Below, one piece after another: positions 1 to 64,000 of a stretch of DNA of 64,000 nucleotides (within the stretch, counting starts at the first letter, position 1; each line of letters starts with the position of its first letter). The DNA comes from Sphingobium sp. (lineage in GTDB: Bacteria; Pseudomonadota; Alphaproteobacteria; Sphingomonadales; Sphingomonadaceae). The notes beneath the pieces were generated by a model, which did not search any database, was not told the DNA's origin, and worked only from the letters and a program-made list of their open reading frames with translations. A program made the position numbers and the translations under genes. The stretch covers positions 1,011 to 65,010 of the forward strand of contig NZ_JBHIWJ010000008.1 in assembly GCF_041987595.1 (NCBI RefSeq). The letters are read 5' to 3'.

Positions 1-162
1 GTGGCCGCTTCTGAGAGATGACGATGGGCCGCCGAGTGACGACAAATGGTCGTTCCGGATCGGCAGCTTACTCGCCAGTAACCGGACCAGCGGCTGATCG
101 GCGGCGCGAAGTGATCCGCTGGCCGGGAGCGGCGATACCGGGTGGGTAGCGGATGGTCGGGT

Positions 163-498
163 TTAGATATTAAGAAGGGCGTTGTCGGACCAAACATCCT
201 CATATCCCTCAGCGACCAGAAACCTCCAGCCCGGAGGCAGGGCTATGAACGGCAATGCCGCCGGACAATACTCCTCCAAATGGTAAACATGCAGCGGCCT
301 AAAAAAATCCGGGTCATCGGACCACTCTCCTGACCAGATGAACCATCCTGTCGTCCCACTTTCCGGTGGATGACGAAGACCATTGAGCGGCAACTCACCT
401 CGCAGGGCGCTCTCGGAAATACCGACCTTGTATGTCTCTTCGGACGGCATGAACTTTGCGCCATACCGCTGACATATCTCAAGCTGCATTTCATCCAT
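163..498 (-). CDS. Imm33/DUF2185-like immunity-domain protein, no cognate toxin visible
   Basis: 111-aa ORF. Motifs GWFIWSGEWSDDPDFF and LPPGWRF match my recollection of the Imm33 (former DUF2185) family. DNA is visibly AT-richer than the phage genes to its right. Confidence 0.45.
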   Translation of the reverse strand: MDEMQLEICQRYGAKFMPSEETYKVGISESALRGELPLNGLRHPPESGTTGWFIWSGEWSDDPDFFRPLHVYHLEEYCPAALPFIALPPGWRFLVAEGYEDVWSDNALLNI

Positions 499-631
499 GC
501 GCTAGATTTAGCGGGGTCTGCCTATGTCCGCTATGGGGAAGCCAGAAAACTATCGTGATCGGCGAAAACTGGTCGCTTACGCTTTGGCAGCTTTGGCCCC
601 CGTCATTGGTAGGATGCGGGGGCCGTCGTGA

Positions 632-1450
632 CTAGCGATCGTTCGCGGGCTGCGGGAAATTGCTGATTAACACTTCGCCCGCCTTGGTCGGCTTGCCGCC
701 GACGCTGTAGGTCGTGTCGATCCCGCTGATCGTGAAGCGGGAGAAGGTGTCCCGCACGCCCTCATTATCGTTCAAGGACATGAGGAACCGGCCTTTGATC
801 CCGGCCAGCTGATCCGCCAGTGCGGCAAAGTCATCTCGCCCGAAAACATCAGGACCATAGTCGCGCTCGCATGCCCAATAGGGCGGATCGAGGTAGAACA
901 GTGCGCCGTCGCGGTCATAGCGGCGGACGAAGTCGGCATAGGGCAGGCGCTCGATCACGACGGCTTGCAGGCGTTCATGCACATCGGCCAGCATCGGCTC
1001 GATCTTGCTGACGTCGAACCGCGCCGGGGCCGCCGCGTCCACACCGAAGTTCCGGCCTGACACCTTGCCGCCGAAGGCGAGGCGCTGGACATAGAGGAAG
1101 CGGACAGCGCGCTGCAGGTCGGTCAGGCGGTCAGGATCCTGCCCCAGCAGCCGCTCGAACTCGGCCCGGCTCGCCACGCGGAATCGCAGCATGTCGACCA
1201 GATAGGGATAATGTTCGGCAAGGCAGCGGAACAGCGTCACGACGTCGCCCGAAATGTCGTTGATCGCTTCGGCGCGGGGGCGGCGCGTGCGGCGCAGGAA
1301 GATGCCGCCCATGCCCACGAAAGGCTCCGCATAGCTGCTGTGCGGGACGCTATCGATGATGGCGCATATGCGCCGGGAAAGGTTGCGTTTTCCGCCGATA
1401 TATCCGGCGACGGGCGAAACGGGGCGAACGGGAACAAAAGGGGTAGACAT
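632..1450 (-). CDS. DNA adenine methyltransferase, D12 class (Dam-like), phage cargo
   Basis: YIGGKR near the N-terminus, FVGMGGIF (FxGxG SAM motif) and LDPPYW (DPPY catalytic motif). Start moved to the internal Met (MSTPFVP) at 1450, which has an upstream AGGA. Confidence 0.85.
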   Translation of the reverse strand: MSTPFVPVRPVSPVAGYIGGKRNLSRRICAIIDSVPHSSYAEPFVGMGGIFLRRTRRPRAEAINDISGDVVTLFRCLAEHYPYLVDMLRFRVASRAEFERLLGQDPDRLTDLQRAVRFLYVQRLAFGGKVSGRNFGVDAAAPARFDVSKIEPMLADVHERLQAVVIERLPYADFVRRYDRDGALFYLDPPYWACERDYGPDVFGRDDFAALADQLAGIKGRFLMSLNDNEGVRDTFSRFTISGIDTTYSVGGKPTKAGEVLISNFPQPANDR

Positions 1451-1500
1451 GTAGGAAATCCTGCACGATGTCCCGACGCGGCATGCCACGGAGGGAACTC

Positions 1501-1523
1501 AAAAACGGGCGGGCGCGCCGCCC
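1501..1523 (-). terminator. Rho-independent terminator ending the tail-fibre operon
   Basis: The minus strand reads GGGCGG-cgcgc-CCGCCC followed by GTTTTT, about 100 nt downstream of the 85-aa gene. Confidence 0.55.
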
Positions 1524-1621
1524 TGAGAGTGCGAGTGCAGGCTCGCGGTTTGGAGATGTGGGGACATCCCAAGCCCCCTCCGTAAAGGGGGAGCGGCGGC
1601 GTTCATAGCCGCCGTCGGTCG

Positions 1622-1879
1622 TTATTCGGCTGTCGGTTCGACCGCGGGGATTTCCGGTTCCGGCGGCGGCACGGTGATGACGCCAAGGCCGATCTTTTGC
1701 GCGACGCCACGCGCCACTTCTGCAACGCGCTCTTTGGTTGCGGCCCTGTCATAAGTGCCATCGTCTTTCAGCACGGCGTTGACGCGGCGTTCGTGTTTGA
1801 TGTCGCCGCTGGTGAAGGAGACGGGGACGCTCCGGCTTTCCGGGTCAAAGACGCCGATTTTGCTTGTCAGTTCGGTCAT
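1622..1879 (-). CDS. Hypothetical phage protein downstream of the tail fibre (in the position of a fibre-assembly/accessory gene)
   Basis: 85-aa ORF with GGAG 9 nt upstream of the ATG, 30 nt after the tail-fibre stop. No motif recognised. Confidence 0.5.
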   Translation of the reverse strand: MTELTSKIGVFDPESRSVPVSFTSGDIKHERRVNAVLKDDGTYDRAATKERVAEVARGVAQKIGLGVITVPPPEPEIPAVEPTAE

Positions 1880-1909
1880 AGGGACTCCAGTGCTTGGGGT
1901 TGTAGAGGG

Positions 1910-4078
1910 TTAGACGCCGGTAGTGCGGACCCAAACCGTCACGGTGCGGTCATCAGCGTTCCAAAAAGTAATGCTGGTCGGAGGCGAACCGTTGATGGCA
2001 GTAACGCCGGTATTCTGCTGGATTTGAGTATTGCCGCCAGCCGTATTCACGCCATAGGTCGGATGGACCCAGGACGAATGCGCCGTAGGCAGCGTGTAGG
2101 TTGCATAGCTGTCCTGGCCGATCGTGATCGTGCCCCACGTTTCCTTCCGGCCGGACGCGTAAACGATATAGCCGCCGTTAGCCGTGAGGTTCTGAGAAAC
2201 GATGCGGTCAAAATCGGTGGCCTGATATCCGTCCAGCAAATCGGCGTCGAGGCCGGAACCAGAGCCGTCGTTGCTAGCGCGCCATACATTGGCGATCTGC
2301 TGGTCAAAGACAAAGGCCCCAAGATCAGTGACATCAACCTGCCCCTTTAGCCGCAGGGATGGTCCGTGCCATCCGATATAGATTTTGTTGGTGCCTTGAC
2401 CGGTTCCGCCGCCCTGCTGGACAGGCGTGAAGCCGAGGCGGCCAGCCACGTCGGAATAGTAGCTGCCCTGCTGGCCGTCGAGCAGATCGGCATCAAGGCC
2501 CGACCCTGCGCCGTCGTTGGAAGAATGCCAGGCAACGCCGCCTTGGATGTAGAAGGCGCCGCCATAAGCCCAATTCCAGACGCTGCCATATTGCGTATCG
2601 TAGAGGCCCAGTGCGACGTTGCTGGCATAGAGATAGGCCGTTTGACCAGCTCGCACGAACTCAACATGCTTCTCAGCGGTGTGAACCGAAGAAAAGACGA
2701 GGTTCCCAGCGCTGAAGGCCAACGTTCCCGACATGGTGTCCCCGGCCTTATTGACGGGTGTGTAGCCAAGACGCTGGGGGATATTTGAATAATAGCCACT
2801 GTCCTGACCGTCGAGCAAATCAGCGTCCAGCCCAGACCCTGCGCCATCATTGCCCGCATGCCATACAGTGGAGCCTCCCCATTGCAGCGTGCTATCCAAG
2901 GTGAGCCGAAGAGAGCCGGGCTGGATCAGAAGCCTAGTGTTCGCGCCCGACGAGGTATCTTCGCGAACGCTAAATGATGAACCGTCGGTGATGACGTGCC
3001 ATTGTTTCCCGGTATCGGTCTCCGACATCGCAATCCATGGCACCGCGCTTTCGAGCGTCAGCTTGCCCGTCATGGTGCCGCCAGTGACCGGAAGAGGAAC
3101 ATAGCCGAGGCGCTGGGTGATGTTCGAATAGTAGCTGCCGTCCTGCCCGTCGAGCAGATCGGCGTCGAGGCCCGAACCCGCCCCATCGTTGTTCGGTCCC
3201 CAAAAGACGCCCTGACCCTGCGATGACGCCATGCCAGCAGGTGTCAGCATCAAACCGCTGACGAACGAAGAACCGAAATTGTCCGTGGTGTATTGCAGGT
3301 GAAAATTGCCGCCACTTCCCGCGAGATTAGTCCCGATGGCGCGCCATTTATAGTTCCCGGTGCCCGAAAAATGCAGTTCCTGACTGCCGATTTTGGAGAT
3401 CGCGAGGTTGCCGGTGAAGGTGTCGCCCGCCCGATTTGCGGGCGTGTAGCCGAGACGCTGCGGGATGTTCGCATAGTAGCTGCCGTCCTGCCCGTCGAGC
3501 AGATCGGCGTCGAGGCCGCTGCCGGAACCATCCTGCGCCAGCAGCCACCCCAAGATTGCGGCCTTGGCGGCAACGGGCGTCAGGGCGCGCAGGGCGTCGA
3601 TACCGGCCTGCGCCTCTGCGACGGTCGCGAGTTCAACCACGCCTTGCCGTTCCGTCGTGGCGGGCGGGTTGAGGAAATTGGTGTCGCCGAAGGTCAGCAT
3701 GGTGGCGGCCACGTCGGCGAACTGCACGTCGATCGCGAGCAGCATGATCGCCTGCGCCGACTTTTCCAAGATGGCTTCCGCCTGCCCGTAAATGGCGAAC
3801 AGGGTGCCGTCGGCCAGATAGAGGGCGAAGCTGCGGACCGTGAAAACGTCCGCGCTCTCGTCGCGCACGATCAGATGGATCGTATCGTCGGCAACGACAT
3901 CGCCGGAGATCGTCGCGATGCGCTTATATTCGCCGGGCAGTGCCGTAATGCCGACGCCGGGAACAACGGCGGTGGCGGTAAGGCCGACCTGCGCGATGGC
4001 GACAGGTGCCGTGCCGGTGTTGCTGGCATTTACAAGCGCGGCGCGGCCCGCATTGGTGACGATAGCGGTAAGGGCCAT
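1910..4078 (-). CDS. Phage tail fibre protein (P2 gpH-like N-terminus, repeat-rich shaft)
   Basis: The N-terminus MALTAIVTNAGRAALVNA... resembles the gpH/tail-collar N-domain. GGAGGAA RBS precedes the ATG at 4078. Five GSGLDADLLDG repeats. Lies directly after gpI. Confidence 0.85.
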   Translation of the reverse strand: MALTAIVTNAGRAALVNASNTGTAPVAIAQVGLTATAVVPGVGITALPGEYKRIATISGDVVADDTIHLIVRDESADVFTVRSFALYLADGTLFAIYGQAEAILEKSAQAIMLLAIDVQFADVAATMLTFGDTNFLNPPATTERQGVVELATVAEAQAGIDALRALTPVAAKAAILGWLLAQDGSGSGLDADLLDGQDGSYYANIPQRLGYTPANRAGDTFTGNLAISKIGSQELHFSGTGNYKWRAIGTNLAGSGGNFHLQYTTDNFGSSFVSGLMLTPAGMASSQGQGVFWGPNNDGAGSGLDADLLDGQDGSYYSNITQRLGYVPLPVTGGTMTGKLTLESAVPWIAMSETDTGKQWHVITDGSSFSVREDTSSGANTRLLIQPGSLRLTLDSTLQWGGSTVWHAGNDGAGSGLDADLLDGQDSGYYSNIPQRLGYTPVNKAGDTMSGTLAFSAGNLVFSSVHTAEKHVEFVRAGQTAYLYASNVALGLYDTQYGSVWNWAYGGAFYIQGGVAWHSSNDGAGSGLDADLLDGQQGSYYSDVAGRLGFTPVQQGGGTGQGTNKIYIGWHGPSLRLKGQVDVTDLGAFVFDQQIANVWRASNDGSGSGLDADLLDGYQATDFDRIVSQNLTANGGYIVYASGRKETWGTITIGQDSYATYTLPTAHSSWVHPTYGVNTAGGNTQIQQNTGVTAINGSPPTSITFWNADDRTVTVWVRTTGV
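2228..3532 (-). repeat. Five in-frame repeat modules inside the tail-fibre gene
   Basis: N-D-G-(A/S)-G-S-G-L-D-A-D-L-L-D-G-Q-x-G-S-Y-Y-x-x-I-x-Q-R-L-G-Y-T-P recurs at aa 198, 312, 425, 536 and 618 of the 737-aa ORF (spacing about 112 aa). Near-identical ~44-nt stretches occur at 3131-3180 and 3477-3525. Confidence 0.9.
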
Positions 4079-4089
4079 GATTCCTCCGG

Positions 4090-4653
4090 TCAGGGGGCGG
4101 GAGTTTCGGGCGGCGCCGTGCAAGGCAGGCGGGCATAGATGATCGGGCGAACAGCCGCGATCAGGCCGATGCTGGCCTTGGCGGTGATGCCCTGGGTGAA
4201 GGTGAAGTGGCTGCGCACCGGCTTGGCGCGACTGACTTCGGCGATGACCTGATCGACAAAGGCCGCCGATGCGGGCGCGCCGTTCTGGTCAAGATTGAGG
4301 ACGAGGTTGAAGGTGTGCGGATCACCCTTCGGCTCCATCTGCCACCATTCGCGGATAGCGACCGAGCCGCCGAAACTCTGGACGACGGCGCGCACGGATG
4401 CGGCGGTGCCCTTCTGACGGGCGATGATGATGGCCTTGCGGACGCGCTCGCGCTTGACGCCTTCCGGCCAATCGCTCGACCAATTGTCGAGCGACAGCCC
4501 CCACGCCAGCCATGGCAACAGGGCGCTGGGGCAGTTGGACGGCGACCAGACGTCCCTGACCAGCACGGCGATGTCGAGCAGGCGCGCAATGACCTGCTCC
4601 AGCGCCTTTTCGAGATCGGTCGATGCCGGGGGCAGAATGGACGGATAGGTCAT
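4090..4653 (-). CDS. Phage tail protein I (P2 gpI-like)
   Basis: 187 aa. ...ALLPWLAWGLSLDNWSSDWPE...KRERVRKAIIIARQKGTAASV... is typical of gpI. ATGA overlap with the gpJ stop. Confidence 0.85.
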   Translation of the reverse strand: MTYPSILPPASTDLEKALEQVIARLLDIAVLVRDVWSPSNCPSALLPWLAWGLSLDNWSSDWPEGVKRERVRKAIIIARQKGTAASVRAVVQSFGGSVAIREWWQMEPKGDPHTFNLVLNLDQNGAPASAAFVDQVIAEVSRAKPVRSHFTFTQGITAKASIGLIAAVRPIIYARLPCTAPPETPAP

Positions 4654-5552
4654 TCGCCCGTCCCCGCGTAGCTGAGCGTGATGCCGGTGCAGTAAGGGGC
4701 CTGCTCGCGCGAGATCACGATGTCCGCAGCCGGGGACGTCAAGACGACATTCTGCACGCCCTCGACATGCAGGGCGGCGAAGATGCCCGATCGAGTGATG
4801 TCGCGGCCAAGGCGGTGGCTGGAGGCGACATAATCATCCAGCTTGGCGCGGGCCGCGTCGAGAACCACGCTGCCATCGGGACCGCTGAATGTCGTGATGG
4901 TGGCGTTGACGTTGTAATTGACGATCGCGGCGGACTGGACGGTCACAAAGTCGGTCAGCGGGCGGCGCGTTTCGTCGGAGACATAGGCGGCGACGGTGGC
5001 GATCAGCCCGGCGGACGCCGCGCCCGATCCGGTGCGGGACAGGACAGACACCAGAACTTCGCCGGGGTCGGGGCTGGTCGCGCTGGCGTCCAGCACATCG
5101 GGGTCCGCCGACAGGGCGTGGAAGATATAGGCCCCTTCCGGCCCAGCCACGGAATAGCCTTCGGGTGCCAGCACCATGCGGCGGCGGAAATCGGCGTCGC
5201 TCTCCATGACAGCCGGGATCCCCAGCACTTCATCCGCCGGGGTGATGGTCAGGCGAGTGATGCCGAACAGGGCGGCGATGTTGTCGAGATCCGCGCCCAC
5301 CGCATAGGCGGGCATGACGGCGCGGGCAGCGTCGTTGACGCGCTGGCGCAGCAGCTGGGCGAAATAGGCGAAGGTCTGGAGCAGCTTGGATGCCGGGTCG
5401 CTGTCCCGGCTCACAAATTCCGGCATCAGCGTCTGCATGAATGCGACGGCGTCCGCGTAGATCGTTTCGAAATCTAGCGGGTCGATTATGTCCGGCGCGG
5501 GAAGGCGCGACAGATCAACGGCGGTGAAGGTTGCATCGGCCATGGCCGCCAT
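4650..5552 (-). CDS. Baseplate assembly protein J (P2 gpJ-like)
   Basis: 300 aa, collinear with P2 gpJ as I recall it (LPAPDIIDPLDFE..., RLTITPAD, VMESDADFRRR, HRLGRDI..., ALHVEGVQ). Confidence 0.9.
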   Translation of the reverse strand: MAAMADATFTAVDLSRLPAPDIIDPLDFETIYADAVAFMQTLMPEFVSRDSDPASKLLQTFAYFAQLLRQRVNDAARAVMPAYAVGADLDNIAALFGITRLTITPADEVLGIPAVMESDADFRRRMVLAPEGYSVAGPEGAYIFHALSADPDVLDASATSPDPGEVLVSVLSRTGSGAASAGLIATVAAYVSDETRRPLTDFVTVQSAAIVNYNVNATITTFSGPDGSVVLDAARAKLDDYVASSHRLGRDITRSGIFAALHVEGVQNVVLTSPAADIVISREQAPYCTGITLSYAGTGE

Positions 5553-5582
5553 GTCGGGGCAGGCTATGGGGGTGCGCTATGC

Positions 5583-5612
5583 CCCTGTATTTGGACAGGC
5601 GGCTATCCAAAT
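5583..5612. promoter_or_regulatory. 30-bp conserved dyad element, copy 1 (candidate late-promoter or operator site upstream of J)
   Basis: CCCTGTATTTGGACAGGCGGCTATCCAAAT. Contains the ATTTGGA-N10-TCCAAAT dyad. 29/30 identical to 13135-13164. Sits 31 bp upstream of the J start. Confidence 0.5.
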
Positions 5613-5657
5613 GAAGACTTAGCGTGTGGATCAAAAGGCCGAGGGCCAAATCCCGTT

Positions 5658-6617
5658 TTAGAAGGAAGCCATTTCCCACTCGTCCCATGTGCCGGTGTTC
5701 AACAGTCGCCCACCGTCGATTCCTTGGCGGACTTCAGCGGAGAAAACGGACGGAGGCCAAAATTGCATTCCGCCCGATCCATTGCCCATGAGATCGGTCA
5801 GACGATAGTAATCAGCGATGTCCCGAATGCTGGGGTCAGTTTGTGCCAACCTTCTGGTAAGAGTGCAGATCATCGCACCTATCGGCTGAAAGGTGGTCTT
5901 CTGCCCGTCAGTTGCGACCGTCGCCCCAGAGAGTGATCCACCCACCCCCCATTCCCCGCCGAACAGTGTGCGCAAGGCCTGTTCTTCATTTGGCATCCAG
6001 CTTGCTCGATAGCAGGCCGCTAGCAAAGGTGCCCATGTGCCAACGTCGGCAACGCAGACAAGGTCGATCAAATTAGAGGGACGATTTGCGGCCTCTGATA
6101 CATTTCGTAAAGCCGTTTCGATATTTTCAGCTGGGCGCGACGCACCGGCCTTCCAAGCATGGGAATGTGCCAAGACACCGTATATAAGAGGGGAGCGCAG
6201 TTCTGCAGCTGGGCTGCCCAACCGGTTAGGGAATAAGGCCTTGAATTTAGCGCACCTCTCACCGGAAGCCTTGATGTGTTCAGATCGGAGGGTGGTTTTG
6301 CACTCGAAGGCGGCCGCCACACCGCCCGCTAACCAGACCTTCTTTTCGCGCAGCTTCAACGGATAGGAGGGTTTGAGCACAAGGACGTCAATTTGGGGAG
6401 ACATCCGGCCATCGGTCCCGATTATTCTGCCCTTGGTAGTGACGAAATAATGCGGCGGAAGCCATTCTCGCAGCAAAGTTGCCCAGTTTTCTTCCCCTTC
6501 ATCACCGGCTGTGCCGGGATCCTCAGCCGTTTTCTCGAATATGCGTTTGTATTCCGAGGCCATTTCAAGGGCGACTTGAGCCATAAATGTATGAAGGTCG
6601 TGGACTTTTTCACTCAT
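5658..6617 (-). CDS. PD-(D/E)xK (restriction-endonuclease-like) fold protein, DUF6602-like, prophage cargo
   Basis: 319 aa. Acidic helix GDEGEENWATLLREWLP, then SPQIDVLVLK...(27 aa)...AAFECKTTL, giving a D...ExK core. Low-GC DNA. Occupies the S/V junction of the P2-like late region. Confidence 0.55.
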   Translation of the reverse strand: MSEKVHDLHTFMAQVALEMASEYKRIFEKTAEDPGTAGDEGEENWATLLREWLPPHYFVTTKGRIIGTDGRMSPQIDVLVLKPSYPLKLREKKVWLAGGVAAAFECKTTLRSEHIKASGERCAKFKALFPNRLGSPAAELRSPLIYGVLAHSHAWKAGASRPAENIETALRNVSEAANRPSNLIDLVCVADVGTWAPLLAACYRASWMPNEEQALRTLFGGEWGVGGSLSGATVATDGQKTTFQPIGAMICTLTRRLAQTDPSIRDIADYYRLTDLMGNGSGGMQFWPPSVFSAEVRQGIDGGRLLNTGTWDEWEMASF

Positions 6618-6656
6618 GCGCGCTGCATAAGAGCATTCACATCGCAGTCCAAGAGT

Positions 6657-7328
6657 TTAGCCACTCGCAATCTGTTGATAGAGTAGATCCAGCAGCTGCT
6701 CGCGATCGGCGGCTGTCGCGCCGAGCAGTTCGCGCTTCAGATAGGGCACGGCTTGCGCCCGCAGGGAAGGCTTGTCCCGCAGGCCATATTGGTGGACGCC
6801 CGCGATCTGCGACACCTTGCCGGAAAAACCTACCCAGAAGCCCTGATCGTCCGTGCCGGTGCGCAGGAATCGCCCACTCGCCAAGCGCCGGAACATGGCG
6901 CGGCGACGCAGGCCACCCCGGCGGCGCAGGCTGCTGCCGCCCGCGTTGCGATGCTCCTCCGGGACCGGGAGCCATTTGACGACCTTGTCGAACTCGAATG
7001 AGCGGATCCCGCCCGCCTCAATATCGAAGCCGGTCATCATGCGGCCTGTCGTCCAGGCGAAAGACTTCATGATGACCTTGCGCGGCTCGACGCCGCCGCC
7101 GGATGGATAGAGGAAGCATGTCGCGCCCCGCCCCGGCACCGGCGGGGCCTTTTCCTTTCGCGCCTCGAATTTCGAGCCGTCAGGCTGGCGCTGGGCGGCG
7201 ATGCGCTCGCGCTGACTCTGGGCCAAGGTGCGGGCCATGCGGCGCATGAGGGTGCGGCGCTGGCCTGACGACAGGCTGCGGATCAGCGCCCCGGCAATGC
7301 GCTCGATCTCGGCAAGATCCTCGCTCAT
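6657..7328 (-). CDS. Tail completion / virion morphogenesis protein (P2 gpS-like)
   Basis: 223 aa, position after gpR with a 4-nt overlap. The pattern ...GQRRTLMRRMARTL...QRERIAAQRQPDGSKF...VHQYG... is typical of Phage_tail_S family members. Confidence 0.75.
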   Translation of the reverse strand: MSEDLAEIERIAGALIRSLSSGQRRTLMRRMARTLAQSQRERIAAQRQPDGSKFEARKEKAPPVPGRGATCFLYPSGGGVEPRKVIMKSFAWTTGRMMTGFDIEAGGIRSFEFDKVVKWLPVPEEHRNAGGSSLRRRGGLRRRAMFRRLASGRFLRTGTDDQGFWVGFSGKVSQIAGVHQYGLRDKPSLRAQAVPYLKRELLGATAADREQLLDLLYQQIASG

Positions 7329-7843
7329 GCGTTCGGCGGAATCGCCGGGGTCAGATCCGCGTTGGGATCGGACGTCTCAACCAGCAATTCTGTGTTGCCG
7401 AAGCCCTGAAGGAATGAGGCTGTGACGCCGTCGAAGGCGTCGCAGAAATTCGGCTCCGCCGGGTGCTGGACGTCATAGCCGCTGCCATCGGCGCGGGGCA
7501 GGACAAGGACGGTTTCGGTCAGGTCGATCGAGATCAGGATGTCCGACGCTTCGCTGTCGAGCAGTTCGGCCTGAAAGGTGAAGGGCTGGGCATCGGTGCG
7601 GCGCAGCAGCTGGGGCTGTTCCTTCTCGATCCATGCCAGCATCGGCACCATGATCGTGTCGGCGTCCCCGGCAAATTCCCAGATCCCGACCTTGAGCGTA
7701 TAGGCATAGACGAATGACAGCGTGCGGGACTGGCGCGTGCCGATCTGCCCGCCTTCCACATAGATCTGGAGGCGGTCAGGGTGGGTTTTCAGGTCGGGCA
7801 GGAAGGCGGTGAGCCACTGCCGCAGGCTGTCGGCCTTGCGCAT
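7325..7843 (-). CDS. Tail completion protein R (P2 gpR-like)
   Basis: 172 aa. The N-terminus MRKADSLRQWLTAFLPDLKTHPDRLQIYVEGG parallels P2 gpR (MLKPDSLRRALT...NPDMLRIFVDNG, from memory). Confidence 0.8.
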   Translation of the reverse strand: MRKADSLRQWLTAFLPDLKTHPDRLQIYVEGGQIGTRQSRTLSFVYAYTLKVGIWEFAGDADTIMVPMLAWIEKEQPQLLRRTDAQPFTFQAELLDSEASDILISIDLTETVLVLPRADGSGYDVQHPAEPNFCDAFDGVTASFLQGFGNTELLVETSDPNADLTPAIPPNA

Positions 7844-7845
7844 CG

Positions 7846-8136
7846 TCAGTCCGCCTGTCCGTTCGCCATGCGGGCCTGCGCCTGCAATTCGATCAGGGTG
7901 GCGCGGATCTGGCCCGCGACGTCATAAATGCTGGTGAGACTGCCGAGGCATTGCGCCCCGGTCATCTCGCCCGCGTCAGTCCGCTGGACTTTCGGCAATG
8001 GGGCGGGTGTCGCCAGCAATCCCCCAGAGATCTTCGCTGTTGGCCGTGGCTGCGGCGCGGTCGAGCAGGCCGACGCCATCAGCATCGACGCACAGATTGC
8101 GATAGACCGGCTTTTCGATGACCTTCTGAGTTTCAT
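7846..8136 (-). CDS. o-spanin (Rz1/LysC-like lipoprotein), overlapping the i-spanin gene out of frame
   Basis: From Met37 of the 132-aa ORF: MKLRRSSKSRSIAICASMLMASAC-STAPQPRPT... A basic n-region, a hydrophobic core, an ASAC lipobox-like site and a Pro-rich mature N-terminus. Overlaps 7976-8136 of the Rz-like gene. Confidence 0.55.
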   Translation of the reverse strand: MKLRRSSKSRSIAICASMLMASACSTAPQPRPTAKISGGLLATPAPLPKVQRTDAGEMTGAQCLGSLTSIYDVAGQIRATLIELQAQARMANGQAD

Positions 8137-8371
8137 TGTAGATTTCCCTGACATTGCCCTGCCGGGCATATTCCGCCGCCTGTGCGCGCTCGGTCGAGGC
8201 GTCCAGCTGGGCCTGTAGCTTCTTGGCGGCGGCCTCCCGCGCATCGTCGGCGCGTTTCTGCGCCGCCTGTTCCTGCGCGCTGCCGACGCTGGTGCCGTAG
8301 AAGAAGCCGCCGATTCCTGCCGTGCAGGCGGCCAGCGCGGCGGCCATGGCGAGGTGCGATTTCCCGATCAT
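7976..8371 (-). CDS. i-spanin (Rz/LysB-like)
   Basis: 131 aa. N-terminal TM (LAMAAALAACTAGIGGFFY), an Ala/Gln-rich coiled coil and C-terminal CVDADGVGLLDRAA. ATGA overlap with the endolysin stop. Confidence 0.7.
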   Translation of the reverse strand: MIGKSHLAMAAALAACTAGIGGFFYGTSVGSAQEQAAQKRADDAREAAAKKLQAQLDASTERAQAAEYARQGNVREIYNETQKVIEKPVYRNLCVDADGVGLLDRAAATANSEDLWGIAGDTRPIAESPAD

Positions 8372-8820
8372 GCCAGTAGCCCCTTGAAATAGGCCCGGCG
8401 CGAATAGGTCAGGACGTCCTTGCGCAGCCGGCCATCCCGATAGCTGACATGGACCCAGCCGCTGTTGGGCTGGCCCCGCGTGTAATTTTCGAGGATCAGT
8501 TGATCAAAAGGCAGGTGGTCGCGGATGAAGGTCGCCACGGTCACATTGTCGATGCCGACAATTTCCAAATCACCGGCTTCGCCCTTCGGATGCTGGCTGC
8601 TGTCGGTCGACCCAACGGCGCGGTTCAGGCGCGACGAGCGGAACCCCGAATTGATCCGGACGGGCCGCCCGAAATGGGCGCGCAGCGGCTCCAGCACCTT
8701 GACGCATAGCAGGCGCATGGCGGCGATCTGGGCAGCGTTGGGCGTGTTGTCGATCCGCTGCGCGACGGCGGTCGCCGATGCGGTGAATTCGGCCAGGCTA
8801 AAATTGGGCGACAGCTGCAT
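8368..8820 (-). CDS. Endolysin, peptidase M15 (D-Ala-D-Ala carboxypeptidase-like) family
   Basis: 150 aa. SPNFSLAEF..., INSGFRS...N..VG....SQH..GEAGD is typical of Peptidase_M15_3. Lies between the holin and the spanins. Confidence 0.8.
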   Translation of the reverse strand: MQLSPNFSLAEFTASATAVAQRIDNTPNAAQIAAMRLLCVKVLEPLRAHFGRPVRINSGFRSSRLNRAVGSTDSSQHPKGEAGDLEIVGIDNVTVATFIRDHLPFDQLILENYTRGQPNSGWVHVSYRDGRLRKDVLTYSRRAYFKGLLA

Positions 8821-8822
8821 GG

Positions 8823-9155
8823 TCAGTCCTTTTTGGGCAGGAAGCGGTCAGCGAGGCGGCCCGGCACGCTGGTCAGCGTGTCGATCGCGGCCTTGGCGAT
8901 GCGGGGGGTGGCGTCGAAGGCCAGCAGCGCGACGGCGAACGCGATCGACTGCGCGGCAAAGTGGTTCCATCCCGTCACGGCGATGATGGCGATGGTCGCG
9001 TAATAGCTGACCGTCGATCCAACCACCCACTGGAGGAAGCGCTGGCGGAAAGGCAGGGCGGGCTTCCACGCCTGCGCGACGGCGGAACCGATCAGCGACG
9101 GGGTTAGCGAGCCGATCAATTCGGCGGCGGATTCCAGAAGGTGGCGCAGGTCCAT
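8823..9155 (-). CDS. Putative holin
   Basis: 110 aa, three predicted hydrophobic helices plus a charged C-terminus (RFLPKKD). Sits in the position of P2 gpY, directly upstream of the endolysin. Confidence 0.55.
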   Translation of the reverse strand: MDLRHLLESAAELIGSLTPSLIGSAVAQAWKPALPFRQRFLQWVVGSTVSYYATIAIIAVTGWNHFAAQSIAFAVALLAFDATPRIAKAAIDTLTSVPGRLADRFLPKKD

Positions 9156-9158
9156 GGA

Positions 9159-9383
9159 TCAATCCCAAAGCTGAATGAGGGGGCGCACGCGGGTTGCGCT
9201 TGCGTCGGCGGTTGCGGGCACGATGACGATGGTGCCGAGCGGAAGAATGGGGCCAAGATCGGCCAGCCCCGGATTGGCGTCGCAGACGCGGGAAATCTCG
9301 CTTGGACCAAGCCCGGCATCGCGCCACAGCAGCAGATCCAGCTTGTCCCCTGATCGGGCGACAAGGCGCTGCTCGGATGCCAT
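9159..9383 (-). CDS. Tail protein X (P2 gpX-like, LysM-like)
   Basis: 74 aa. ...GDKLDLLLWR.........I..ANPGLADLGPILPLGTIVIVP matches the gpX family pattern. Lies after gpL. Confidence 0.75.
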   Translation of the reverse strand: MASEQRLVARSGDKLDLLLWRDAGLGPSEISRVCDANPGLADLGPILPLGTIVIVPATADASATRVRPLIQLWD

Positions 9384-9865
9384 CAGATGAGGTCCACCAC
9401 GGTTCGGGTCTGCCCCAGAATGTCGCGCACCGCGTGCATGGCATCGCGGCGCAGGCTGCCGATCGCCGTGGCCGCGTCATTGCCTTCCGCGCCTCCCGCT
9501 GCGGTCGTATCGAAGTCAGGATGCCGCTCGATCAGTTCGGCCTTGGCGTAGAGCGCGACGGCGCGGTGATAGCGGAACAGCTGCACGCTCTCGCCGTCCA
9601 GCTGGGGCGCGGGGACGGCGGCAAGGGAGGCGTGCCCGGCTGCGATGGAAGCCGCGGCGAATTGCTGCAGGTCGATTCCTGCTGTCATGATCGCGCCAAT
9701 AATGGCGGCGCGCAGCCGCGCGGGCGTGATGCTGGTCGGGATTCTCGCGGCATCACGCACCGCTGCCGGGGCGATGTCTGGGAAGAAACCGTCGTTGAGG
9801 ACAGGCACTTCCCCTTCGGGCGGCTGATAGATCACAGACGCGGACGGGCGGGCGACGAAGGTCAT
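9383..9865 (-). CDS. Head completion/stabilisation protein (P2 gpL-like)
   Basis: Start moved to the internal Met (MTFVARPS...), giving 160 aa. GFFPDI......R.......I...RL...I..A resembles the gpL pattern. Position is between M and X. Confidence 0.7.
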   Translation of the reverse strand: MTFVARPSASVIYQPPEGEVPVLNDGFFPDIAPAAVRDAARIPTSITPARLRAAIIGAIMTAGIDLQQFAAASIAAGHASLAAVPAPQLDGESVQLFRYHRAVALYAKAELIERHPDFDTTAAGGAEGNDAATAIGSLRRDAMHAVRDILGQTRTVVDLI

Positions 9866-10134
9866 GGGAACAGGAAAAGGATCTGCGCGAGCTTGTTCAT
9901 GATCAGCACGATCAGCAGCAGCAGGGCGAGCGCCTTTGCCCAAAGGAGGAGGCTGACCCATCGCACCCAAGGCCATGTCCAGAATTTGACCGCCGCTACC
10001 GATGGGCCGCGAGCCTCGTCAAACATGATGGCCCCGCCGATCGCGGCAGCTACGCCTATGGGCGTCAGCACAAGGATGAGGCCCGCCATCAGCAGCGTCT
10101 TGAAAATAAGCCAGATTACGATTGCGATGCTCAT
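9862..10134 (-). CDS. Small integral membrane protein inserted between gpM and gpL (cargo)
   Basis: 90 aa with 2-3 hydrophobic helices. GGAGGA 4 nt upstream of the ATG. Stop overlaps the gpL start (ATGA). No P2 counterpart at this position. Confidence 0.6.
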   Translation of the reverse strand: MSIAIVIWLIFKTLLMAGLILVLTPIGVAAAIGGAIMFDEARGPSVAAVKFWTWPWVRWVSLLLWAKALALLLLIVLIMNKLAQILFLFP

Positions 10135-10254
10135 GATGTCCTCCGATTTCGGCCCACCGGCTTACAGGGGTGAGGATCGGGGCAGAGTGCGGCCCTGCGG
10201 CCCGAAAGCCTCCCGCATCGCGCGATCCGCCCCTGAGCGCCGGGGGCGAGCCTG

Positions 10255-11055
10255 TCAGGCGGCAGCGCCGCCCTGTTCGTTGTTCGATGGAGCCGCCGTT
10301 TTGGCCGCCGCTACGGCGGCCAGCAGCTTTTCAGCCCGCTTAATGCGATCCTTGACGCCGATGCGGTCATTCAGGCGCTGGGCCTCGCGCAATGTCGCGA
10401 TGGTCGCGTTCAAAGCCTCATCGGAATCTTCGACTACCAGCCCTTCGCATATGGTCAGCTGCTCGATGCCGATGGCCTTAAGCAGCTTGGCGCGGACTTC
10501 GTCATGGATGTCCAAAGCGGCGGTCAGACGAGAAGCGCGGACGAGAATTTCGAGAGGGAAGGAAGCGCCAGCGCCTTGCGCCTTAAGAGCGCCGGTGGCG
10601 ATCTCTTCCACGATGATCGTCGCCGCGTCACGCTGATAGCGCGAGGGCATGGCGACCTTGTGCTTGAGGATGAAGGGCGCGAGATCGAGGGCATCGGCAT
10701 ATGCGCCAGTGTCGATCAGCCAGACCATGACGGTGGGCACGACTTCGGCGGCGAGGCCGGTTCCGACGCCCGCATCGGCGGCGAGGATTCCAGCGACCCA
10801 ATCGCGATATTCGGGCAGCATTTCGCGCTTTGCCGCGATCTTGAGGTCGATCGAGCGGATTTCCTTGAGGCGTCGCAGATCGTGCGTCAGACGCAGGCCG
10901 ATCTGCGCGGCGGCGCGGGCTTCCGGGGAAGAGTTGGCCGCCCCCGCTGCCGGGAGAGTTGCGACAGCGGGGGAGGCGTCCGCTCCACCTTCGGGAGCAG
11001 ACGCGACGGTTTTGGCAGCAAGGATCCTGTCCCTGTGGCGGCGAGCGAGGCTCAT
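10255..11055 (-). CDS. Terminase small (endonuclease) subunit, P2 gpM-like
   Basis: 266 aa. KREMLPEY, MVWLIDTG and DEVRAKLLK parallel P2 gpM (KRELLPFW, MLWRLDTG, DEVRAKLHK, from memory). Confidence 0.8.
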   Translation of the reverse strand: MSLARRHRDRILAAKTVASAPEGGADASPAVATLPAAGAANSSPEARAAAQIGLRLTHDLRRLKEIRSIDLKIAAKREMLPEYRDWVAGILAADAGVGTGLAAEVVPTVMVWLIDTGAYADALDLAPFILKHKVAMPSRYQRDAATIIVEEIATGALKAQGAGASFPLEILVRASRLTAALDIHDEVRAKLLKAIGIEQLTICEGLVVEDSDEALNATIATLREAQRLNDRIGVKDRIKRAEKLLAAVAAAKTAAPSNNEQGGAAA

Positions 11056-11094
11056 GTGCGTGTCCTGTCAGATGGAGGGGATTGCGGGGTCAGA

Positions 11095-12183
11095 TCAGGC
11101 GGGCTTCTTGCCCATCACGACGTTTTCCACGAGCGCGGTGCGCCCATAGTCTTCCACGACGTAATCCTCATTGACCGATTCATAATTCTCGATCTGATCG
11201 AGGGCCGGTTCGTCCCTGATCTGGCGACGGCGGGTCTCTTCCTGCCAATAGATCGACAGGTTATCGAGACTAGTGATCAGCATCGCGTCTTCCGGGAAGA
11301 AGGGCACGATGATCGCGCGCTTGCCCGCCAGCTGCATGGGCAGCGTCAGGATGCGGCTCGCGGCCTCGCGTTCGGTCGCGGTGTCACCGGCGGCTTGCAG
11401 CAGGTTCAGATACTTGTCCTTGACCAGCTTCCAGCCCACGATGACCACCAGATCGGTGTCCGAGCGATGCCAGGGGTCGAGCAGATCCAGCGCATCAAAC
11501 GCCAGCGCGTCGAGATTGGCGAAATCTGCGTCGGCGGTGGCGACGTTGGTGGCGTCGGCGTCCACGATTTCGACACCTTCGCCAGCAGCGACGTAGATCG
11601 CCTTGGTGCCACCGGACGTCAGCGCACCGTCGTCCAGCACGCGCTCTTCGGCATGGGTGCGGACCTTGTGCAACCAGCCTTCATTGACGTCCTGCAATAG
11701 CGGATTGGCGGTGCGGTCCGTGGTGGCCGCCGCCGATGTGCCGTTGAAACCGATCATGATGCGGTCGCGGCCCTGCTGTTTCAGGATCACGTCGCGCAGC
11801 AGCGTCTGAAAGTTCGGCTTATGCCGCCATGCGTCCAGCTTCGTGTATTTGATGGCGTGGTCGTAATTGGTCTGGCGGCAGAAATAGCCGCCGTCGTCCG
11901 TGGTGTCGGTCGGATCGGTGGGCGTGCGGCGCGTGCCGCCTGCGGTGTTGGTGCGTCCAGCGAGCGGGCGCGTCACGGTGACGCCGACCTTATCGCCCGA
12001 CTGCTCCGGTACGCCGACAATGTTGATCTGCTGGAGGAAGTCGCTCGATTCCTGAATTTTCTCTTCCAGCGTCTGTTCGACCGCCGGAGCGACGCTGAAC
12101 TTGACGGAAGCACTCGCGACGCCGTTCAGCAACGCGATCTGTCTGACATAGGCGGTGAAAAGCAGGCGGGTCGAATTACGCAT
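11095..12183 (-). CDS. Major capsid protein, P2 gpN family
   Basis: 362 aa. The N-terminus MRNSTRLLFTAYVRQIALLNGV...VKFSVAPAVEQTLEEKIQESSDFLQQINIVGV is typical of gpN. Confidence 0.9.
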   Translation of the reverse strand: MRNSTRLLFTAYVRQIALLNGVASASVKFSVAPAVEQTLEEKIQESSDFLQQINIVGVPEQSGDKVGVTVTRPLAGRTNTAGGTRRTPTDPTDTTDDGGYFCRQTNYDHAIKYTKLDAWRHKPNFQTLLRDVILKQQGRDRIMIGFNGTSAAATTDRTANPLLQDVNEGWLHKVRTHAEERVLDDGALTSGGTKAIYVAAGEGVEIVDADATNVATADADFANLDALAFDALDLLDPWHRSDTDLVVIVGWKLVKDKYLNLLQAAGDTATEREAASRILTLPMQLAGKRAIIVPFFPEDAMLITSLDNLSIYWQEETRRRQIRDEPALDQIENYESVNEDYVVEDYGRTALVENVVMGKKPA

Positions 12184-12243
12184 GTGCGTTGGCTCCTAGT
12201 GGGGCATTTGGGCGGGGCGGTCTGGGTCGGGCGAGGCGCGGGA

Positions 12244-13047
12244 TCAGCAATCGGTCTGGATGGTGCCGTTGCCGCCGGTGGCGGGCGTGCGCTTGAAGGT
12301 CTGCTGCTGCTCCGTAGATTCCAACTTGGTCTTGAGCGCGGTCAGTTCGGACTGGAGGGCGGTGACGGCGTCGCCAACCGGCTTCACGGCGGCGGCGATC
12401 TGCTGACCCATGACCTTGCCGAAAGCCTCGACGTCGAAGCTATTGTCGTTCGCAGGCTTGGGCGCGGGCGGCGTGACAGCATCGTCCTTCTTCTCCTTTT
12501 TGAAGAAGGCGAGGATCGAGCGCCCGATGCTCTCCCCGATGGCTTCGCCGTCGATCGGCCCGGCCAAGATCTCGATTTCCGTCTCATGGGCGGACGAAAA
12601 GACGTTCGAGCGGGATTTGACGGCGAATTTCAGGGCTTCGGTGCCCAGCGAGGCGGGCTGATCGGTTACGGCAAGGCCGACCAGATAGGCTTTGCCCTCA
12701 CCGGCGAAGTTCGGGTGGATTTCGCAGCTGGTGAACAGCTTCTGCCCGGCCTTGTTGATCTCGACCAGCTGATCGTTGGCGTCGATCTCGGCATAGAGCG
12801 CCAGCAGCGTCTTCTTTTCGCCGTTGATGGTCAGTTCGACCTCTTCGGCCTTGAGCGACAGGACGGAGCCATAGGCGTTGAAGGGGCGATCCGGGCTGTA
12901 ACCGGCGATATGTTCGCAATTGATCCGCGCCGTGTAGGTGGCGGGGTCATAGCTGGCCGCCATCTGCTCGATCCATGCGCGCTCGATGACGCGGCCATCG
13001 ACGGTCGCACCTTCGACTGCGACGCGGAAAAACTTGGTCTTTGCCAT
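12244..13047 (-). CDS. Capsid scaffolding protein, P2 gpO family
   Basis: 267 aa. MAKTKFFRVAVEGATVDGRVIERAWIEQMAASYDPATYTARINCEH... is typical of gpO. Confidence 0.9.
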   Translation of the reverse strand: MAKTKFFRVAVEGATVDGRVIERAWIEQMAASYDPATYTARINCEHIAGYSPDRPFNAYGSVLSLKAEEVELTINGEKKTLLALYAEIDANDQLVEINKAGQKLFTSCEIHPNFAGEGKAYLVGLAVTDQPASLGTEALKFAVKSRSNVFSSAHETEIEILAGPIDGEAIGESIGRSILAFFKKEKKDDAVTPPAPKPANDNSFDVEAFGKVMGQQIAAAVKPVGDAVTALQSELTALKTKLESTEQQQTFKRTPATGGNGTIQTDC

Positions 13048-13134
13048 GATCGGTCCGGTTCCCTTGGTTGCTTGACGGCGAGGCCGTGGCCTGAATGACG
13101 GCAGAAAGGGGCTGTCGGGCGGGCAGGCTCAAGT

Positions 13135-13164
13135 CCCTGCATTTGGACAGGCGGCTATCCAAAT
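13135..13164. promoter_or_regulatory. 30-bp conserved dyad element, copy 2, in the divergent O / P promoter region
   Basis: CCCTGCATTTGGACAGGCGGCTATCCAAAT, 29/30 identical to 5583-5612. Lies between the gpO start (13047, -) and the terminase start (13211, +), where P2 has its PO/PP late promoters. GGGCAGGCT lies just left of both copies. Confidence 0.5.
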
Positions 13165-13210
13165 AGACGCCAATGATCAGCGGCTTGGGCGCGGGGCATG
13201 GTCCGCCCCG

Positions 13211-15067
13211 ATGACCACGCACGTCCTTCAACAGACCGGCCCGCTATCCGCCTATCTGCGGTTCGATCCTGAGCGCCACGCGCGCAGCCTCTACTGGCGC
13301 GGGTGGGGCATTACCCAGATCACCGAAGAATTCGCGCTGCATGGCGTCGTGGACGACAAGGGAAAGCCGTTCGGGCGGCCCACGATCGCATCATGGAAAC
13401 AGCGCCAACGCTGGGATGATGCGCCGTCGATCAAGAAGATCGAGGATGGGCTGGAAATCCGGCTGCTGACCCTGATCGCCAAGGAAAAGAAAACCAGCGC
13501 CGATCTGGTCGAGATGGATGCGCTCAACCGCTCCATCGAAAGTCTGGCCAAGGTCCGCCGCTATGAAGCCCCCGGCGGCCACGCGGGCGACCTGAACGAC
13601 AAGGTAGCGAACCGGAACAGTGGCGAGCGCAAGAAGCCTCAGAAAAACCACTTCACCGAAGAAAAAGCGGAAGAACTCAAGCGCATCTTCCTCGCCGGAT
13701 GCTTCGATTATCAGTTGCGGTGGTGGAAGGAAAAGGATCAGCGCACGCGCATGATCCTCAAGTCGCGCCAGATCGGCGCGACCTATTATTTCGCCTTCGA
13801 AGCGTTGATGGACGCGATCGAGACGGGCCGTAACCAGATCTTCCTGTCGGCATCAAAAGCCCAGGCACATCAGTTCCGGTCCTATATCGTCAGCTTCGCC
13901 AAGCTGGTCGGCGTGGCGCTGGCGGGCGATCCCATGGTCATCACGTCCGACCTGCTCGCCCCGGAGGATGCGGGCGCGGAACTACACTTTCTGGGCACCA
14001 ATTTCCGCACTGCACAGGGCCGCAGCGGCAATTTCTATTTTGACGAATTCTTCTGGGTCCATTCGTTCGAGGAATTGAACAAGGTCGCGTCGGGCATGGC
14101 GACGCACAAGAAATGGCGGAAAACCTACTTTTCTACGCCATCGACCATCGCGCACCCGGCGCATCCCTATTGGACCGGCGAGCGCCGAAACCGCCGCCGC
14201 AAGAAGGCCGATCGGGTGGAAATCGACGTCAGCCATGATGCGCTGGCGACGGGCAGCGTCGGGCCGGATCGGGTCTGGCGCAACATCGTCACGATCCGCG
14301 ACGCGGAGGCGGGCGGATGCGACCTGTTCGATATTGAAGAACTGGAGGACGAATATGCGCCCGACGAATTTGCCAACCTCTATATGTGCAAGTTCGTGGA
14401 CGACAGCCTGTCGGCCTTCAAATTCAACGACCTGATCACCTGCGGCTGCGACAGCCTGATCGAATGGGAAGATTTCAACCCGGAGGCGGCCCGGCCCTAT
14501 GGCAATCGCTCGGTCTGGGCGGGCTATGATCCGCAGGAAAGCGAGAATGGCGATAATGCGGCGCTGGTCATCGCCGCGCCACCGTTGGTCGAGGGCGGCA
14601 AGTTCAGGATCCTTGAGCGCCATCAGCTGCGCGGCCTCGACTTCGAACAGCAGGCGGAATTCATCAAGGCGGTCCTGAGCCGCTATACCTGCTCCTATCT
14701 TGGCATCGACGCCAAGGGCGTGGGGGCGGGCGTCTATCAGCTGCTCGCCAAGCCGGGAGCCATGCCCGGCTGCTCGGTCGCCAAGATCGAATATTCGCTC
14801 GAACTCAAGACGCAGATGGTCATGAAGGCGCAGAATGTCATCCGCCGGGGCCGCCTCGCATTCGATAGCGGCCTGCTCGACATCGTGTCAGCCTTCGTTT
14901 CGATCAAGAAGACGCTGACCACCAGCGGGCGCAACGTCACCTTCAAGGCAGGGCGCGGCGGTGATGACGGCCACGCCGATCTGGCTTGGGCCACCATGCA
15001 CATCCTCATGAATGAACCGCTCGACGGCAAGGAAGCGCCAAAGGGCACGATGGAGATTATCGAATGA
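13211..15067 (+). CDS. Terminase large (ATPase) subunit, P2 gpP-like
   Basis: 618 aa. SRQIGATYYFA (Walker-A-like region), NFYFDEFFW, C-terminal nuclease-type region. 4-nt overlap with the portal gene. Confidence 0.9.
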   Translation: MTTHVLQQTGPLSAYLRFDPERHARSLYWRGWGITQITEEFALHGVVDDKGKPFGRPTIASWKQRQRWDDAPSIKKIEDGLEIRLLTLIAKEKKTSADLVEMDALNRSIESLAKVRRYEAPGGHAGDLNDKVANRNSGERKKPQKNHFTEEKAEELKRIFLAGCFDYQLRWWKEKDQRTRMILKSRQIGATYYFAFEALMDAIETGRNQIFLSASKAQAHQFRSYIVSFAKLVGVALAGDPMVITSDLLAPEDAGAELHFLGTNFRTAQGRSGNFYFDEFFWVHSFEELNKVASGMATHKKWRKTYFSTPSTIAHPAHPYWTGERRNRRRKKADRVEIDVSHDALATGSVGPDRVWRNIVTIRDAEAGGCDLFDIEELEDEYAPDEFANLYMCKFVDDSLSAFKFNDLITCGCDSLIEWEDFNPEAARPYGNRSVWAGYDPQESENGDNAALVIAAPPLVEGGKFRILERHQLRGLDFEQQAEFIKAVLSRYTCSYLGIDAKGVGAGVYQLLAKPGAMPGCSVAKIEYSLELKTQMVMKAQNVIRRGRLAFDSGLLDIVSAFVSIKKTLTTSGRNVTFKAGRGGDDGHADLAWATMHILMNEPLDGKEAPKGTMEIIE

Positions 15068-16113
15068 GCAAGCGCGCACGCCGTATGAACCGCCGGGAAT
15101 CGGCCGCAGCAGCTGACGGCGCGATCGTCGCGAGCAACGATAATCGCCGGGGCGTGGTCGAGGCGTTCACCTTCGGGGATCCTGAGCCGGTGCTGAGCCG
15201 GGCCACCATGCTCGACATGCTGGAATGTTGGGACAATGGCCGCTGGTATGAGCCGCCGATCGCGCTGGACGGCCTCGCCCGCGCGTTTCGCGCGTCGCCG
15301 CACCATAGCAGCGCCATCATGCTCAAGCGGAACCTGCTGGCGGCCAGCCTCGATCCCACGCCGTTTCTGTCGCGCAAAGCGTTCGCCGGTATGGTGCAGG
15401 ACTATCTGGTGATGGGGAACGCCTATGCGCAGGAGATCCGCAACCAGCTGGGCGGCGTGATGCGGCTTGAGCATCCCCTTGCGAAATATACGCGGCGTGG
15501 TGTCGAGCCGGGGCGCTTCTGGTGGGTGCCAGGGTATCGCAATGAGCGCGAGTTCGAGCCGGGGACAGTGCATCAGATTCTCGCGCCTGACATCAATCAG
15601 GAAATCTACGGCCTGCCTGAATATCTGTCGGCGCTCCAGTCCGCCCTGCTCAATGAGAACGCCACGCTGTTCCGCCGCCGCTATTTCGAGAACGGGAGCC
15701 ATGCGGGCTACATCCTTTATGCCACGGGCGAGTTCGCCAATGGCGACATCGACGCGATGCGCGAGGCGCTGAAACGCGCGAAGGGGCCGGGCAACTTCCG
15801 CAATATGTTCGTGCATTCGCCGAACGGGAAGGACGGCGGCATCAAGATCATCCCGATCGCGGAGGTCGGGGCCAAGGATGAGTTTCTGGGGATCAAGAAC
15901 ACGACGCGGGACGATGTGCTGGCCGCGCACCGCGTGCCGCCCCAGCTGCTCGGCATCATCCCGGCGAATGCGGGCGGCTTTGGCGATCCGGCCAAGGCGC
16001 TCGACAGCTTCTTCGAACTGGAGATCGAGCCGTTGCAGTCGGTGTTCCTCGACCTCAACGACCAGCTGGGCTTTGAGGCGCTCCGGTTCCTCAAGCGGGT
16101 GAAGGCGGTCTAG
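15064..16113 (+). CDS. Portal protein, P2 gpQ / PBSX family
   Basis: 349 aa. ...YGLPEYLSALQSALLNENATLFRRRYFENGSHAGYILY... and ...RDDVLAAHRVPPQLLGI... are typical of gpQ portals. Confidence 0.9.
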   Translation: MSKRARRMNRRESAAAADGAIVASNDNRRGVVEAFTFGDPEPVLSRATMLDMLECWDNGRWYEPPIALDGLARAFRASPHHSSAIMLKRNLLAASLDPTPFLSRKAFAGMVQDYLVMGNAYAQEIRNQLGGVMRLEHPLAKYTRRGVEPGRFWWVPGYRNEREFEPGTVHQILAPDINQEIYGLPEYLSALQSALLNENATLFRRRYFENGSHAGYILYATGEFANGDIDAMREALKRAKGPGNFRNMFVHSPNGKDGGIKIIPIAEVGAKDEFLGIKNTTRDDVLAAHRVPPQLLGIIPANAGGFGDPAKALDSFFELEIEPLQSVFLDLNDQLGFEALRFLKRVKAV

Positions 16114-16146
16114 TCGTCGCATCCCTCATGATCGGCGATCATGGAA

Positions 16147-16173
16147 GGCGGCCCGGTTTCGGGCCGCCTTTTT
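16147..16173 (+). terminator. Rho-independent terminator after the portal gene
   Basis: GGCGGCCCG-gttt-CGGGCCGCC followed by TTTTT. Confidence 0.75.
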
Positions 16174-16183
16174 CCTGCCTGTC

Positions 16184-16483
16184 CTAATCAATCACTATGT
16201 CAGGCGATGGAATGGAGGCGCGAAGATCAGCCGCGCTCACGCTCCATGCTCGCGCCAATGCTTCCAGTTCGGCGCCTGAAACACGATCGCCATATTCGAT
16301 GGCGGCGAAGCGCTGAGAAGGTATGCCCGTGAGCCGGGACAGCTTTACATAAGGGATGCATTTTTGCCGTTGCCAAGCGCCGAACCAGTTGCTGCCGGTG
16401 CGGATCGCATGGGCGACCGGATGATCCGATGAAAAGGTGTCGAGGATTTTAGGGATTGGTTGCTCACCCTTCCGTCGGCTCAT
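16184..16483 (-). CDS. XRE-family helix-turn-helix protein
   Basis: 99 aa. ...VKLSRLTGIPSQRFAAIEYGDRVSGAELEALARAWSVS... is an XRE/Cro-type HTH pattern. 4-nt overlap with the upstream 101-aa gene. Confidence 0.65.
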   Translation of the reverse strand: MSRRKGEQPIPKILDTFSSDHPVAHAIRTGSNWFGAWQRQKCIPYVKLSRLTGIPSQRFAAIEYGDRVSGAELEALARAWSVSAADLRASIPSPDIVID

Positions 16484-16785
16484 TCCACCAAGCCTCTCGC
16501 GTCGGCTGCAAAGAATGCCAGCGTTTCTTCGACCTCCTCGATCATTTCGACCCGCGATGCGACTGTAAGGTCATACTTGAGCGCATATTGGATCGCCGCA
16601 TCGATCGCGTGGACAGGGGACGCATAGCCGGGATCAAGGCGCCTGTAAGTGAATGTCGGATGGGGTTCATCCTTGCGTACCGCGATGAACCAAAGGTCAT
16701 CGCCAAATTCCAGTGCCACATCGGGCGCGGAAACAGGGGCCGGGGCAATAGCGGGTTCAGGGGAAAGATCGGGTTCTGGTTGCAT
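16480..16785 (-). CDS. Hypothetical protein, first gene of the LexA-box-associated two-gene operon
   Basis: 101 aa from MQPEPDL... with a strong AAGGAGA RBS 6 nt upstream. The longer 158-aa ORF version was rejected. No motif recognised. Confidence 0.6.
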   Translation of the reverse strand: MQPEPDLSPEPAIAPAPVSAPDVALEFGDDLWFIAVRKDEPHPTFTYRRLDPGYASPVHAIDAAIQYALKYDLTVASRVEMIEEVEETLAFFAADARGLVE

Positions 16786-16816
16786 CTTTCGTCTCCTTGC
16801 GAGTCGCATCGTTATA

Positions 16817-16831
16817 GAACAAAATGAGAAC
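16817..16831. promoter_or_regulatory. Alphaproteobacterial LexA (SOS) box, GAAC-N7-GAAC
   Basis: GAACaaaatgaGAAC sits in the 94-bp divergent gap between the 101-aa/XRE operon (ATG 16785, -) and the SRAP gene (ATG 16880, +). Confidence 0.65.
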
Positions 16832-16879
16832 AAAAGGGAGTCGATTGACTCTCGGCAAGGCGCATTACAGGCTATGACC

Positions 16880-17533
16880 ATGTGCAATAGGGCAGAACGC
16901 GGCGATACGCAGAAGGTGCTGAACCTGTTCGGCGCCCGACGCGGTGTCCGGTTCAATGAAGGGCCGCTGGAGACACACCCGGCTCAGCCCGGCACTGTCA
17001 TCAGGCTGGAGGACGGCCAGCGGGTGCTGGAACAGATGACGTGGGGATTTCCGCTCGCGCAGAAGAGCAAGAAGACGGGACAGCCGCTCAAGCCGAAGCC
17101 GGTGAATAATGCCCGCTTCGACAAGCTGGGTAGCTATTGGAAGCGATGGGCTGTGGATCCGCGCAACAGATGCCTGATCCCTACGGCGCGATATGCCGAG
17201 GCGGTCGGTGAAGCTGGCCGGATGACGGAGACCTGGCTTTCCGTGAAGGACCAGCCAATCTTCGCTTGGGCGGGCCTATGGTCGAACAGCGATGAGTGGG
17301 GGGCGGTCTATACCGGCGTCATGACCGACAATGCTCCCGAACTCATCGACATTCACGATCGGTCGCCGGTGATCCTTGATCCGCAGGAATGGGATATCTG
17401 GCTGCATGCCCCGCTGGAAGAGCTTTATCAGTTCGACCGGCCCTATCCGGCAGACCGGATGATTGTCGAGCATACGGCAAACCCTTGGTTCAGGAAGAAG
17501 GGCAGCGCTCCAATGGGGCCAGCCCTACTGTGA
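16880..17533 (+). CDS. SOS response-associated peptidase (SRAP / YedK-HMCES family)
   Basis: Start chosen so the protein begins MCNR (catalytic Cys2, the family hallmark). ...MTWGFP..., ...NARFDKL....W........RCLIP...Y.E, ...FAWAGLW..., ...DIHDRSPVIL... are typical SRAP motifs. Confidence 0.85.
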   Translation: MCNRAERGDTQKVLNLFGARRGVRFNEGPLETHPAQPGTVIRLEDGQRVLEQMTWGFPLAQKSKKTGQPLKPKPVNNARFDKLGSYWKRWAVDPRNRCLIPTARYAEAVGEAGRMTETWLSVKDQPIFAWAGLWSNSDEWGAVYTGVMTDNAPELIDIHDRSPVILDPQEWDIWLHAPLEELYQFDRPYPADRMIVEHTANPWFRKKGSAPMGPALL

Positions 17534-17725
17534 TCGACGGTTGAAGATCGCCCGTCCGAACATCGCGAAGGCCGCGATGAATATCCAGCGCATCGCGAAC
17601 AGAGCGGCCAGTGTGGCCAACGCTGCATCATCCGGTGCGCGCCAATAGGAAATGGCGAGCGCCGCGATGGTAACGGCGGTCAGTAGGGGCCAGAGCGTGC
17701 GGCGGTGCTGTGAGTTCAACGGCAT
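17525..17725 (-). CDS. Possible small two-helix membrane protein
   Basis: 66 aa from the internal Met (MPLNSQHRRTLWPLLTAVTIAALAI...). Weak RBS (AGGCGGA). Only hydrophobicity supports it. Confidence 0.3.
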   Translation of the reverse strand: MPLNSQHRRTLWPLLTAVTIAALAISYWRAPDDAALATLAALFAMRWIFIAAFAMFGRAIFNRRSQ

Positions 17726-18034
17726 GCAGTCCGCCTGATGCCGATCAGACGACGCGAGCGCAACCAAACCGCCATCGGGCGCGGGGGGAGGCCGCTGGCA
17801 CCCCTCAAAACGCGCTTTTCCCCCCGCCTCGCCCGCGCGCTTTTTATGTCCCTTTTGATGCACCACCGACACCCCCGGAAAGCGGCCTAGATCGTTGGCC
17901 GGTTACCGATCATCAGGCGGCCCGCGCTGATGCGTTTTGATGCACCCAGAGCGCCCTCTTTGGGCCGGTGCGACAATCCCGAAAAATGATGCTCCTTACC
18001 GTTGAAAGCGGGAGGGTCGGGGAAAAGGTAATCT

Positions 18035-18270
18035 CTATAATCTGCTGTCCAGAACTGCCGAAAAGTGGCGGGTTTCTGCCGTTTTTGCGGTTGGCCTTCC
18101 GCTATAATCTTCTGCAACCTCATAGGGGGTAAAACTATAATCCCTTTGAAAAGTAAGCCTTTTTTCGAGCCTCAAAATCACTCTTCAAAGCTATAATCTG
18201 GTTATAGAAAGATTATAGGTAATGTTAGCTGTAAACCATTGAATTTGCTCGATGGTTATAGATGTTATAG
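18035..18270. repeat. Convergent array of CTATAA(TC) / TTATAG repeats in an AT-rich non-coding region (iteron- or arm-site-like)
   Basis: CTATAATC at 18035, 18102, 18135 and 18191. The reverse complement GATTATAG is at 18211, and GTTATAG is at 18201, 18255 and 18264. Four perfect TATAAT hexamers lie in 160 bp of a ~65% GC genome. Confidence 0.8.
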
Positions 18271-18325
18271 TTTTCCCGACCCCTACCGGCTTACTAATCC
18301 TGTCCCGCCTGTATAGGGATGAACC

Positions 18326-19198
18326 ATGTTATCTGACCTGTTGAACATCTGGGCAGGGTTTGGCCCTGAGACAAAGGCCGCCCTGATCGGTGCGGTATCG
18401 ACATTGGCCGCTGCCATAGGAGGTTTCGGGGGCTTAATCCTGCAGGTCCGGTCGCAAGGCCGACAAAATCGAGCAAGCGTAGCAGAGAACGAGCGCCGTC
18501 GCTTGAAGGCTGCGATGTATGAAGAAAGCGTCGGGATCTGCAACGAACTAAGCGACAAGAATATCGATTACACTACAAAGTTACGAAGTGCGGGTACCCA
18601 GATATTGATGGCCGCCAAAGTAGGCGAGCTTGCCGCTTCATCAATGTCGCCCAACTGCAGCTTAATGAGCTTAAGGCAATCTTTCTATCAGTGCCACGAT
18701 GCTGCAGTGCGGTTCATCATAATGATCGAACGCAGACGGATCATAGATCCGCGTATGGCAGTTTTCCGCACCGTGATGAATGCGACACTCCACGACATGC
18801 GGCAGAATTTCGAACAGAGGATTGTCCCGATCGCGTGGCCCGCTTTCCCGACATTCGCGCCCGACGGCCGACAAAATCACTATGTTCCTCTCTCCGAGCA
18901 GAGCGCAGAGAAGATCAACCGAGATCTCACCGAGATCGCTGATCAGGCATCGGATGTTGGGTGCCACATCGAAGATTTTTTAGTTGAGATGCAAAACCAT
19001 CTCCTTGGGGATCTGTTCGGTCATGAGGTAGCGCACCGGGTTCCCCTGGACCGTCGCTATCGGGTCACGACGCTTAATGCTGCACCAGAGATCGAACGCG
19101 ATATCATGACGGAGAGTGAATGGGGGAAATTAGCTCAGCAAACTGAAAAGAACGTCCTGGCTGGCCTGACGGGAAAGGCTGAGGAGCTTCGGGAATAG
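18326..19198 (+). CDS. Hypothetical membrane-anchored protein, low-GC cargo
   Basis: 290 aa. One N-terminal TM (AALIGAVSTLAAAIGGFGGLIL), the rest predicted soluble. No motif recognised. DNA is about 50-55% GC by eye. Confidence 0.65.
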   Translation: MLSDLLNIWAGFGPETKAALIGAVSTLAAAIGGFGGLILQVRSQGRQNRASVAENERRRLKAAMYEESVGICNELSDKNIDYTTKLRSAGTQILMAAKVGELAASSMSPNCSLMSLRQSFYQCHDAAVRFIIMIERRRIIDPRMAVFRTVMNATLHDMRQNFEQRIVPIAWPAFPTFAPDGRQNHYVPLSEQSAEKINRDLTEIADQASDVGCHIEDFLVEMQNHLLGDLFGHEVAHRVPLDRRYRVTTLNAAPEIERDIMTESEWGKLAQQTEKNVLAGLTGKAEELRE

Positions 19199-19305
19199 TT
19201 CGGGACTCTCAGGTCCGCTCTGTTCCTCTCGTTGCCGATCTGTTCCGCAAATGTGCGCTTGACCGGAAGCCAAAATCGCCTAGAAGCGCCGGGAAATCCC
19301 CACGG

Positions 19306-19381
19306 GGGCGATTAGCTCAGTTGGTAGAGCGTCTCGTTTACACCGAGAATGTCGGCGGTTCGAGCCCGTCATCGCCCACCA
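19306..19381 (+). tRNA. tRNA-Val (anticodon TAC)
   Basis: Manual cloverleaf: GGGCGAT/ATCGCCC acceptor, GCTC/GAGC D stem, TCTCG-TTTACAC-CGAGA anticodon arm, GGCGG-TTCGAGC-CCGTC T arm, discriminator A, encoded CCA. Confidence 0.9.
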
Positions 19382-19691
19382 TCCCCTTGAAAAGATGCTT
19401 TTGCAGACGGGCCTCTTGCCCTATCATGACAGCGACCATTTTGGTGGAGGCACACCCGGTCATGTCTCTCACGGTCCTGTTTGGCGGTACAATTGCGCCC
19501 TTTCTGCTGATATTTTCGCCGATCACCCTGGCGAGCGTCCGCGATTGCCTGAACTGGGAAGCACCCGCCAAGGCAGCGAAGGCGGCAGTTGACCCGCCCT
19601 GCCGGAAAAAGCGGCCGCCCTTGCTGCTGATGTAAGCCATGCTTTTTCCGGATATTGCGGCGCAGCGTCAGCGCTGCTAATCGGTGCCGCC

Positions 19692-19919
19692 ATGATCCAG
19701 CCGCCCGAAATCCTTCGAGTCACCAAATCCCGCGTCTGCTGCGATGGTTCGGGTGACATTCCGGCCGCCCTCGGCCATCCGCGCGTCTTTCTGGAAATTG
19801 ACGAGCATGGCTATGTCGATTGCGGCTATTGCGACCGCCGCTTCGTGCTGATCGGCGGCCCGGCCGACACGCCGGAAATAGCGGGCCTGCCCGACATTTC
19901 CTCGGGCGCCAGCCTCTAA
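19692..19919 (+). CDS. Zinc-finger (zf-CHCC, NDUFS6-like) domain protein
   Basis: 75 aa. VCCDG...HPRVFLEID..G.VDCGYCDRRFVL pattern. Confidence 0.75.
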   Translation: MIQPPEILRVTKSRVCCDGSGDIPAALGHPRVFLEIDEHGYVDCGYCDRRFVLIGGPADTPEIAGLPDISSGASL

Positions 19920-19969
19920 GCCTTCGATTTTGATTGGGCTTCGGCCATGCCGCTCCTATATCGAACGGC

Positions 19970-21412
19970 ATGACCGACGCTGCTCCCCAATTTACTGATG
20001 CCCGCGGCCTGCTCTATCGCCCGGGCCTGCTCGACCCCGATGGCGCGCGCCGCCTGACAGCCGAAGCGCTCAAAAGCTGCGACGATGGCGAACTTTTCCT
20101 GCAATATCGGGCAAGCGAGAGCTTCGGTTTCGATGACGGAAGGCTGAAGACCGCCGATTATTCGACCGATGCGGGCTTTGGCCTGCGCGGCGTGTCAGGC
20201 GAGATGACCGGCTTTGCCCATGCCAACGACATCAGCGAAGCCGCGATCCGCCGCGCCGCCGAGACGCTCACCTTGCTCGATCCTGCCAAGGGCCAGCCTG
20301 CCTCGCCCCCACAGCACACCAACCGCCATCTCTACACCGACGTCAATCCGCTGGAGATCGTGCCCTTTGCCGAGAAGGTGACGCTCTGCGCCGCCATCGA
20401 CGCCGCCGCACGCGCCCGCGATCCCCGCGTCGCGCAGGTGTCGGTTAGCCTCGCCGGAAGCTGGTCGGTGGTCGAGATCGTGCGCGCCGACGGCTTCACC
20501 GCGACCGACATCCGGCCGCTGGTGCGACTGAACGTCTCCGTCATTCTCGAGGAAAATGGCCGCCGCGAAACGGGCGTGTTCGGCATTGGCGGACGCTATC
20601 TCTACGATCAGGTGATGGATCCCGCGATCTGGAACAGGGCAATCGATGAAGCGCTGGCGCAGGCGCGGGTCAATCTGCGTTCCGTGGCCGCACCGGCGGG
20701 CGAAATGACCGTGCTGCTCGGGCCGGGCTGGCCGGGCGTGCTGGTGCATGAGGCCATCGGTCACGGCCTGGAGGGCGATTTCAACCGCAAGGGCACCAGC
20801 GCCTTCTCCGGTCGGGTCGGCGAACGCGTCGCGGCGCCGGGGGTTACCGTGGTGGATGACGGATCGATCACGAGCAGGCGTGGCTCGCTCTCCATTGACG
20901 ATGAAGGCACGCCGACCCGCGAGAATGTGCTGATCGAGGACGGCATCCTCAAGGGCTATATGCAGGACCGGCTGAACGCCCGACTGATGGGTGTCGAGCC
21001 GACCGGCAACGGCCGCCGGGAAAGCTACGCCCATGCCCCGATGCCGCGCATGACCAACACCTTCATCAAGGGCGGGCAGGACGATCCGGAAGAACTGCTC
21101 GGCCGCATGAAGTCAGGCATTTTCGCGAAGAGCTTCGGCGGCGGGCAGGTCGATATCGTCTCGGGCAAGTTCGTCTTCTCCTGCACCGAGGCCTATAAGG
21201 TCGAGAATGGAAGGCTGGGCGATCCGATCAAGGGCGCGACCCTGATCGGCGATGGTCCGACCGCGCTGACCAAGGTCATCGGCGTCGGCAACGACTGGGC
21301 ACTGGACGAGGGTATCGGCATGTGCGGCAAGGGCGGCCAGAGTGTGCCCGCCGGGGTCGGCCAGCCCACGCTGCTGATGGAAGGTCTGACCGTCGGCGGA
21401 ACGGCGACCTGA
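19970..21412 (+). CDS. tldD: Metalloprotease TldD
   Basis: HEAIGHGLEGDF zinc motif, C-terminal ...GMCGKGGQSVPAGVGQPTLL.... Start set at MTDAAPQ. Confidence 0.9.
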   Translation: MTDAAPQFTDARGLLYRPGLLDPDGARRLTAEALKSCDDGELFLQYRASESFGFDDGRLKTADYSTDAGFGLRGVSGEMTGFAHANDISEAAIRRAAETLTLLDPAKGQPASPPQHTNRHLYTDVNPLEIVPFAEKVTLCAAIDAAARARDPRVAQVSVSLAGSWSVVEIVRADGFTATDIRPLVRLNVSVILEENGRRETGVFGIGGRYLYDQVMDPAIWNRAIDEALAQARVNLRSVAAPAGEMTVLLGPGWPGVLVHEAIGHGLEGDFNRKGTSAFSGRVGERVAAPGVTVVDDGSITSRRGSLSIDDEGTPTRENVLIEDGILKGYMQDRLNARLMGVEPTGNGRRESYAHAPMPRMTNTFIKGGQDDPEELLGRMKSGIFAKSFGGGQVDIVSGKFVFSCTEAYKVENGRLGDPIKGATLIGDGPTALTKVIGVGNDWALDEGIGMCGKGGQSVPAGVGQPTLLMEGLTVGGTAT

Positions 21413-21505
21413 TTCAATCCACGACCTCGGGTCAGCGGAACGGCGACCGGAGGCCAGGGCGCCACGGGTTGCGGAACCTGACGGCTGTTTCGTCTTTGTC
21501 ATGTT

Positions 21506-22081
21506 ATGAACATGTTGACCGACAGTCATGACGCCGTGACCGCCGATTGGGCGGCGGCCCTGCTCGACTTCTGGTTCAATCAGGTCGGGGAAGAGGGCTG
21601 GTGGAGCCATGACCCCACCCTTGACCGGACATGCTCGGCCCGGTTCCGCGATGTGTGGGCCGAGAAACGCACCCTGTCCCCGGAAGAATTTCTCGAACGG
21701 GCTGATGACGCCCTCGCCGCGGTTCTGCTGTTCGACCAATTTCCGCGCAACATGTTCCGCGGGTCGGCACAGGCATTCGCGACGGATGAACTCGCCCGGG
21801 ACATCGCGCGCGGTGCGATTGCGCATGGCTATGACATCCAGATCGGCGGCGCGGGCAGGCTGTTTTTCTACATGCCGTTTCAACATAGCGAGAATCTGGA
21901 CGATCAGGAATTGTCGCTCACGCTGTTCGAAGGAGCCGGAGACCCGAAATCTCTGGCCTTTGCTCGACAACACCATGCCACCATTTTGCGGTTCGGCCGC
22001 TTTCCCCATCGAAATGCGCTGTTGGGACGTTCCACGCTGGCCGAGGAAAGGCAAGCAGCCGAGGAGGGCGCGCACTGGTAA
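21506..22081 (+). CDS. DUF924 family protein
   Basis: 191 aa. ...LLFDQFPRNMFRG..., ...FFYMPFQHSE..., ...HHATILRFGRFPHRNALLGR... are typical DUF924 motifs. Confidence 0.85.
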   Translation: MNMLTDSHDAVTADWAAALLDFWFNQVGEEGWWSHDPTLDRTCSARFRDVWAEKRTLSPEEFLERADDALAAVLLFDQFPRNMFRGSAQAFATDELARDIARGAIAHGYDIQIGGAGRLFFYMPFQHSENLDDQELSLTLFEGAGDPKSLAFARQHHATILRFGRFPHRNALLGRSTLAEERQAAEEGAHW

Positions 22082-22186
22082 TTCCGCTGCCCGTTTTTTA
22101 GGCATCACTGACGCGCTGCCCAAATTTTTGGCGGCGCGCCTGCAATCCTTGTAGAAAATCCCCGCACTTACGGCCGCTTAAGAAAC

Positions 22187-22202
22187 TGGCATGCCTCTTG
22201 CT
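22187..22202 (+). promoter_or_regulatory. Sigma-54 (-24/-12) promoter of glnK-amtB
   Basis: TGGCATgcctcTTGCT matches TGGCAC-N5-TTGCW with the correct GG/GC spacing, 36 nt upstream of the glnK ATG. Confidence 0.7.
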
Positions 22203-22237
22203 AGGTGTGTTGTCGCACACCAGTAACAGGGGGCGAC

Positions 22238-22576
22238 ATGAAACTTGTCATGGCTATCATCAAGCCGTTCAAGCTTGACGATGTCCGCGAGGCTCTTTCC
22301 TCGCTCGGCATCGCCGGCATGACGGTGAGCGAAGTGAAGGGCTTCGGCCGCCAGAAGGGGCAGACCGAAATCTACCGCGGCGCCGAATATTCCACGAATA
22401 TGGTCCCGAAGATCAAGATCGAGGTGGTCTGCGACGACGACCTCGCGCCGCGCGTCGTGGAAGCCACGCAGGCGGCAGCCAATTCGGGCGCCATCGGCGA
22501 CGGCAAGATCTTCGTTCTCGATGTCGAACAGGCGGTACGCATCCGTACCGGCGAGACCGGCGAAACCGCTCTGTAA
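22238..22576 (+). CDS. glnK: Nitrogen regulatory protein P-II
   Basis: MKLVMAIIKPFKLDDVREAL...GRQKGQTEIYRGAEY (T-loop Tyr). 112 aa. Immediately upstream of amtB. Confidence 0.9.
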   Translation: MKLVMAIIKPFKLDDVREALSSLGIAGMTVSEVKGFGRQKGQTEIYRGAEYSTNMVPKIKIEVVCDDDLAPRVVEATQAAANSGAIGDGKIFVLDVEQAVRIRTGETGETAL

Positions 22577-22589
22577 GAAGGGGGAATTA

Positions 22590-24014
22590 ATGTCCTTTTC
22601 CAAGAAGCTTTGCGGCGTGATGGGGGCGGTCGGCCTGTCCCTGCTCGCGGCCGCACCGGCGCTGGCCGCGCCGATCAAGGCGCCAGACGCCACAGCCATG
22701 GCCGCGATGGTCAACAAGGGTGACGTCGCCTGGATGCTTGTCTCGGCCGCGTTGGTCCTGATGATGTCCGTTCCCGGACTCGCCCTGTTCTACGGCGGTC
22801 TGGTCCGCACCAAGAACATGCTGAGCATCCTGATGCAGGTGTTCATGATCGTTTCGGTCGCCGGTCTGGTCTGGTGCTGCTGGGGTTATTCGATCGCCTT
22901 CACCAGCGGTGGCGAAAACCACTTCTTCGGCGGGCTTTCCAAGGCATTCCTGATGGGCGTCGACGGCACGACCTATGGCGCGACGTTCAGCAACAACGTC
23001 TATCTGCCTGAGTTCGTGTTCGTGGTCTTCCAGATGACCTTCGCGATGATCACGCCGGCGCTGATCGTCGGCGCCTTTGCGGAGCGCGTGAAATTCTCCT
23101 CGCTGATCGTGTTCGTCGTGCTGTGGCTGACCTTCATCTACTTCCCTATGGCGCACATGGTCTGGTACTGGGCTGGCCCGGACTTCCTGGTTGACGCACC
23201 GACCGATTACGGCCTGCTCTGGGGCTGGGGCGCGCTGGACTTTGCAGGCGGCACCGTCGTTCACATTAATGCCGGTATCGCTGGCCTCGTGGGCGCCCTG
23301 ATGATCGGCAAGCGCGTCGGCTTCCCCAAGGAACCCATGCCGCCGCACTCGCTCACCATGACGATGATCGGCGCCAGCCTGCTGTGGGTCGGCTGGTTCG
23401 GCTTCAACGCCGGTTCCAACCTGGAAGCCAATGCCGTCACCGGCGTCGCCTTCATCAACACCATGGTCGCCACCTGCGCGGCGGCGGTGAGCTGGTCGCT
23501 GGTCGAACAGGTCCACCATGGCAAGGCCTCGCTGCTCGGTGCGGTCACGGGCGCCGTCGCCGGCCTCGTCGCCATCACCCCGGCCGCTGGCTTCGCGGCT
23601 CCGATGACCTCGATCGCGCTCGGCTTCGTCGTCTCGCCGATCTGCTACATCTTCGTGGCGTTCGTGAAGGGCAAGGTCGGCTATGACGACAGCCTGGACG
23701 TGTTCGGCGTGCACTGCATCGGCGGGATCGTCGGCGCCATCGGCACCGGCATCGTCGCGGCCCCCTCGCTGGGCGGCCAGGGCGTGTTCGACTACACCGT
23801 CTTCCCGGCGGCCTTCCATCCGGAAGCCTACAGCATCGCCGGTCAGGTCTGGATCCAGATCAAGGCGGTCGTGTTCACCCTGCTCTTCTCCGGCATCGGC
23901 AGCGCGATCCTCTACTTCATCATCGACAAGACGATGGGGCTGCGTCCGAGCAAGGAAGCCGAAATGGAAGGTCTCGATCTCTCCAGCCACGGCGAGCGGG
24001 CCTACAACTACTGA
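22590..24014 (+). CDS. amtB: Ammonium transporter AmtB
   Basis: 474 aa with a signal peptide. ...ALDFAGGTVVHINAG..., ...FGFNAGS..., ...DDSLDVFGVHCIGGIVG... are Amt-family signatures. Confidence 0.9.
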   Translation: MSFSKKLCGVMGAVGLSLLAAAPALAAPIKAPDATAMAAMVNKGDVAWMLVSAALVLMMSVPGLALFYGGLVRTKNMLSILMQVFMIVSVAGLVWCCWGYSIAFTSGGENHFFGGLSKAFLMGVDGTTYGATFSNNVYLPEFVFVVFQMTFAMITPALIVGAFAERVKFSSLIVFVVLWLTFIYFPMAHMVWYWAGPDFLVDAPTDYGLLWGWGALDFAGGTVVHINAGIAGLVGALMIGKRVGFPKEPMPPHSLTMTMIGASLLWVGWFGFNAGSNLEANAVTGVAFINTMVATCAAAVSWSLVEQVHHGKASLLGAVTGAVAGLVAITPAAGFAAPMTSIALGFVVSPICYIFVAFVKGKVGYDDSLDVFGVHCIGGIVGAIGTGIVAAPSLGGQGVFDYTVFPAAFHPEAYSIAGQVWIQIKAVVFTLLFSGIGSAILYFIIDKTMGLRPSKEAEMEGLDLSSHGERAYNY

Positions 24015-24079
24015 GATTGGCAGGGCGGGCCGATCAAAGGCCCGCCCGCCTCACCCTGTTCCTCCTGCGAACATTCCTT

Positions 24080-24112
24080 GGGACCGGTACGCAAGTGCCG
24101 GTCCCTTTTTTT
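24080..24112 (+). terminator. Rho-independent terminator after amtB
   Basis: GGGACCGG-tacgcaagtg-CCGGTCCC followed by TTTTTTT. Confidence 0.75.
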
Positions 24113-24165
24113 GGCACGAAATACATTGGGTTGGCGGGAAAGAAGCAGCGTGCCATGCTCAGGCC

Positions 24166-24669
24166 ATGCGCTACGTCCTTCGACATCTGGCATTGTCGGC
24201 ACTGACGGTCGCCTGCCTAAATCCTGCGTCATCGTTCGCGTGCGCCGTTTCCTTAACTGTACGGGATCGGGCGCAAGGCCCTTTTGATTCCGTAAACCTC
24301 GCGAGAATTGCGCAGTCAGGCTATATCAGCCCGACCGGTCCGGCCGATCGAGCCTGGAAAGCGACGGCCATCATCGAAGGCCGGATCGCAGAACGTATAG
24401 TCACCCTGTACAGCGATCCCTCGGACTGCAACGAAAGGGTCGCCATCCCCCATGCGGGCGAAGTCTGGGTGATCTATATCAAGCGCTTCGAAGACCACCG
24501 GAGCTTGGCGGTTCTCGCCATGTCGCTCGCGCAGGCGCGTAGGGAAGATCCAAGGTTTGGTGGCCTGCCTTATCCGGATTACGCCCGGCGCGACCGGGAA
24601 GTTCGTAAAGTGAACCGTCAGTTATCCCTTAGGCGGAAGCTCGGTTCAGACGCGAGGCCGAGTCCATAA
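24166..24669 (+). CDS. Hypothetical secreted protein
   Basis: 167 aa from MRYVLRHLALSALTVACLNPASSFA (signal-peptide-like). No other motif. Convergent 24-nt overlap with the crtB end. Confidence 0.4.
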   Translation: MRYVLRHLALSALTVACLNPASSFACAVSLTVRDRAQGPFDSVNLARIAQSGYISPTGPADRAWKATAIIEGRIAERIVTLYSDPSDCNERVAIPHAGEVWVIYIKRFEDHRSLAVLAMSLAQARREDPRFGGLPYPDYARRDREVRKVNRQLSLRRKLGSDARPSP

Positions 24670-25602
24670 GCTGGTGGCGCGGCTTTCCGTGACGGGCCAG
24701 CGGCGGGCGCGGCCCATCACCTGCAGACCCGCGCGCAGAACCCAGCCGAGCTTTTCCTTCCTGGGCGTCGTCACGCGATGATCCCAAGCATGTTCCCCCC
24801 GGCGGGCCACTTCGCGGGCGATGTCGCCATAGATGCCCGCCGCCGCCAGCACCGCCCAGGCGGCACGAGGGGGCAGGGCGCCGGTGCCATGACGGGCGCT
24901 CTCCTCATAGGCGGCCGCCATGTCGGCAAGACGGCGGGCGAGCAAGGCGAGGCGGGGGCGCACCCAGGGCTTCATATGCTCGCCCGGCGGGATATCCATC
25001 TCCACCAGCCATTCTTCAGGCAGGTAGCAGCGGTCGGCGGCTTCATCCTCGCTGATGTCACGGGCGATATTGGCGAGCTGGAACGCCAGTCCCAGATCGC
25101 AGGCGCGATCGAGCGTGGTCTCGTCGTCGGGATCGACGCCCATCAGGATCGCCATCATGCAGCCCACCGTGCCCGCGACATGATAGCAATAGCGCAGCAT
25201 GTCCGCCTCGCTGCGCGGCCGCCACTCGCGGGCGTCGAGCGCGAAACCTTCGATCAGATCGTGGGCATAGCGCTCGGGGATCGCGCATTCGCGCATGACC
25301 AGGCCAAAGCCGTCAAACGCCGGATCGCCGGTCGGCTCGCCATGGAGCGCGGCGGCGGTGAGGACGCGGATGGCCGACAGCCGCGCCTGCCCGTCCGCCA
25401 CTGCGCGCATGGTGCCGCCATGGTCCTGCCCGTCGGCGATGTCGTCGCACTTGCGGCACCAGGCATAGAGCAGCCAGGCCCGTTCCCGCATCTGCCGGTC
25501 GAACAGTCTGGACGCCATTGCAAAGGATTTGGAGCCTCGCGCGATGCTCTGCCGTGCATGGGCAACAAGGGCGGCGCGGTCCATGAAGATGTCGTTGGTC
25601 AC
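24646..25602 (-). CDS. crtB: Phytoene synthase
   Basis: 318 aa. YAWCRKCDDIADG and ANIARDISEDEAADRCYLPEEW (the two Asp-rich squalene/phytoene synthase motifs). Confidence 0.9.
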   Translation of the reverse strand: MTNDIFMDRAALVAHARQSIARGSKSFAMASRLFDRQMRERAWLLYAWCRKCDDIADGQDHGGTMRAVADGQARLSAIRVLTAAALHGEPTGDPAFDGFGLVMRECAIPERYAHDLIEGFALDAREWRPRSEADMLRYCYHVAGTVGCMMAILMGVDPDDETTLDRACDLGLAFQLANIARDISEDEAADRCYLPEEWLVEMDIPPGEHMKPWVRPRLALLARRLADMAAAYEESARHGTGALPPRAAWAVLAAAGIYGDIAREVARRGEHAWDHRVTTPRKEKLGWVLRAGLQVMGRARRWPVTESRATSLWTRPRV

Positions 25603-25680
25603 GCTGCTGACATGCCCTCCCGGGCGATGAGAGTCACCCGCTTCTGATCGACCTCCCGTGTACGGAACGGGCCCATGCGA

Positions 25681-26262
25681 TCAGAGCCGCTCAGCCTTCA
25701 TCGTGAAGATGGTTTCATGGGGCTGATACGCCGCCATATGATCCAGCAGCGGCTCGATCGCATGGGCATGGATCAGAATATTGGCGTGCTGCGCCCGGAT
25801 GAAGCCCGCTTCGACCATATGCTGGTTGAAGGTAATGAGCTGGTCGTAAAATCCTGCAACGTTCAGCAGACCCACCGGCTTGTGGTGATAGCCCAGTTGC
25901 GCCCAGCTGATCGCTTCCCAAAGCTCGTCCATCGTGCCGACGCCGCCCGGCAGGGTGACGAAACCATCGGAAAGGTCAGTGAACAGCTGCTTGCGCTGGT
26001 GCATGGTCTGGACGACGTGCAGTTCCGTGCAGCCGCGATGGGCGACTTCCGCGCCGACCAGCGCTTCCGGGATGACGCCGATCACCTCGCCGCCCGCTTC
26101 CAGCGCCGCGTCGGCCACTGCGCCCATCAACCCGAGTCGACCGCCGCCATAGACAACGCCAATGCCACGCCCTGCCAGCATGCGCCCGACATGACGGGCG
26201 GCTTCGACGAAAATGGGATCGGCCGGGGTGGCCGAGCCGCAATAGACGGCAAGTCTCTTCAT
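25681..26262 (-). CDS. LOG family protein (TIGR00730, cytokinin riboside 5'-monophosphate phosphoribohydrolase-like)
   Basis: 193 aa. VVYGGGRLGLMGAVA and PGGVGTMDELWE signatures. Sits between crtI and crtB on the same strand. Confidence 0.85.
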   Translation of the reverse strand: MKRLAVYCGSATPADPIFVEAARHVGRMLAGRGIGVVYGGGRLGLMGAVADAALEAGGEVIGVIPEALVGAEVAHRGCTELHVVQTMHQRKQLFTDLSDGFVTLPGGVGTMDELWEAISWAQLGYHHKPVGLLNVAGFYDQLITFNQHMVEAGFIRAQHANILIHAHAIEPLLDHMAAYQPHETIFTMKAERL

Positions 26263-26275
26263 TGCCCCTTCAACC

Positions 26276-27760
26276 TCAAACCAGATCTTCCAGCATCAGT
26301 GCGGCCGTAGCCTTGGCGCTGCCGACCACGCCGGGGATGCCCGCGCCCGGATGGGTGCCTGCCCCTACCAGATAAAGGTTGGGGATGACATCATCGCGAT
26401 TATGTGCCCGGAACCAGGCGCTTTGGGTGAGCAGTGGCTCCAGACTGAAGGCACTGCCGAGATGCGCCGACAGATCGTGACGGAAATCCGGCGGCGCATA
26501 ATGGAACTGGGTGACGATCCGCGAGCGGATATCGGGGATCAGCCGATGCTGGATTTCGTCCAGGATACGCTCGGCATAGATAGGCCCAAATTGCTCCCAG
26601 TCGATCGGCAGCTTGCCCATATGCGGCACCGGAGCGAGCGCATAGAAGGTCGAATGTCCATCCGGCGCCATCGACGGATCGGTGACGGTCGGATGGTGCA
26701 GGTAGAGCGAAAAATCCTGCGGCAGCACGCCATAATCATAAATATCGGTGAGCAGCCCTTCGTATCGCGGGCCGAACAGGATCATATGGTGCGGGATGCC
26801 CGGCCAGCTGCCCCTGATCCCGAAATGCAGCACGAACAGGCTGGGCGACCAGCGCTTTCGGGCAAGCTTTTCTGCCTGCTTACCGCCCCGCGGATGATGA
26901 CCGATCAGGTCGCGATAGCTGTGCATCAGGTCGGCATTGGACGCAACGGCATCCGCCTCCCCGCGCCAGCCCGAAGCGCAACGCACCGCGACGGCGCGAT
27001 CCCCATAGGTTTCGATCTGGACCACCGGATCTGCAAGGCGCAGCGTGCCACCCAGCCGTTCGAAATGGGTCGCCATCGCCTGCACCAGCCGATTGGTGCC
27101 GCCTTTGGCGAACCAGACGCCACCATCCTTTTCCAGCTTGTGAATCAACGCATAGATGGCGCTGGTCTGAAGCGGATTGCCGCCCACCAGCAGCGTGTGG
27201 AAGGACAAGGCCTCCCGCAGCTTCTCATTCTTCACATGGGAGGACACGACCGAATAGACCGAGCGCCAGGCCTGATGCTTCACCAGCGCGGGCGCCGCCC
27301 GTACCATCGAGGCGAAATCGAGGAAAGCGACCGAACCGAGCTTGCGATAGCCCTCTTCATAGACGCCGTCCGCATAGTCGAGGAAACTCTCATAGCCCGC
27401 GACATCTTCAGGATTGAGCCTGGCGATCTGGGCGCGCAGAGCGGTTTCGTCGTTGGAATAGTCGAAATTGGTGCCGTCGCGCCAGTTGAGCCGGTAGAAG
27501 GGCGATACCGGCACAAGGCTCACATCCTCCGCCATGTCATGGCCCGAAAGGCGCCAAAGCTCGCCCAGACAATCGGGATCGGTAATGACGGTCGGCCCCG
27601 CGTCGAAAACGAAGCCGTCCTTTTCCCACATATAGGCGCGCCCGCCGGGACGGTCGCGCGCTTCGACCAGCGTGGTCTCAACCCCGGCGGATTGCAGGCG
27701 GATAGCAAGCGCAAGGCCGCCAAAGCCCGCACCGATGACGATCGCTTTCCGGGTCATCAT
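26276..27760 (-). CDS. crtI: Phytoene desaturase
   Basis: 494 aa. KAIVIGAGFGGLALAIRL dinucleotide-binding N-terminus, C-terminal ...LYLVGAGTHPGAGIPGV.... Confidence 0.9.
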   Translation of the reverse strand: MMTRKAIVIGAGFGGLALAIRLQSAGVETTLVEARDRPGGRAYMWEKDGFVFDAGPTVITDPDCLGELWRLSGHDMAEDVSLVPVSPFYRLNWRDGTNFDYSNDETALRAQIARLNPEDVAGYESFLDYADGVYEEGYRKLGSVAFLDFASMVRAAPALVKHQAWRSVYSVVSSHVKNEKLREALSFHTLLVGGNPLQTSAIYALIHKLEKDGGVWFAKGGTNRLVQAMATHFERLGGTLRLADPVVQIETYGDRAVAVRCASGWRGEADAVASNADLMHSYRDLIGHHPRGGKQAEKLARKRWSPSLFVLHFGIRGSWPGIPHHMILFGPRYEGLLTDIYDYGVLPQDFSLYLHHPTVTDPSMAPDGHSTFYALAPVPHMGKLPIDWEQFGPIYAERILDEIQHRLIPDIRSRIVTQFHYAPPDFRHDLSAHLGSAFSLEPLLTQSAWFRAHNRDDVIPNLYLVGAGTHPGAGIPGVVGSAKATAALMLEDLV

Positions 27761-27773
27761 TATGGCCTGTTCA

Positions 27774-28934
27774 TCAGGCGGGAGGGCTCATCAATGCACG
27801 CATGGCGCCCCTTATGGGCACCGGGGGCCGTCCGCACAAGATGCGGATGCGATCCTTGAGGGTTGATCGGCCTGAATAAAAGCGACCGATCAGGCCGGGA
27901 TCGAGGCGATAGAAACGTTCGAAGATGCGCCAGCGCTGCTCCGGCACGGCGGCGCCGAACAGCATCCTGCCCAGCAGCCGGTAATAGCCGCCCTGCCGCC
28001 AATGCCGGGCTGCCCTGCTCCGCGTCATCTGCGCCAGCCCGCCGCCGTCCACCGGCCATGCCGCCGCGACGTCCAAGGCGAAGCGGACCGCATCGGGCAA
28101 GGAATAGCCCGTCATCGGCTGAAACAGGCCCGCCCGCACCCCGGCGCGCGCCACCGGGTCATCCTTGGGCCAGAAGCGGTCGAAATCTCCGCCATGAACC
28201 ACCGGAAGAACGCCGCTCTCCCGATGAACCACCGCCTCCACCTGCCAGCCCTGCGCCTCGGCATAGGCAGCGATCCGGCGGTCGAGCGCAGCTCCCTCCA
28301 GATCCGGCCTGTCGCTGTAATAGGTGTCCTCGACGAAGATGCTGCGTTCATCCCAGGGCAGCACATAAACGAAGCGATAGCCGTCCGCCTGCTCGACCGT
28401 CGCGTCCATGATGACGGGGTGGGAGACGCCATGCGGCGCGCCGAGACGCAGCGTCTGGCCCACGAATTTCTGCCAGCCGCATTGCAGGGCGGCGAAGTTT
28501 GCTCCGCCCCGCGCATCGATCACGGCACCCGCCTGAAAGGTGCGGCCATCGGACAGGGTGACGCTGCCCGGCGTGAGGGCGGAGACGTCCGCGCCGGTCA
28601 GGACCCGCTTGCCAAGGGTCTGGCGGACATGGGCGTCCAGACGGGCCGACGTAATGCTGTTGTAGGGCGCGGCCAGCTGGCGCCCATGGCCGGGAAAGCG
28701 AACCTCGTGCCCCTGCGGCCAGCGATGCGCGACCATCGGCTCGATCAGCCAGCGATCGCAGGCGGCAACGTCGCCGTCGAAAAAGGACCAGATATGATTG
28801 CCGCCCAGCGTATCGCCGCTTTCCACCAACAGCAGGCGCGTATCGGGGTGCCGCGCCGCAACGGCCAACGCGATCAGGCACCCCGCAAGGCCGCCTCCCG
28901 CCACAGCAAGGTCGCAGTCTGTAATAATCGCCAT
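27774..28934 (-). CDS. crtY: Lycopene beta-cyclase
   Basis: 386 aa. DLAVAGGGLAGCLIALA N-terminus, ...GYRFVYVLPW..., ...FQPMTGYSLPDAV... are typical CrtY motifs. Confidence 0.85.
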   Translation of the reverse strand: MAIITDCDLAVAGGGLAGCLIALAVAARHPDTRLLLVESGDTLGGNHIWSFFDGDVAACDRWLIEPMVAHRWPQGHEVRFPGHGRQLAAPYNSITSARLDAHVRQTLGKRVLTGADVSALTPGSVTLSDGRTFQAGAVIDARGGANFAALQCGWQKFVGQTLRLGAPHGVSHPVIMDATVEQADGYRFVYVLPWDERSIFVEDTYYSDRPDLEGAALDRRIAAYAEAQGWQVEAVVHRESGVLPVVHGGDFDRFWPKDDPVARAGVRAGLFQPMTGYSLPDAVRFALDVAAAWPVDGGGLAQMTRSRAARHWRQGGYYRLLGRMLFGAAVPEQRWRIFERFYRLDPGLIGRFYSGRSTLKDRIRILCGRPPVPIRGAMRALMSPPA

Positions 28935-28990
28935 CCCCCTCCTGTTAGGGCGCTATGCCGCAAAATGCACAGATTGTTTTTGGGGTTAAT

Positions 28991-29012
28991 ATAGGGTAGG
29001 GGGGTATCCTAT
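28991..29012. promoter_or_regulatory. RcnR/DmeR-type operator (G6 tract flanked by AT-rich inverted repeats)
   Basis: ATAGGGTA-GGGGGG-TATCCTAT, overlapping the ATG of the repressor gene at 29011. Confidence 0.6.
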
Positions 29013-29279
29013 GCATATTATTGCGGATCGGGATAAGCTGTTGGCGCGGGTGCGGCGGATCGCCGGACAGATCGGCGCGGTTGAGCGACAACTGGCAGGC
29101 GATGCCGGTTGTTCGGAAACGTTGCAACTGGTCGCGTCGGTACGCGGCGCAATCGGCAGCCTGATGGAAGAACTGATCGAGCAGCATATGCGCGAACATG
29201 TCGCCCGCCCCGGCCTCAGCGACGAGGCGCGCGAGGCGGCGGCCGAGGAAATGCTGGCCCTCATCCGGCGATACGGGAA

Positions 29280-29283
<4 letters not shown>
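29011..29283 (+). CDS. Metal-sensing repressor, CsoR/RcnR/FrmR family (DmeR-like, H-C-H-H fingerprint)
   Basis: 90 aa. His2, Cys34, His59 and His63 correspond to the RcnR Ni/Co ligand pattern. Followed by a CDF exporter. Confidence 0.8.
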
Positions 29284-30332
<1,049 letters not shown>

Positions 30333-30686
30333 CCGGAAAGACGCTCCACCAACCGGCGGACAGGCCATGGCCTGCGACCACCGGACTCGTTCTGAACGAT
30401 GGCTAACCGCCCCATCCAGCAAGCGTCAGGGCACAGGCCTCATATCCCTTCATATGACGGGTTTGTGGGAGGTCGCCATGTTCAGGACGATGCCCCCTGT
30501 CTCAAAAGCATTACCCCTTTCGGATTATTGCCCTTTGGTCGAATTGAGGCAGATCTCAAGCCGCTAAAAAAATATCCTACGACTCGGGCGATCCTGATCT
30601 GCATTGCTTGACTCGACTCGACCGTTACATTCACTTTCCCTTACGGAATGCGGCAAAAAAAGCCGCACCGTTGGAGAGGATGCCCC

Positions 30687-30929
30687 ATGAACGCTGCCAG
30701 CCCGATCGGAGGAAAGTTTTTTCACGCGCTCCTGATGGAGTGCTTCGCTGAGCAGCGTCATCCCACCGAAGATGAGGTGGATTCCATCGCGTCCAAAATC
30801 TGGCGGGAAAGCCATGGGTCGTTGACGGGTCAGACGTGGCAGGATGTTGCGCGCGGCAGCGATGCCCATCGGCAGATGATCCATGCTGCTAGGGCGGCGC
30901 TGGGCGTGGACCGACAGATCGCAGCCTGA
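30687..30929 (+). CDS. Hypothetical small protein
   Basis: 80 aa from MNAASPIGGKFF..., with GGAGAGGA RBS 6 nt upstream. No motif recognised. Confidence 0.45.
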   Translation: MNAASPIGGKFFHALLMECFAEQRHPTEDEVDSIASKIWRESHGSLTGQTWQDVARGSDAHRQMIHAARAALGVDRQIAA

Positions 30930-30934
30930 TCCCG

Positions 30935-32119
30935 TCAGAGCGCCTGCGCCGCTGCCCAGCCGCTCGCCCAGGCCCACTGGAAATTATAGCCGCCCAGCCA
31001 GCCGGTGACGTCGACCGCTTCCCCGATCGCATAAAAGCCGGGAATGAGGCGCGATTCCAGCGTCTGGGAGGATAGATCGGCGGTCGAAATACCGCCGATG
31101 GTGACTTCCGCCTTCGCGAAGCCTTCCGTGCCGTTCGGGGCAAAGCGCCATCCGGCGAGGCGGCCTTCAGCCTCTTGCAGCTTGCGGTCGGGCAGATTGC
31201 CGAGATCGCCGGGCAGCGCGAGGCGTTCCGCGAGCGCGTCGGCCAGACGGTCCGGCAAATGGGCGCGCAGCATGGCCGTCACCGTGGCGCGGGGCTTGGC
31301 GCGCTTCGCCTGCGTCAGCCAATTGGCGGGCTGATCGGGCAGGAAGTCGAGACTGATGGTCTCGCCATGGCGCCAATAGGAGGAAATTTGCAGGATCGCG
31401 GGGCCGGACAGCCCCTTGTGCGTCAGCAACGCGGCTTCGCGGAATGCGGTCTTGCCATGGCGGGCGACGACGTCGGCGGAAACGCCGGAAAGCGAGCGAA
31501 ACAGCAGATCCTCGCCCCCCAATGTCAGGGGGACAAGCGCCGGGCGCGGCTCGACGATCTTGTGGCCGAACCGGCGGCCCAGATCATAAGCGAAGCCGGT
31601 GGCGCCGATTTTGGGAATGGAAGGGCCACCCGTCGCCACGACAAGCGCCGGCGCCGAGGCGCTCCTGCCGCCGTGGATGACGCGATAACGGCCATCGGCA
31701 TGGCTGACGTCCGTGATCGCATGGTTGAGGCGGATCGTCACCCCGCCCGCGTCGCATTCGGCCAGCAGCATGTCGACGATCTGCCGGGCGCTCCGGTCGC
31801 AGAAGAGTTGCCCCAGCGTCTTTTCGTGCCAGGCGATGCCGTGGCGCGCGATCAGGGCCAGGAAATCGCTGGGCGTATAGCGGCCAAGCGCCGATTTGGC
31901 GAAATGCGGATTGGCCGACAGATAGCGGTCGGGCGCGGTATGGATATTGGTGAAGTTGCAGCGGCCGCCGCCCGAAATCAGAATCTTCTTCCCCGGCTGG
32001 TCGGCATGATCGATGACGAGGACACGCCTGCCCCGCTGACCCGCGACGGCCGCGCACATCAGCCCGGCCCCGCCAGCGCCCAGGACGATAGCGTCGTAGC
32101 TTTCAGTCGGTCCGGACAA
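30935..32119 (-). CDS. NAD(P)/FAD-dependent oxidoreductase, HI0933/BaiN (YhiN) family
   Basis: 394 aa. DAIVLGAGGAGLMCA, GKKILISGGGRCNFTN and C-terminal GEAVDVTGWLGGYNFQWAW. Confidence 0.85.
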   Translation of the reverse strand: MSGPTESYDAIVLGAGGAGLMCAAVAGQRGRRVLVIDHADQPGKKILISGGGRCNFTNIHTAPDRYLSANPHFAKSALGRYTPSDFLALIARHGIAWHEKTLGQLFCDRSARQIVDMLLAECDAGGVTIRLNHAITDVSHADGRYRVIHGGRSASAPALVVATGGPSIPKIGATGFAYDLGRRFGHKIVEPRPALVPLTLGGEDLLFRSLSGVSADVVARHGKTAFREAALLTHKGLSGPAILQISSYWRHGETISLDFLPDQPANWLTQAKRAKPRATVTAMLRAHLPDRLADALAERLALPGDLGNLPDRKLQEAEGRLAGWRFAPNGTEGFAKAEVTIGGISTADLSSQTLESRLIPGFYAIGEAVDVTGWLGGYNFQWAWASGWAAAQAL

Positions 32120-32121
32120 GG

Positions 32122-32550
32122 TCAGCCTGCGGCCAGCGCGTCCATGATCTGGCGGACGGGGGTGACGTCATAGCCCGCCGAAGCCGCCTGTTCGGTCAGC
32201 GCCGCCGGATGATCGCCCGCGCGGGCGCGGGTCAGCGCCCAGAGCAGCGTGCTGCGGGTGCCTGATCGGCAATAGGCCAGCACCTTCCCTTCTCCGGCCC
32301 CTTCGAGCGCGGCGGCCATGCCGTCGAGCTGCCAGGGCGCAAAGCCGCCATGCGCGACCGGAACGGCGGCATAGGCGATGCCCGCGTCCTTCGCGGCGGC
32401 CTCGATCTCCGCTCCGTTGGTCTGGCCCGGCTCCTCGTCGTCGGGGCGGTTGTTGACGATCATGGTCACGCCCAGCGCCTTCGCCTCTGCCACCTGATCG
32501 ACGCCGATCTGGGGGGACACGTAGATGCTGCTGGTAAGCTGACGGAACAT
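32122..32550 (-). CDS. TIGR01244 (DUF442) family sulfurtransferase/phosphatase-like protein
   Basis: 142 aa from MFRQLTSSIYVSPQI.... ...IVNNRPDDEEPGQ..., ...YCRSGTRS... (CX5R-like loop). Confidence 0.75.
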   Translation of the reverse strand: MFRQLTSSIYVSPQIGVDQVAEAKALGVTMIVNNRPDDEEPGQTNGAEIEAAAKDAGIAYAAVPVAHGGFAPWQLDGMAAALEGAGEGKVLAYCRSGTRSTLLWALTRARAGDHPAALTEQAASAGYDVTPVRQIMDALAAG

Positions 32551-32610
32551 GGGCCGGAACTCCTTCTTGGGGGATGCCATGCGCCTCCGCACCGCAGGAT
32601 TCAAGTGGCT

Positions 32611-34380
<1,770 letters not shown>

Positions 34381-34421
34381 GTCCGGCGCTGTAGCGGGTT
34401 GGGGATGGCGGGGCCAGCCCC

Positions 34422-34736
34422 TCAGGGTTCGAGCAGGCAGCCCCACCCGTTGCGATAGCGGGCGGTACGGGAGGCGAGCAACGGAACAGCGGCGCTGACC
34501 GACCGCGATTCGGGAAGCTCCTTCAGCGAGACCACCCACATGCCGGGTTCCTTGTCTCCGCTGCAACTGTCCATCGACCGGCCTTCGACATAACGGCAGG
34601 AACAGGCGACGCGGGCGCCGAATGCCGCGCCGACCTGGGCGCGGGCGCGCAGGGCGCTGAAATTCCAGGCGAACAGCGCGATCCCGGCGACCGTGATCGC
34701 CGCCGCCGCATATATCCATTTCAATCGGCCTGCCAT
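34422..34736 (-). CDS. Possible small membrane-anchored Cys-rich protein
   Basis: 104 aa from MAGRLKWIYAAAAITVAGIALFAW.... It is the tail of a long spurious ORF. Only the TM helix and gene spacing support it. Confidence 0.3.
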   Translation of the reverse strand: MAGRLKWIYAAAAITVAGIALFAWNFSALRARAQVGAAFGARVACSCRYVEGRSMDSCSGDKEPGMWVVSLKELPESRSVSAAVPLLASRTARYRNGWGCLLEP

Positions 34737-34832
34737 GCGCCCTTTCCAAGCCCGCCACGCGGTGTTCGCCGTCGCATTTCGCCATGCGGCGGACCATTTC
34801 ATCCGCCCCGGAAATGCTCTAGGCCGCGGCTT

Positions 34833-35954
34833 ATGAGGCTTGAGCGGAAAAGCGTAAAGCGCCTTGGCGCGGCGGGCGGCATTTTGGCGATGCTGGCGGT
34901 GGCGGGCATCTGGACGGTCCGGGCGCAGGCACCGGAACCCATCGCCCACATCAGCGGTGATTCGGACGTCGACGCCGCGTCCCTGCGCGCAGCGATCGAG
35001 CCGCTGTTCGATGACGCAGCCGGAGAAACCCGCGCCCTCATCGTCATGCACGATGGGGAGATCGTGGCGGAACGCTATGCCCCCGGTTTTGGACCGCAGA
35101 CGAAATTGCTGGCCTGGTCCGCCGCCAAAAGCGTGACCGCGGTGCTGGTCGGGCTGATGGTGGCGGACGGACGGCTGGCGCTCGATTCGCCGGCGCCGGT
35201 CCCGGCGTGGGGCCAGCCGGGCGATCCCCGCGGCAGGATCACGCTGCGCCAGCTGCTCAGCATGACCTCCGGCCTCGATCATGTGGAGGACGCGGAACCG
35301 CTGGCGCAGGCGGACACGGTGCGCATGCTGTTCACCGACGGCGCGCAGGACATGGGGGCCTTTGCCGAGGCGAAGCCGCTCGCCCACAAGCCGGGATCGG
35401 TCTTTTCCTATTCGACCGGCAGCACCATGATCCTGACCGATCTCATGACCCGGATGCTGACCGGCAGCACCGATCCGGACGTGCGGCGGCGCGCCATGCA
35501 GATGTTTGTCGACGGGCGGCTGAAAATCCCGGCGCGCCTTCCCAGCCTGACCGTCGAATATGATGCGGCGGGAACGATGATCGGCGGCAGTTTCCTGCAT
35601 ATGACGGCGCGGGACTATGCGCGCTTCGGCGAACTGCTGCGCAATCATGGGCGCGGCGTGGCCGGACATCAGATCGTGCCGGAAAAGTGGATCGACTATA
35701 TGCGCGCGCCTTCACCGCGCAACGCGGCCTATGGGGCGCATCTCTGGCTCAACAAGGATAGCGAGGAAAGCGCGCTGATGCCCGGCCGGGCGCCCGGCAG
35801 CCTGTTCGGCTGCGTCGGGCATGACGGCCAATATATCCTCGTTTCGCCCGCTCAGCGCCTGACCGTGGTGCGGCTGGGCATGTCCCCCGCCAGAGAAGAG
35901 CGGGAAGCGGTGAAGGACGGGCTGGCGAAGCTGGTGGGACTGTTTCCCCGCTAA
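34833..35954 (+). CDS. Serine hydrolase (beta-lactamase/esterase class C-like)
   Basis: 373 aa. Signal peptide, SAAKS (SxxK) motif, YS(T) and HDGQ-type downstream motifs. Confidence 0.8.
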   Translation: MRLERKSVKRLGAAGGILAMLAVAGIWTVRAQAPEPIAHISGDSDVDAASLRAAIEPLFDDAAGETRALIVMHDGEIVAERYAPGFGPQTKLLAWSAAKSVTAVLVGLMVADGRLALDSPAPVPAWGQPGDPRGRITLRQLLSMTSGLDHVEDAEPLAQADTVRMLFTDGAQDMGAFAEAKPLAHKPGSVFSYSTGSTMILTDLMTRMLTGSTDPDVRRRAMQMFVDGRLKIPARLPSLTVEYDAAGTMIGGSFLHMTARDYARFGELLRNHGRGVAGHQIVPEKWIDYMRAPSPRNAAYGAHLWLNKDSEESALMPGRAPGSLFGCVGHDGQYILVSPAQRLTVVRLGMSPAREEREAVKDGLAKLVGLFPR

Positions 35955-36739
35955 AGGAAATATTGCCCCTCGATCACCGTGCGGCAGGCGCCGGTCAGGA
36001 TCACCCGCCTGTCGGAGAGGCGGCAACCCAGATGGCCGCCCCGGGCCGAGGCCTGATAAGCGCTGATCTTCATCTTATCCAGGCGCTGCGCCCAGAAGGG
36101 CGTGAGCAGGCAGTGGGCCGATCCTGTCACCGGGTCCTCGTCGACGCCGCCGCCGGGGACGAAGACGCGGCTGACGATATCGCTTTCCTCGCCCGGCGCG
36201 GTGGCGATCAGCATGATGTAGCCCAAAGCCTTGAGGGCAGCGAAATCGGGCTTCAGCTCGCGCACCGCCGCTGCATCGGGGAACAGGAACAAGCTGTAGC
36301 CGCCGTCGCGCCAGTGCGATTCAATCGGGTTGCCGCCAAGGCCCGCCGCCAGTTCGGGCAGCGCACGCGGCTCCATCGCCCAGGCGGGCAGCGACAGCGC
36401 ATAGCCGTCGCGATCGCGCGAGACGGTCAGGACACCGGCATGGCGCGTGCGGAAACGGACGGCGGTGTTGCCGCCCATCAGCACATGGCCGCTCGCCAGC
36501 GTGGCGTGGCCGCAGAGCTTGACCTCCACCGCGGGCGTGAACCAGCGCAGGGCATAGTCTGCTTCCGGATCATCCGGCGCAGGCACGGTGAAGGCGGTTT
36601 CGGAGAGATTATTTTCGGCCGCGATGGCCTGAAGCGTCGCGTCATCCAGCCATTGGCCGAGCGGCATCACGGCGGCGGGATTGCCGGTGAAAGGGGCGTC
36701 GGCGAAAGCGTCGACCTGGGTGAAGGGCAGGCTGGTCAT
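35951..36739 (-). CDS. PhzF family isomerase
   Basis: 262 aa from MTSLPFTQVDAFADAPFTGNPAAV.... ...NLSETAF..., ...VKLCGHATLA..., ...DPVTGSAHC.... Confidence 0.85.
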   Translation of the reverse strand: MTSLPFTQVDAFADAPFTGNPAAVMPLGQWLDDATLQAIAAENNLSETAFTVPAPDDPEADYALRWFTPAVEVKLCGHATLASGHVLMGGNTAVRFRTRHAGVLTVSRDRDGYALSLPAWAMEPRALPELAAGLGGNPIESHWRDGGYSLFLFPDAAAVRELKPDFAALKALGYIMLIATAPGEESDIVSRVFVPGGGVDEDPVTGSAHCLLTPFWAQRLDKMKISAYQASARGGHLGCRLSDRRVILTGACRTVIEGQYFL

Positions 36740-37086
36740 GGGCGATCCTTTTTTGGCTTTGCCCGCCATCATGCCGTTGCGATTTGCAACCTGACAGGGC
36801 CGCTTGGACGGAACTGGTCTGCGCGTCCAGCCGATCGGCGCCCTTTTGCCGGAAACGAAATGGGCCAGCCATGATAACATGGCTGGCCCGTGTTCGCGGC
36901 TGAAGGGGACGCTTTGACCGTCAATCCATCTTTGGCCCAAGGGCCGGAGGAATGACGCTCCCCAGGCTTACGCACTGCCGCTCGCCCTCCCGCGGGCGAT
37001 CTCTGCAGCGATGTTACCGCAGTTTACCTGAGTCGTCTCGCGGGAATCGCGCCTTTACCGAAAGAATGGCTCGATTCGGCGCGTTG

Positions 37087-38163
37087 TCAGTCCCCGCCGC
37101 ACTGGGCGCGATGGAGAAGTTTCTGATCCGCCAGCACAAGCGCCATCATCGCTTCCACCACCGGCACGCCCCGAATCCCCACGCAGGGATCATGGCGCCC
37201 CTTGGTGATGATGTCCGCCGCTTCGCCCTGCCGGGTGATGGTATCGACCGGGATGAGGATCGAGCTGGTCGGCTTGAAGGCGATGCGGACCTTGACCGGC
37301 TGGCCGGTAGAGATCCCGCCCGCTATGCCGCCGGCATGATTGGCAAGAAAGACGGGCTTGCCGTCGGGGCCGGGCCGCATGGGATCGGCATTCTGCTCGC
37401 CGCGCAGACGGGCGGCGGCGAAGCCGTCGCCAATCTCCACGCCCTTGACCGCATTGATGCTCATCATCGCGGCAGCCAGTTCGCTGTCGAGCTTGGCATA
37501 AAGCGGCGCGCCCCACCCCGCCGGAACGCCGCTGGCCACGCATTCGACCACCGCGCCGAGCGAGGACCCGTCCAGCCTCGCATCGTCCACCAGTTTCTCC
37601 CAGCGCCTCGCGGCTTCCGGGTCAGGGCAGAAGAAGGGATTGTTGTCGATCTCGCCGGCGTCGAAGCGGGCATAGTCGATGGCGTCGCCGCCAATCTCGC
37701 TGACATAGGCGAAAATGTCGACGTCAGGGATCACCAGCCGCGCCACCGCGCCCGCCGCCACGCGCGAGGCGGTTTCGCGGGCAGAGGAGCGCCCGCCGCC
37801 GCGATAGTCGCGAAAGCCATATTTGGCGTCATAGGCATAGTCGGCATGGCCGGGACGATAGGCCTTGGCGACCTCGCCATAATCCTTGGAGCGCTGGTCG
37901 GTATTCTCGATCATCAGGCTGATCGGGGTGCCGGTGGTCCGCCCCTCGAACACGCCGGAAAGGATGCGCACCTCGTCCGGCTCGCGGCGCTGGGTCGTGA
38001 ATTTCGAGGTGCCGGGCTTGCGCTTGTCGAGGAAAGGCTGGATGTCGACTTCGCTGAGCGACAGGCCGGGAGGGCAGCCGTCCACGACCGCACCAATGGC
38101 GGGACCGTGGGACTCGCCCCAGGTCGAGAAGCGGAAGACGCGGCCGAAGGTGTTGAAGCTCAT
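37087..38163 (-). CDS. aroC: Chorismate synthase
   Basis: 358 aa from [24 protein letters not shown].... [23 protein letters not shown]. Confidence 0.93.
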
Positions 38164-38233
38164 GCTTGCCTGTTCCTCGTGAGGGGGTGCCCTCACCCTC
38201 CCTCTCCCGCTTGCGGGAGAGGGGTTCTCAAAT

Positions 38234-39040
38234 TCACTTTTCGAGCGCGATGTCCGGGGCGTCTTCGGCCTTCATGCCGATGACATTGTAGCCCGCGTCG
38301 ACATGGTGGATTTCGCCGGTCACGCCCGCCGCCAGATCGGACAGCAGATAGAGACCAGCGCCGCCCACATCCTCGATCGTCACATTGCGGCGAAGCGGGC
38401 TGTTCAACTCGTTCCACTTCATGATGTAGCGGAAATCGCCGATGCCGCTGGCCGCCAGCGTCTTGATCGGGCCAGCCGAAATGGCGTTGACGCGGATATT
38501 TTCGGGACCCAGGTCCATCGCCAGATATTTGACGCTGGTTTCCAGCGCCGCCTTGGCCACGCCCATGACGTTATAATGGGGGATGACCTTTTCCGCGCCA
38601 TAATAGCTCAGCGTCAGCAGGCTGCCGCCCTCGCTCATCAGCTCGCGGGCGCGCTTGGCTACCGCAACGAAGCTGTAGGCGGAGATGTTCATCGTCAGCA
38701 GGAAATTTTCGAGGCTGGTGTCGACATATTTGCCGCGCAGCTCATTCTTGTCGGAAAAACCGATCGCGTGGACGACGAAGTCGAGCCTGCCCCACTTCGC
38801 CTTCAGTTCGTCGAAGGCGGCATCCAGCTTGTCCATGTCGGACACGTCGCAATCGATGAGCAGATCCGAACCCAGCTCGGCCGCCAACGGCTTCACGCGC
38901 TTGGCCAGCGCCTCCCCCTGATAGGAAAATGCCAGTTCCGCACCCTGCGCACGCAGGGCCTTCGAAATGCCCCAGGCCAGCGACTTGTCGTTCGCCAGAC
39001 CCATGATCAGACCGCGTTTACCCGCCATCAAGCCCGTCAT
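38234..39040 (-). CDS. fabI: Enoyl-ACP reductase (NADH) FabI
   Basis: 268 aa. [19 protein letters not shown], ...[23 protein letters not shown]... (Tyr/Lys catalytic region). Confidence 0.92.
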
Positions 39041-40008
39041 TATGTCGTCCCATTCCCTTTGTCGGCCTGCGCGGCAGCTTCAGCTTCCTCTTCCGGGAAC
39101 TCCGCCAGCGCCGCATTCAATTCCGCGCCAATTACCACGCCAAGCCCGACTAGGAAGAAAAAAATGAGCGTAATCATCACACCTGCCAGACTGCCATAGG
39201 TCCGGTCATAGCCGCCAAGCAGGGAAAGCGTGAGCGGCAGCAGCACGGTGACGCCATACCACCATAGCGTCGTGGCGATCGCGCCGGGCCATTTCGGGAA
39301 GCGCGGGTCCTTGTAGAGGCTGGGCGTCAGCGAGACGTAGAGATAGTAAAGCGCCACGCCCAATATCATCATGGGCACCAGCTTGGTGAGGCTGACGATC
39401 TGGATCGCGTCATCGGCAAAGGGCAGGATCTGATGAAGAAACTGGTCGATGCCGGTGATGACCACCTGCAGGGAAAAGGCGAACATCACCGCGAACACGC
39501 TGACCAGGGTGATGCCGATGGCGGTCAGCCGATAATGCCAGAAAGGGCGCGTGCTCCTGGTGCCATAAGCGCGGCGCAGGATGTCCCGGATCGTCTCGAT
39601 GAGGCTGCCGACGGTCCATAGCCCCACCAGACCGCCCAGCCAGAGCAGCGGACCCGTGCGTGCGTGGAGAACGTCCGCGATGGGTTGTCTCACGACATCG
39701 GCGACGCCGCGCGGGACAGTGTCCAGAAAGGCGTTGACCGCCGCCAGCCCATCCTGCGACCGGCCGAAGATGCTCGCCACAGCCGCTGCCACGATGAAGA
39801 AGGGAAACAGCGTCATCAGCGAAAGATAGGCAAGGTTCCCCGCATGAATGAAGCCGTCGCTATAGGTGCCGACGGCCACGCGCTTCATGATTTCAAAGGC
39901 ATGGCTGCCGGGCCGCACGCGGTCGAGGTGACGGTTGAAATGGGCGCGGGCCTCTTGCGCGACGTGCTTGCGACGGGATTCGGGCGACAGGGGGGATGGT
40001 TGCGGCAT
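39040..40008 (-). CDS. YihY/BrkB family inner-membrane protein
   Basis: 322 aa, polytopic. ...AGNLAYLSLMTLFPFFIV... and ...YGSLAGVMITLIFFFLVGLGVVIGAELNA... are typical YihY motifs. Confidence 0.8.
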   Translation of the reverse strand: MPQPSPLSPESRRKHVAQEARAHFNRHLDRVRPGSHAFEIMKRVAVGTYSDGFIHAGNLAYLSLMTLFPFFIVAAAVASIFGRSQDGLAAVNAFLDTVPRGVADVVRQPIADVLHARTGPLLWLGGLVGLWTVGSLIETIRDILRRAYGTRSTRPFWHYRLTAIGITLVSVFAVMFAFSLQVVITGIDQFLHQILPFADDAIQIVSLTKLVPMMILGVALYYLYVSLTPSLYKDPRFPKWPGAIATTLWWYGVTVLLPLTLSLLGGYDRTYGSLAGVMITLIFFFLVGLGVVIGAELNAALAEFPEEEAEAAAQADKGNGTT

Positions 40009-40022
40009 CCCCCCCTAACCCC

Positions 40023-40958
40023 TCAAACGCCCAGATGGGTCCGCACGGCACGGCTGTCCTGCCAGCCATCGACCAGCGCCCTGATCGCCGGATCGTCAGC
40101 CGGAACGTCGATCAGCAGAGTGACGAGCTGGTCGCCGCGCTGCCCCCCCTTGCCATGAAAACCCCTGCCGCGCAGGCGCAGCGTCTTGCCGGAGGTCGCA
40201 CCGGCAGGCACGCCCAGCATCACCGGCCCGTCGACGGTCGGCACCTTCACCTTCGCGCCCTTCACCGCTTCGTCGAGGGTGATCGGCAGGTCCAGCAGCA
40301 CATTGTCGCCGTCGCGGGTGAAAAAAGGGTGCGGCTTGATTTCGATCGTGACGATGGCGTCGCCCGCGCCGGCGGGACCGGGCTGCCCCTTGCCGGAAAG
40401 CCGCATCTGCGTGCCGGTCTCGACGCCCGCGGACAGCTTGAGATCGATGGTCTTGCCGTCCTGCAAGGTGATCCGCTGCGGCGCAAGCGTCGCCGCGTCG
40501 ACGAACTGGACCGCGAGGCGATAGGAGACATTGGCACCCTTTTGCGGTGGGGCGCCGCGGCCGAAACCGCCAAAGCCGCCGCCCCCGCTTCCCCGGCGAC
40601 CACCACCGAACAGACCTTCGAAAATATCGCCGAAGTCCGCGCCGCCTTCGCTGAACTCAAAGCCGCCGCCCTGTCCCGGATGACCGCGAAAGCCGCCGCC
40701 CCCACCGCCACCGAAACCGAAAGGCGCGGTCGGATTGCCATCGCCGTCGATCTCGCCCCGGTCGAAGCGGGCGCGCTTGTCCTTGTCCGACAGCAGGTCA
40801 TAGGCACTGGTGACGGCGGAGAATTTCTCGGCCGCCTTGGGATTGTCCTTGTTCCTGTCGGGATGCAGCTCCTTGGCGAGCTTCCGATAGGCGGACTTGA
40901 TCTCTGCCTCGCTCGCGCCGCGCGCGACGCCCAAAGTGGAGTAGGGATCAGCAGCCAT
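40023..40958 (-). CDS. cbpA: J-domain co-chaperone, CbpA-like (no zinc-finger domain)
   Basis: 311 aa. DPYSTLGV....A...IK.AYRKLAKELHPDRN (HPD), Gly-rich linker, DnaJ C-terminal domains, no CxxCxGxG repeats. Confidence 0.75.
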   Translation of the reverse strand: MAADPYSTLGVARGASEAEIKSAYRKLAKELHPDRNKDNPKAAEKFSAVTSAYDLLSDKDKRARFDRGEIDGDGNPTAPFGFGGGGGGGFRGHPGQGGGFEFSEGGADFGDIFEGLFGGGRRGSGGGGFGGFGRGAPPQKGANVSYRLAVQFVDAATLAPQRITLQDGKTIDLKLSAGVETGTQMRLSGKGQPGPAGAGDAIVTIEIKPHPFFTRDGDNVLLDLPITLDEAVKGAKVKVPTVDGPVMLGVPAGATSGKTLRLRGRGFHGKGGQRGDQLVTLLIDVPADDPAIRALVDGWQDSRAVRTHLGV

Positions 40959-41085
40959 TGCCCGTCATGCATCCTTCTGGAGAAACAAATGAGATAGATT
41001 GGTTCTATTTGGCGAAACACGACCAATCCTTCAAGTCGGGGACGCCCATATCGACATGCATCGCCCACGCGCCTAAATCAGCGCC

Positions 41086-41664
41086 ATGACCACCGATCCC
41101 TTCACCCTGTTCGACGACTGGTACACGCAGGCGCGCGAAACCGAAATCAATGACAGCAATGCCATGGCCCTTGCCACCGCCGATGCGCGGGGACGACCCT
41201 CGCTGCGGATGGTGCTGCTGAAGGGGCATGGGCCGGACGGCTTCATTTTCTACACCAATTTCGAAGGACGCAAGGCGGGCGAGCTGCTGGAAAATCCCCA
41301 TGCGGCGCTGCTTTTCCATTGGAAGTCGCTGCGGCGGCAGGTCCGGATCGAGGGGCCTGTTGGCGCGGTAGACGACGCCACGGCCGACGCCTATTTCGCG
41401 ACGCGCAGCCGCGACAGCCAATTGGGCGCCTGGGCGTCGGACCAGTCGCGGCCGCTGGAATCGCGCGACGTGTTCATGGCCCGCTATGAGGAGGTCAGCC
41501 TGCGGTTCGAGGGCGGTCCTGTGCCGCGCCCGCCGCACTGGTCGGGCTTTCGCGTGGACCCGCAACGGATCGAATTCTGGCAGGACCGCGAGCACCGGCT
41601 GCATGAACGGCGCCTGTTCGAACGGATCGAAACAGGATGGCGCGAGGGGTTGCTTTACCCCTGA
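41086..41664 (+). CDS. pdxH: Pyridoxamine 5'-phosphate oxidase
   Basis: 192 aa. ...RMVLLKG...GF.FYTN..., ...RQVRIEG..., ...FWQDREHRLHERRLF.... Confidence 0.92.
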   Translation: MTTDPFTLFDDWYTQARETEINDSNAMALATADARGRPSLRMVLLKGHGPDGFIFYTNFEGRKAGELLENPHAALLFHWKSLRRQVRIEGPVGAVDDATADAYFATRSRDSQLGAWASDQSRPLESRDVFMARYEEVSLRFEGGPVPRPPHWSGFRVDPQRIEFWQDREHRLHERRLFERIETGWREGLLYP

Positions 41665-41832
41665 TCCATTACGGTTCCTTTTGAGGGCGCGGACTATTTT
41701 TCTTCATTCGTTTAAGCCGGTGACAGCCTGACGCGCTGCGATTGCGGGGGCTTCGGGTGCCTGTTAGGTGTAACCGCCATACGGGACCAGAACAGCTATG
41801 CGGCGCGTTCGCGAGCCGGTTAAAGGAACAAG

Positions 41833-43164
41833 ATGCGAAATCGACTGACGGCGTTCATCCTGACGGGCATGGTTCTGGGGGTGGTCGTGGGCTTCGCCAC
41901 CAATCTGTGGTTTGGCGGCGACAAGGCGCTGGCCAAGGATGTAGCGGGCTATTACCATCTGCTGGCCGACATCTTCCTCCACCTCATCAAGATGATCATC
42001 GCGCCGCTGGTTTTTTCCACGCTGGTCGCCGGCATTGCCCATATGGGCGACAGCGCGGCGCTGGGGCGGATCGGGGGGCGGGCGCTGGCCTGGTTCATCA
42101 TCGCCAGCCTGATATCCCTGACTCTTGGGCTGATCTTCGTCAATTTCTTCGCGCCCGGCGAAGGACTGAACCTCGTACGTTCAGGCGCGGATGCGGGCGT
42201 GAGCACCGAGGCGCTGAATTTCCGCGACTTCATCCTGCACGTCTTCCCGACTTCCATGATCGGGGCGATGGCGGAAAATTCGATCCTTCAGATTGTGGTC
42301 TTTTCCCTGTTCATCGGCGTCGCGCTGACCGCCATCGGAGAGAAGGGCAAGCCGATCGTCACGGTGGTCGAGGCGATGGTCGAGCTGATGCTGCAAGTGA
42401 CTGGTTATGTCATGCGCGTAGCGCCGCTTGCGGTGTTCGGCGCGCTGGCTTCGGTGGTGACGACAGAGGGGCTGGGCGTGCTCAGGACCTTTGGCGAACT
42501 GGTGGGCGAATTCTATCTGTCGCTGATCGCACTCTGGCTGCTGCTGTTCGGAGCAGGGTCGATCTTCCTTGGGCGTCGCATGCTGAAGCTCATCCGCTAT
42601 GTGCGCGAACCGATCCTGATCGCCTTCTCCACCGCTTCGTCGGAGGCGGCCTATCCCAAAATGCTGGAGCAACTCGACCGCTTCGGCGTGCCGCGGCGGA
42701 TCTACAGCTTCGTGCTGCCGCTGGGCTACAGCTTCAATCTCGACGGGTCGATGATGTATTCGACCTTCGCGACGATCTTCATTGCGCAGGCCTATGGCAT
42801 CGACCTGCCGATCGCCACGCAGATCACCATTCTCCTCGTGCTGATGGTGACCAGCAAGGGCATCGCCGCCGTGCCGCGGGCGTCGCTGGTGGTGGTCGCC
42901 GCGACGCTGGGCCAGTTCGACCTGCCGGTGGAGGGTGTGGCCTTCATCCTCGCCGTCGATCATTTCATGGACATGGGCCGCACCGCTACCAACGTTCTGG
43001 GCAATGCCATCGCCACCTCCGTCATCACCAAATGGGAAGGCATGCTGGAAGTCGAGGAACCCGAATATGTCCCTCACCCCAAGGCGCCCGCAAACACGCC
43101 CGCCCATGGCCGCGCCGGGCTGGAGCTGGCGTCGGACATGGTGGATGATGAACGGCGGGGCTAG
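41833..43164 (+). CDS. dctA: C4-dicarboxylate/cation symporter (DAACS family)
   Basis: 443 aa. ...IKMIIAPLVF..., ...SSEAAYPKML..., ...LDGSMMY..., ...VDHFMDMGRTATNVLGN.... Confidence 0.85.
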   Translation: MRNRLTAFILTGMVLGVVVGFATNLWFGGDKALAKDVAGYYHLLADIFLHLIKMIIAPLVFSTLVAGIAHMGDSAALGRIGGRALAWFIIASLISLTLGLIFVNFFAPGEGLNLVRSGADAGVSTEALNFRDFILHVFPTSMIGAMAENSILQIVVFSLFIGVALTAIGEKGKPIVTVVEAMVELMLQVTGYVMRVAPLAVFGALASVVTTEGLGVLRTFGELVGEFYLSLIALWLLLFGAGSIFLGRRMLKLIRYVREPILIAFSTASSEAAYPKMLEQLDRFGVPRRIYSFVLPLGYSFNLDGSMMYSTFATIFIAQAYGIDLPIATQITILLVLMVTSKGIAAVPRASLVVVAATLGQFDLPVEGVAFILAVDHFMDMGRTATNVLGNAIATSVITKWEGMLEVEEPEYVPHPKAPANTPAHGRAGLELASDMVDDERRG

Positions 43165-43325
43165 TGCGGGTTTCGATCCGACGAAATCGGATCGCCGCTC
43201 CGCATTCTTTGTTTTCCGCGATTTTTCGACCAGCGACCGGTTCCGGTCGCTGGCAAAAGGCTCCAGACGGGTTTCAAGTCAGATGGACACATCTGACGGC
43301 TCGGAAATCTCGGCAAAAAAGCGCC

Positions 43326-44210
43326 TTACCAGAGGATGCCCTTGACCGGCTGAGCCGGCGGAGGCGCCTCATCGCCGATGGATTGCAGCAGGTCGATCTC
43401 GATGGTCCGGCATAGCGCCGCCAGCGGGACATCATGCACCGTATTGGCGAAGGGATCGACCAGATCGTCCCCGATCCGGAGAACGGCAAGGAACATCAAC
43501 CCTGCCACCGTCGAACCGAGCGGCGTCGCAAGGCCCAGCGTCTCCACCAGTCCGATCGGAAGCAGCACGCAGAAAAGATGCGTGAAGAAGGTCGGCAGGA
43601 AGCGATATTGGATCGGCAGCGGCGTGTTCTTGAGCCGTTCCATCCCGCCCTGCGCATTGGCGATATCGACCAGCACGCGCTCCATCTGGGCCTGCTGAAC
43701 GGTGTCGAGCCAGCCCTCCCGCCGGGCGAGGTCTATCCGCCGTCCGGTGCTGTCGAGAAGGCCATTGGCGGGATTGGTCCGGGCAAGGGCGAGGCCCTGA
43801 TCCCGCTCCTCAAGGAAGGCCGTCACTGTCTCATCAATCGGCTGGCGGCGCAGCTGCAGGCGCAGAGCGTTCACATAGGCGATCTGGCGCATGATGATCT
43901 CGCGCTTGAGATTCCTGGCCTGCGGGTCGGGCAGGAAATTGCGGACGGCGCGGGCCAGGCTGCGTGAGGCGTTGATCATCGCACCCCAGAGGATGCGCCC
44001 CTCCCACCAGCGCTGATAGGAGGAATTGCTGCGAAAGCCGAGGAACAGCGCCAGCGCCGACCCGAAGATGGTGAGCGGCAGCGAGGGCGCCTCGAATGGC
44101 AGGAGATAATAGCCCGCCGTGACCGCGCAGTCCCAGATGAAGAGCAAAGCCAGCGGCCTCCACACTTCGCTGGCCAGCGTGCGCATATTGGGTACGGCTT
44201 TGACGATCAT
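43326..44210 (-). CDS. Bestrophin-family (UPF0187/YneE) anion channel
   Basis: 294 aa. ...FRSNSSYQRWWEGR..., ...GDDLVDPF....HDVPL... are typical bacterial bestrophin motifs. Confidence 0.8.
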   Translation of the reverse strand: MIVKAVPNMRTLASEVWRPLALLFIWDCAVTAGYYLLPFEAPSLPLTIFGSALALFLGFRSNSSYQRWWEGRILWGAMINASRSLARAVRNFLPDPQARNLKREIIMRQIAYVNALRLQLRRQPIDETVTAFLEERDQGLALARTNPANGLLDSTGRRIDLARREGWLDTVQQAQMERVLVDIANAQGGMERLKNTPLPIQYRFLPTFFTHLFCVLLPIGLVETLGLATPLGSTVAGLMFLAVLRIGDDLVDPFANTVHDVPLAALCRTIEIDLLQSIGDEAPPPAQPVKGILW

Positions 44211-44371
44211 GCGGTTCTCCGGAGATGGACGGCGTTAACGCGCCCGTCACGGCAATATGTCCGGTGCGCCATGAAAAATCATCGGCAGCGTAATGAAATT
44301 GCGCCATGATGGCCCAGCGGCAACCTTCGTCGACGATCGAAGGTTGGAAAGGCCATGGAAGGCGAGCAGCC

Positions 44372-45673
44372 ATGACGAACGATGCCCCACCGTCCGGAAC
44401 CGCGACGCTGTCCCTGCAATGGCAGATGCTGGCCGGTTTTGCCATCGGTCTGACCCTCGGACTTGCGGTTTATGTGGCGGCGCCGGACGCGCATTGGGTC
44501 GATATCGTGACGGGCTATGTCACCGGGCCGATCGGGCAGGTTTTCCTGCGGCTGCTGTTCATGCTGGTGATTCCGTTGCTGGTGTCCGCGCTGATCGTCG
44601 GCGTGGCGGAGATGGGCGAGATGCGCTCGCTGCGGCGGGTGGGTCTGCGGACGCTCGCCTACACGCTGGTCGTTTCAGGCATCGCCGTGGCCATCAGCCT
44701 GGTTGTGGTGAACCTGCTGAAACCCGGCGCCGGCGTCGATCCGACGCAGGCGCAGGCGATGCTCGACAATGCCGGGCAAGGCGCGCAGGCGATATTGGCG
44801 CGCGGCGGCGAGACGCCCAAGGGGCTGGACGCGCTGCTTGCCATCGTGCCGGACAATATCGTCAAGGCCATGGCAGCGAACGATATATTGGCGGTGATGA
44901 TGTTCGCCCTGTTCTTCGGCATTGGGCTGGTGCTGGTCCGGACCGAGCAGACGAAATTGCTGTTCTCCGCCATGGAGGAGCTTTTCGAGGTGACGATGCG
45001 GCTGATGGGGCTGGTCATCCGTCTGGCCCCGCTTGCCATCGCCTGTTTCATGTTCAATCTGGCGGCGCAGTTCGGCTGGGAGTTGCTGGTGCGGCTTTCC
45101 GCCTATGTAGGGGTGGTGCTGCTGGCGCTGGGCCTGCAACTGTTCGGGGTCTATTCGCTTCTGATCGGGCTGGTGGCGCGGCGCTCGCCCCTGCGTTTCT
45201 TCGGATCGGTGCAGGAGGCTGCCATGATGGCCTTCGCCACCGCCTCCTCCAACGCCACCCTGCCGACCGCGATTCGGGTGGCGGAGGAAAAACTGCACCT
45301 TCCCCGGCGGATCGCCCGCTTCGTGCTGACCATTGGAGCCACCGCCAACCAGAATGGCACGGCAATGTTCGAGGGGATCACCGTCATATTCCTCGCCCAG
45401 TTTTTCGGAATCGACCTCAGCCTGACGCAACAGTTGATGGTGATGCTGGTCTGCATTCTGGGCGGCGTCGGAACAGCAGGCGTGCCTGCGGGGTCGCTGC
45501 CGGTGGTGGCGATGATCCTCGGCATGGTCGGCGTGCCGCCGGAGGGGATCGGGCTGGTGCTGGGGGTCGACCGCTTCCTCGACATGTGCCGCACGACGCT
45601 GAACGTGACGGGCGATCTGGTGGCGGCTACGGTGATCGCCGCTGGCGAGGCGGACGGGAGGCAGGCGGCTTGA
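44372..45673 (+). CDS. Dicarboxylate/amino acid:cation symporter (DAACS family, second paralogue)
   Basis: 433 aa from MTNDAPPS.... ...FLRLLFMLVIPLL..., ...ASSNATLPT..., ...NQNGTAMFEG..., ...VDRFLDMCRTTLNVTGD.... Confidence 0.85.
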   Translation: MTNDAPPSGTATLSLQWQMLAGFAIGLTLGLAVYVAAPDAHWVDIVTGYVTGPIGQVFLRLLFMLVIPLLVSALIVGVAEMGEMRSLRRVGLRTLAYTLVVSGIAVAISLVVVNLLKPGAGVDPTQAQAMLDNAGQGAQAILARGGETPKGLDALLAIVPDNIVKAMAANDILAVMMFALFFGIGLVLVRTEQTKLLFSAMEELFEVTMRLMGLVIRLAPLAIACFMFNLAAQFGWELLVRLSAYVGVVLLALGLQLFGVYSLLIGLVARRSPLRFFGSVQEAAMMAFATASSNATLPTAIRVAEEKLHLPRRIARFVLTIGATANQNGTAMFEGITVIFLAQFFGIDLSLTQQLMVMLVCILGGVGTAGVPAGSLPVVAMILGMVGVPPEGIGLVLGVDRFLDMCRTTLNVTGDLVAATVIAAGEADGRQAA

Positions 45674-46287
45674 AACAGGGGGTGCGGCGGGTCGGGGCGG
45701 GCATCATCGCCGCGACGGCGACGGCGGGACTGATGATCCAGTTCCGGGCGACCTTCGGGCAGACCGGAACGGTGGGCGAGACGCTGTGGGTCCTGCTGCG
45801 CTATTTTACGGTGCTGACCAATGTTGCGGTGGCGGTGATCTTTGGCGGGATCGCGCTGGGCGCAAGGGTGACGGCGCGGCGGATTGGCGGGGTGACGTTG
45901 GCGATCCTTCTGGTGGGCGTGATTTACGGGCTGTTGCTGCGCGGGCTGCTGGATCTCAGCGGCGGCGCCCTGCTCGCCGATATGCTGCTGCACAAGGCCG
46001 TCCCGGTGCTGGCGGCGCTATGGTGGATCGCCTGCGCGCCCAAGGGCAGGCTGCGGCGGCGCGATCCGCTCTGGTGGGCAGTGTTTCCGGTGACTTATCT
46101 GCCCTATGCGCTGCTGCGTGGGGCCATGGAGGAGAAATATGCCTATCCCTTCATCAATGTCGTCAGGCTGGGGATCGGGCAGGTTCTGCTGAATGCGATG
46201 CTGATCGCGGCGGGCTTTCTTATCGCAGGCGCTGCGCTGGTATGGCTGGACGGGCGGCTGGGCAACCATGGGGCGCGTCGCGCGTGA
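45670..46287 (+). CDS. Pr6Pr (FAR-17a/AIG1-like) family membrane protein, probable TTG or GTG start
   Basis: About 205 aa. ...LRYFTVLTNVAVAV..., ...LLHKAVPVL..., ...YPFINV.... There is no in-frame ATG before the first TM. TTG at 45670 overlaps the upstream stop, and GTG at 45682 is an alternative. Confidence 0.65.
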   Translation: MKQGVRRVGAGIIAATATAGLMIQFRATFGQTGTVGETLWVLLRYFTVLTNVAVAVIFGGIALGARVTARRIGGVTLAILLVGVIYGLLLRGLLDLSGGALLADMLLHKAVPVLAALWWIACAPKGRLRRRDPLWWAVFPVTYLPYALLRGAMEEKYAYPFINVVRLGIGQVLLNAMLIAAGFLIAGAALVWLDGRLGNHGARRA

Positions 46288-46620
46288 AGGCTTCCGACGA
46301 TGAATGGCGGATTTGCGTCGAAGTTCACAGTGTATGCGCGCGCGTGCCCGGGCGCGCGTAGGCAGCGCGTGTCATGTGCCGGACATTTCAAAGACGGCAA
46401 GGGGGATAGGCCGGGCGGCGGGAAATAGGACAGGCCGGATTATGCCCTGTCGGGAAAATAGGATGTTTTTCGGGGATATTGTGTCCGATGGGTCACGCAT
46501 CATTCCCGGCGGCCGTCAGGGCGGCTGGAATAACGGACGGTCTGGAAGCGACCAGAAATTGCCGTTCAGATCGGGCCTTCTTCTGCCTGCTAGCAGACTT
46601 TCAGCAATGGGAAGTCATAG

Positions 46621-46983
46621 CTATCGGGATAGCCATAAGCCGTAGTATTCGGCTTTATCATAAGTTTTCGCGTTGAAGCCGGGATTTGCAGCTTCATAGT
46701 CTGCGCGTGTTTTCTCGTATGTCCCGTCACGCCGATGCCAAGCATCGCCAACGTCATATGCGCCGTTCAGCAGTTTGCCTACACGGCTCTGCCAATCTCG
46801 AACGACTTCAGGATCGTGGTCCCGATCGAGAACTGTGAGCGGGATGGCATCGAGATGGGCACGCCTTTCACGCTGATTGTAGTAAATAATGGTAAAAACC
46901 GCGTCTGGAAGTGGAAGGGCTAGGGCGCGCTCCAAAATGCGCGCCTGTTCACCCTCGTAGATATGATTGATGCCGTCTTCCAC
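46621..46983 (-). CDS. Hypothetical protein in a low-GC islet
   Basis: 120-aa ORF in AT-richer DNA. No motif recognised. Confidence 0.45.
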   Translation of the reverse strand: MEDGINHIYEGEQARILERALALPLPDAVFTIIYYNQRERRAHLDAIPLTVLDRDHDPEVVRDWQSRVGKLLNGAYDVGDAWHRRDGTYEKTRADYEAANPGFNAKTYDKAEYYGLWLSR

Positions 46984-47254
46984 GTTTCACTCCGACTTGT
47001 CCGTCCGTCATATATGCAGTTCGTTACCGGGCCACTCCCTTCCGGTCGTTAGCCGTCGGCATTGCCCATGCTTTGTAAGAAGTAGGTATCGAAGTATGAT
47101 GCCCCAAAGCAGTCGTTCGCCTAACCACCCCAATCAGCCGTTCGCGCCGATATATGTCAGCTCGTCTGTCCCGGTGGAAAACCGGAGGAGAAGGGGACAT
47201 GTGCGCTCGTGCCGCTGCCGCGCCGCGGGCGCATGGCGGTGGGCCTCAGGCGGT

Positions 47255-47437
47255 TCAGCGCAGCTTGGCGATGGAAAGCCCGTCCTGCTTGGCGCGGGCC
47301 TTCACCGATTCCTCGCTGCGGGTCAGGGCCTTGGCGATCGCCTTCAATGCCATGCCCTTCTTCGCCAGCGCGTGGAGCTTTTGCAGCTCATCCGCCGTCC
47401 AGGGTTGCTTGTGGCGCTCGAAGCGTTCGCCGGCCAT
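47255..47437 (-). CDS. Small SANT/Myb-like (GcrA-N-terminal-like) HTH protein
   Basis: 60 aa from MAGERFERHKQPWTADELQKLHALAKKGMALKAIAKALTRSEESV.... AAGGAAG RBS upstream. Confidence 0.55.
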   Translation of the reverse strand: MAGERFERHKQPWTADELQKLHALAKKGMALKAIAKALTRSEESVKARAKQDGLSIAKLR

Positions 47438-47526
47438 GGGAGTCTTCCTTTGTTGGGGACCGCACCGGCCCACTTTCCCGTGGGCCGGTGCCGATGGGTT
47501 TCAGCTTGGCGGAAACCCGGAAACCC

Positions 47527-48816
<1,290 letters not shown>

Positions 48817-48961
48817 GGATACAGTCCTCCGCCCGCCGCGCGGACCGGCCATGCCCTTCGACGGGACTCGGCATGCCGGTGGGATCAATTGGGCATGTCG
48901 CCCTGTTGCGGGGCGCGCGTTAGCCGCGCTGCCCCAATGAAGTCAAGCCCAACCCGTCAAG

Positions 48962-50104
48962 TCAGTAAGGGCGCGGCGTGTCGCCTTCCAGCCAATGGGT
49001 GCAACGCAGCGTCTCGCCATTTTCCTGCCCGGTCAGCGCGGCGATGGTTTGCCAGCCTTGCGCGCGAAGTTCGGCCGCGCGGGCCGCGTCATGGTGCAGC
49101 GGCAGGAACAGGCGCTTTGGCGCTTCGCCGCCGAAGCCCGCATCGATCAGCGGATCGGGATAGAGCGAGAAGCCCATGGCCGGTTCTTCCGAACCATCGG
49201 CCCGGATGATCGCATAACTCCCGCCCCGGCCGATCTCGCCGGTAAAACCCTCGGCGAAGATCGAGAAGCCGAACCAGTTCTGATATTCAAAGCCATGGCG
49301 CTCGGTCGGATCGAGCGTCAGGGTGATGTCCCAGCCGATCGGCCTGGCGATGGCGCGCAGGCCCGCGATGCGGCTGTCGATGGCGCCGCCCAGGCTGGCG
49401 CTGAACGCCTCGAGCCGCTCCATCGCGGCATGGAAGGGGCCGGTGGCCTCGATCAGCGGCAGATAGGCGGCCGCGGCAGGGCCGATCTCCGCCAGCGCGC
49501 CCGCGTCCTTGGCGTCAAGTTCCGTGCGGACGGCTTCAATTTCTTGCGGAGCCAGCGGCAGCGGACCGGCGGCGAGCGTGTCGATCAGGTCCGGCAGCGT
49601 GAAATCGATGGTGATACCCGTGACGCCAGCAGCCTGCAGCGCTTCGATGGCGACGTTCACGATCTCCACCGCGGCAGCGACGCTGTCGCTGCCGATGAGT
49701 TCGGCGCCGACCTGAAACCGCTCACGCTCCGGGCGGAGCTGATTCGCGCGCAGGCGGATGACCGGCCCCGCATAGGACAGCCGCAACGGACGCGGTGCGG
49801 AGGCAAGGCGGGTGGCGGCGATGCGGCCGACCTGCGCGGTCATGTCAGGGCGCAGGGCCAGGCTGCGCTGGGAAACCGGGTCAATGGCGCGGATGAGGTC
49901 CTGCGCCTTCATCGATTTCAGGCGGCCGACCAGCGTTTCCTCAAACTCCGCGATCGGCGGCATGACGCGCTCATAGCCATGGGTGGCGACAGTATCGAGC
50001 ACATGGCGGGCAAGGCGCGCGGAAGCCTCTGCCTGCGGCGGCAGGCGGTCCGACAGTCCTTCAGGAAGGAGACCGGGCGGGATCGTGGCACTCGTCATGG
50101 TCAT
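48962..50104 (-). CDS. hisZ: ATP phosphoribosyltransferase regulatory subunit
   Basis: 380 aa. Class-II aaRS-like (HisRS paralogue) pattern ...LPEGLSDRLPPQA..., ...YAGPVIR..., ...RERFQVGAELIG.... Confidence 0.85.
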   Translation of the reverse strand: MTMTSATIPPGLLPEGLSDRLPPQAEASARLARHVLDTVATHGYERVMPPIAEFEETLVGRLKSMKAQDLIRAIDPVSQRSLALRPDMTAQVGRIAATRLASAPRPLRLSYAGPVIRLRANQLRPERERFQVGAELIGSDSVAAAVEIVNVAIEALQAAGVTGITIDFTLPDLIDTLAAGPLPLAPQEIEAVRTELDAKDAGALAEIGPAAAAYLPLIEATGPFHAAMERLEAFSASLGGAIDSRIAGLRAIARPIGWDITLTLDPTERHGFEYQNWFGFSIFAEGFTGEIGRGGSYAIIRADGSEEPAMGFSLYPDPLIDAGFGGEAPKRLFLPLHHDAARAAELRAQGWQTIAALTGQENGETLRCTHWLEGDTPRPY

Positions 50105-50155
50105 GGGGCTGGCCCTTTAGCGCATTATACGCAATAGGCCAGCCCGAACCATCTT

Positions 50156-51736
50156 TTACGCGAAGCGCAGCAGCTTCACCGTCTTGACGCCTGCCAGCTT
50201 GCAGATGTCGCCAAGGACGGTTTCATTGACCGCACCGTCGACCGAGAGCAGCAGCACGGCTTCACCGCCCTGGTTGCGGCGGCCCAGGTGGAAGGTGCCG
50301 ATATTGACCTGCGCCTCACCCAGCGTCGAACCCAGACGGCCGATGAAGCCCGGCGCGTCCTGATTGACGATGTAGAGCATGTCGCCGGCGAGGTCGGCTT
50401 CGACCTTGATGCCGAACAGTTCGACCAGACGCGGCTGCGAATGGCCGAACAGGGTGCCCGCGACCGACTTGTCGCCGCTTTCCGTCTTCACGGTCACGCG
50501 AACGAGGGTCTGATAGTCGCCTTCGCGGTCGTGGCGCACTTCGCGCACGTCCAGACCCCGTTCCTTCGCGAGGAAGGGCGCGTTGACCATGTTCACCGTG
50601 TCCGAATAGACGCGCATCAGGCCAGCCAGCACCGCAGCGGTGATCGGCTTCTGGTTGAGTTCGGCGGCATGGCCCTCGACCTCGACCGAGACGCTCTGGA
50701 TGCGGTCGCCCTCGAGCTGGCCGACGAGGCTGCCCAGTTCTTCCGCCAGCGCCATATAAGGCTTGAGCTTCGGAGCTTCTTCAGCCGACAGCGACGGTAC
50801 GTTCAGCGCGTTGGTGATGCCGCCGTCGAGCAGATAGTCGCTGAGCTGCTCGGCCACCTGCAGAGCGACATTGACCTGCGCTTCATCGGTCGACGCGCCC
50901 AGATGCGGGGTGCAGATGAAATTAGGCGTGCCGAACAGCGGCGATTCCTTCGCCGGTTCGGTCACGAACACGTCGAGCGCGGCGCCCGCCACATGGCCCG
51001 AATCCATCGCCTCCTTGAGCGCGGCTTCGTCGATCAGGCCGCCACGGGCGCAGTTGATGATGCGCACGCCCTTCTTGGTCTTGGCGAGATTTTCCTTGCT
51101 CAGGATGTTGCGGGTCTGGTCGGTCAGCGGCGTGTGCAGCGTGATGAAGTCGGCCTTCGCCAGCAGCGTGTCGAGATCGGCCTTTTCCACGCCCATTTCG
51201 ACGGCGCGTTCCGGGGTCAGGAAGGGATCGAAAGCGACGACCTTCATCTTCAGGCCCAGAGCGCGGCTGGCGACGATGGAGCCGATGTTGCCCGCACCGA
51301 TCAGGCCCAGCGTCTTGCCGGTGACTTCCACGCCCATGAAGCCGTTCTTGGGCCACAGGCCCTGCTGGGTCTGGGCATTGGCTTCGGGCAGCTGGCGGGC
51401 CAGCGCGAACATGAGCGCAATGGCATGTTCGGCGGTGGTGATCGAGTTGCCGAACGGGGTGTTCATCACGATCACGCCCTTGGACGAGGCGGCCGGAATG
51501 TCGACATTGTCGACGCCGATGCCCGCGCGGCCGATGACCTTCAGGTTGGTGGCGTGGTCGAGAATGTCCTTGGTGACCTTGGTCGAGCTGCGGATGGCGA
51601 GGCCGTCATACTGGCCGATGATCGCCTTCAGTTCGTCCGGGGTCTTGCCGGTGATTTCGTCAACCTCGACGCCACGCTCACGGAAGATCGCAGCGGCGCG
51701 GGGGTCCATCTTGTCGGAAATAAGTACCTTGGGCAT
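50156..51736 (-). CDS. serA: D-3-phosphoglycerate dehydrogenase (long form with ASB/ACT domains)
   Basis: 526 aa. GLIGAGNIGS NAD motif, ...NCARGGLIDE..., ...TPHLGAST..., C-terminal ACT domain. Confidence 0.93.
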   Translation of the reverse strand: MPKVLISDKMDPRAAAIFRERGVEVDEITGKTPDELKAIIGQYDGLAIRSSTKVTKDILDHATNLKVIGRAGIGVDNVDIPAASSKGVIVMNTPFGNSITTAEHAIALMFALARQLPEANAQTQQGLWPKNGFMGVEVTGKTLGLIGAGNIGSIVASRALGLKMKVVAFDPFLTPERAVEMGVEKADLDTLLAKADFITLHTPLTDQTRNILSKENLAKTKKGVRIINCARGGLIDEAALKEAMDSGHVAGAALDVFVTEPAKESPLFGTPNFICTPHLGASTDEAQVNVALQVAEQLSDYLLDGGITNALNVPSLSAEEAPKLKPYMALAEELGSLVGQLEGDRIQSVSVEVEGHAAELNQKPITAAVLAGLMRVYSDTVNMVNAPFLAKERGLDVREVRHDREGDYQTLVRVTVKTESGDKSVAGTLFGHSQPRLVELFGIKVEADLAGDMLYIVNQDAPGFIGRLGSTLGEAQVNIGTFHLGRRNQGGEAVLLLSVDGAVNETVLGDICKLAGVKTVKLLRFA

Positions 51737-51756
51737 GGAGAATTCCTATGTTTCCT

Positions 51757-51843
51757 CGTCACCCCGGACTTGATCCGGGGTCCCGCTTGTCTGCGGGCGG
51801 ACATGAAGAAGAAGCGGAACCCCGGATCAAGTCCGGGGTGACG
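51757..51843. repeat. 87-bp intergenic element with perfect 24-nt terminal inverted repeats (REP/MITE-like)
   Basis: CGTCACCCCGGACTTGATCCGGGG (51757-51780) and its exact reverse complement (51820-51843). Each arm is itself a CCCCGGA...TCCGGGG hairpin. The spacer contains CCCGC-ttgtct-GCGGG. Confidence 0.85.
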
Positions 51844-51856
51844 CGGTTAAGCTGAA

Positions 51857-53014
51857 TCAGCCAGCCTTGGCGGTCGCATAGGCCCAGTCGAGCCATGGAC
51901 CGAGCGCTTCGATGTCGGCGGTTTCGACGGTAGCACCGCACCAGATGCGCAGGCCCGCCGGGGCGTCGCGATATCCCGCGACGTCATAGGCGGCACCTTC
52001 CTTCTCCAGCAGGGCCGCGAAGCTCTTGATGAAGGCTTCGTCCGCACCCTCGACGGTCAGGCAGACGCTGGTGGTCGAGCGCGACGCTTCGTCGGCGGCG
52101 AGATGGCCGAGCCAGTCGCGTTCCTCGACGATCCTGTTGAGCGCCGCCGCATTGGCGTTGCTGCGCGCGATCAGGCCGGCGGAACCGCCGATCGACTTGC
52201 CCCATTCCAGCGCGAAGATCGCGTCTTCGACCGCCAGCATGGAGGGGGTGTTGATCGTTTCGCCCTTGAACACGCCCTCGGCCAGCTTGCCCTTCGCCAC
52301 CAGGCGGAAGACCTTGGGCAGCGGCCATGCCGGGGTGTAATTTTCCAGACGCTCGACCGCGCGCGGGCCGAGGATCAGCACGCCATGGCCGCCCTCCCCG
52401 CCCAGCACCTTCTGCCAGGAGAAGGTGGCGACGTCGATCTTCGTCCAGTCGATCTCATAGGCGAATACCGCGCTGGTTGCGTCGGCGAAGGTCAGCCCTT
52501 CGCGGTCGGCCGGAATCCAGTCGGCGTTCGGCACGCGCACGCCCGAGGTGGTGCCGTTCCAGGTAAACAGCACGTCGTTCGAGAAGTCGACCTGCGTAAG
52601 ATCGGGCAACTGACCATAGTCGGCGCGGATGATCGTCGGATCGAGCTTCAGCTGCTTGGCGGCGTCCGTCACCCAGCCCTCGCCGAAGCTTTCCCAGGCC
52701 AGCGTCGTCACCGGGCGGGCGCCCAGCATGGTCCACATCGCCATTTCGAAGGCGCCGGTGTCGGAGCCGGGGACGATGCCGATGCGGTGGGTTTCGGGCA
52801 GGTTCAGCAGCTCGCGCATCAGGTCGATGCAATAAGCGAGGCGGGTCTTGCCGATCTTGGCGCGGTGCGAGCGGCCCAGCGATTCGGCGCTCAGCTTGTC
52901 GGCGCTCCAGCCCGGAGGCTTGGCGCAGGGACCGGAAGAAAAATAGGGGCGGGCCGGCTTGGCGGCGGGCTTCGCAGGCGCAATGGTGGCGTCTGCGGCA
53001 ATCATATCAGTCAT
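51857..53014 (-). CDS. serC: Phosphoserine aminotransferase
   Basis: 385 aa. Alphaproteobacterial-type SerC (...[14 protein letters not shown]..., ...[14 protein letters not shown]...). Adjacent to serA. Confidence 0.88.
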
Positions 53015-53157
53015 GTCTGCGTCTCCTTACAGAGAGCACGCGCGGCGTTGGGACCGCGTGGCCCGCCGGCCGCACTAAAGTCCCCGGCGAAAGAGTCAAG
53101 CTGCGAAAGAGTCGAAATGACCGTCTCGATGCGATGAACCGAGTCCGCCGTTAACCC

Positions 53158-53874
53158 TTGAGCCAGCAGGACATGGTAAATGCTGCCCTCATGTTCGAGC
53201 GGATCAGGGGGAAAGCGATCTTTCGCGGCGCAGGGCTGACGGCCCTGCTGGCGCTCGCTGGCTGCGGTGGCGATCTGGTGCCGCGTGGGCGTGTGGAGCG
53301 GCCTTCCAAGCCGGTCAGAACGGTGCGCCCGGCCGCGCCTCCGCCCATGGAGGTGCGCCAGTGCATGGCGAAACTGTCCTCGCAATCCATTCTCTTCACC
53401 CCCCTGCCCGACCAGAATTTCGGCGGAGGATGCAGCGCCGTGGGCAGCGTCAAACTGCTCGACATCGGGGTGCCTGCAACCAATCTGGGCGCCATGACGT
53501 GCAACCTTGCCGCGAATTTCGCGGCCTGGGCGCGCTATGGCGTGCAGCCCGCCGCCCGGCTGATCCTGGGCGCGGAGATCGAGAAGATCGAGACCTTCGG
53601 CACCTATAACTGCCGCCCGATCGCGGGCAGCGGCAAGCTCTCCGAACATGCGCACAGCAACGCGATCGACGTGTCCGCCTTCGTGCTGAGCGACGGACGG
53701 CGCATTTCGATCGAAAAGGACTGGAACGGCGACAGGCGGACCCGGCAATTCCTCGAAATCGTGCACGCCAGCGCCTGCAAGCGATTCCGGACCGTGCTCA
53801 GCCCCGATTACAACGCCGCGCATCATGACCATTTTCATTTCGATATGGGCGGACGTGGGGGATTTTGCCGATAA
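53158..53874 (+). CDS. Extensin-like C-terminal domain lipoprotein
   Basis: LALAGC lipobox. ...CRPIAGSGKLSEHAHSNAIDVSAF... and ...YNAAHHDHFHFDMG... are typical of the extensin family. The start is uncertain (53158, 53173 or 53191). Confidence 0.75.
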   Translation: MSQQDMVNAALMFERIRGKAIFRGAGLTALLALAGCGGDLVPRGRVERPSKPVRTVRPAAPPPMEVRQCMAKLSSQSILFTPLPDQNFGGGCSAVGSVKLLDIGVPATNLGAMTCNLAANFAAWARYGVQPAARLILGAEIEKIETFGTYNCRPIAGSGKLSEHAHSNAIDVSAFVLSDGRRISIEKDWNGDRRTRQFLEIVHASACKRFRTVLSPDYNAAHHDHFHFDMGGRGGFCR

Positions 53875-53915
53875 GCGCCTTGGCTTTGTCATCTTCGGTG
53901 CCTACCTTGGTGAAA

Positions 53916-54794
53916 ATGACCAGAAAAGAAATCGAAGAACGCAAATTCCGCCCCGCCCGCCAGGAAGCGGCCGATGCCCGAAAAGGGATCGAAACCCCCC
54001 AGACCAGCAGTTCGGCCTATCGCCTTGCCTTCCAGGATACGGAGTTTCTGCTGCGCGAAGATCTGCGGCCGGTCCGCTTCCAGCTGGAACTGCTGAAGCC
54101 GCAATTGCTGATGGATGAAGCGAAGATCGAGTCGACCTTCGTCTTCTACGGCTCGGCCCGCATCCCCGAACCCGATCAGGTGCAGGCGCGCATCGACGCC
54201 GCGGTCACCCCCGACCAGAAGCGCATCGCCGAAAATCTGGGCAGGAAGGCCCGCTATTATGACGAAGCGCGCAAACTGGCCCGGATCGCCGCGCACTATC
54301 CCGTGAACGAGGCGGGATGCCGCCATTTCGTCGTCTGCTCGGGCGGCGGCCCCTCGATCATGGAGGCGGCCAATCGCGGCGCTCATGAGGTTGGCCAGAC
54401 CACCATCGGCATGAACATCGTCCTGCCGCATGAACAGGCGCCCAATCGCTTCGTCACCCCCGAGCTGAGTTTCCAGTTCCACTATTTCGCCCTGCGCAAG
54501 ATGCACTTCCTGCTCCGCGCACGGGCGCTGGCGGTGTTCCCCGGCGGCTTCGGCACGTTCGACGAGATGTTCGAGCTGCTGACCCTGATCCAGACCGGCA
54601 AGATGAAGCCGATCCCGGTGCTGCTGTTCGGGCGGGAATTCTGGACGCGGGTGGTGGATTTCGAGGCGCTGGCCGATGAAGGCGTGATCTCGCCGTCGGA
54701 CCTCAACCTTCTGACCTGGGTGGAGACGGCCGAGGAGGCCTGGGAAGCGGTCCAGACTTTCTATCAGGACAGCGAAGCGCCGGGTTGCGGCTGA
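53916..54794 (+). CDS. LOG/TIGR00730-type Rossmann-fold nucleotide-binding protein (long form)
   Basis: 292 aa from MTRKEIEERK.... ...VVCSGGGPSIMEAANRGA... and ...FPGGFGTFDEMFELLTLIQTGK.... Confidence 0.8.
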   Translation: MTRKEIEERKFRPARQEAADARKGIETPQTSSSAYRLAFQDTEFLLREDLRPVRFQLELLKPQLLMDEAKIESTFVFYGSARIPEPDQVQARIDAAVTPDQKRIAENLGRKARYYDEARKLARIAAHYPVNEAGCRHFVVCSGGGPSIMEAANRGAHEVGQTTIGMNIVLPHEQAPNRFVTPELSFQFHYFALRKMHFLLRARALAVFPGGFGTFDEMFELLTLIQTGKMKPIPVLLFGREFWTRVVDFEALADEGVISPSDLNLLTWVETAEEAWEAVQTFYQDSEAPGCG

Positions 54795-54837
54795 CGGCGG
54801 TCTTGCCCTTGGCGGCCCGGAGGACTAGGGCGCGGCC

Positions 54838-55509
54838 ATGCGCGCCGACCTTGCCCATGTTGATTGCTGGATCTTCGATCTGGACAATACGCTCTATCCG
54901 GCGAAGGCGGACCTGTTCGCGCTGATCGACGTGAAGATGGGCGAGTTCATCCAGGGACTGCTGGGCTGCGATCCGGAGATCGCGCGGGCGACGCAGAAAC
55001 GCTATTTTCTGGAGCATGGCACGACGCTGTCGGGCCTGATGCACCATCATGGCATCGAACCGCACGCCTTTCTCGATTATGTCCACGATATTTCGATGGA
55101 TCGGCTGGAGGTGGATGAGGCGCTCAATGCCCATATCGCCGCGCTGCCGGGGCGGCGGCTGATCTTCACCAATGGCGATGGCGCCTATGCGACGCGGGTG
55201 CTGGACAGGCTCGGCCTGACCGATGCGTTCGAGCTGATCCATGATATCCACGCCTGCCAATATATTCCGAAGCCCGACCCCTCAGGCTATGCGGAATTGT
55301 GCCGCGTGCATGGCGTGAATCCGGCCCGCGCCGCCTTTTTCGAGGACATGGCGCGCAACCTGAAGCCCGCCAAGGCGATCGGCATGACCACCATCTGGGT
55401 CAATAACGGCTCGGAAGCGGGCGACCACGGCCATCATCCCGATTTCATCGATTTCGAAACCGACCATCTGACGCCCTTTCTGGCGGATATTACTGGGGAA
55501 CAGCCATGA
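54838..55509 (+). CDS. Pyrimidine 5'-nucleotidase (HAD superfamily)
   Basis: 223 aa. [11 protein letters not shown] (DxD HAD motif I), ...IFTNG..., ...FFEDMARNL.... Confidence 0.85.
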
Positions 55510-56345
55510 GCAACGAACTGATCGCGACCATAGACGCCGCCTGGGAGGACCGGGCCAACGTGAACCTGTCGACGCAGGGCGAAGTCCGTCAGGCGGTCGA
55601 CAAGACGCTGGCGCTTCTCGACAAAGGCGAACTGCGCGTCGCGGAGCCCACGGCCGACGGCTGGCGGGTCAACCAGTGGGCGAAGAAGGCGGTGCTGCTG
55701 TCCTTCCGTCTCAACGACAATGCGATGATCGATAACGGCCCGGGCGCGGGTCACTGGTGGGACAAGGTGCCCAGCAAGTTCGCGGGCTGGGATGAAGCCG
55801 CCTTCCGCGCCGCCGGTTTCCGCGCGGTGCCCGGTTCGTTCGCTCGCGCGGGCGCGCATGTCGCCAAGAATGTGATCCTGATGCCGAGCTTCGTGAACAT
55901 CGGCGCTTTCGTCGATGAAGGCACGATGGTCGACACCTGGGTAACGGTCGGCAGCTGCGCGCAGATCGGCAAGAATGTGCACCTGTCGGGCGGCGTCGGC
56001 ATCGGCGGGGTTCTGGAGCCGTTGCAGGCCGATCCGGTGATCATCGAGGACGACTGCTTCATCGGCGCGCGGTCCGAAGTCGTGGAAGGCGTGCGCATCG
56101 GCAAGGGCTCTGTGCTGTCGATGGGCGTGTTCATCGGCATGTCGACCAAGATCGTCGACCGCGCCACCGGCGAAGTCTTCATCGGCGAAGTGCCGCCCTA
56201 TTCGGTGGTCGTGCCCGGCTCGCTGCCCGGCAAGCCGCTGCCCGACGGCACGCCGGGGCCGAGCCTCTATTGCGCGGTGATCGTGAAGCGGGTGGATGCG
56301 CAGACGCGGTCCAAGACCGGGATCAACGAGCTGCTGCGCGACTAG
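55506..56345 (+). CDS. dapD: 2,3,4,5-tetrahydropyridine-2,6-dicarboxylate N-succinyltransferase
   Basis: 279 aa. Hexapeptide-repeat region (...[25 protein letters not shown]...[18 protein letters not shown]...), N-terminus typical of DapD. Confidence 0.92.
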
Positions 56346-56553
56346 GCCCCCCGGTCAGCATAGGCCGCCCCCTCCCAAGAGAGGGGCCGGGAAGGGCGAG
56401 CGCAGCGGGCGCTGTCCTATGCGGTGAGGTTGCAGGCAGCCGCTGAGCGGCTGCCCTCCCCTTGGCAGGGTCAGGTGCCTCTGGCCGACCCCTCCGGCCC
56501 GCGGGCGGGGCTTATAAGTGGCATTCGGCGCGCACCCGCCTTACATAAACCCC

Positions 56554-58410
56554 ATGCCGCCTTCGACACCCGACACTTCGCCCCTTCCGCCCGTCTGGGC
56601 GACGATGCGGCGCTTCTTTCCCTATCTGTGGCCTGCCGATGCCCCTGCCCTGCGACGGCGGGTGACGATTGCGATGATGCTGGTGCTGGTGGCGAAGGTC
56701 GTCAGCCTCGCCATGCCCTTCGCCTACAAGGGCGCGGTCGACCGGATGGTGCCGGGCATGCAATCGGGCGCGGGTCTCGCCATTGCGCTGGTCGTCGCCT
56801 ATGCGGGCGCGCGATTCGGCAGCGTCCTCTTCGACAATCTGCGCAACGCCATTTTCGAGCGGGTCGGGCAGGAAGCCGGGCGACGGCTGGCCGATGATGT
56901 GTTCGTGCATCTGCACCGGCTGTCGCTGCGCTTCCACCTCGACCGGCGCACCGGCGCCGTCACCAAGATCGTGGAGCGCGGCACCAAGAGCATCGACACG
57001 ATGCTCTATTTCCTCCTCTTCAACATAGCGCCCACGGTGCTGGAGCTGGCGGCGGTCTGCGTCATCTTCTTCCTCAAATTCGGTCCCGGCCTCGTCGCGG
57101 CGACGCTGGTGATGGTGGGCCTTTACATCTGGTTCACCCGCACCATCACGGAATGGCGCAACCAGCTCCGCCGCGACATGGTGGACATGGACACCAGCGC
57201 CGTCGCCCACGCCGTCGACAGCCTGCTCAATTTCGAAACCGTCAAATATTTCGGCGCCGAGGAGCGGGAAGCCGCGCGCTATGGCAAGGCGATGCGCCGC
57301 TACGCCGATGCAGCGGTCAAGTCGGAGAACAGCCTCGCCTGGCTCAATATCGGCCAGTCGCTGATCACCAACCTGATGATGGCAGGCGCGATGGGCTATA
57401 CCGTCTGGGGCTGGAGCCGGGGACAGTTCACCACCGGCGACGTGGTGCTGGTGAACACCCTGCTGAGCCAGCTGTTCCGGCCGCTCGACCTGCTGGGCAT
57501 GGTCTATCGCACGATCCGGCAGGGCCTGATCGACATGGAGGCGATGTACAGGCTGATCGACACCGAAACCGAAGTCAGCGACGCGCCCGGCGCGCCGATG
57601 CTGCATGTCCAGGCCGGCGAGGTACGCTTCGATCATGTCCATTTCGGCTATGATCCCGAGCGGGAGATATTGCATGGCGTGAGCTTTACCGTGCCGGCGG
57701 GCCGGACCCTTGCCATCGTCGGACCGTCGGGCGCGGGCAAGTCCACCATCGCGCGGCTGCTGTTCCGCTTCTACGACATTCAGGGCGGGCACATTCTGAT
57801 CGACGGGCAGGATATTTCGCGGGTCACGCAACAGTCGCTGCGCGCCGCCATCGGCATCGTGCCGCAGGACATGGTGCTGTTCAACGATACGGTCGGCTAT
57901 AATATCGGCTATGGCCGTGCAGACGCGAGCCAGGAAGAGATAGAAGCGGCGGCGAAAGCGGCTTCCATCCACGACTTCATCATGGGCCTGCCGCAAGGCT
58001 ATGCCACGCGGGTCGGGGAGCGCGGCCTCAAGCTTTCGGGCGGCGAAAAGCAGCGCGTGGCAATTGCGCGGACGCTGCTGAAAGACCCGCCGGTGCTGGT
58101 GCTGGACGAGGCGACCAGCGCGCTCGACAGCCGGACGGAGACCGAGATCCAGGATGTGCTGCGCAGCATAGCGCGCAAGCGGACGACATTGATCGTCGCG
58201 CATCGCCTCTCCACCGTGGTCGATGCCGATGAGATCATCGTGCTGGAGCAGGGCCGCATCGTCGAACGCGGGCGCCATGCCGATCTGGTGCGCAGCGACG
58301 GTCTCTATGCCGCCATGTGGACGCGCCAGGCAACCGAACGGGATGACATGCCGGTCGAACCGGGCATCGAGGATGCGTTCGAAGTCGTCGGCCTGCCCGG
58401 TTCCCGATAG
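56554..58410 (+). CDS. ABC transporter, fused permease/ATPase, Atm1/HMT1-type exporter
   Basis: About 618 aa. Six TM then GPSGAGKST (Walker A), LSGGEKQRVAIAR (signature), VLVLDEATSALD (Walker B). Start set at MPPSTPD. Confidence 0.88.
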   Translation: MPPSTPDTSPLPPVWATMRRFFPYLWPADAPALRRRVTIAMMLVLVAKVVSLAMPFAYKGAVDRMVPGMQSGAGLAIALVVAYAGARFGSVLFDNLRNAIFERVGQEAGRRLADDVFVHLHRLSLRFHLDRRTGAVTKIVERGTKSIDTMLYFLLFNIAPTVLELAAVCVIFFLKFGPGLVAATLVMVGLYIWFTRTITEWRNQLRRDMVDMDTSAVAHAVDSLLNFETVKYFGAEEREAARYGKAMRRYADAAVKSENSLAWLNIGQSLITNLMMAGAMGYTVWGWSRGQFTTGDVVLVNTLLSQLFRPLDLLGMVYRTIRQGLIDMEAMYRLIDTETEVSDAPGAPMLHVQAGEVRFDHVHFGYDPEREILHGVSFTVPAGRTLAIVGPSGAGKSTIARLLFRFYDIQGGHILIDGQDISRVTQQSLRAAIGIVPQDMVLFNDTVGYNIGYGRADASQEEIEAAAKAASIHDFIMGLPQGYATRVGERGLKLSGGEKQRVAIARTLLKDPPVLVLDEATSALDSRTETEIQDVLRSIARKRTTLIVAHRLSTVVDADEIIVLEQGRIVERGRHADLVRSDGLYAAMWTRQATERDDMPVEPGIEDAFEVVGLPGSR

Positions 58411-58701
58411 GACCGGGTGACAGGAAAGACACCTTAAGGATGCCGAAAGCGCCGGTTTTCAATAGCCTGGGCTGACCGTTACAGGACGGGAAAAGCGCTC
58501 CTGGTTGATTTCGGCGGCCATGACGCCTATCCTTGGGCACTGCGGACCGGGCCCCTCTGGCGCGCTGAACGGACAACAGCGCGTGATGTCGGACCGCATC
58601 GGACTTTCCGGTGCGACTGACGGTTCGGCTCATACCGCCCCATCTCCGTCGCAACGGATTCTCCGGTCAACCATTGTTGTTGAACGAGAGGAGCTTATCC
58701 C

Positions 58702-59685
58702 ATGGAATTTCTCTTCGCGGACTGGCTGGGAACGCCCGCCTGGTTCTGGCTGGCCTTCCTCGCCATCGTGGCCGCCCTCACCGCATTCGACCTGGGTTTC
58801 CTGCACAAGGAAGACAAGGAAATAGGCATCAAGGAGAGCCTCAAGCTATCCCTTTTCTATATCAGCGTGGCGATGCTGTTCGGCGGCTGGGTATGGTTCG
58901 CGCGCGGGGCGGAGCCGGGGATGCAGTATTTTACCGGCTTCTTCATCGAAAAGGCGCTGTCGATCGACAATGTCTTCGTCATCAGCCTGATCTTTTCCTA
59001 TTTCGCCATTCCGCCCAAATATCAGTATCGGGCGCTGCTGTGGGGCATATTGGGCGTGATCGTCCTGCGCGGCCTGATGATCGCAGGTGGAGCGATGCTG
59101 CTGCACCAGGCCTATTGGGTGCTGTATATCTTCGCCGCCTTCCTGATATCCACCGGGATCAAGATGATGGTTTCGGGCAACGAGCCGATGGATGTAGGCA
59201 ACAACCCCGCGATCCGCTTCATCGCCCGCCATATGCGTGTCACGCCGGAGTTGCACGGCGAACATTTCCTGGCTCGGATGACCGACCCCCGGACCGGAAA
59301 GGTCGTGATGGCAGCAACCCCGCTGCTGTTGGCGCTGATCGTGATCAATTTCGCCGACCTGGTGTTCGCCGTGGACAGCGTGCCGGCGATCTTCGCGATC
59401 ACGACCGACACCTTCATTGTCTATACGTCGAACGTGATGGCGATATTGGGATTGCGGGCGCTCTACTTCGCGCTTTCGGCCATGGTCCACCGCTTCCATT
59501 ATCTGAAATATGCGCTGGCCGCGATTCTGGTGTTCATCGGCACCAAGATCTTCGTCGCCGACTTCCTGCTGGATGGCGACAAATTCCCGCCTGCCATCAG
59601 TCTGGGCGTGACCTTCGCCCTGATCGGCGCCGGGGTAGGCTGGTCGCTGTGGAAAACGCGGCAGGAGGAGCGGCAACTGGCCTGA
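58702..59685 (+). CDS. TerC family integral membrane protein
   Basis: 327 aa. ...EKALSIDNVFV... and ...AVDSVPAIFAIT.D.FIVYTSN... are TerC signatures. GAGAGGAG RBS upstream. Confidence 0.88.
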   Translation: MEFLFADWLGTPAWFWLAFLAIVAALTAFDLGFLHKEDKEIGIKESLKLSLFYISVAMLFGGWVWFARGAEPGMQYFTGFFIEKALSIDNVFVISLIFSYFAIPPKYQYRALLWGILGVIVLRGLMIAGGAMLLHQAYWVLYIFAAFLISTGIKMMVSGNEPMDVGNNPAIRFIARHMRVTPELHGEHFLARMTDPRTGKVVMAATPLLLALIVINFADLVFAVDSVPAIFAITTDTFIVYTSNVMAILGLRALYFALSAMVHRFHYLKYALAAILVFIGTKIFVADFLLDGDKFPPAISLGVTFALIGAGVGWSLWKTRQEERQLA

Positions 59686-59749
59686 TCTCGCCAGGCTGGC
59701 AGGGAGCCGGTCCCCCGGCTCCCTGCATGAGTGGGGTCGGGGAGCCGGA

Positions 59750-60367
59750 TCAGCGGCTCGTGACGGTGGTCGTGGTCTTTTCCACCACCGAAGCCCGCAC
59801 CGGACTGCTTGTCTTGCGCACGACCTGGCGCTTGACCGGGGTAGCCTTGCGCGCGACCGGGGCAGGCGCGGTCTTCACCGTCTCGGTCGTCACCGTCGTC
59901 GTGGCCGGAGCAGGAACCGCTGCAGCCGCGCGCGCCGCCTGCGCATCGGCGGCCGCAGAGGCTGCTGCGCGCTCCGCCGCGTCTGCCCGCGCATTGGCCG
60001 CCGCGGCGTCCTGCTGCGCCGAGGCGGCGGTCGAAGCCTGAACCTGCGCGTCCGTCTCGGCACGAACCTGGCTCTGGCCGATGGCGGTGTCGGCAAATTG
60101 CTGCGCATCGACGGCCGAGCGGATCGCTGCCTGTTCCTTGCCGCTCTTGAGCTGCTCCTGCGCCAGGCGAAGCGCCGCCTGCGCCCTTGCGAGAACGGCG
60201 GGATTGAAGTCCCCCGCCTTCAGCTTGGCGGCAGCATCGATCTTGCCCTGCGCCTGCGCTATGGCGGCGAGCGCCCGTTCCTCATCGCCCGCCCACGCCG
60301 GGCCGCTTGCGAGAAACAAAGCCGACGCCGCGGCAAGCATACGCATGGATGCACCAAACTTACGCAT
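59750..60367 (-). CDS. Secreted Ala-rich protein (DUF4398-like)
   Basis: 205 aa from MRKFGASMRMLAAASALFLASGPAWA (signal peptide). Ala/Gln-rich helical region, Thr/Val-rich tail. The family call is tentative. Confidence 0.5.
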   Translation of the reverse strand: MRKFGASMRMLAAASALFLASGPAWAGDEERALAAIAQAQGKIDAAAKLKAGDFNPAVLARAQAALRLAQEQLKSGKEQAAIRSAVDAQQFADTAIGQSQVRAETDAQVQASTAASAQQDAAAANARADAAERAAASAAADAQAARAAAAVPAPATTTVTTETVKTAPAPVARKATPVKRQVVRKTSSPVRASVVEKTTTTVTSR

Positions 60368-60434
60368 AATCTCTCCTGTCACCATTATCGATGGCGCAGA
60401 AAACGAGCGATAAGTTTAGGAAGTTCCGACTTGG

Positions 60435-60833
60435 TCAATCGTCGAGAAAAGGCGCCGCAACCTCTGGCGGAACACGCAGGACACGGCCGGTCTTCCTGTC
60501 GATGATCGCCCATGTCGATTTTGCCGAGACTTTTACTTTCCCGTCCGGACCCGTAAACTCCATATGGCGGTCGAAGCGGGCGCCCCGCGGACCTTGCGGA
60601 ATCCAGGTCCGCACGGAAACACTTTCCCCTGCCCGAACGTTCCCGCGATAATCGATTTCATGCCGGGTCACGACCCAGACATAATCGTCGACATGCGCGG
60701 GATCGGCATCATGGGTCCAGTGTTCGGTCGCGACCTGCTCCATCCACTGCACCCAGACGGCGTTGTTCACATGGCCCAGAACATCGATATGCTCGGGACC
60801 AGCGGTGATCCGGGTGATGTAGGTAGAGGCCAT
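60435..60833 (-). CDS. Acyl-CoA thioesterase (4HBT/YbgC-like hotdog fold)
   Basis: 132 aa from MASTYITRI.... ...DVLGHVNNAVWVQWME... is typical of the 4HBT family. Start overlaps the ptrB stop by 1 nt. Confidence 0.8.
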   Translation of the reverse strand: MASTYITRITAGPEHIDVLGHVNNAVWVQWMEQVATEHWTHDADPAHVDDYVWVVTRHEIDYRGNVRAGESVSVRTWIPQGPRGARFDRHMEFTGPDGKVKVSAKSTWAIIDRKTGRVLRVPPEVAAPFLDD

Positions 60834-62893
60834 CAGTCCGCAATGCCCAACTGCCACAGGATGAAGGCAAATTCCTCCGCCGTTTCGTGGAGGCTTTCGA
60901 AGCGGCCGGACTTGCCGCCATGGCCCGCCCCCATGTTGGTCTTGAGCAGCAAGATGTTGCCGTCGGTCTTGGTGGCGCGCAGCCTGGCCACCCATTTGGC
61001 CGGCTCCCAATAGGTGACGCGCGGATCGTTGAGGCCCGCCGTAACCATCAGCGGCGGATAGGCCTGCGCACCTACATTGCTGTAGGGGTCATAAGACAGG
61101 ATCGTTTCGAACGCGGCCTTGTCCTCGATCGGGTTGCCCCATTCGGGCCATTCGCCCGGCGTCAGCGGCAGGGTTTCGTCCAACATGGTGTTGAGCACAT
61201 CGACAAAGGGCACATGGGCGACGACCGCGCCCCAGAGGTCGGGATCGCTGTTGACGACCGCACCCATCAGCTCGCCCCCCGCGGAGCCGCCGGAAATGCT
61301 GATCTTGCCCTTTGAGGTGTAATGAAGGTCAATCAGGCCCCTGGCCACGTCCACGAAATCGTTGAACGTATTGGCGCGCTTGTCGAGCTTGCCATCGAGA
61401 TACCATTGCTGGCCCAGATCGTCGCCGCCCCGAATATGGGCGAGGGCAAAGGCGAAACCGCGATCCAGCAGGGAAAGCCGGCTGGTGGAAAAGCCCGGCT
61501 CCATCGCAATGCCATAGGCGCCATAACCATAGAGATGCAGCGGCGCGCTGCCGTCGCGGGGAAGGTCTTTCGGGTAGACGATCGACACCGGGATCTGCGT
61601 GCCGTCGCGGGCGGGAATCATCAGCCGCTCGGTGGCGTAGCGGGTCGCATCATAGCCGGACGGGATTTCCTGCACCTTCAGAACTTCGAGCGCGCCGGAA
61701 TCGAGGTGATAGTCGTAGATCGTGTCCGGCGTGACCATCGATTCATAGCCGATGCGCAATTTGGTGACGTCATATTCGGGATTGTCGTCCAGCGACGCCG
61801 AATAGCTGGCTTCGGGGAAGGGAATGCGCTTGGGGCTATGGGTGGCATAGTCGCGCAATTCGATCTGGTCGAGGCCGTCCTGCCGCCCTTCGGTGACGTA
61901 AAAGCCTTTGAACAGGGTGAAGTCGGTCAGGTAGAAATGCGGGTCGGACCCGATCACCTCTTCCCACCGGTCCGGCGTTTCCAGCGATGCCCTGACCAGC
62001 CGGAAATTGGGATGGATGTCGTTGGTGCGGATGTAAAGCGTACCCTCATGCTCATCGACTTCATATTCGCGGCCGGGCTTGCGGGCGGAGACGAGCATGG
62101 GCTTGGCCGTAGGATTGTCGGCGGGAAGCAGCCAGGCCTCGGTCGTCACATGGTCGCCCGTCGCGATGACGATCCATTTTTCCGATGACGTAAGGCCGAC
62201 CGAAACGCGGAAGCCTTCATCATCCTCATGGAACAGTTCGATATCGCCTTCGACCGGCTGGCCCAGCCAGTGCAGGCGGGCATTGTCGGTGCGCCACTGA
62301 TCGTTGGCCACGCCATAGAGCAGTCCCCTGCTGTCGGAAGTCCAGACCAGCGAGGAGAGCGTGTCGGGAATGATTTCCGGCAGAATCTCGCCGGTGAAGA
62401 GGTCCTTGATCCGCGCCTCGAACCGTTCCGAGCCGTTATTGTCGATGGCATAGGCGAGGTAGCGGCCGTCGGGGCTGACGGACATGGCGCCCAAACGGAA
62501 ATATTCGTGACCCTCGGCCAGTGCGGGTTCATCAAGGATCAACTGGTCGTCGCCGCCGGCAACCGGCCTGCGATACCATTTGCGGTACTGGGCGCCGATC
62601 TCGAAAGCGCGCCAGTAGATATAATCGCCGTCCTTCTGCGGGACCGAGCTGTCGTCTTCCTTGATGCGGCCCTTCATCTCCTCGAACAGCCTGTCGGTCA
62701 GCGCCTTGTGCGGCTGCATCGCGGCTTCGAAGAAGGCGTTTTCCTCCTCAAGATAGGAAAGCACCGCCTTGTCCTTCACCTCCGGATAGCCGGGATCGCG
62801 CAGCCAGGCATAGGGATCCTCCACCGTGATGCCGTGATGGGAGAAGCTGTGCGGGCGGCGGGCGGCGACGGGAGCTTTGGCGGAAGCGGTCAT
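60833..62893 (-). CDS. ptrB: Oligopeptidase B (S9A prolyl oligopeptidase family)
   Basis: 686 aa. ...HGITVEDPYAWLRD..., GGSAGGELMG (GxSxGG nucleophile), C-terminal ...DPRVTYWEPAKW... and ...GAGHGG.... Confidence 0.9.
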   Translation of the reverse strand: MTASAKAPVAARRPHSFSHHGITVEDPYAWLRDPGYPEVKDKAVLSYLEEENAFFEAAMQPHKALTDRLFEEMKGRIKEDDSSVPQKDGDYIYWRAFEIGAQYRKWYRRPVAGGDDQLILDEPALAEGHEYFRLGAMSVSPDGRYLAYAIDNNGSERFEARIKDLFTGEILPEIIPDTLSSLVWTSDSRGLLYGVANDQWRTDNARLHWLGQPVEGDIELFHEDDEGFRVSVGLTSSEKWIVIATGDHVTTEAWLLPADNPTAKPMLVSARKPGREYEVDEHEGTLYIRTNDIHPNFRLVRASLETPDRWEEVIGSDPHFYLTDFTLFKGFYVTEGRQDGLDQIELRDYATHSPKRIPFPEASYSASLDDNPEYDVTKLRIGYESMVTPDTIYDYHLDSGALEVLKVQEIPSGYDATRYATERLMIPARDGTQIPVSIVYPKDLPRDGSAPLHLYGYGAYGIAMEPGFSTSRLSLLDRGFAFALAHIRGGDDLGQQWYLDGKLDKRANTFNDFVDVARGLIDLHYTSKGKISISGGSAGGELMGAVVNSDPDLWGAVVAHVPFVDVLNTMLDETLPLTPGEWPEWGNPIEDKAAFETILSYDPYSNVGAQAYPPLMVTAGLNDPRVTYWEPAKWVARLRATKTDGNILLLKTNMGAGHGGKSGRFESLHETAEEFAFILWQLGIAD

Positions 62894-62986
62894 TCAATGT
62901 CCTGATCTGGCGTAACGGTGCTGGTCTGCTTATGTTGGCCGCCATAGGCCCTGTGCAAGAGGGGCGACAAGTCCAAGGGAAATTTG

Positions 62987-64000
62987 ATGTCTACCCATGA
63001 AGACCGGCTGAAAGCCCTGCGCGCCCAACTGGTGCGCGACAAACTGGACGGCTTTGTCGTGCCGCTGACCGACGAGCATATGAGCGAATATGTCGGCGCC
63101 TATGCGCAGCGGCTGGCGTGGCTGACGGGCTTTCAGGGATCGGCCGGCAGCGCGGTGGTGCTGCCCCAGGAAGCGGCGATCTTCGTCGACGGACGCTATA
63201 CGCTGCAGGTGCGCGAGCAGGTGGACGCGGCGCACTGGCAATATGAAAGCGTGCCGCAGACCTCTGTCGCGGCGTGGCTGGGCGAGCATGCGCCCGCCGG
63301 GGGGCGGATCGGCTACGACCCCTGGCTGCACACGCGCGCCTGGGTGAAGGCCGCGAGCGAGGCGCTGGCGGAGCGCGGCGCGGAACTGGTGGCGGTGGAC
63401 ACCAATCCTGTCGACGCCGTGTGGCCGGACCGCCCAATCCCCAGCGACGCCAAGCTGGTGGTGCATGAGGATCGCTATGCCGGACAGTCGGCGGCGGAAA
63501 AGCGGCAGGCCATGGCGGACTGGCTGAGTGCGAGACATGCCGATGCGGCGGTGCTTTCGGCGCTCGATTCGCTGGCGTGGACGTTCAATATCCGGGGCAA
63601 GGATGTGGAGCGGACGCCGGTGGCGCTCGCCTATGCCATCGTCCATGCCGATGCGACGGCAGACCTGTATGTCGCGCCGGAGAAGATCGACGAGGCGGTC
63701 GTGCAGCACCTGGGCAATGCGGTGCGCGTCCATGACCGCAGCCAGTTCGCCCAGGCGCTGACGGAGATGTCGGGCAAAACGGTCGTGGCCGACCCCGAGC
63801 GGGCGGTGGCGGCGATCTTCGAGGCGCTCGACGCGGGCGGCGCGCATGTGCTGGCGCTGCGCGATCCTGCAGTGCTGCCCAAGGCGGTGAAAAACCCGGT
63901 CGAGATTGCCGGGCACAAGGCGGCGCAGGCGCGCGACGGGGCGGCTTTGTCGCGGTTCCTCCACTGGATCGCTGTCGAGGCGCCCAAGGGCGGCGTCGAT
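62987..64000 (+). CDS. Xaa-Pro aminopeptidase (M24B, creatinase-like N-domains), 3' end outside the window
   Basis: Hand-translated: MSTHEDRLKALRAQLVRDKLDGFVVPLTDEHMSEYVGAYAQRLAWLTGFQGSAGSAVVL...FVDGRYTLQ... Open to the window end, so it is not in the supplied ORF track. Confidence 0.8.
   Translation, partial: MSTHEDRLKALRAQLVRDKLDGFVVPLTDEHMSEYVGAYAQRLAWLTGFQGSAGSAVVLPQEAAIFVDGRYTLQVREQVDAAHWQYESVPQTSVAAWLGEHAPAGGRIGYDPWLHTRAWVKAASEALAERGAELVAVDTNPVDAVWPDRPIPSDAKLVVHEDRYAGQSAAEKRQAMADWLSARHADAAVLSALDSLAWTFNIRGKDVERTPVALAYAIVHADATADLYVAPEKIDEAVVQHLGNAVRVHDRSQFAQALTEMSGKTVVADPERAVAAIFEALDAGGAHVLALRDPAVLPKAVKNPVEIAGHKAAQARDGAALSRFLHWIAVEAPKGGVD

What the first reader, a model, noticed from the sequence alone, without database searches (positions are those of the whole stretch)
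5553..6656. Low-GC PD-(D/E)xK-type gene sits where P2 baseplate genes V and W should be
In P2-type phages the interval between tail-completion gene S and baseplate gene J holds orf30, V and W. Here the whole 1.1-kb S-to-J interval is one same-strand 319-aa ORF (5658-6617). Its DNA is visibly AT-richer than the flanking ~65% GC phage genes. The protein has an acidic helix (GDEGEENWATLLREWLP) followed by SPQIDVLVLK...27 aa...AAFECKTTL, which is a D...ExK restriction-endonuclease-like core. From memory this N-terminal half resembles DUF6602-type proteins. The C-terminal ~170 aa match nothing I recognise. P2-like prophages are known to carry anti-phage genes at a few fixed cargo loci, and the S/V junction is the site of the non-essential orf30. 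This makes the gene a candidate single-gene nuclease-based defence or superinfection-exclusion function. Its insertion may also be what deleted V and W.
Basis: partly seen in the sequence, partly recalled or inferred. Interest (0 to 1): 0.7.

Follow-up and report, generated by a model that had tools for sequence, protein, structure and literature searches.

The report
Stand-alone NucC-like nuclease in prophage hotspot
A foreign, low-GC gene for a NucC-type DNA-cutting enzyme sits in a swap-prone slot between two tail genes of a P2-like prophage; it is most likely an anti-phage cargo gene, and it did not delete baseplate genes V and W, which this phage lineage keeps elsewhere.

Summary
A 319-aa ORF (5658-6617, minus strand) fills the S-to-J interval, with GC3 0.58 against 0.71-0.83 in the flanking phage genes. 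It matches Pfam DUF6602 (E 1.6e-25). A confident AlphaFold model (pLDDT 96) matches only NucC, the cA3-activated CBASS/type III CRISPR endonuclease. The catalytic D77/E105/K107 motif is invariant across the family.

The claim that V and W were deleted is wrong. In 32 of 36 related phage contigs where V/W can be placed, the order is R-S-[gap]-J-I-H-Dam-V-W. V and W should lie just beyond the window's left edge.

The S-J gap is a cargo hotspot. In 60 relatives it ranges from about 80 bp (empty) to 6.6 kb, is low in GC, and its 110 ORFs fall into 97 sequence clusters. These include Septu, Dazbog and GmrSD components.

The same nuclease family occurs at three different hotspots of other P2-like prophages. 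It also occurs on plasmids, in a Vibrio cassette array and in restriction-modification islands, with no cyclase partner.

NucC's cA3-contact Arg53 and gate-loop latch are not conserved, and a family-specific extension of about 125 aa replaces NucC's C-terminus.

Best reading: a single-gene defence nuclease comparable to the validated DUF6602 system Damona. Function is untested.

The parts
5658..6617 (-). 319-aa ORF (the end coordinate includes the stop codon): a stand-alone DUF6602 / NucC-like PD-(D/E)xK nuclease.
   Evidence: ORF and translation. Pfam DUF6602, 1.6e-25. PADLOC PD_DExK 8e-22 and NucC effector 2e-18. PDB NucC sequences by phmmer, about 1e-8, and by family profile, about 1e-13. 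AF2 model pLDDT 96.1, pTM 0.93. The top 14 Foldseek PDB hits are all NucC.
6033..6602 (-). NucC-like nuclease core, aa 6-195 (N-terminal helix plus restriction-endonuclease fold).
   Evidence: The PADLOC NucC effector HMM aligns aa 6-195 to profile positions 5-193 of 244. BLASTP against a bona fide CBASS NucC from pBJAB0715 gives 28% identity over aa 14-195, E 2e-17. Foldseek alignments cover about 190-210 columns.
6297..6392 (-). Catalytic motif I76-D77 ... E105-C106-K107 (ID-x27-ExK).
   Evidence: It aligns to the NucC ID-x30-EAK motif (Asp73, Glu104, Lys106) (motif defined in 10.1101/694703). D77, E105, C106 and K107 are invariant in the 63-sequence family alignment.
5661..6032 (-). Family-specific C-terminal extension, aa 196-319. 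It is conserved across the ~320-aa family and has no match outside it.
   Evidence: Family members align over aa 5-315. Conserved residues include P245, R265, Y270, G278, W287, W311 and W314. Modelled confidently. NucC sequence and profile matches stop at aa 132-195. No separate PDB or BFVD match.
5617..6665 (-). The cargo module: about 1.05 kb with no DNA homology to otherwise ~92% identical relatives. It includes the last few codons of S, a 39-nt spacer, the ORF and a 41-nt 3' tail.
   Evidence: blastn against L008, L009, L012, L037, L024 and L025: homology ends at window 6666-6679 and resumes at 5613-5616. GC profile.
5589..5612 (.). Conserved palindrome (ATTTGGACAGGCGGCTATCCAAAT) marking the J-proximal edge of the hotspot. 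It is present in empty sites too.
   Evidence: Equivalent palindromes lie between S and J in the empty-site loci L013, L037, L047, L054 and L060. It folds as a 10-bp stem with no U-tract after it. Its function (terminator or regulator site) is not established.
6657..7328 (-). Tail-completion gene S: the upstream flank of the hotspot.
   Evidence: Pfam Phage_tail_S 3e-22. P2 S tblastn match.
4650..5552 (-). Baseplate gene J: the downstream flank of the hotspot. It is full length.
   Evidence: Pfam Baseplate_J 6e-27. P2 J aa 4-302 align at 50% identity.

Best explanation
The gene is horizontally acquired cargo in a hypervariable slot of a sphingomonad-type P2-like prophage. The slot lies between tail-completion gene S and baseplate gene J and is the lineage's counterpart of the P2 orf30 site. 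The gene encodes a stand-alone, Mg2+-dependent PD-(D/E)xK DNA endonuclease built on the NucC chassis, with active site D77/E105/K107. Canonical NucC is switched on by cyclic tri-AMP made by a partner cyclase. This ~320-aa family has no partner gene. It lacks the conserved cA3-contact arginine and the gate-loop latch, and it carries its own conserved ~125-aa C-terminal extension.

Most likely it is a single-gene anti-phage (superinfection-exclusion or abortive-infection) nuclease. It would be kept inactive in the lysogen, activated by an infection cue sensed through its own embellishments, and would then cut DNA.

Shown here: the fold, the catalytic motif, foreign origin, the hotspot and its defence-rich content, repeated capture by mobile elements, and the absence of a cyclase neighbour. 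Inferred: nuclease activity, the activation mode, and the anti-phage phenotype.
For: Identity of the protein:
- Pfam DUF6602 and PADLOC NucC/PD_DExK.
- AF2 pLDDT 96. Only NucC structures match at E 4e-12 to 3e-10; type II restriction enzymes follow at E > 0.01.
- The catalytic residues are invariant in 63 relatives.

Cargo status:
- GC3 is 0.575 against 0.71-0.83 in flanking genes.
- DNA homology to ~92% identical relatives breaks exactly around the gene.

The hotspot:
- Of 60 related loci, 8 are empty (79-99 bp) and 49 are occupied (0.5-6.6 kb). Cargo GC is 0.43-0.63 against 0.59-0.70 in the flanks. The 110 ORFs fall into 97 clusters and lie on either strand (57 same, 53 opposite).
- Cargo includes PtuA (9e-181), PDC-M01A/B, DzbA, NsnA, PDC-S15, RmrA/capP-like, GmrSD_N, SIR2_2 and nSTAND.
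- Near-identical phages (S 96-97% and J 98% identical) carry different cargo.

Repeated capture by P2-like prophages:
- A 48%-identical homolog sits in the same S-J gap in the opposite orientation in Sphingomonas sp. CBMAI 2297 (L147).
- A 46% homolog lies between Dam and V (L071).
- A 56% homolog lies at the portal-proximal prophage end in Brevundimonas.

Other contexts:
- Plasmids, next to a resolvase.
- A Vibrio metoecus cassette-like array.
- Mod-DUF6602-p383-Res clusters in Poribacteria.

No conserved partner:
- Among 80 genome loci no neighbour family recurs outside those lineage-specific clusters.
- A CBASS cyclase, HORMA and TRIP13 from pBJAB0715 find nothing in the window or in 161 loci.

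Precedent:
- Damona, a single-gene DUF6602 protein from the V. cholerae integron, has anti-phage activity, and its homologs are often in prophages (10.1101/2024.07.02.601686).
- The orf30 locus is a recognised site of foreign genes in P2-like phages (PMC3091744).
Against: - No experiment bears on this protein or on any member of its ~320-aa subfamily.
- PADLOC 2.0 has no stand-alone system model for it.
- Damona's sequence could not be obtained, so the two share only the domain as far as shown here.
- No V. cholerae protein appears among the 120 nearest relatives in three searches. Damona is therefore probably a different DUF6602 subfamily.
- The hotspot also carries non-defence cargo: polysaccharide pyruvyl- and sulfo-transferases, alginate lyase, and Ros/MucR and Crp regulators. 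Location alone does not prove defence.
- No promoter was recognised in the 39-nt spacer. The gene is co-directional with the late operons, so expression in the lysogen is unproven.
- NucC's adenine-stacking Tyr81 is conserved as the invariant Y85, so a nucleotide ligand cannot be excluded.
- No isolated phage among 50,697 records carries a homolog.
Confidence: 0.6

Rival explanations
1. Orphan signal-dependent effector. The protein still binds a cyclic oligonucleotide (cA3 or another) at a trimer axis like NucC. It 'eavesdrops' on signals made by a host CBASS or type III CRISPR system encoded elsewhere, or on a phage-made nucleotide.
For: The NucC chassis, including the N-terminal helix, is retained. 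The residue equivalent to cA3-stacking Tyr81 is invariant (Y85). The conserved C-terminal part is rich in Arg, Tyr and Trp (R265, Y270, R272, W287, W311, W314), which would suit a nucleotide pocket.
Against: - The equivalent of Arg53 is H56, in a variable column.
- The gate-loop latch residues His136 and Tyr141 align to N131 and P136, in a loop 4 residues shorter.
- The NucC C-terminal segment that holds Thr226/Val227 is replaced.
- No cyclase or Cas10 neighbour appears in the window or in 80 genome loci from many phyla. A mobile single gene that depends on a host-specific signal would rarely work after transfer.
Confidence: 0.12
2. Constitutive restriction-type enzyme. The protein is a solitary type II/IV-like endonuclease that directly cuts incoming DNA carrying (or lacking) a particular modification or sequence. 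Host and prophage DNA would be protected by their modification state, for example by the prophage's conserved Dam-type methylase.
For: After NucC, the next-best structural matches are type II enzymes (BbvCI, Bse634I, SgrAI, Cfr10I), but only weakly, at E 0.02-0.3. In Poribacteria the family sits inside Mod/Res clusters. The prophage encodes a D12-class N6-adenine methylase at 632-1489.
Against: - The Dam methylase is a core gene of the lineage, present in at least 24 relatives whatever their S-J cargo, and lies 4 kb away. It is not a cognate partner.
- Most family members have no adjacent methylase.
Confidence: 0.15
3. A nuclease that serves the phage's own lytic cycle. It would be expressed with the late operons to degrade host or competitor DNA, or would act as a decoy against host signalling defences, rather than defending the lysogen.
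For: The gene is co-directional with S and J. No terminator was detected between S and the gene, and no recognisable promoter of its own was found.
Against: - The 48% homolog in the same gap of L147 is in the opposite orientation.
- Hotspot cargo is split almost evenly between strands, 57 to 53.
- The gene is absent from nearly identical phages.
- Homologs are common on plasmids and in chromosomal RM islands with no phage around.
- An invariant catalytic triad argues against a pure decoy.
Confidence: 0.08
4. One reading: the insertion replaced V and W and left a defective prophage, or the protein is itself a lineage-specific baseplate component.
For: V and W are not detectable anywhere in the window.
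Against: - The lineage's gene order places V and W after H and Dam (32 of 36 informative loci).
- Empty S-J junctions exist.
- The protein is a nuclease fold with no match to a virion protein.
- It is absent from the closest relatives.
Confidence: 0.03

Closest known systems
NucC (CBASS type III and type III CRISPR cA3-activated DNA endonuclease; PDB 6P7O, 6P7P, 6Q1H, 6UXF, 7ZGV)
   Same: Same nuclease fold and N-terminal helix (Foldseek E about 1e-11 to 1e-12, probability 1.0). Same Pfam family, DUF6602. Same catalytic ID...ExK motif. The Tyr81 equivalent is conserved.
   Different: - 319 aa against about 240 aa.
- Only 28% identity, confined to aa 14-195.
- NucC's C-terminal approximately 50 aa (with Thr226/Val227) are replaced by a conserved ~125-aa extension.
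- Arg53 and the His136/Tyr141 latch are not conserved.
- No CD-NTase, HORMA/TRIP13 or Cas10 neighbour.
- Found as a solitary gene on prophages, plasmids and islands.
Damona (single-gene DUF6602 anti-phage system from the Vibrio cholerae chromosomal integron; Darracq et al., bioRxiv 10.1101/2024.07.02.601686)
   Same: A single gene. DUF6602 domain with secondary matches to Cas PD_DExK and CBASS nuclease profiles, the same signature as found here. Homologs are reported preferentially in prophages. A ~322-aa relative of the target sits in a cassette-like array in V. metoecus.
   Different: No V. cholerae protein is among the 120 nearest relatives of the target or of two Vibrio homologs, which suggests a different subfamily. 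Damona's mechanism is itself unknown.
P2 orf30 locus and other P2-like prophage cargo/defence hotspots (old/tin, Z/fun; Rousset et al. 2022, PMC9122126; PMC3091744)
   Same: A non-essential, AT-richer foreign gene directly after tail gene S and before the next late operon. The slot is hypervariable between close relatives and rich in defence genes.
   Different: Here the slot is S-J, not S-V, because V and W have moved downstream in this alphaproteobacterial lineage. P2 Orf30 itself has no similarity to the target and matches no Pfam or PADLOC family. This hotspot in this lineage was not found described in the papers read.
Type II restriction endonucleases of the SgrAI / Bse634I / Cfr10I / BbvCI group
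   Same: The PD-(D/E)xK core. NucC was originally related to this group.
   Different: Only weak structural matches (E 0.02-0.3, TM about 0.3). No adjacent cognate methylase.

Membership tests
Pfam DUF6602 / NucC-type PD-(D/E)xK nuclease domain | Match to PF20247 above the gathering score | tested here: met
   89.5 bits against a cut-off of 27, E 1.6e-25, aa 29-128 aligned to profile positions 5-104 of 104.
Pfam DUF6602 / NucC-type PD-(D/E)xK nuclease domain | Catalytic ID...E-x-K motif | tested here: met
   I76-D77 ... E105-C106-K107 align to NucC D73/E104/K106. They are invariant in 63 relatives.
Pfam DUF6602 / NucC-type PD-(D/E)xK nuclease domain | Restriction-endonuclease fold closest to NucC | tested here: met
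   AF2 model pLDDT 96.1. The 14 best PDB matches are all NucC chains, E 4e-12 to 2.6e-10.
NucC (cA3-activated CBASS / type III CRISPR effector) | cA3-pocket residues Arg53, Tyr81 and Thr226/Val227 | tested here: not met
   Arg53 aligns to H56 in a variable column. Tyr81 aligns to the invariant Y85. The segment holding Thr226/Val227 has no counterpart, because profile and pairwise alignments end at aa 132-195. This is a sequence-alignment test only; model coordinates could not be inspected.
NucC (cA3-activated CBASS / type III CRISPR effector) | Gate loop with the aromatic latch His136/Tyr141 | tested here: not met
   The latch positions align to N131 and P136, and the loop is 4 residues shorter. 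The family consensus there is R-x-G-S-P-x-x-E-L.
NucC (cA3-activated CBASS / type III CRISPR effector) | Encoded next to a CD-NTase (with or without HORMA/TRIP13) or a type III CRISPR locus | tested here: not met
   In the window the gene is flanked by S and J with 39-nt and 105-nt spacers. No recurrent cyclase-like neighbour appears in 80 genome loci. tblastn with the pBJAB0715 cyclase, HORMA and TRIP13 finds nothing (a single query set, so sensitivity is limited).
NucC (cA3-activated CBASS / type III CRISPR effector) | Homotrimer that hexamerises on ligand binding | not testable with these tools
   Only monomer prediction is available, and coordinates are not returned.
Damona (single-gene DUF6602 defence) | Single gene with a DUF6602 domain and no partner | tested here: met
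Damona (single-gene DUF6602 defence) | Sequence homology over most of its length to the V. cholerae N16961 Damona protein | not testable with these tools
   The sequence is not in the held text or in the truncated supplement. Indirectly, no V. cholerae protein is among the nearest 120 relatives in three searches.
Damona (single-gene DUF6602 defence) | Anti-phage phenotype | not testable with these tools
   This needs an experiment.
P2-like prophage cargo hotspot (orf30-type locus) | Lies between conserved late genes, with both empty and occupied states among close relatives | tested here: met
   Of 60 loci, 8 have 79-99 bp, 3 have about 200 bp, and 49 have 0.5-6.6 kb. The homology breakpoints are at 6666-6679 and 5613-5616.
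P2-like prophage cargo hotspot (orf30-type locus) | Content is hypervariable, compositionally foreign, and includes known defence genes | tested here: met
   97 clusters from 110 ORFs. Cargo GC is 0.43-0.63 against 0.59-0.70 in the flanks. PtuA, DzbA, PDC-M01, GmrSD, SIR2 and others are present.
P2 baseplate proteins V / W (or any virion protein) | Sequence or fold similarity to gpV, gpW or other structural proteins | tested here: not met
   No tblastn similarity. The only PHROG hit is a family of unknown function at 6e-5. No structural-protein match in PDB or BFVD.

The most novel reading that the evidence does not exclude
The ~320-aa family could be a NucC chassis whose cyclic-nucleotide pocket has been exchanged for a new built-in sensor, the conserved C-terminal extension. 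That would make it a signal-independent, self-contained version of a CBASS/CRISPR effector. It would detect a phage component, or an as yet unknown ligand, directly. It would spread as a one-gene module across more than 10 bacterial phyla and be captured repeatedly by P2-like prophages at three different hotspots. If so, it shows how second-messenger effectors and stand-alone defence nucleases interconvert. The S-J slot of sphingomonad P2-like phages (97 sequence clusters in 49 occupied loci) would then be a rich, unexplored source of further systems.
Probability: 0.25. Interest if true: 0.7.

Novelty: new variant of a known kind. Interest (0 to 1): 0.45.

Why it matters
If the inference holds, this is an uncharacterised and very widespread subfamily: 945 clusters at 50% identity, in Proteobacteria, Acidobacteriota, Planctomycetota, Poribacteria, Chloroflexota, Cyanobacteria, Firmicutes and Actinobacteria. 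It consists of stand-alone NucC-type nucleases that work without a cyclase. That raises a concrete question: how is a NucC-like DNase kept silent and then triggered?

The comparative result is also useful in itself. This alphaproteobacterial P2-like lineage has relocated V and W, and it has two late-region cargo slots (S-J and Dam-V) with rapid turnover. This extends the P2 hotspot concept, established in enterobacteria, to sphingomonads. It also provides about 100 candidate cargo families to screen.

For the scan, it is a caution. The gene order of a model phage cannot be assumed for distant relatives.

Tried and rejected
- V and W elsewhere in the window: tblastn with all P2 proteins found none. 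The explanation came from relatives, not from the window.
- Extending the window leftwards through the encoding contig: only a 1.7-kb, 100%-identical Logan contig was returned. V and W of this exact prophage could therefore not be shown. The first 200 nt of the window do not contain the start of V.
- Obtaining the Damona sequence: it is not in the main text, and the supplement is truncated before Table S7. Two further homology searches seeded from Vibrio homologs found no V. cholerae member.
- Homologs in deposited phage genomes: none (tblastn, 50,697 records). In IMG/VR, the scan seeded with the target found one distant hit at 36% identity; a further 46% homolog on a viral contig (L071) surfaced in the J-seeded scan.
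- NCBIfam: no family.
- Fusion partners: eight longer relatives (375-548 aa) have nothing but DUF6602 in Pfam.
- Promoter and terminator scan of 5400-6900: no sigma-70-like promoter and no convincing terminator for the gene. The hairpin after the stop codon is weak, and the fold of the whole intergenic region is not unusual (z = -1.6).
- A Dam methylase + nuclease RM pair: rejected because Dam is a conserved core gene of the lineage regardless of cargo.
- A separate structure search for the C-terminal part was not run. The whole-model Foldseek search is local and returned no credible non-nuclease match.
Full report
**1. The observation**

The window's left 16 kb is the late region of a P2-like prophage read on the minus strand. 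P2 proteins Q, P, O, N, M, L, X, R, S, J and I all find clear tblastn matches; P is 52% identical and J 50%. Pfam confirms R (7325-7843), S (6657-7328), J (4650-5552) and I (4090-4653).

Between S and J lies a single 319-aa ORF on the same strand, 5658-6617. The spacers are 39 nt and 105 nt. Its GC is 0.548 and its GC3 0.575. The phage genes around it have GC3 of 0.71-0.83.

P2 V and W have no match anywhere in the 64 kb.

**2. What the protein is**

- It matches Pfam DUF6602 well above threshold: 89.5 bits, E 1.6e-25.
- In PADLOC it matches the CRISPR-associated PD_DExK profile (8e-22) and the CBASS NucC effector profile over aa 6-195 (2e-18).
- It matches the sequences of solved NucC structures at about 1e-8. 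A family profile raises this to about 1e-13.
- An AlphaFold2 model built on 63 relatives is very confident: pLDDT 96.1, pTM 0.93.
- In a Foldseek search of the PDB, the 14 best matches are all NucC chains (E 4e-12 to 2.6e-10, probability 1.0, about 190-210 aligned columns). Type II restriction enzymes follow only at E > 0.01.
- Nothing credible matches in the viral structure library. PHROGs gives only an unknown-function family. It is not a virion protein.

The residues I76-D77...E105-C106-K107 align with NucC's ID-x30-EAK active site, Asp73/Glu104/Lys106, as defined by Lau et al. (10.1101/694703). They are invariant in the family alignment.

**3. How it differs from NucC**

NucC is about 240 aa. 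It binds cyclic tri-AMP through Arg53, Tyr81 and Thr226/Val227, under a gate loop latched by His136 and Tyr141.

- In the alignments, Arg53 corresponds to H56, which sits in a variable column.
- The latch residues correspond to N131 and P136, in a loop that is four residues shorter.
- Sequence similarity stops at aa 132-195. NucC's C-terminal segment is replaced by a ~125-aa extension.
- That extension is conserved across the family: relatives align over aa 5-315, and P245, R265, Y270, G278, W287, W311 and W314 are conserved.
- Only Tyr81 is kept, as the invariant Y85.

These are alignment-based tests. I could not inspect model coordinates or predict oligomers.

The family is large. There are 1,870 hits in the 90%-clustered database and 945 clusters at 50% identity, 334 of them at E <= 1e-30. 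It is spread at 40-64% identity over many phyla. This pattern is typical of horizontally mobile genes.

**4. V and W were not deleted**

I fetched 80 viral contigs encoding J relatives at 58-98% identity. I mapped R, S, J, I, H, Dam, V, W, FI and FII on them.

- In 32 of the 36 contigs where V/W can be placed, they lie 2.8-7.4 kb downstream of J on the same strand.
- The lineage's order is ...R-S-[gap]-J-I-H-Dam-[gap]-V-W-FI-FII.
- Only the two most distant relatives keep the P2 order V-W-J. Two others have an inverted V-W module.
- A genome locus from Sphingomonas sp. CBMAI 2297 shows the same order across a whole late region (L147).
- In the three closest relatives (J 98% identical) V begins about 4.7 kb after J ends. 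In the window that point falls just left of coordinate 1.

The window's first 200 nt do not yet contain V. I could not extend the contig.

**5. The S-J gap is a cargo hotspot**

Sixty of the loci contain both S and J.

- Eight have only 79-99 bp between them, three have about 200 bp, and 49 carry 0.5-6.6 kb.
- Cargo GC is 0.43-0.63, against 0.59-0.70 in the flanks.
- The 110 ORFs found there fall into 97 sequence clusters. They lie on either strand, 57 on the same strand as J and 53 opposite.
- Phages with S 96-97% and J 98% identical to the window's carry unrelated cargo.
- DNA homology to relatives that are ~92% identical ends at window 6666-6679 and resumes at 5613-5616. This delimits a cargo module of about 1.05 kb.
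- The J-proximal boundary is a conserved palindrome (5589-5612) that is also present in empty sites.

A scan of 49 larger cargo proteins finds known defence components: Septu PtuA (9e-181), PDC-M01A/B, Dazbog DzbA, NsnA, PDC-S15, an RmrA/capP-like M78 peptidase, GmrSD_N, SIR2_2, an nSTAND NTPase and AbiEii-like ATPases. It also finds polysaccharide-modifying enzymes and regulators. The slot is thus a general moron/defence locus. It is the functional counterpart of the P2 orf30 site, which the literature already lists as a place where foreign genes accumulate in P2-like phages (PMC3091744). Late-region defence hotspots are also reported for enterobacterial P2-likes (10.64898/2026.02.27.708500; PMC9122126).

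**6. Where the family occurs**

Independent P2-like prophages carry relatives at three different cargo sites.

- The same S-J gap, but in the opposite orientation: L147, 48% identity, GC 0.52.
- The Dam-V gap: L071, 46% identity.
- The portal-proximal prophage end in Brevundimonas, 56% identity.

Other contexts were also found.

- Acetobacteraceae plasmids, beside a resolvase and RepA.
- A co-oriented, small-gene cassette-like array in Vibrio metoecus.
- A Mod-DUF6602-p383-Res cluster in twelve mostly Poribacteria loci.

No neighbour family recurs beyond these lineage-specific arrangements. A CBASS cyclase, HORMA and TRIP13 query set finds nothing near any homolog. For contrast, an Acinetobacter plasmid protein that NCBI also annotates as 'DUF6602' is a canonical NucC inside a CBASS operon.

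**7. Comparison with what is known**

The closest experimentally supported analogue is Damona. It is a single-gene DUF6602 protein from the V. cholerae chromosomal integron with anti-phage activity. It shows the same secondary profile matches, and its homologs are reported often in prophages.

I could not obtain its sequence. No V. cholerae protein appears among the nearest 120 relatives in three searches. The target is therefore probably a different, longer subfamily that shares only the nuclease domain with Damona.

I therefore rate it a new variant of a known kind: a stand-alone NucC-type defence nuclease in a P2-type cargo slot. It is not categorically new.

**8. Mechanism and confidence**

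I am about 90% confident that the gene is foreign cargo encoding a NucC-type nuclease. I am about 60% confident that it acts as a partner-less anti-phage nuclease whose activation does not use cA3.

The rivals are listed with their tests: an orphan cyclic-nucleotide-gated effector, a constitutive restriction-type enzyme, and a lytic-cycle nuclease. The V/W-deletion and structural-protein reading is rejected.

Noticed in passing
window 163-498 (-), with Dam at 632-1489 (-): There is a second cargo slot. A low-GC (GC3 0.58) Imm33-like gene (PF24719, 3.5e-41) sits after the lineage-conserved Dam-type methylase, where relatives go straight from Dam to V (about 90 bp in L008). None of the 80 relatives has a homolog of it. 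In L071 this Dam-V slot holds a 46% homolog of the target nuclease.
   Followed up: partly
window 632-1489 (-): A D12-class N6-adenine DNA methyltransferase (PADLOC MTase_II, 5e-55) is a conserved core gene of this phage lineage. It is 80-95% identical in at least 24 relatives and always lies between the tail-fibre genes and V.
   Followed up: partly
window 5589-5612; loci L013, L037, L047, L054, L060 (S-J intergenic region): A conserved ~24-27-bp palindrome (CATTTG...CAAATG type) lies immediately upstream of J in both empty and occupied hotspots. It has a 10-bp stem and no U-tract. It could be the O-operon terminator or a late-regulator binding site. A similar CATTTG motif occurs near window position ~50.
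   Followed up: partly
window 1910-4123 (-): The tail-fibre protein H (737 aa) contains about six copies of a motif of ~40 aa ending in 'NDGAGSGLDADLLDG(Q)DGSYY...RLGYTP'. It diverges strongly from relatives (31-93% identity, patchy), consistent with host-range shuffling.
   Followed up: no
window 16113-19400: The portal-proximal end of the prophage runs up to tRNA-Val (19306-19381), which is probably the attachment site. It carries an SRAP peptidase gene (16649-17533) and low-GC ORFs with no family match, for example 18326-19198 (290 aa, GC3 0.60). The Brevundimonas prophage has SRAP in the same place, with the DUF6602 homolog next to it.
   Followed up: partly
L111, L114, L123, L126, L132, L134, L144, L146, L158, L160, L161, L164 (mostly Candidatus Poribacteria): A conserved cluster: HTH-M78 regulator, a ~990-aa N6/N4 methylase, the DUF6602 ~320-aa protein, a ~383-aa unknown protein (weak BrxHII-like hit) and a ~995-aa ResIII helicase. 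This is possibly a multi-gene RM-like defence system that uses this nuclease family as a component.
   Followed up: partly
L172 (Vibrio metoecus contig DBIEGV010000027.1), gene at 6001-6969: A 322-aa family member lies in a co-oriented array of small genes (DUF645, acetyltransferase, LprI, Imm49). The array looks like a chromosomal integron cassette array. attC sites were not checked.
   Followed up: no
L032, L033 (IMG/VR contigs, J 81% identical): In these relatives the V-W module is inverted and lies directly upstream of J, and R and S are downstream in reverse orientation. This is a further rearrangement of the late region within the lineage.
   Followed up: no
L007 (phage P2) 9439-10224: P2 Orf30, the classical occupant of the equivalent slot, matches no Pfam or PADLOC family and has no similarity to anything in the window.
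   Followed up: yes
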